NCBI GenBank assembly: GCA_000934665.2
Contig: JYFJ02002037.1
Location: forward strand, 44,691-64,690
DNA: 20,000 bases
Direction: 5' to 3'
Source of the DNA: Catajapyx aquilonaris
Lineage: Eukaryota
Notes under the pieces: generated by a model
Told to the model about the DNA's origin: nothing
Databases searched by the model: none
Seen by the model: the letters and a program-made list of their open reading frames with translations, nothing else
Part shown: one piece after another, positions 1 to 20,000 of the stretch
How positions within the stretch are numbered: position 1 is the stretch's first letter
How the letters are laid out: every line of letters starts with the position of its first letter
Made by a program: the position numbers and the translations under genes

Positions 1-1135
1 CTCATTAACTCATGCTTCTTGCACACTTGAATGCATCAAGAATTGTACAATTTCAATCCATGTACCGTTAACCTGCTATAAAACATACAATGTAAGCAAC
101 ATCCCAACTTATTTCTATACCTGAATTGTAATGAAACAACTGCCCTAATATGCAGGGTGTTCCAATTGAAATCCCTTAGAGTGTGGAGTTTTTTAAACGC
201 TAAGTTGCTTATTTTCAAGTGATTACTTTGGAAGTTGCTTAACTGAAAACATATCTGAGGCCAGGTTTCACAGCCTCAGGGAGGGTTTTCTGTTCCAGAA
301 AGAGAGAGAAAATGGCCCGAAAAATGTGCTGCACATTTGCATCTCCCTCTAGTACTTCTTTCTATACTCGAAAAGAGTTTCTCCTAAGAAAGCATACATT
401 ACAAGAGCAAGGTATAGACCAGAGAGTATAGGTCTATACCTGGTGAAGCCACCTAAAAGGAAATGGCTATCTCTTGGCCGCTCCCCTCTAACTGGCTTCA
501 TAATTCACAATTTTCAGCCTCCAGGACCACATATGCCCTTCCCCTATGCTCTGATCTGGAGAGTGATGACCCTCAATGCCCAAAAGTGGGCTTTCACAAT
601 GTATTTCACCCTTTTAATACACGGATGTGTTTCGACAACCATGCCTGCACACATGCCAATCTTATGGCGAGTGGACATTGATGTTGAAAGTATAACACAT
701 GTCCTCCTCCCTCCCTGGAAATTGCTGAATTTGTGACAGCACATTTAACTTTTGACCAATCATTACCAGTTATTCGTATTTCTCGCATACGCCCTCTAAG
801 ACAATCCTTACTATCTGTTGTTAGTAGATAAGATTTTTGACAACCAAAGTAACTTCTTAAAACCAAGCAGCTTAGTGCCAAAAAATTGCTAAAATTGCTG
901 AATTAACAAATTGAGGGCATGATTATGATCACGTATAAAAACCGCCAAACCAACTATTTACCACTCAAACATTGCAGGTGCATCCCCTCCAAATATTTCA
1001 CTGCTGTTTTGAGCAACACTGTAGCCATATGTACTATTTCAAAATGAATAATGCAGAGGCCAGCCATTGATAAAATATTGTGCTGCCCCAACCCAGTATT
1101 TTAAAAATTTATCGATCCGGATCCTCAAAAGTTGC

Positions 1136-1136
<1 letters not shown>

Positions 1137-1207
<71 letters not shown>
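1137..1207. repeat. (TA)n microsatellite
   Basis: About 35 perfect TA units. Confidence 0.99.
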
Positions 1208-1210
<3 letters not shown>

Positions 1211-1655
1211 TCCTCCCAAGTGGAAACAGCCAATGTGTCCAATTGATTCAAACCCAATGGTGAATCAACCACCAATCTTTTACTCCCATTTAAAAAAAAA
1301 AAAAAAAAACTCAAGCCACAAAAATTTCTCCACAACCATCCTATCCTCCCATCCTGCCCAATGTCCCAACCCGAAAAGTTCCCCCCTCCAGCCAATGAAG
1401 TGCAGGACAAGTGTTGGGAACCCAGGCAAGCCATGCAACCTGTTCTCGTTTTTCTAGTTTCGCGAGATAAAATTATCCGTTTCGGGGCTTCGGACGTGGG
1501 ACAAGTGAGATGCAAAACCCGCCTCAACTCAACCACATTCCTGCCCCAACTTTCCCCCCTCCCTCCTTCCTTATATCTGGCCACTCTTGAAAAGACGGCA
1601 GGAGAGAAGGAGAAAAAAAGAAGACGGTGGGGGTAAGGAGAAGGGTGGAGGGGGT

Positions 1656-1683
1656 GAGAGAGAAAGAGAGAGAGAGAGAGAGA
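1656..1683. repeat. (GA)n microsatellite, imperfect
   Basis: GAGAGAGAAAGAGAGAGAG... run. Confidence 0.9.
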
Positions 1684-2504
1684 AAAAAAAAATTCCAACC
1701 TCGCAGAAATTTCACCCGGAGTGTACCTCAACAAAGAAGTGGCAGTATGAGGTCACCAGGAAGAAAAGAAAACGGAAGGAGTAGCCAAAAAAATAAATAA
1801 ACAACAACAACAATCTGTGCCTGAAGGATGACTGTTGACAAAATTCCATCGTGCAGATTTGGCACACAAAAGCCGGGCGATTGTACTATGACCTAATAAA
1901 AATGCCTCTGCAAATGAGTCATAAAGTCACTTTCACTGGCTGCATACTTTTTCCCGGCTGTCAATCCCTTTTCCACACTGCAGAGTACAATGGTCGTTTA
2001 GAAATGACTGTTTCGGTGCTTACAGGCACTATGGGAGGAGGAGGAGGGGGAACAGAGTAGCAAGTATGTGTGTACTTGCACTGAGGCTAGAAAATCCGGC
2101 TAGATATTTAAAATGTCAATCATGAGGCACCATATTGCATGGATGGCACATTCCAGTTGACAAATTTATTGCTTGACTGTCATGACCCACCTCTGAAAAT
2201 ATTGTAGTTGTGAATTTCTAGTGTAAAGATGATAGGAGGAGGGTATGCATTGTTTTACACTGAAGATCGATGGCTGCCAATGCAAAGCTAAAATAACTTT
2301 CATTCCACACTGCATGTCGTACTACAAATGAATCATAGTACCATACCATTTTCATTGTTACACAGTTGTAATTATTTGACCTGCTTTTTATTAAACCAAC
2401 CAACTGCAACCTGAACCAAAAAAAAATAATCCCTCAGGATGAATAAATGCTCCTAAATTTTATTCATCCAAATATACCATAATTTTTGTGCACATAATAC
2501 TTAC

Positions 2505-2613
2505 AACTGGTTCTTGAGTTATTGAGGTTGGTGAGTGCATTGTGAAGGTGCTGGTACTCATCCTCAGCGAAGTACAACCTCTGCTCCTTCACATCTAGGA
2601 TCTCCCGTTTAGC
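2505..2613 (-). CDS. kibra: Kibra/WWC family protein, coding exon 4 (coiled coil); gene continues beyond window start
   Basis: Acceptor ttcattgcag|GCT and donor T|GTAAGT; 109 nt, phase 0 start matches exon 3. Encodes AKREILDVKEQRLYFAEDEYQHLHNALTNLNNSRTS, like Kibra AxKEIYxVKQQRLxLAQxEYxxL. Not in the supplied ORF track. Confidence 0.93.
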
Positions 2614-4311
2614 CTGCAATGAACGAGATACAAATCATTCAGTGCAATTATTCATTTCCAGTGAGAGAGATAAGGGAAGACGAAAAAACTAGTATAACTA
2701 CCAGATCCCACAATCCAAGTGTAACGTGAAGGCATACCTAAAACTCTACCTCTCCCCACTCCCCCACCTCCAAATGAGCTTTCTCCACAACATTCCTGAA
2801 ATTCATTCTCATTACTCGCCCTGTTTATCAACCAAATATTTCTCCTATATATATATATATTTTTTTTTACAAAAAAAAAAAGATACAGCAATTGCGTCAC
2901 GCCTTTGTTCGCCAAAAATGCTGTTCCATCCCGGACCTTCCTTAACCAACCTTTTCTTCTTCCTTCTCAGAGAATACCCTCCAGTGGTAATAAATGTAGG
3001 GTCCTAGTGGGAAGTTTCCCCACAAAGGATGTTCCCTGGAACATTGTACCACAGTGTCGGAATAATGCGATTATAATGAACTGGCTTGTGCGTGTCGCAA
3101 TTAGGACTACGATGGAACGAATTAAAATGTTGGGAAACGTCACGTGTGCTAGCAGTGAATCAAACGGCTTTTAAATGCTGGGTGGTCCAAATCTCCTTTA
3201 ATCTCCATGTAACATTAATCAGCCCCTATCAATCAAGTAGCACTAGATCATCCTATCATGAATTGCGACTTTACAATTATACGAATGGTGACACCGACTT
3301 TCGAACGTGACACGAGAAGCCTAGGGAATCCCACTAATAATTACATACTATGTTTAGTTATTATTCCGTGTATTAAACCGTGCCAAATATTATTTAAAAC
3401 CCACTTAACACTCCGATCTAGATAATGTAATTACCACCACAATCCAATTACACATTCTCACATTCTTCTGCGCTCTTTTTTTATTTTATTTTTTTAAAAA
3501 GCTAATATAAAAAAAAACTCCCTCGGGAGGTAAAAATTAATAACGTCCTTCTCCCCTTGACATAGCAGGTTTTGAAAGGAAGAGGATGTCCTCTCTTGGA
3601 GCCTACCTGGCGGATCCTAGGTATTGGGGAGCGGGTGGAAGTGGAGGGGAGGGGGAGGGGGCGCATTCCACCACAATCCCCCACCACCCCTACTTTTATC
3701 TCCACCCACTGAACCACCCACCTAACTGGGTGCCTAAAGAACAAAAATGCGTTGGCCACGGGATCAACCTATCTCTTTCGAGACATATACACTCTTGCGT
3801 ATGTGCATTTATTATTAATATTATTGTTATTATTGAAAATGTACACCGCGCCACTATACCGGAATTTAATCACGAGATCTTGCAAATTCGGCGGAAAATA
3901 TTTTAAAACCTTATCGAATGAAAGCTTTTTACTACTATTACGTATTATAATCTTGATACACATTATATCAGTAGGCCTGAATTAAACAGGACCGGAAATT
4001 GTAAATGTAAAAATTACTGCCGTGAATAGTGACGTACTTATCATTAGGGGCTTCGGGTGGAAGATTTGGTCAAATTACAGCTTAAATATGTATCACATGT
4101 GCGTAAAGCGTGGGAAAGTAGGTCATAACTCAAATTATGCAGACCTTTCCTGAATAGTACCCTCACGGACTGAGGTACGAAGAAACCTGTATTCCTTCTG
4201 TTAAAATAGATGGAATCACCTCAATATTGCAACATTATTCCTGTTTAGAAATAGCATTGCTTGCACTATCAACATAATTTTAATATTAAAAGTTTCCTTG
4301 CTTTGAAACCG

Positions 4312-4326
4312 CATTCCTTACATTCC
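4312..4326 (+). promoter_or_regulatory. Tandem TEAD/Scalloped double site in intron 3
   Basis: CATTCC-tta-CATTCC: two direct M-CAT cores with the 3-nt spacing known for cooperative TEAD binding. Confidence 0.55.
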
Positions 4327-5312
4327 TCATTAATGTCATCATTGTTTCCCCACATAGTAATACATACCACACCTCCTCATTATTCACGTCACCTCATTTA
4401 AGCCAAACTAGCTTCACTAGATATTACTCCACAATTGAAAACAATACCGCCATTGCTAGCCTGCAATTATGCAATGGCCCAACATGCCAAATCTTAACCT
4501 TAGCATCACGGCTCAAGTCGTGCTATTTTCAAGCATTGTTTCCTCTCCATAACAATGCGGCCAATAATTTGAGAACATCATGCACTTCGTTTGTATATAC
4601 GTAAACATGAGAGTGGGAAGATTACGATATTCCCATCCGATGACACATAGGTGAATCCACAAGCCCGATTTTTATCAAAAGCACAAATAGACTGAGCCGC
4701 TATATTTCGGAAACATTCACATGCCAGAAGGCTATGACAACCGTAGTTCATGCGCAATAATCCTGATCTGGTGCAATGTCTACAGATTTTTATCCGACTG
4801 ATTTCTGCTCGATATGACGTTCGTGCTGTGTAAACGCAGCATATGTGCAAGACATTCAAGAGATGGCCTCCCCATCTCTGAAGCACACAAATGGTTTGAA
4901 GAAGAAGAAAGAAAAAAAAAAATTGAGAAGCAGCAAGTCAATCATGATCCGCCTCGGGTCAGGCAGATATGGGCGCAGCGTTGCCAAACCTTTCCTCCCA
5001 TCCCCCAACAACAACAAAATGCTCCCAGACACACTACCACACTTTTGGACACATTTCCACAATCTCCCATACTCCATTCCGAAAAAAAAAAGCAGTCGCT
5101 AAACAACCCCCCGCGTCATCCGCGTCCTCAATGTCCTCAGCATCTGAAGGCTAGGCAACCATGACCCAATTGACCATCTTTTTTTTTTTCTTCTCCCCCC
5201 ACTCTTTTTTTGTGTGTGTATGCAGGGTGTCCCTGCGTAGTTCGGTAGCAGCAGGTGGATCATCCCACCTTTTAAAATACAAGGTTGTCAAATGGGGCGG
5301 TGCTGGACTTAC

Positions 5313-5407
5313 CTCGATTTCCTCCTTGGCCGTGTGCACGTAGTCGCGCAGCATGGCCTCCTGGATGTCCCTCCACTCCAGCCTAGGATCCTCCAGCTGA
5401 GTTGTCT
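5313..5407 (-). CDS. kibra: Kibra/WWC family protein, coding exon 3 (end of atypical WW2, start of helical region)
   Basis: Acceptor tttttaacag|AG after a 95-nt intron and donor GAG|GTAAGT; 95 nt. Encodes (Q)TTQLEDPRLEWRDIQEAMLRDYVHTAKEEIE, like Kibra TTQIEDPRxxWRxxQExMLKDYL. Confidence 0.95.
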
Positions 5408-5502
5408 CTGTTAAAAATTTTAAAAAATTTTAAAAAATCAAATTAGCTTCATAAATATTTTAATATATGAAATAATTACACCGCAAAAATGACAATACTT
5501 AC

Positions 5503-5612
5503 GTTTAATATGATTGATGAAATACACGCCGATATGCGGATCGTAGGCCTGTTCCCAGCCCCAAGGAAGCTCGTTCCCGATACAATCCGCGAAACTCTGC
5601 GGCTTGGTGAGT
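5503..5612 (-). CDS. kibra: Kibra/WWC family protein, coding exon 2 (WW domain 2)
   Basis: Acceptor ttgtgtctag|A and donor C|GTAAGT; 110 nt, phase-compatible with exon 1. Encodes [36 protein letters not shown], the diagnostic Kibra TKPxxFADCIxxELPxGWE motif. Confidence 0.96.
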
Positions 5613-5886
5613 CTAGACACAAAAAGAATGCAAGGAATTAGTCACAATCGCCATTCAGCAGAATGTTGCGTCAATGAATACGGCAGACAATGTATCGTGT
5701 GCGACCCCCATGCCGTTTAGTCAGCCGCTCCCCCCAAAAAGAATGCGATTAAAGCGGACCTGTTTATAAATAACCGGGACATTGTATTTACGCGCCGTAA
5801 CATTCCCAAGGAGTACTCAGCGATCTTCGTTGTGACCCCCTATCCTTGGCTCCCCCCCCCCCCCAACCCTCTAAGAATATTTATAC

Positions 5887-5890
<4 letters not shown>

Positions 5891-5958
<68 letters not shown>
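5891..5958. repeat. (GA)n microsatellite
   Basis: 34 perfect GA units in intron 1. Confidence 0.99.
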
Positions 5959-5960
<2 letters not shown>

Positions 5961-7157
5961 CGGGCTCGCGAGACGAGATTCTGGCAACATTCAAACATAC
6001 ATCCGGCAACCCTGGAATTCCAGGGAGGACCCCTCCCCTGTTCCCCTTGTTCACAAACGGGAGATAGTTGGGGATGGCGGCGGGAGGAGAGGGGAGGGCA
6101 AGGGGGTGGGAAAGAAGGGAATGTGTAGGTATCCCCCACTCATTTCCTTGCTTCAAAAAACTTTGATTTTTTTTTTTGTACTAGTCCGTCAGCCCTTGCA
6201 CAATCCGGCACCCGCGCATTTTAATACGTGACCTTATTAAGAGAGAATTTGTAGTACACGTGACACTGTTGATCATCATTAACGTACCTAGAATAATCAA
6301 ATCACGGACCGCCAAATAAAATCCAAAAAAAAAATACGATCCTAAAAAAAATTAAATTTAGTGTCCCACTACTGGCGTTACGGCATCAAAAATAAAACGG
6401 TTGACATTATGAGAGCTTGGCATGTGATAAACTCCTGGAGTTCCTTTCAGATAACACGGGCATCTTATCTACCACGGAATCCCAAGGTCTACGCCTGAAA
6501 CATCTCTAAATGCCACACATTTTCGGCCGTTTTATCTCCAAGGTGACGACACAGGTCACTGACATACCAACAGAATACGAACTTAGGCGGCCGGCGTTCA
6601 AAAAAAAAAAAAAAAACGTATTAAAAAAAAAAAACGGGCCCGGTTTCAGTTATGCCCGGAATCCATCTTGGTCCGACCCAGACATACTTTGTGCAAACCA
6701 CCATTGGCTAATATGTACTCCGCAAGTTATTTACACGCACAAACTAAGTGGGAGGAGCTGCCCGTTTCCAAAAGAAGATTTTCTGGACCGGGCTCAAAAA
6801 TGGGCCGCCATTTCTCACGTGCCTCGAATTCCGCTCATTCTCACTGCCGAATCGCACCANTCCAATCCCATTTTCAGATTTTGACCCCCTCGAAAAAAAA
6901 AAAAAAAAAAACATTATTGGCACGAGAAAAAGCTGTTGCCACGCGTTATGCAAGACGCCGCAGTGAAAATATTTTGCACCGCGTTTTTCGCGCGCAAACG
7001 ACTTTTTCGCACTTAATGTATGTATTGGCAAGGATTTTCAAAATATCATTTTTTTTTAATGACCTGCAACCCGGGGAAGGGTACTTGGCATCATCTTTCA
7101 AAGCATTCCTGTTACGTAGCCCCTGTGTGAACTTACGCACCAAGTGCAAGTACGCAG

Positions 7158-7263
7158 CCAGAAGTACAATGTCTGTTTTTTTTTTTAACTTGCAGATTCG
7201 TTGCTTTACCAGAAGTACAAGGTGTTTCAAAAAAAAACTTGCAGATTCGCATATTGCTTTACC
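7158..7263 (+). repeat. 51-bp-period tandem duplication
   Basis: CCAGAAGTACAA...AACTTGCAGATTCG...TTGCTTTACC occurs at 7158 and 7209. Confidence 0.85.
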
Positions 7264-8348
7264 CCCTACCTGAAATGGGAAAATGGCGCCCAGAATGAAT
7301 GTACTCGGAAGGCGTCCATCAACATGCGAGCTTTACTTTTTTTTTTTTTACCTCTCTCTCCCTTGCTTGTACCTGGCAGCATTTGATCAGTTCCCCAGAG
7401 AACTGGCTGCGAATCCCACGCATGGTGTTTTAACAACCCCCTTTGGAATATTAAAGCTGCCTCGCTATGGGAAATCCCCGGTTAACTATTTTTTTTAACA
7501 GCCTTTAATCACTGCAATGAAGCCGCTTGTGTATAAACATGATTATCGAGTGCCCTTTTTTTTAACGAAAAAATCCTAGAAAGCTTGAGAAAATGTATTG
7601 GAAACGCGATTTCACAATGAACCCTTTGCAACCTGGTTGCACCGGCAACCCACCAAAAAATTGAAGTTATGGAATGCGGGCAACATGTGAATGAAGAGAA
7701 ATAGCCCAGGGTTAGAAATAAAACGCATACCAATGCGTGTCATTCCCCGACTTCTTTTATTGGCGCAAAAATGTATCCTCAACCCCCCCTCTATATGTCC
7801 AAGAAAGGCGAGAACACCCCTAACCCCCTTAAAAAAAACAAGAAAAAAAAACGCATTCCTGGCCGCCAGATGGGAACCAAGGTCCTGGGTTCGACCTCCC
7901 CCGCCCCGACCCTCCACCCCCTTTTCCGCTGCCCCAGGCCATATTTCAAAGCATGCCGAAGATCTTCACGGGCACAAAAAAAAACAAAAAAAAACGCAGA
8001 CCTTATCAATTGTCATTCCACCCATATTTGAAAATATGCACTTTTCACTCTACTTAAAAAATGGTTACGCAAACCATGCGCGATTCAACAAAACTACAGT
8101 AAACGGCTCTCTCACGGGGTCTGAAAAACCAGGCTGGGGGTCACTGACCCTCTTTTTTTTTAATGCGAAGATATTTTTCCTTTCCTTTTAATCTCAGCGG
8201 GTGGAAAAAACTGAAAAAAAAATTTGTAAAAAAGTGCAGGCTGGAATGGAGGAAGTGGTCCAGAGACTGAGGAGCCTAAAAATACGGCCCAGAATCCGAG
8301 AGACAGTCTGGCGTCTTTTCTGCTCACATACTCAAACGTTTTGCAAGA

Positions 8349-8374
8349 TGTGTGTGTGTGTGTGTGTGTGTGTG
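8349..8374. repeat. (TG)n microsatellite
   Basis: 13 TG units. Confidence 0.97.
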
Positions 8375-11228
8375 GAGGGTGAGCAAGGTCACAATTAGAA
8401 CCTTTAAAAAAAAAAAGTCAGGATCGTAAACGCATTTTGGCATATCGTAAAAACCGGCACGAATTATGTCATAAGTCTCATAACATCCCCCCAGTCCTTG
8501 TTACGCCAAAATTTTTGCCAATTGCAGAATGGAATTTTTTCGATGTCAAGATTTTTGAACCCCACCCACCCCCACCCACAGGAAGCTTGTACCCGCATCA
8601 ACCCCCAAGACGCTCAAAATTTTGGAAGCTTTCCAGACACTTCCGTTCGTTACCCTCCTCTTTTATTCCTGCTGCTATTTTTCCATCTCCGCCTTACGCA
8701 AATGCTCATCATGGCAATGATATTGCTCACACCAGACCTTGCAATAACATACCCTCATACAGGAAAATGTACCCTATAAACAGTACCTGCTAATTGTTGA
8801 ATTTAAAATTGGGCAAATTTATTTAAAAAAAACACACACCGGTCCAATTATTATATTCCAAACAAATGGCGACAGTCCCGTGCAATACAATGGGCTTAAA
8901 TAAACCTGAATCAGTCTAACTCAATATGTCAGTTGTAAATTAATTAAGCCACTTACATCTCCTTATGTAATCAAGCTGACAATGCAGACAGTTTGAATAT
9001 AAAAAAGAGCGCAATAAATGCTGATTATGCAACCGTGGCCACAAAGTGGCTCAACAAAACTCATGGCCAACAAATTGGCAGTCAGATTGTCAGCGGGGGT
9101 TGGTTGGGTAGGGGGGGTGTAGGGGGTGGGTCGGTGGGTGTTTGCTACCTTGAACTGACCCGAGGAGGTCGTAGGGAAGTTTGTGAATCTATAAGCCGAG
9201 GAATTGGGGGAGGGGGGGGGGGGTGAGCCAAGGGGAAGGGGACACCTCACATCTGTCCATGACTTCCTTTTTCTTCAAAAGGAGAAAACCTTCAACTTCC
9301 CCGCATTCCTAAACCAATTCCTGTGACCTCCACGAGGAATTTTTAACATTTTTAGAGGCCGTTTCCTTGCAGTTTTTCCCAGCCCACTTTCGCCTTGGGA
9401 ATTCGCAATAATTTCTCCTAAACGCATTTCAGCTTGGAACATCGATATATATATATATATTTTTTTAAAGTAATGCCCGTACCCTACTAGTGTACACAAA
9501 AAATAGGGTGGACGAATAGTTCATACCGCATATTTCAATTTCAGCGTGGCACATGTGCATGACGCCATGAGCAATCATCCGTTAACCAGAAAATGCCATT
9601 CAGATATCATCAGATATGTGGTAACTCAGATAATGTCGATGGGATTACAAGTAGTAATGAATCAAGTGTCTATATTTGTTCCGATTTATATGTAACCACT
9701 AAAAACCCCCACACACAAAACTGAAATTAGGGAAGTGAAATTCAAGCCCATGAGCGGCCTTGCCAAGGTGTGCTGTGCAACGGAATATATGGGCACCATT
9801 TTTTTTAAATTGCTTTTCATGTCAAGTTCCAACAATGCGGCCAGCGATTACTGACCAAATTAATGTCACGAGAAATCCGATTAGGCTCCAGAATTACGAG
9901 GTGGAGTTTTTAATATGTCTTATTCAATCACCTGTTATCAGGTATCGCAATGAGTGTGTGGCATGCGCCCAACCCGTATTGTTTGGACGAGGTGGGTGTC
10001 AAGTGACATGAAAAGTAGCTATTCAGACGTGCCGCACATTGTTACGGAACAATGTGTATGCTCTAGGAAAAAAAATTATCGTCGCCCTACACATCAGCTC
10101 GTAAATCACATGTACGCACTCGTCAAACGAGCCTAATCGCCACATTGGTAGTACTACGTCAATGACAAACTAGATATTTCATTGCCCATTCAAAGTACTG
10201 GGAAGAAGAAGAAAAATGTCTGAACAGCTCGAATGACTTTTCGTCAATTCGCTCCTGGTATGGATGGAATGGTACTCAGGAAATACCCATCGTGTTACAA
10301 ACACGCCTGAAATTTTACACGTTCCTGTCTGCGTAGTATTGCAGATATTAACACGAACTAGGCTTAATCACACCTTGTACGACCATGTGTGCTGCAATAT
10401 ATCTGAATGTATCATGTAATTACTAGGATATATGGCCTGCCTTCCTAACCTTAATCCTAGCCTGTAATTGCACTGGACAAGCAATGCTAAGGTCGCGAAT
10501 CTTTTCAAGTGATTTTAATGCATTTTAATGACAGTAATTATTATCCCTGTATTTACCTCAATTTCATGTTATTTCCCGCATCCAAATTGCAAGGCACGTG
10601 ATTGTACCGTAAAAAGAAATGCTTTCCTTGTATGTTATCTCAGAATTCCAGGTACACCAGTGAAACTGTCAATTAATTTAGGTATGGCTTCAAAGAACAG
10701 GGTTTTTTTTTTTGGGGGGGGGGGGGGTTTCAACCCATTTTGGTTTGGCGCCGGGCTGATTTTTAAAAAACCAAAACACATTCTTATATCCTTAACTCTT
10801 GCATATAAAAAAAAAACTGCGACTGACCAACTGGTTCTCTCCCGCTTCCTTCGACCCATGCCGCATTCTTCTCCCCAGGTGTCAGCACCCACACCTCCCA
10901 CCCCCTACATTAATGTCACGTTTTTCCTGCCTCCCAAAATCAGAGCCTACGAGAAATTCTTGCACCCTCTTCATTCGACATGTGCGTTGACACACAGTGA
11001 TGCCACTGACCACATAGTAAATCTAGAACATGTGCATCTGACAAATATTTAGGGGTCTGGCATTCCCCCCACATACGACTGTCACATTACTCGTTCCCCC
11101 CCTCATTTCTCGCGGCACGAGGAATTCCATGATCCTATCGCTGACGTCGATCCATGTGGCCCATCCCTCCCTTGGTAAGAATGTCACCTGTCCTCCCATG
11201 GAATGTGTCCTCAAAAATCAGCATGTAC

Positions 11229-11413
11229 CTGTCTCTTGGGTCGATCCATGTGGTCTGTCTCTTGTTGTGGTCGATGAAGTACAGCTTCCCGTCATAATCC
11301 TGTCCGACATCCCAACCGGCCGGAAGCGGGATGGACCCCCCAATCCCTGGTCCCATCCCGTCTCCATTGCACCTACTGCTCCTGCTGTTGCCGCTGCTGT
11401 TGCTCCGGGGCAT
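11229..11413 (-). CDS. kibra: Kibra/WWC family protein, first coding exon (start codon + WW domain 1)
   Basis: ATG at 11413 (context ACG-ATG) reads MPRSNSSGNSRSSRCNGDGMGPGIGGSIPLPAGWDVGQDYDGKLYFIDHNKRQTTWIDPRD-R, matching the Kibra/WWC1 N-terminal pattern PLPxGW...DxDGKxYxIDH...TxWIDPRDR. Ends at AG|GTACAT donor (phase 2); 185 nt. Confidence 0.95.
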
Positions 11414-11850
11414 CGTCCGAATAACCCGCGCGCGGACAAGACACCCATGCACTTCACCTACGCTGAACCACTTTGTAGGCGCGGGCTTATGCTACTGGCC
11501 CCCGCGGTCTGCCTCACCACCACTCCGATCACACAGACACCCCGCGCGGGACCACCGATTCACGCACACATCGCACCCACACCACAGCCTCCCAACTACG
11601 GGTCCGCTCTGGGGGCCATCTTGAGAAAAAATGGCCATTCGCTGCCTGCCAGACTGCACTAGGGGGAATTCAAGGGAGGGGAGGGGGGGAGGTTTGAATC
11701 CTCCAGGGGTGGGGGGGAGGATGGGAATGTGATAGCGTAGCGGTTATTTTTAGGTAGCTGTTGGAAGTAGCGGCTACTAGAGGGAGTCGACAGTACATTC
11801 CGGGGAAGCCTTTCATTTTATCAGTGCATTCCGAGTGGGAAATGCTTTCT
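11414..11850 (-). promoter_or_regulatory. Putative 5' UTR and TATA-less core promoter of kibra
   Basis: GC/CpG-rich stretch directly upstream of the start codon; Inr-like GCAGTC (minus, 11657-11652); YY1/Pho-like GCCATCTT near 11615; TEAD hexamers at 11724, 11796, 11827. TSS position is inferred only. Confidence 0.5.
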
Positions 11851-12037
11851 TGGAGGTATGCAGCCAGCTCTGATGGATAAAGGACCGAGCCGTGGACCGA
11901 GCTAAAAAAAATAATTAAAAGAATAAATACACTCATAAGCAGGCGCGAAATCAAAAATGGGCCAGCAGATTAGTTTTATTATGATTTTTTGAGGGTCTAT
12001 CCCACGTCACGGCACGTCATTCTGGCGTCAACCTCAT

Positions 12038-12144
12038 GCATACTGCCAAACCCCAAGTGGTCCCCGCAACCGGCGGATACAGCCCTATCTTCAGCGGATA
12101 CACATGAGCCGGTTGCGGGGACCACTTGGGGTTTGCCTATATGC
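12038..12144. mobile_element. Tiny foldback element / possible Mutator-like MITE
   Basis: Perfect 28-bp inverted repeat 12047-12074 / 12108-12135, extendable to 37 bp with 3 mismatches; flanked by imperfect 9-bp direct repeats CAACCTCAT / CAACCCTAT. Confidence 0.6.
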
Positions 12145-12170
12145 CAACCCTATTTCCTCCAGCCTAACGT

Positions 12171-12512
12171 CAGGGAGCATATACTACATAAGAGGCGCAA
12201 ACTTCTGTAGGCGCCTTTGATGTTCGCGTCTCTCTGTTTATGGCGTTGCCAAGGCTGGCGGCCATTTTGAAGTGTGTGGAACGCCAACGAGGCATAAATA
12301 GGGTCCGCCATCTTTGATGGTTTTGGCGGCCATGGCAACTACACGGCAATAACACGCGCTAATCAAAGATGGCGGACCCTATTTTTGCCTGTACCCTATT
12401 TATACCTCGTTGGCGTTCCACACACTTCAAAATGGCCGCCAGCCTGGGCAACGCCATAAACAGAGAGACGCGGAAATCGAATGTTGGCGCCTCTTTATAT
12501 GTATGCTCCCTG
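12171..12512. mobile_element. Foldback MITE (CAGGG-ended; P- or hAT-like)
   Basis: Arms of about 150 bp (CAGGGAGCATA...CCGCCATCTTTGAT / ATCAAAGATGGCGG...TATGCTCCCTG) are near-perfect inverted copies with small indels; flanks CTAACGT / GTAACGT resemble a 7-bp TSD with one mismatch. Confidence 0.8.
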
Positions 12513-13074
12513 GTAACGTACTGTACATTACAGACGACCCTCATAAAATTATTTTTCTCCATTCCACAGTTTGTTATTCGAGCATCCATCCTCAAAAATT
12601 CGAGGCTGGACCAAGAATCTGAAGAATCGGAAACATCCTTAGGAGTAGTAAACACGAGTAAACAACCTAGCTATATCAGAAGATGAGGAATTCAAAAAGA
12701 CGTAGGTACACAGGGGACGGACATTCCGCAATACAGTACGAGATTCACCCAAAATTCCTTATGATGAAAAGAAACAACGCAAAACATGAATGACGTCCAC
12801 ATATTTTATTCCATACCGTAGAATGCAGATTCAGATAATAAAATCACTTTTATTACATCTTTGTACCTCATATCTCCTGAAAGAAATGGCTATAAAAATT
12901 CCGGCGCCCTTTAAGACGGCCCACGAGGCATTGCGTTGATAACCACCATTTTCCGTCGACTTTTATGCATTAATATCCAGGTGAAAACATAATACCGGCG
13001 ATCAGTTTAGCCGCTACTTTGGAACAGTTATGAGTTTCTCCACTAGCAGGAGGGGGGGATGGAGGAAGGGAGAG

Positions 13075-13160
13075 GAGAATGTGACGTCACAGACCAAGTT
13101 CCCCTTCTGGGCCAATCCACGCCCCGGATTCCTGTGCGAAGGAATGCGGCTCATTTGCAT
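13075..13160. promoter_or_regulatory. Candidate enhancer/promoter motif cluster
   Basis: GTGACGTCAC (palindromic CRE, 13081-13090), GGCCAATC (CCAAT box, 13110), CCACGCCCC (Sp/KLF, ~13117), GGAATG (TEAD, 13141) and ATTTGCAT (octamer, 13153-13160) within about 80 bp. Confidence 0.5.
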
Positions 13161-13486
13161 CGACACCCAACCACCCCCTCACACCCCAGCCCCCGTCCTA
13201 CCTACCCTCCGGCCATATTATCCAAGCATATTTCCCTTATCCCGTCTCCCCCCACCCTGTCTCCCAACCCCGACTCGTCCTACCAGCCTCAAGCGCTCTA
13301 CGCAACTGAGTTACGCACGCGAGTGACGTTAGAGCGCCAACTACGAATGAGGCGCGCCGCTCTTTCTTGGAACTCGCTGTGTTGCTGGCGGGCCAATCTT
13401 GGAGGTATTTTATGATGATTAAAAATGCACATGTGCTGATTTTCTATTAATTTCATGGTTAAATCGTAAACAGACTGGAGGATTGG

Positions 13487-13810
13487 GGGTGGCCGGCGCT
13501 GGTGGTCTGGTGGGGTTAGCGCGCTAGCCTCTAGACCCGTGGGTTCGAACCCGGCCGAGGTCGGTGACTTTTCTCCGGGTGGTAGAAAAGTGAGAGTGCG
13601 CCTTCCTTCGGAGGGGAAGTAAAGCCGTCTCGGTCCCGTGTGCTTGTGACATTACGCGAGTGCACGTTAAAGATCCCCAGAGTGGCCAAATTTCCAGGAG
13701 AAGGAGCGCCCCCTGGCGTCGGTGTTTAGCCTCAGCAGCAGAAATAGGCCCCACCAGGAGTGGCCCCACTGATAAGGTGGAGGATTGGTCTCTCTCAGCC
13801 AAAGTAATAT
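13487..13810 (+). mobile_element. tRNA-derived SINE with Nin/Deu-like core
   Basis: A box TGGTCTGGTGG (13503-13513), B box GGTTCGAACCC (13542-13552). Body CCTTCGGAGGGGAAGTAAAGCCGTC...GTGCACGTTAAAGATCCCCAG resembles, from memory, arthropod SINE cores. 3' end uncertain; TGGAGGATTGG at 13476 and 13778 may be the TSD. Confidence 0.8.
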
Positions 13811-14150
13811 ATATGGGAGGGGGGGATCTGGTTCAGTAATGGATTTTTATTATTTTAGGGGCGGTAGCCCCTAAGTAAGGCCGTACAACAATTTTCAACA
13901 ATTAATTTTTTCAACATCTTCTTGTTGTTGTTGTTACGCTTTTTTTATTCGCCCAAACTCAAGTTCTGCTGTTGGTAGAGCTTCCACATTTTGAACACAG
14001 ATCCCCACCGTCGCACAGTGGGGTATTTGGGCCGAAAAGTTGGTCGAAATTTTTTCTGTCGGCTTTTGCTTCTAAAATGCTCTGATTCATTAATTTATGA
14101 AGTAATAGGGGAAGTAAAGTAGTTTTTGGTGAGAAAAAGGCTGGCAGTAT

Positions 14151-14346
14151 AAGTGGACCTTTACTGGCACAAGCAATATGTACGAATTACTCCATTTCGT
14201 AAGAAACGATTGCGGATTTCTCATGAATCGTAGCCAATTTTGGGTTTTTATTGTCATATTCGTGATCAGAACCTTCAAATCATTAAGAAATGACTACTTA
14301 AGTCGGCAACGCCGGCAATAGAAGCGGACCTTTACTACTGGTAACT

Positions 14347-14417
<71 letters not shown>

Positions 14418-14530
14418 CTAGTCAGTTATGTAAAAAAAACTATTACGGATTCCTCAGGATTCGTAGCCAATTTTGGATTTTCATTGTCATATTCGTGATC
14501 AGCACATTGAAATCTTGAATAAATGTCTAC
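14151..14530 (+). repeat. Diverged internal tandem duplication inside the Transib-like element
   Basis: AAGYGGACCTTT at 14151 and 14322; TCGTAGCCAATTTTGG...ATTGTCATATTCGTGATCAG at about 14228 and 14461; second copy interrupted by (AT)n. Confidence 0.75.
14349..14415. repeat. (AT)n microsatellite
   Basis: About 33 AT units inside the Transib-like element. Confidence 0.99.
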
Positions 14531-15572
14531 TTTAATCTTGAAGTTTGACTTGTTGTATCAAGTCATATAATTGTCTCCATACCATGACTTTGACTCCTGA
14601 TGACCCTAGTTGAAAGAGAGAGAAAAAAATAGTCGGAAAAAAGAGATGCAAAAATTTACGTTAACAGCACAGGAGAAAAATGAGGGGGGAAATGAAAAGG
14701 CGCGAAATGGCGCGTCAGATTCTTTCCTAGCTATAAAATAGAAAGCTGACTCTTCAAAATGTCATAAATAAGACAGATGGATCAGAGTGGGAACCATAAC
14801 TTAATCATGTTTGAATATTTCACATTTGGCGAAAAAATTATTGCATAATTTCGAGGACTAATAATTACTTATAGCCTAGTCATATTATTGTAAGAAATTC
14901 TTTAAAATGAAGTACACACCTTCTTCTGAAGCTTCCATATTGGAACAGTTCACATATATTTTGTATAACTGAAAACAACACTAATGAATGTGTCGCGCCG
15001 TAAATTGCGCTTGAAATTAGCTAAATAATACGCGAACTGTCTTCAACTTTCAACTGCTGGTACAGACGAAGGGTTACACCTATGAGAAGTACAACTGTAT
15101 GTCATAATAGACTCGTCATTCATCTGATCCAGGAAACAAATTTTATTGGAATCCGTAACATTCAAAAAAATCAAATTTTGTCCAGCTTTTGAGGCCAAAT
15201 ACTACACTGTGCGTCATGAAGTGCATTCCTACCATTTGCAGCTAAACTCAATTCCTCTTCAAAATGCCGCAAAAATTTTAAAATCACTAAAATATACGGT
15301 TCTATTTTTTTGCTCAATAACTATTCGGAATTTGGTTTCTTCATCAAAGGGCCGAATGAGCAGTAGGATGGTGCAGATCTATGTTCAAAACCTCACAGTT
15401 CCACCTCCTGCAGGATTGAAGTTATGCTTTTTTTCACAAAAATTTTTCCATCAAATACTTCATTTGTTCATGATTCCATCACCTAGCAATGTCAATTCTT
15501 ATTTACACCTCGCCATATTGTTAGAGCGAAATGTTACCCCACTGCTTTGGAGTGAACGGATTGTACTCATTA

Positions 15573-16302
15573 CAGTTGAATCCGGATATAACAGCCTCGG
15601 CTATAACTACAGACTTTTGGTTATAAAGGCCGGTCCCGACATGCTTCGTCCATAAGGCCCCGTGTATTTTACTCCCAATTAACGGACTCATTTTCACCTC
15701 ACCTCGGGTAGAGCACACCATTTCTTGGCCCTCGGTGGGAAAATATAGTTTTCCAGATACAAAATTTGCACAAAGGAGACGGCAGAAGAAAATTACGGAT
15801 ATTTTGGTCCTTTATCATTTTCGGGTGAGCTAATGTTATTAAATTTTTGACAGATTTCATTAATCGGTATGTAGTCTAGTAGTGCATATTGCAGCCATAT
15901 TACCGAAGCAGGTTGGTGTAGGGGATAAGGAGCCGGCCTGCTAATCGGGAGGTCCTGGGTTCGAGTCCCGGGCCCGGAAACCCTGACCATGGTTTTCTGT
16001 GGTTTTCCATGGTCCCCCCAGGACAATTCCGGGGTCGTTTCCATAAAAATAGGCCACAGCCTCTTCCTTCCTTCCCTATCCCTGGTCCCATCCAATGGTG
16101 GTAATCCACGCCCCTAAGGGAGCCAAAGGCTCTAGCACGGGGTATGATAAATAAAATAAATTAATTAATAAATAAAATATTGCAGCCATATTGAAAGCAG
16201 AAATCTCTGTTTTCATTGTGTGGCGAATTGGCTATAACAGACCTCGGTTATAACAAACTTTTTCCGCAGTCTCTTGAAGTTTGTTTTATCTGGATTCAAG
16301 TG
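15573..16302. mobile_element. Tc1/mariner (pogo/Tigger-like) MITE containing a nested SINE
   Basis: TA|CAGTTGAATCCGGATATAACA ... TGTTTTATCTGGATTCAAGTG|TA: imperfect TIR with TA TSD and repeated subterminal TATAAC motifs at both ends. Confidence 0.8.
15902..16176 (+). mobile_element. Full-length tRNA-derived SINE, recent insertion
   Basis: A box TGGTGTAGGGG (15914-15924), B box GGTTCGAGTCC (15958-15968), A/T-rich (ATAA)n tail, perfect 16-bp TSD ATATTGCAGCCATATT (15886-15901 and 16177-16192). Body GGTTTTCTGTGGTTTTCC...AGGCCACAGCCTCTTCCTTCC recalls insect Lm1/Talua-type SINEs. Confidence 0.92.
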
Positions 16303-16311
16303 TACCATTAA

Positions 16312-16906
16312 CCCCTTCGCTACCGGCTATATCGCCATTGCCATTGCCATCACCAGGTATTACCAGCCAACTCTTAAGCTGATTTAATTATTAAATTATG
16401 CTACAGTATATGCTGAATATCTACCTTGAGAAACGTGCCAGACGAATTTGCTGAAATCGTCGCATTTCGCGAAAATTAAGTAAGGTTGGGAGTTTTCAGA
16501 TGTGACGGAGGCAAGTCGCAGATAAGTATTGATTGAATTCTTGCAAAGTACCACGATTTCATCAAATTCGTCTGGTACAGTTCTCAATGTACATATTCCG
16601 TATATTTTAGAGTATAGGCTATTTCATGATAATTAAATCACACTAACCGTTGGCTGGTAGCATTCGACTTTCGTTTTTTTTACGACTATCTCTGTGAAAG
16701 TCATTTAGGGACTTCTAAGCGACAAAATCATCTCCAATACATTCATAGTGCAGACTGTATAGTGTAGAGCATAAACGTGTTAGTATGATATGATCCTGCA
16801 TGTATCACTGTAGCTGTTATTATTTGTAAAATATCTTGTCCTTGTCTTCAGAGTACGTGTAAGCGACAACCTAGACGATTGCAGTATATCTGGTATTGCG
16901 AAGGGG
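16312..16906. mobile_element. piggyBac-like MITE
   Basis: TTAA|CCCCTTCGCTACCGGCTATA ... TATATCTGGTATTGCGAAGGGG|TTTAA: CCC-starting imperfect TIRs at TTAA-like sites. Confidence 0.7.
16363..16657. mobile_element. Foldback MITE nested in the piggyBac-like element
   Basis: TA|CCAGCCAAC ... GTTGGCTGG|TA, with matching inverted blocks along the arms (TGATTTAATTAT/ATAATTAAATCA; CCAGACGAATTTGCTGAAATCGT/ACGATTTCATCAAATTCGTCTGG). Confidence 0.7.
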
Positions 16907-16927
16907 TTTAAAAAAAGAACTGAAATA

Positions 16928-17700
16928 AGAGCAAAAACATTCCCTTGAGTGAAAAAAGGGTAATAAGACCTCCGTGGCGGAATGAAAGTACTGAAACAAG
17001 GCAGGCGCACGTAAGACCTTCACCAATTGATTTAAGCTGTACCATAGGTCTTACTCAAGCAATTCTAAAGTACTGTATGGAAGGGCTCGTAAAAATTACT
17101 GCTGCAAACTACTCAGAGCAGTATGTAGGGTTTTATTTTGAAAAGAAAAAAAATGGGAAAAAAACTAAACCCATCCTAACAGACTTGGCTCAATCGAAAA
17201 GACCCTCTCAAATTCGCCAATTAGCGTTTATATGTGAAAAGTTAAACATTAGAGTTAAAATCAGCATCTAAAAGGGGTGACGATTCTTCATTATGAATGT
17301 TTCATGGCAATAATTTGCACCAATCGTATAGAAATTCAATGTGCTTAATATTGAAGTTCCTAATTTCAGAAAACACTTATATGGAGTGGCTCATGGAAAA
17401 TTAATGGGTGGAATTTTCGTTGTAGTACTAGTAACTATAGTTACTGGTAATTTAGCAGTACCATTGCACTACACTGGTACTGCTAAGTTAGAAGTAACTA
17501 GTAGTACGACGAAAATTCCACAAATTGTTTTCGGTAAGGAGACTTCATGAGCAGTAAATTGGAAATTGCTTGAGTAAGACCTATGGTACAGCTTAAATCA
17601 ATTGGTGAAGGTCTTACGTGCGCCTGCCTTGTTTCAGTACTTTCATTCAGCCACGGAGGTCTTACTACCCTTTTTTCACTCAAGGGAATGTTTTTGCTCT
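16928..17700. mobile_element. Non-autonomous DNA transposon with ~140-bp near-identical TIRs
   Basis: 16924-17064 is the reverse complement of 17564-17704 with 2 substitutions seen (mirrored in the duplicated ORF text SEKRV[I/V]RPPW[R/L]NESTETRQAHVRPSPIDLSCTIGLTQAI); TA on both flanks. Confidence 0.85.
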
Positions 17701-18119
17701 TATTATATTTCCTTTTCATCAGATGACATACTCCACTAATCCTTCTAGACCCCACTGCCGAAGGGTCATCTTCTTCTTCAACCTCCTCAGACATGGCCAC
17801 CACCATCTCTTCCTCCTCCTCCTCCTCCTCCTCCGCTTCCGCCTTCTTGATCTCACCAAGTGTGTCTTGTATGAGAGTAGAGTCATCATCAAAGCAAGAA
17901 GGGGTCTCCTCCTTCAAGAGAATCTGCCAGGTCTGCTCTGTTGTGATCTCACCATCTTCTTCATTCACTTCCTCCTCCTGTATCTTCAGGATCAAAGACA
18001 TGGTCCTGCAAACACAAGAGTGGAAGTCATGTAATCATGTCAAGTAACACACAAGTCATGGCAGATGAAGAGGAGGAATATTTCTCTTAGATTATCACAT
18101 CACCACTGTAAGTTTTTAA

Positions 18120-18320
18120 GGGTGGCACAGCTGTGCAGCAGTCAGCACCACATAATTTGAGGTCCTGTGTTTAATGCCCGTACTGGACATGGGAATTTCG
18201 CAAGTGGAAAATGCTTCAATTGGATCTCTGCCTCTTCCCATGACGGCTCTCAGGATTCTTCCGTTTCCTTCCAACTGTCAATTTTCATCACAGTGCAGTG
18301 CATGAAATGAGATGAAACGT
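18120..18320 (+). mobile_element. Possible decayed tRNA-derived SINE
   Basis: TGGCACAGCTG A-box-like and GAGGTCCTGTGTTTAATGCCC degenerate B-box-like motifs, followed by a CTCAGGATTCTTCCGTTTCCT segment; no TSD found. Confidence 0.3.
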
Positions 18321-18707
18321 CCATTTAACCCTCAGAGCCCGGCAAGTAAATGGCAGGTACTGCCGAGAAAGCTGGTAAGCATTTTTGTAATTTTTTAAAA
18401 TCTCAAGTCCTCATGACCTAAAAAAAAATGTTACAATAAAAGATTATATGGGATAATTATACATCAATGTTTACCTCAGACTTGGGGCTTAAAAACAAAT
18501 ACAAACAAAAAACGCAAATGTGTGGGTCATGTGACCATGGCGGCCATTTTGCATCTATAATCCGGAGTCAGGCATAGATGGAAAGCAATATTGAAACAGC
18601 GCCCATACTTCTCAAATTTAAAATGATCAAAACTCAGCCAACTTTTTCTGAGTGATAGTATAGGCTACCTCTAATTTACCAATTCAATCAATGAATATAA
18701 CATGATT

Positions 18708-19170
18708 CAGAGCTGCCAACCCTACCCCCCAAAAAATGAGGGGGAGGTAATGACATAATGAGGGGGATTGGGCATCTGAGAGGGGGATTTTGTGTCCCAT
18801 CGTTCGCTAAGACGCCATCTTGTTCAAGGTGCAACTCCTGTGGTAGGTAGTGGGTAGTCTGTCGTGATTGGCTGGATCTTTCTTCCGCAGACTTACCACT
18901 TGAGTACACCTTGACAAAGATGGCGGATAGCGAACGATGTAGCGCGGCCAGCGCCAAATTCCCAGCCTGGTGAAGACACAGAAATTAAACTACCGTAGCC
19001 ATACAACTAGGGGGAAGTGACATGGGGCTGAGTGAGGTAGTACTAGTACCAAATATAATAATTTAACGATAATCTCTACGGCGGGGGAAATAACCCTGCG
19101 TGAGGGGGGGCGGGGGAGAACACGTAAATGCGGGAGTCCCCCGCCCAATGCGGGAGGGTTGGCAGCTCTG
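18708..19170. mobile_element. hAT-like MITE with 6-bp TSD
   Basis: Perfect 16-bp TIR CAGAGCTGCCAACCCT / AGGGTTGGCAGCTCTG; direct repeat ATGATT at 18702-18707 and 19171-19176. Confidence 0.85.
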
Positions 19171-19572
19171 ATGATTAAAACATTTTTGCATACCGTAACC
19201 AACCTGACCCAACCAGTGCACCTGCACTGGTTTGAAAGCTGGGGATCAAGCATCTGCCTAGTGTGTGGGAAAGTGGGAAAGCCAGAGCCACGGCCAGAGC
19301 AGACATGCTGCCCTGATCTGTTGTTTCAAAAAAACAACCTTATCTTATTATTTTTATTATATTATTATTAATTATTACAATCACCCACCCTTCCTCTTCC
19401 TGGTCACCCTCTGCCTCCACACCAGCCGGGGCCTCCAGTCCACCCCTCTCGTGATGATGAGTGAGGAAGACTAGTTCCAATTAGAAGGAGAGATGAGACC
19501 TGGATGGATCCCAACTCCCAAGTCCCTTTTAAGGCCGATCAAACTCTTTCTTCTTTCCCTTTCCTGCTTTCC

Positions 19573-19975
19573 TGGGCTGTGTTTTTGACCCCTCTCCAGG
19601 AAGATGGAGAGGAGAGGTGGAAGAGGGCGGGGCTTCCGGAATATCCCCCACATCCCCCCTCTCCACTATTAAACCCAAAAACGGGCGGAATGGTGTAGCT
19701 AGGGGAGAAGGCCCTCAAAACAGTTGAGAAGAGCGCGAGGCGAGGGCCCTGGGCCCAAGGAGGTTTAATTCTGCAACCAAATCCTTGGGCTGTGTTTTTA
19801 CTCCCTCTCCAGGAAGATGGAGAGGGGGCGTGGTCTCTACCCTAGCGTTTTTGGTGCCTCTCCAGAAAGTTGGAGAGGGGGGAAATGGGGGGTGAAATGG
19901 GCGGAGCTCTCCACAAAATCCCAAAAAGTGTCTTCTCTCCTCGGAGGTGGAAGAGACTTTCTGGAGAGGGGGGTG
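19573..19975. repeat. Diverged direct repeats built on a CCTCTCCA-N6-TGGAGAGG palindrome
   Basis: TGGGCTGTGTTTTT...CCTCTCCAGGAAGATGGAGAGG at 19573 and 19786, a third palindrome at 19857-19878, and half-units near 19660, 19907 and 19962. Confidence 0.75.
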
Positions 19976-20000
19976 GAGCGGAGGGAGGGCGGGAAGCGGG

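Follow-up and report, generated by a model that had tools for sequence, protein, structure and literature searches.

An excess of TEAD/Scalloped words upstream of kibra and in its 5′ introns in Catajapyx aquilonaris

The kibra locus and its repeats

The sequence examined is a 20,000-nt window of the Catajapyx aquilonaris genome (GCA_000934665.2, contig JYFJ02002037.1, positions 44,691–64,690 of the forward strand); all coordinates below are window positions. Homology identifies the minus-strand gene it contains as an arthropod kibra orthologue. Coding exon 1 (11229–11413, ATG at 11413–11411) encodes the first WW domain (Pfam WW, E 5e-8) and was placed by tblastn with named kibra proteins. The same search together with a splice model placed exon 2 (5503–5612), which holds the second WW region, exon 3 (5313–5407) and exon 4 (2505–2613), all on the minus strand. 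The four exons join via GT-AG introns into an open 166-aa frame. The later exons, encoding the WWC1 helical hairpin and the C2 domain, lie on the same contig within 8.8 kb before the window, and with the N-terminal WW domains they complete the Kibra/WWC architecture. Among the best 120 protein relatives, the named ones are mostly arthropod kibra and the others are hypothetical or unnamed; the top relatives in this set are 46–49% identical, all with PF25802. The domains, the tblastn matches and the named relatives thus agree with the kibra assignment made in the preliminary description.

Contigs from the same sample show single-copy depth over 5960–11840 and 12680–13519. Upstream of the gene, a high-copy inverted-repeat (MITE-like) insertion occupies 12170–12500, with arms at 12216–12304 and 12393–12481 that are 94% complementary. 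Its contig depth is thousands of times that of its flanks, it contains no CATTCC, and it separates the proximal from the distal upstream sites described below. Four sequencing runs covering the stretch, at least three of them from the same sample, yielded no usable variation at the sites; one contig of run X5 spans only 11234–11387. None of the runs listed is recorded as RNA or chromatin.

An excess that follows TEAD specificity

We counted 26 exact CATTCC/GGAATG hexamers in 1–13200 and five in 13201–20000. The preliminary description had listed 25 in the first interval, every one at its exact coordinate, and overlooked a 26th at 12560; its figure of about five for the last 6.8 kb matches ours. 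Its expectation of roughly six, for a GC content of about 42%, also reproduces the mononucleotide value (6.1 at a GC content of 43.4%), but that null is too low. Across 32 background 10-kb stretches of this genome, all on contigs of at least 50 kb, the hexamer count has mean 7.0, variance 7.0 and maximum 13; at that rate, 13.2 kb should hold 9.3. The excess is 2.8-fold against this genome rate (26 versus 9.3, Poisson P 5e-6), smaller than the roughly fourfold excess implied earlier. The 20-kb window overall holds 31 sites versus 14.1 expected (P 7e-5), and kibra's best 10 kb holds 22, while the maximum among 60 other 10-kb stretches is 13.

The preliminary description had proposed comparisons with shuffled sequence and with the genomic background, and the excess persists in both. 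Di- and trinucleotide shuffles of 1–13200, whole or in 1.1-kb blocks, gave means of 9.6–10.6, and none of 400 reached 26 in any of the four settings. The 5′ stretches of 13 homeobox genes average 7.2 sites per 10 kb, which takes out a general property of developmental genes. Site count shows no link to CpG content (rho −0.05); together with the local shuffles and the anagram words below, this led us to reject a CpG or composition effect. A repeat origin was likewise rejected, on the single-copy depth and on the absence of any of the 26 sites from blastn-matching stretches among the loci compared.

The enrichment of CATTCC ranks first among 60 anagrams (2.79 versus a median of 1.05), and CATTCC is the strongest hexamer outside low-complexity words among 2080. 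A purine before the core matters: RCATTCC occurs 19 times versus 4.3 expected (4.4-fold), and YCATTCC is enriched 1.4-fold. The published form RMATTCCWD (PMC12008814) reaches 18 versus 4.8, and the TEAD flank and variant pattern comprising RMATTCCWD and RGAATG, the latter given in passages of PMC3764184, reaches 38 versus 13.5 in 2614–13413. Three of 18 single-base variants tested were elevated at P < 0.01, namely AATTCC, CATACC and CATTCT. These fit published TEAD sites of the RMATTCCWD, RGAATG and CATACC types, a CATACC site scoring 92–98% by TEAD2/3/4 matrices (PMC7600930).

Four TEAD-type heptamers are elevated on both strands (31 versus 8.2 and 21 versus 7.3). The exact cores divide into 19 on the plus strand and seven on the minus strand, and the minus-strand cores alone are not significant (7 versus about 4; 28–56 of 400 shuffles reach 7). 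Against the anagram words, this strand bias is not significant (236:167, P 0.16). Several RAATTCC matches are GGAATTCC palindromes and are thus counted twice. Of 15 further consensus words, among them those for STAT, Rel, ETS, Su(H) and AP-1, GAGAG alone is elevated, because of microsatellites. The excess thus follows TEAD specificity: a purine before the core, tolerated variants elevated and others not, and a double site.

Layout of the sites

The word-rich domain extends from 1535 to 13146 and contains the 26 CATTCC cores and 52 matches to the four heptamers, which have no match in 1–1500 or in 13201–15200. Intron 1 (5613–11228, 5.6 kb) holds 12 cores versus 4.0 expected, intron 3 (2614–5312, 2.7 kb) five versus 1.9, and the 5′ leader with the upstream region (11414–13200) six versus 1.3, at 11724, 11796, 11827, 12560, 12722 and 13141. 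The 3′ gene body shows no excess (8 versus 7.0), and the last 6.8 kb keeps to the genome rate (5 versus 4.8), four of its five sites lying in repeats. Only the sequence upstream of kibra and the gene's 5′ introns carry the excess. Allowing for boundaries chosen post hoc, 4 of 400,000 simulated 20-kb windows hold 26 sites within 11.6 kb; the gene-defined span 2614–13413 gives 23 versus 7.6 (P 5e-6).

Intron 3 contains a perfect TEAD double site at 4311–4326 on the plus strand, two tandem RCATTCC cores with a 3-bp spacer, the spacing also given in passages of PMC4546604. It is one of 34 matches to RCATTCCNNRCATTCC genome-wide, against 11 for the reversed control and about 15 expected from the single-site rate; its presence has P 0.034 given 26 single sites. 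The flanks of 20 of the other 33 perfect double sites (the first 20 in the list, one contig-edge site skipped) show no excess (68 versus 70), so a double site alone does not mark a dense domain, and we dropped it as a marker. Weaker tandem pairs with 9-bp spacing occur in intron 1 at 5625, 6109, 6827 and 10257, and this is the commonest pair spacing in the region, on small numbers (three pairs versus 0–1 at other spacings).

Two clusters had been proposed, at 7671–8243 and 11061–11827, and neither stands out: five sites in 575 bp have P 0.46 and five in 770 bp P 0.77. A scan test found no compact homotypic cluster of enhancer size (P 0.44–0.97 for exact cores, 0.11–0.64 for the four heptamers). 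The sites are spread evenly over 11.6 kb and do not form one packed module. Of the distributed multi-site enhancer proposed earlier, what survives is a multi-site excess over the upstream region and introns, without the two clusters; from its sequence, the region is a putative enhancer.

Probable Yorkie feedback, its alternatives and known systems

This genome encodes a Scalloped whose recognition helix is unchanged, helices 2–3 (GRNELI to QAKLK) sharing 43 of 44 residues with human TEAD4 in the DNA complex 5GZB, and it contains a yorkie-like WW exon, which we take to belong to yorkie. Stretches around nine Hippo-pathway or YAP-linked genes that we take, from their translations, to be Merlin, salvador, Pez, ajuba, angiomotin, zyxin, paxillin, yorkie and scalloped show no excess over the background rate, several of their 5′ regions being cut by contig ends or possibly missed. 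Across these stretches, the excess does not show up as a general property of Hippo-pathway genes. The partial expanded stretch (6.35 kb) has a weak excess (8 versus 4.5, P 0.09; RCATTCC 6 versus 2.0, P 0.018). The comparison covers these ten genes; of further candidate positive controls, bantam was located and AGC-kinase tails were listed.

The excess is real and probably functional, and it would add a further case of a loop that is already known. We consider it likely that selected Scalloped/TEAD sites serving Yorkie negative feedback lie upstream of kibra and in its 5′ introns. The selected sites would comprise the roughly 16–17 perfect cores above background, together with weaker variants and a single cooperative double site; chance would account for about nine of the 26, which are indistinguishable from the functional sites. 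When Hippo/Warts activity drops, Yorkie would enter the nucleus, Scalloped would bring it to the kibra sites and kibra transcription would rise; Kibra would then help to reactivate Hippo/Warts and close the loop. Scalloped binding and site function in Catajapyx aquilonaris are what we infer here, and the loop itself is carried over from fly and human papers.

An unlikely alternative is that Scalloped does bind, but mainly with another partner, for activation of the Vestigial type or repression of the Tgi/VGLL4 type, so that the sites would set tissue-specific expression and not Yorkie feedback. The TEAD word identifies the TEA domain and not its cofactor, and the other feedback candidates in this genome show no excess. 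Against this stand the reported induction of fly kibra by Yki and the overlap in fly discs, where 97% of Sd-bound genes are also Yki-bound according to passages of PMC4032125. Less likely still, the word is read by some other factor, either another DNA-binding protein or an RNA-binding protein acting on GGAAUG in pre-mRNA: 19 of the 26 sites read GGAAUG on the transcript strand, the exact core is significant in the plus orientation only, and several RAATTCC matches are double-counted palindromes. Opposed to this are the anagram-like strand ratio, the heptamer excess on both strands, the enrichment upstream of the ATG, the flat counts of the other consensus words apart from microsatellite-driven GAGAG, and the 3-bp spacer, which is a TEAD feature. 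Least probable of all, and by now largely refuted, is chance, local base composition or repeats acting on a motif chosen after the gene name was seen: the plus strand is C-rich, the boundaries are post hoc, some 0.14 windows in a genome would reach this level at random and the background came from long contigs, yet the local shuffles, the anagrams, the CpG correlation, the gene-defined span and the position of the sites outside repeats all speak against it.

Beyond selected sites for Yorkie feedback, it is conceivable, if doubtful, that in this deep-branching arthropod the main hard-wired sensor of Yorkie is kibra and not expanded. Some 50 Scalloped sites, strong and weak, seeded evenly over 12 kb might give a graded reading of nuclear Yorkie; such a layout differs from compact enhancers and may be the ancestral form of the feedback in arthropods. 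Should site turnover preserve this field in other arthropods, the density of TEAD words alone could point to Hippo feedback genes in genomes without functional data. The finding would matter more if the dense, even layout were conserved at arthropod kibra while other feedback genes vary. Knowledge of the pathway itself is unchanged; a signalling loop already described in fly and human becomes readable in the raw sequence of a distant arthropod, and the double site at 4311 and the six upstream sites are concrete candidates for testing.

We found no site map or motif-density study of kibra in the literature within reach of our search, which mostly excluded subscription papers. That Kibra is a Yorkie/YAP target through Scalloped/TEAD, as the preliminary description held, is published. 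In Drosophila, kibra mRNA rises 6.2-fold on yki expression (passages of PMC2845807), and ChIP peaks of Yki and Sd lie at the gene (part of the PMC4032125 supplement). The fly gene is the same one, and its locus is induced by Yki and bound by Yki and Sd; the passages concerned give no site map or count, whereas here the map comes from sequence alone. Human WWC1 is bound by YAP1/TEAD1 (passages of PMC4546604). With the YAP1/TEAD feedback targets WWC1/KIBRA, LATS2, AMOTL2 and PTPN14, as described in parts of PMC4546604 and PMC5029684, the Catajapyx locus shares CATTCC cores, a 3-bp-spacer double motif and, probably, the placing of an upstream Hippo component under effector control. The vertebrate sites were defined there by ChIP and reporter mutation; in the Catajapyx genome the excess lies at kibra only and not at Pez or angiomotin (partial). 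The Drosophila warts promoter has seven Sd sites in 12 kb that act together, and the bantam wing enhancer also has seven, strong loss requiring mutation of all of them (passages of PMC5029684 and PMC3764184). Catajapyx kibra resembles both in carrying several Sd-type sites and differs in having 26 exact cores spread evenly over 11.6 kb without a compact cluster, densities that are only roughly comparable since site definitions may differ.

The kibra gene and its surroundings

The window forms the final 20 kb of contig C938 in a genome of 285.6 Mb. On its minus strand, four coding exons (11413–11229, 5612–5503, 5407–5313 and 2613–2505) join across GT-AG introns into a 166-residue open frame, with a WW domain encoded within exon 1. 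Additional exons, up to 8.8 kb before the window, encode a WWC1 hairpin and a C2 domain. Five named kibra proteins from insects and springtails match along all exons in collinear order, and for one long exon the best matches are arthropod kibra, 46–49% identical. These domains, alignments and relatives identify the gene, by sequence, as arthropod kibra, bearing out the name given in a preliminary description. The N-terminus ahead of the WW domain (11333–11413) comprises about 27 Ser/Gly-rich residues, compared with 8–9 in the five named proteins. The same contig carries a PPP1R15-like gene (PF10488; minus strand, 3267–3521 of stretch L004) downstream of kibra.

Several repeats accompany the gene. 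A MITE-like inverted repeat of very high copy number with 89-nt arms (about 12170–12500) lies between upstream CATTCC sites and contributes none; a second, short one with 37-nt arms occupies 12038–12144, and both lie upstream of the kibra ATG, at a distance of 0.6–1.1 kb. Two further regions, 13521–13750 and 15899–16343, are dispersed repeats present in many copies across the genome, judged by blastn matches and depth; we take these to resemble tRNA-derived SINEs. Two segments of about 150 bp (about 16924–17080 and 17555–17705) form an inverted pair that gives the same reading on both strands, and these two copies account for two of the five CATTCC sites beyond 13200.

Size and layout of the CATTCC excess

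CATTCC, the TEAD/Scalloped word, occurs 26 times within 1–13200, counting both strands together. All 25 previously listed coordinates proved correct, and a site at 12560 had been overlooked. The earlier expectation of six was a mononucleotide estimate; the genome background gives 9.3 per 13.2 kb, and the excess is real and statistically strong (P = 5e-6), although smaller than claimed, at 2.8-fold. This background comprises 32 stretches of 10 kb, hand-picked blind from contigs of at least 50 kb (mean 7.0, variance 7.0, maximum 13 per 10 kb). Local di- and trinucleotide shuffles averaged about 10 sites, with none of 400 reaching 26. When a scan was simulated with free boundaries, 4 of 400,000 matched the observed density, or about 0.14 windows per genome. 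Thirteen was also the highest count in a set of 60 other complete 10-kb stretches (the 32 of the background, 13 homeobox 5′ regions, 15 same-contig and Hippo-related; four stretches shorter than 10 kb omitted), whereas the fixed halves of the kibra window hold 17 and 14, and its best 10 kb holds 22.

The 26 sites are spread evenly, and the two proposed clusters, at 7671–8243 and 11061–11827, are no denser than an even spread (P = 0.46 and 0.77). Observed against expected counts are 6 and 1.3 in the upstream region, 12 and 4.0 in intron 1, and 5 and 1.9 in intron 3. Intron 4 has a weak excess in its near part (3 against 1.8), and there the enrichment ends, with 8 against 7.0 in the 3′ gene body. 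The CpG observed/expected ratio falls from about 0.8 where sites are dense to 0.34 in the 3′ body, a contrast that would fit unmethylated regulatory DNA as opposed to a methylated gene body. The distal 6.8 kb carries CATTCC at the genome rate, with five sites beyond 13200, as had been estimated; about 48% of it matches repeats, which contain four of the five.

Fit to the TEAD motif

Within 1–13200, CATTCC ranks first among its 60 anagrams and eighth of 2080 hexamers, below only microsatellite, poly-A and C-run words. The excess sits in cores preceded by a purine (RCATTCC, 19 against 4.3) rather than a pyrimidine (YCATTCC, 7 against 5.0). Among 18 single-base variants, AATTCC (19 against 9.5), CATACC (12 against 4.5) and CATTCT (15 against 7.4) are raised at P < 0.01 and CATCCC at P = 0.04; the remaining 14 show no increase. 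Pooled TEAD-type words number 52 against 16, which is no independent test because three variants were grouped after the counts were seen. Published patterns provide one: RMATTCCWD, reported for TEAD (PMC12008814), occurs 18 times against 4.8, and RGAATG (PMC3764184) 38 times against 13.5 across the gene-defined span 2614–13413.

At 4311–4326, on the plus strand in intron 3, a tandem pair of RCATTCC cores is separated by a 3-bp spacer, an arrangement described as a cooperative double motif (PMC4546604). Finding one double among 26 single sites has a P of 0.034. Genome-wide there are 34 perfect doubles, and 11 of the reversed pattern; the 34, about twice the chance number, form a short list of candidate Scalloped targets. 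Flanking sequence was counted for 20 of the remaining 33, and CATTCC there is at background. Two doubles, at G000:C1667:3689 and G000:C1681:13434 (genome:contig:position), lie on contigs that also carry a LIM-domain match and a homeodomain match. Over the 44 residues of helices 2–3 and the following stretch, Scalloped of this genome differs from human TEAD4 at a single position (43 identical), so the same DNA word should be read in this animal.

Other genes and the feedback reading

Stretches of Merlin, salvador, Pez, ajuba, angiomotin, zyxin, paxillin, yorkie and scalloped carry CATTCC at background, several of their 5′ regions being cut by contig ends. Angiomotin and scalloped were identified via their Pfam families; the other names are our own recognition from translated exons. 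For expanded, the 6.35 kb covered ahead of its FERM exon shows a weak excess (CATTCC 8 against 4.5; RCATTCC 6 against 2.0). TEAD-type words are raised in a homeobox-gene 5′ stretch, L139 (G000:C495:47701–57700; RCATTCC 9 against 3.3), making that gene a possible Scalloped target. A bantam microRNA lies at G000:C1224:55184–55266, above the Rfam cut-off.

We consider it likely that the kibra sites are Scalloped sites under selection, and that nuclear Yorkie would act through them to raise kibra, whose product would in turn reactivate Hippo/Warts. That Scalloped works with another cofactor at these sites is unlikely; in the fly, kibra mRNA is reported to rise 6.2-fold upon yki expression, with negative feedback proposed (PMC2845807), and kibra is scored as both Yki-bound and Sd-bound in supplementary rows (PMC4032125). 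Use of the word by a different DNA- or RNA-binding factor appears less probable still, and chance or composition is the least probable account.

No kibra site map or site-density study appeared among the papers listed in literature searches. The feedback loop proposed in the preliminary description remains a sensible reading backed by a strong excess, albeit with a smaller effect and without clusters, and the kibra site excess is probably a new instance of this well-known loop.

Follow-up and report, generated by a model that had tools for sequence, protein, structure and literature searches.

A non-autonomous Transib family with two A-tracts in each end in the genome of Catajapyx aquilonaris

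Introduction

Transib transposons are known relatives of the antibody-gene recombinase RAG1, and in RAG-like (RAGL) elements a convergent RAG2L gene lies between RAG1L and the 3' end. A locus in the genome of Catajapyx aquilonaris raises the question of whether the ends of a Transib-like element may hold a precursor of the 12/23 pairing of recombination signals. The window analyzed here is a stretch of 20,000 nucleotides (contig JYFJ02002037.1, positions 44,691 to 64,690 of the forward strand). It contains an element which an initial annotation described as Transib-like, with V(D)J signal-like ends at both 12 and 23 spacing, and from which it proposed that the genome harbours, or harboured, an autonomous Transib or RAG1-like partner, possibly of an undescribed family that could shed light on how the 12/23 rule arose.

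According to the published definition, a Transib end is about 38 bp long and is built of a heptamer followed by 23 bp and then by a nonamer rich in A (Kapitonov and Jurka 2005, PMC1131882). The same paper describes five Transib families with one 12-like and one 23-like end, and double A-tracts are visible in the mosquito Transib ends in its Figure S4, published in 2005. Asymmetric families have been reviewed (PMC8355894), and most Transib families are described as having symmetric ends (PMC8289069).

Results and Discussion

Boundaries and layout of the element

The element occupies positions 14014–15211 (1198 bp) and has imperfect inverted ends of 39 bp, in which 31 of 39 bases pair (Table 1). 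The exact CACAGTG reported at both tips by the initial annotation was confirmed, starting at 14014 on the left and, on the minus strand, at 15211 on the right. The flanks are CGTCG (14009–14013) and CGTCA (15212–15216). Between the two arms lies a filler composed of two direct repeats (14201–14304 and 14434–14537, 84% alike) with an (AT)33 microsatellite (14349–14415) between them. The filler unit was also found as tandem copies in three loci without Transib ends; in L098, L099 and L100, tandem units of 140–230 bp are located approximately 70–110 bp from a common CACTATAAGA terminus, which we take to resemble a CACTA-type end.

Table 1. Features of the window element and its flanks (positions in the window)
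Feature	Position	Strand	Remarks
High-copy host repeat, outside element	13850..16500		Contiguous in 24 other copies
Left TSD copy CGTCG	14009..14013	+	Single CGTCG in 18/24 empty host sites
Left TIR (parent Transib 3' end)	14014..14052	+	Heptamer CACAGTG; window-copy A-tracts at 22–25, 34–36
Left arm, 125 bp, final bases of parent 3' untranslated end	14014..14138	-	Matches in L119, L134
Filler, unseen in parent	14139..14550		Two 104-bp direct repeats and (AT)33 microsatellite
Transib transposase first-codon remnant	14550..14605	-	About 18 codons in window copy
Right arm, 660 bp, parent 5' end	14551..15211	-	85–89% identity to other copies; orientation; N-terminal remnant
Pyrimidine tract and AG before remnant	14606..14632	-	Conserved in 18 distinct sequences
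Right TIR (parent 5' end)	15173..15211	-	Heptamer CACAGTG; A-tracts at 22–25, 33–36
Right TSD copy CGTCA, one CpG transition	15212..15216	+	C8012 copy at same host site keeps CGTCG

The host repeat surrounding the element consists of three segments (13850–14013, 15212–15901 and 16177 to at least 16500), and is itself interrupted by a SINE-like insertion of 275 bp (15902–16176) that ends in an A-rich tail and is flanked on either side by a duplicated stretch of about 15 bp. Other repeats were also observed in the window: a SINE-like repeat at 13500–13810, a related copy of which truncates the parent fragment in L134 (see below); a 266-bp element with 89-nt inverted arms (94%) at 12216–12481; and, at 16912–17716, two inverted arms of 153 nt (96%) separated by 499 nt. 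Besides, a minus-strand frame at 11135–11491 encodes a WW-domain-like peptide and is probably an exon of a host gene, presumably Kibra-like.

Copy family and target sites

The genome (G000, 286 Mb, 20,583 contigs) was searched with each arm, which yielded at least 62 and at least 41 matches (40 of 98 and 40 of 47 candidates scored, respectively), and a search with the end pattern gave 43 exact matches versus none in the reversed control. Among the first 100 loci, the heptamer was intact in at least 29 left and at least 34 right ends; one left end that lacked an intact heptamer was set aside from this count. A 5-bp duplication of the target site (TSD) was present in all 11 two-ended copies, located on 11 contigs, and was perfect in 10 of them, the window copy being the exception. 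The family of copies on which the initial annotation had made its reading depend is therefore real. The consensus target derived from 52 independent flanks was CGNCG (C in 48, G in 41, any base, C in 44 and G in 47).

The host repeat (505 candidates in the genome, 40 scored) also occurs in empty form. At the insertion site, 18 of 24 empty copies had CGTCG and 2 of 24 had acquired CGTCA by their own decay. These empty sites fix the boundaries of the element and confirm both the TSD and the CpG decay of its right copy, by which the mismatch between CGTCG and CGTCA had originally been explained. The same site was occupied on C8012 (L048) in the orientation seen in the window, and on C4691 (L058) in the opposite orientation, which makes the C4691 insertion an independent event. 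Thus, one host-repeat site was struck at least twice independently, and several other family copies also had flanks in common. Among the empty sites, two contained a tandem double CGTCG and one had three extra bases (L164, L180 and L173). These three sites may bear excision footprints at a target hot spot; the doubled 5-mer at two host copies fits excision, and could also be one event that was copied, or slippage.

Family copies differed from the majority sequence by 4.9% (median) and from each other by 8.8% (23 sequences), and the former value indicates that the burst was old. The closest pair, which belonged to a group sharing one flank, was 2.2% apart, and no near-identical pair was present among these sequences. 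Copies of 2 to 10 kb (longest 10.2 kb) owed their length to nested insertions. For example, the 10.2-kb copy on C2524, considered as an autonomous candidate, proved to be an ordinary copy (L061–L062, C2524:8446–18639) with an intact TSD, into which an LTR retrotransposon had inserted that has ORFs for gag, RT and integrase; the other long copies held foreign insertions. Similarly, ends sharing only about 120 bp with the family (L081–L087) led to unrelated DNA or to a sibling subfamily and contained no transposase, and an ORF within L073 was not Transib and had no structural match. The sibling subfamily (L085, C3174:15740–17450, and L086) is 1711 bp long with TSD CGACC, has no filler and has one end starting with CACAATG; it retains 370 bp of the parent 3' end.

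Parent transposase and origin of the two arms

A search of the genome with the Pfam RAG1 profile (PF12940) gave no match, which is uninformative, since this profile also misses the intact Transib L124. A pattern for a C-terminal Transib motif detected 15 transposase loci versus none in the control. In L119 (C1331), the C-terminus of a transposase was followed by DNA 86.6% identical to element positions 29–125 (E 1e-26), starting 450 bp behind the transposase stop; the 3' DNA of this locus was also 86–90% identical to the sibling subfamily over about 345 bp. In L134 (C4198), a catalytic core with a stop and frameshifts was followed by left-arm DNA (90.8% over 65 bp). These parent fragments with the 3' arm lack the terminal 28 and 60 bp of the element end. 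Only four parent-lineage loci were found, and all were broken.

Relatives of the parent enzyme (best 120 of 228) had 529–794 aa, typically about 670 aa, and 48–58% identity, and the named ones were from insects. Their N-termini matched a short frame that starts at 14605 on the minus strand of the right arm and is preceded by a pyrimidine tract and AG, and the window remnant was 53% identical to the N-terminus of P0029 over 19 aa. An HMM of 94 homologue N-termini detected the family copies with E-values down to 1e-6, the best reversed control having E 5.6; the first version, built from unaligned N-termini, had given 4 bits and was rebuilt on aligned columns. The shortened window copy alone reached only E 4, and most other family copies contain a remnant of about 30 codons with a common in-frame stop. 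The N-terminal remnant, together with the 3' DNA of L119 and L134, identifies the right arm as the 5' end and the left arm as the 3' end of the parent, in consistent orientations, and both arms descend from a Transib transposase gene. The pyrimidine tract and AG are probably the intron acceptor of this gene, and the right arm presumably comprises the element end, the leader and the gene start with its promoter.

In the genome, no N-terminal half of the parent enzyme was detected (66 of 148 candidates scored), nor was an intact autonomous element of 3–4 kb with family ends, and there is no one locus at which the transposase is linked to both ends. An N-terminal Transib fragment behind the truncated end of L119 was considered as a further parent piece and left unassigned, being only 38% identical to the parent's closest relative. 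No RNA sequencing run was listed with a match. Four DNA runs from one sample (possibly the source of the assembly) gave a single contig over the parent core, at single-copy depth and with no differing letters. An intact parent copy was not seen in the contigs of these runs, which are not independent of the assembly and show presence, not absence. Of the partner proposed by the initial annotation, a formerly present Transib is supported by broken pieces tied to both arms. Since no intact copy was seen in either the assembly or the four-run contigs, "harboured" fits better than "harbours". The family is old, and its parent survives solely as broken pieces.

We then considered the alternative that the partner was a RAG-like transposon encoding RAG1L and RAG2L. 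RAGL elements have a heptamer, a 5-bp TSD and an A-rich TR2 directly after the heptamer (PMC7204232); the exact recombination signal heptamer and the 5-bp TSD are common to these elements and the window family, and the C-terminal piece of the parent matches amphioxus BbeRAG1L (6b40) weakly, with E 4.7e-6. However, the same fragment matches HzTransib (6pqn) with E 2.3e-37, and the parent core, compared with solved structures, also had 6pqn as its best match (E 1.8e-48). As judged by these E-values, the transposase is nearer to arthropod Transib than to RAG1L. Besides, the distance from the stop codon to the element end in the parent is only about 480 bp, which leaves no room for the convergent RAG2L gene that RAGL elements place there. 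The relatives are proteins of about 670 aa, to whose extreme N-terminus the remnant corresponds, and positions 8–10 of the family ends are GGG or TAG, with no A-rich TR2 after the heptamer. A RAG-like partner, as suggested by the initial annotation, is thus largely refuted and retains hardly any probability; judged from its sequence, the parent is a plain one-gene, insect-type Transib and not a RAG1L-RAG2L element.

Other Transibs in the genome

The genome contains many Transib lineages (83 protein matches). L124:4320–7553 is a 3234-bp Transib with a perfect 5-bp TSD and an open 677-aa transposase carrying a GRPK motif. Perfect 5-bp TSDs also delimit the Transibs L123:2382–6539, L125:4176–7393, L137:2283–6081, L138:2811–5611 and L148:4151–5867, and all six elements start with CACAGT(G/A); the sizes of Transib elements recovered include 4158 bp and 762 bp. 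A 740-bp Transib family (L194 and L200, on C312 and C119) has its distal box about 4 bp, not 11 bp, nearer on one end.

It might be supposed that the window family owed its movement chiefly to a different Transib of this genome that is still intact, and that it may remain mobile. L124 has an intact transposase, a heptamer and a distal GGNCAAAA box are common to L124, other Transibs and the family, and the two empty host sites with a doubled TSD are what excision might leave. In contrast, bases 8–21 of the L124 ends are entirely unlike those of the family, and the distances between copies given above (closest 2.2%, median 8.8%) include no near-identical ones. We consider such a mover highly improbable and retain the broken parent as the likely source of the transposase.

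Signal-like ends and the 12/23 question

In the right end of the window copy, a spacer of 12 leads to TCAAAAGCT and a spacer of 23 to ACAAAATTT, and both agree with the nonamer ACAAAAACC at 6 of 9 positions; a single 6/9 match occurs at 1.4–2.3% of window positions. The left end reached 4/9 at both spacers and 5/9 at spacer 11. Scoring therefore agreed with the initial annotation, which had reported 6/9 twice on the right and weaker A-tracts on the left. For the consensus ends, 24 of the 29 left ends and 26 of the 34 right ends were used, after removal of those with indels near the tip (2 left, 3 right) and those sharing a flank (3 left, 5 right). The right consensus kept 6/9 at spacer 12 (18 of 26 copies reached 6) and at spacer 23 (13 of 26), and the left consensus had 4/9 at 12 (0 of 24 copies reached 6) and 5/9 at 23 (3 of 24). 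The two consensus sequences aligned without gaps and had A-tracts at 22–25 and 33–36 on both ends, so the tracts persist at family level; they differed at positions 8–9 and 18–21. The AA at nonamer positions 5–6 was present in 92% (spacer 12) and 85% (spacer 23) of right ends, and in 54% and 92% of left ends, respectively; the ends thus contain the heptamer and AA-bearing nonamer of a V(D)J recombination signal, which is a weak criterion.

When the right-end consensus was shuffled 200,000 times, an exact-spacing double match never arose (7.5e-5 with a tolerance of ±1), indicating that it is not a chance product of base composition. This null is nevertheless the wrong one for the 12/23 claim, because other Transib ends often bear the same two tracts; the fair control is those ends. 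Two A-tracts approximately 11 bp apart were observed in 24 of 34 other Transib ends sampled in the genome, of which 22 had been chosen by a pattern requiring the distal tract (first 100 of 340 matches) and several represent one family, so that these counts lack independence. When all 34 were clustered by single linkage, they chained into 4 groups, and this grouping was not used for counts. Among ends found through the transposase, without the pattern, 9 of 12 had both tracts. For example, both ends of L125 have A-tracts at 22–25 and 33–36, as in the window family. By hand count, 4 of 34 ends had at least 6/9 twice within ±1 of spacers 12 and 23, with up to 7+7 or 6+8. Two 6/9 matches at exactly 12 and 23 were found in 0 of 34, and among the ends sampled only the right end of the window family had them. 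The double A-tract layout is not special to this family among Transibs.

These data bear on the possibility that the ends are dual signals, in which a nonamer-binding-like domain of the transposase would read one end by its tract at spacer 12 and the opposite end by its tract at spacer 23, so that a precursor of the 12/23 rule would be hidden in ends of equal length. The exact matches on the right end and the retention of both tracts on the left and right, while positions 8–9 and 18–21 differ, are consistent with this possibility. Similarly, a GRP motif was found near the N-terminus in 104 of the 120 listed parent relatives (of 228), in the form GRPR or GRPK in 12, and the GRPR/K motif contacts the nonamer in RAG1 (PMC10462144); HzTransib has been reported to be sensitive to nonamer position (PMC4840297). 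However, left copies rarely reach 6/9, so that at either spacing it is the right end that has the better match. Conservation of the tracts is uninformative on use, since the copies evolve neutrally, and the N-terminal domain of the parent was not recovered. Moreover, the 11/22 spacing layout is common to other families, and the element has no pair of an RSS12-like short end and an RSS23-like long end: both ends have both A-tracts at identical offsets and show no length asymmetry, including in the left/right comparison of consensus ends suggested by the initial annotation. Since the 12/23 rule is an asymmetry of two ends, relevance of this family to the origin of the rule is not supported, and we regard dual signals as quite unlikely. 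The A-tract pair most likely represents protein-contact boxes, as in many Transib families, and not a 12/23 pair.

Origin of the family and significance of its ends

Taken together, the element is very probably a non-autonomous Transib cut-and-paste transposon that arose by internal deletion of a one-gene, insect-type Transib, and its end tracts are no 12/23 pair. It would combine about 660 bp of the parent 5' end, reaching as far as the first codons of the transposase, with a captured filler and with the final 125 bp at the 3' end. HzTransib uses nick-hairpin cleavage and cut-and-paste transposition with a 5-bp TSD (PMC4840297). By analogy with such published Transib biochemistry, the parent transposase would have moved the element in trans, binding two similar ends and cleaving through a nick and a hairpin at the border of the CAC; insertion would have followed with a 5-bp stagger at CGNCG sites. 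The two A-tracts, 11 bp apart, would likely be two protein-contact boxes on one helix face at both ends. Several points do not favor this explanation: no intact parent or N-terminal half was found among the loci described above, both 3'-arm fragments lack the tip of the element, and the exact double match was absent from the control ends, whose counts are not independent.

Two A-rich boxes one helical turn apart are present on both ends of the window family, and such boxes are present in most of the other ends sampled. This observation may suggest that double-box ends are the ground state of 12- and 23-type signals, which would have arisen through loss of an 11-bp unit or of one box, with a domain bearing the N-terminal GRP motif using either box. 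We consider this reading improbable. If it is true, the right end would be a ready substrate for it, as its two 6/9 matches lie at precisely 12 and 23; and if the A-tracts are alternative sites for a nonamer-binding-like domain, there would be a simple path from symmetric transposon ends to 12/23 signals. The double A-tract feature is not peculiar to the window element, and sequence alone is no proof of alternative binding. As found, this is a minor, further non-autonomous Transib family in a Transib-rich genome, with a documented pedigree and a sharp CGNCG preference.

Comparison with known systems

The family shares the characteristics of the Transib superfamily: a 5-bp TSD, a GC-rich target, CAC ends of about 38 bp with an A-rich box about 23 bp inside, and descent from an element, now in pieces, that encoded a RAG1-core-like DDE transposase of about 700 aa. 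A literature search, which excluded most subscription papers and Repbase/Dfam, yielded no study devoted to double-tract ends or to this family, and no statement of the ground-state reading given above. It is a further non-autonomous Transib family of a known kind and new as a family, although a prior name is possible.

HzTransib of Helicoverpa zea (6pqn and related PDB entries) is the nearest solved match of the parent core, and both have 5-bp TSDs. HzTransib is an active element whose ends show little resemblance to the nonamer (PMC4840297), whereas stops and frameshifts disrupt the parent of the window family. RAGL transposons (ProtoRAG, PflRAGL-A) and vertebrate recombination signals resemble the window family in the heptamer, the 5-bp TSD and the RAG1-core-like catalytic domain; unlike them, the family is without RAG2L, TR2 and spacer asymmetry (10 bp in PflRAGL-A, 27/31 in ProtoRAG).

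Closer counterparts are TransibN1_SP, TransibN1_DP, TransibN1_DM and Hopper, which are described with CAC ends of about 38 bp in equal layout, a distal GCCAAAA-like box at the same place, GC-rich 5-bp TSDs and non-coding bodies of 0.5–1.5 kb (PMC1131882). TransibN1_SP also has CGGCG/CGACG sites, akin to the CGNCG of the window family (PMC1131882). The window family differs from these 2005 non-autonomous families in its sequence, its imperfect (31/39) ends and its remnant of the transposase N-terminus, and its proximal tract is A where the fly families have a T-tract (PMC1131882). Two A-rich boxes are also present in the long ends of Transib5, Transib2_AG and TransibN1-N3_AG (PMC1131882, PMC8355894). 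When scored by hand from Figure S4, the 3' (long) end of TransibN1_AG combines the exact heptamer with matches of 7/9 (spacer 12) and 6/9 (spacer 24), and the corresponding end of TransibN3_AG reaches 8/9 at spacer 11 and bears a second A-tract at 23; these long-end double matches are as good as that of the window family. In Transib5, Transib2_AG and TransibN1-N3_AG, however, a short end is paired with an end approximately 11 bp longer, whereas the window family has two ends of the long type.
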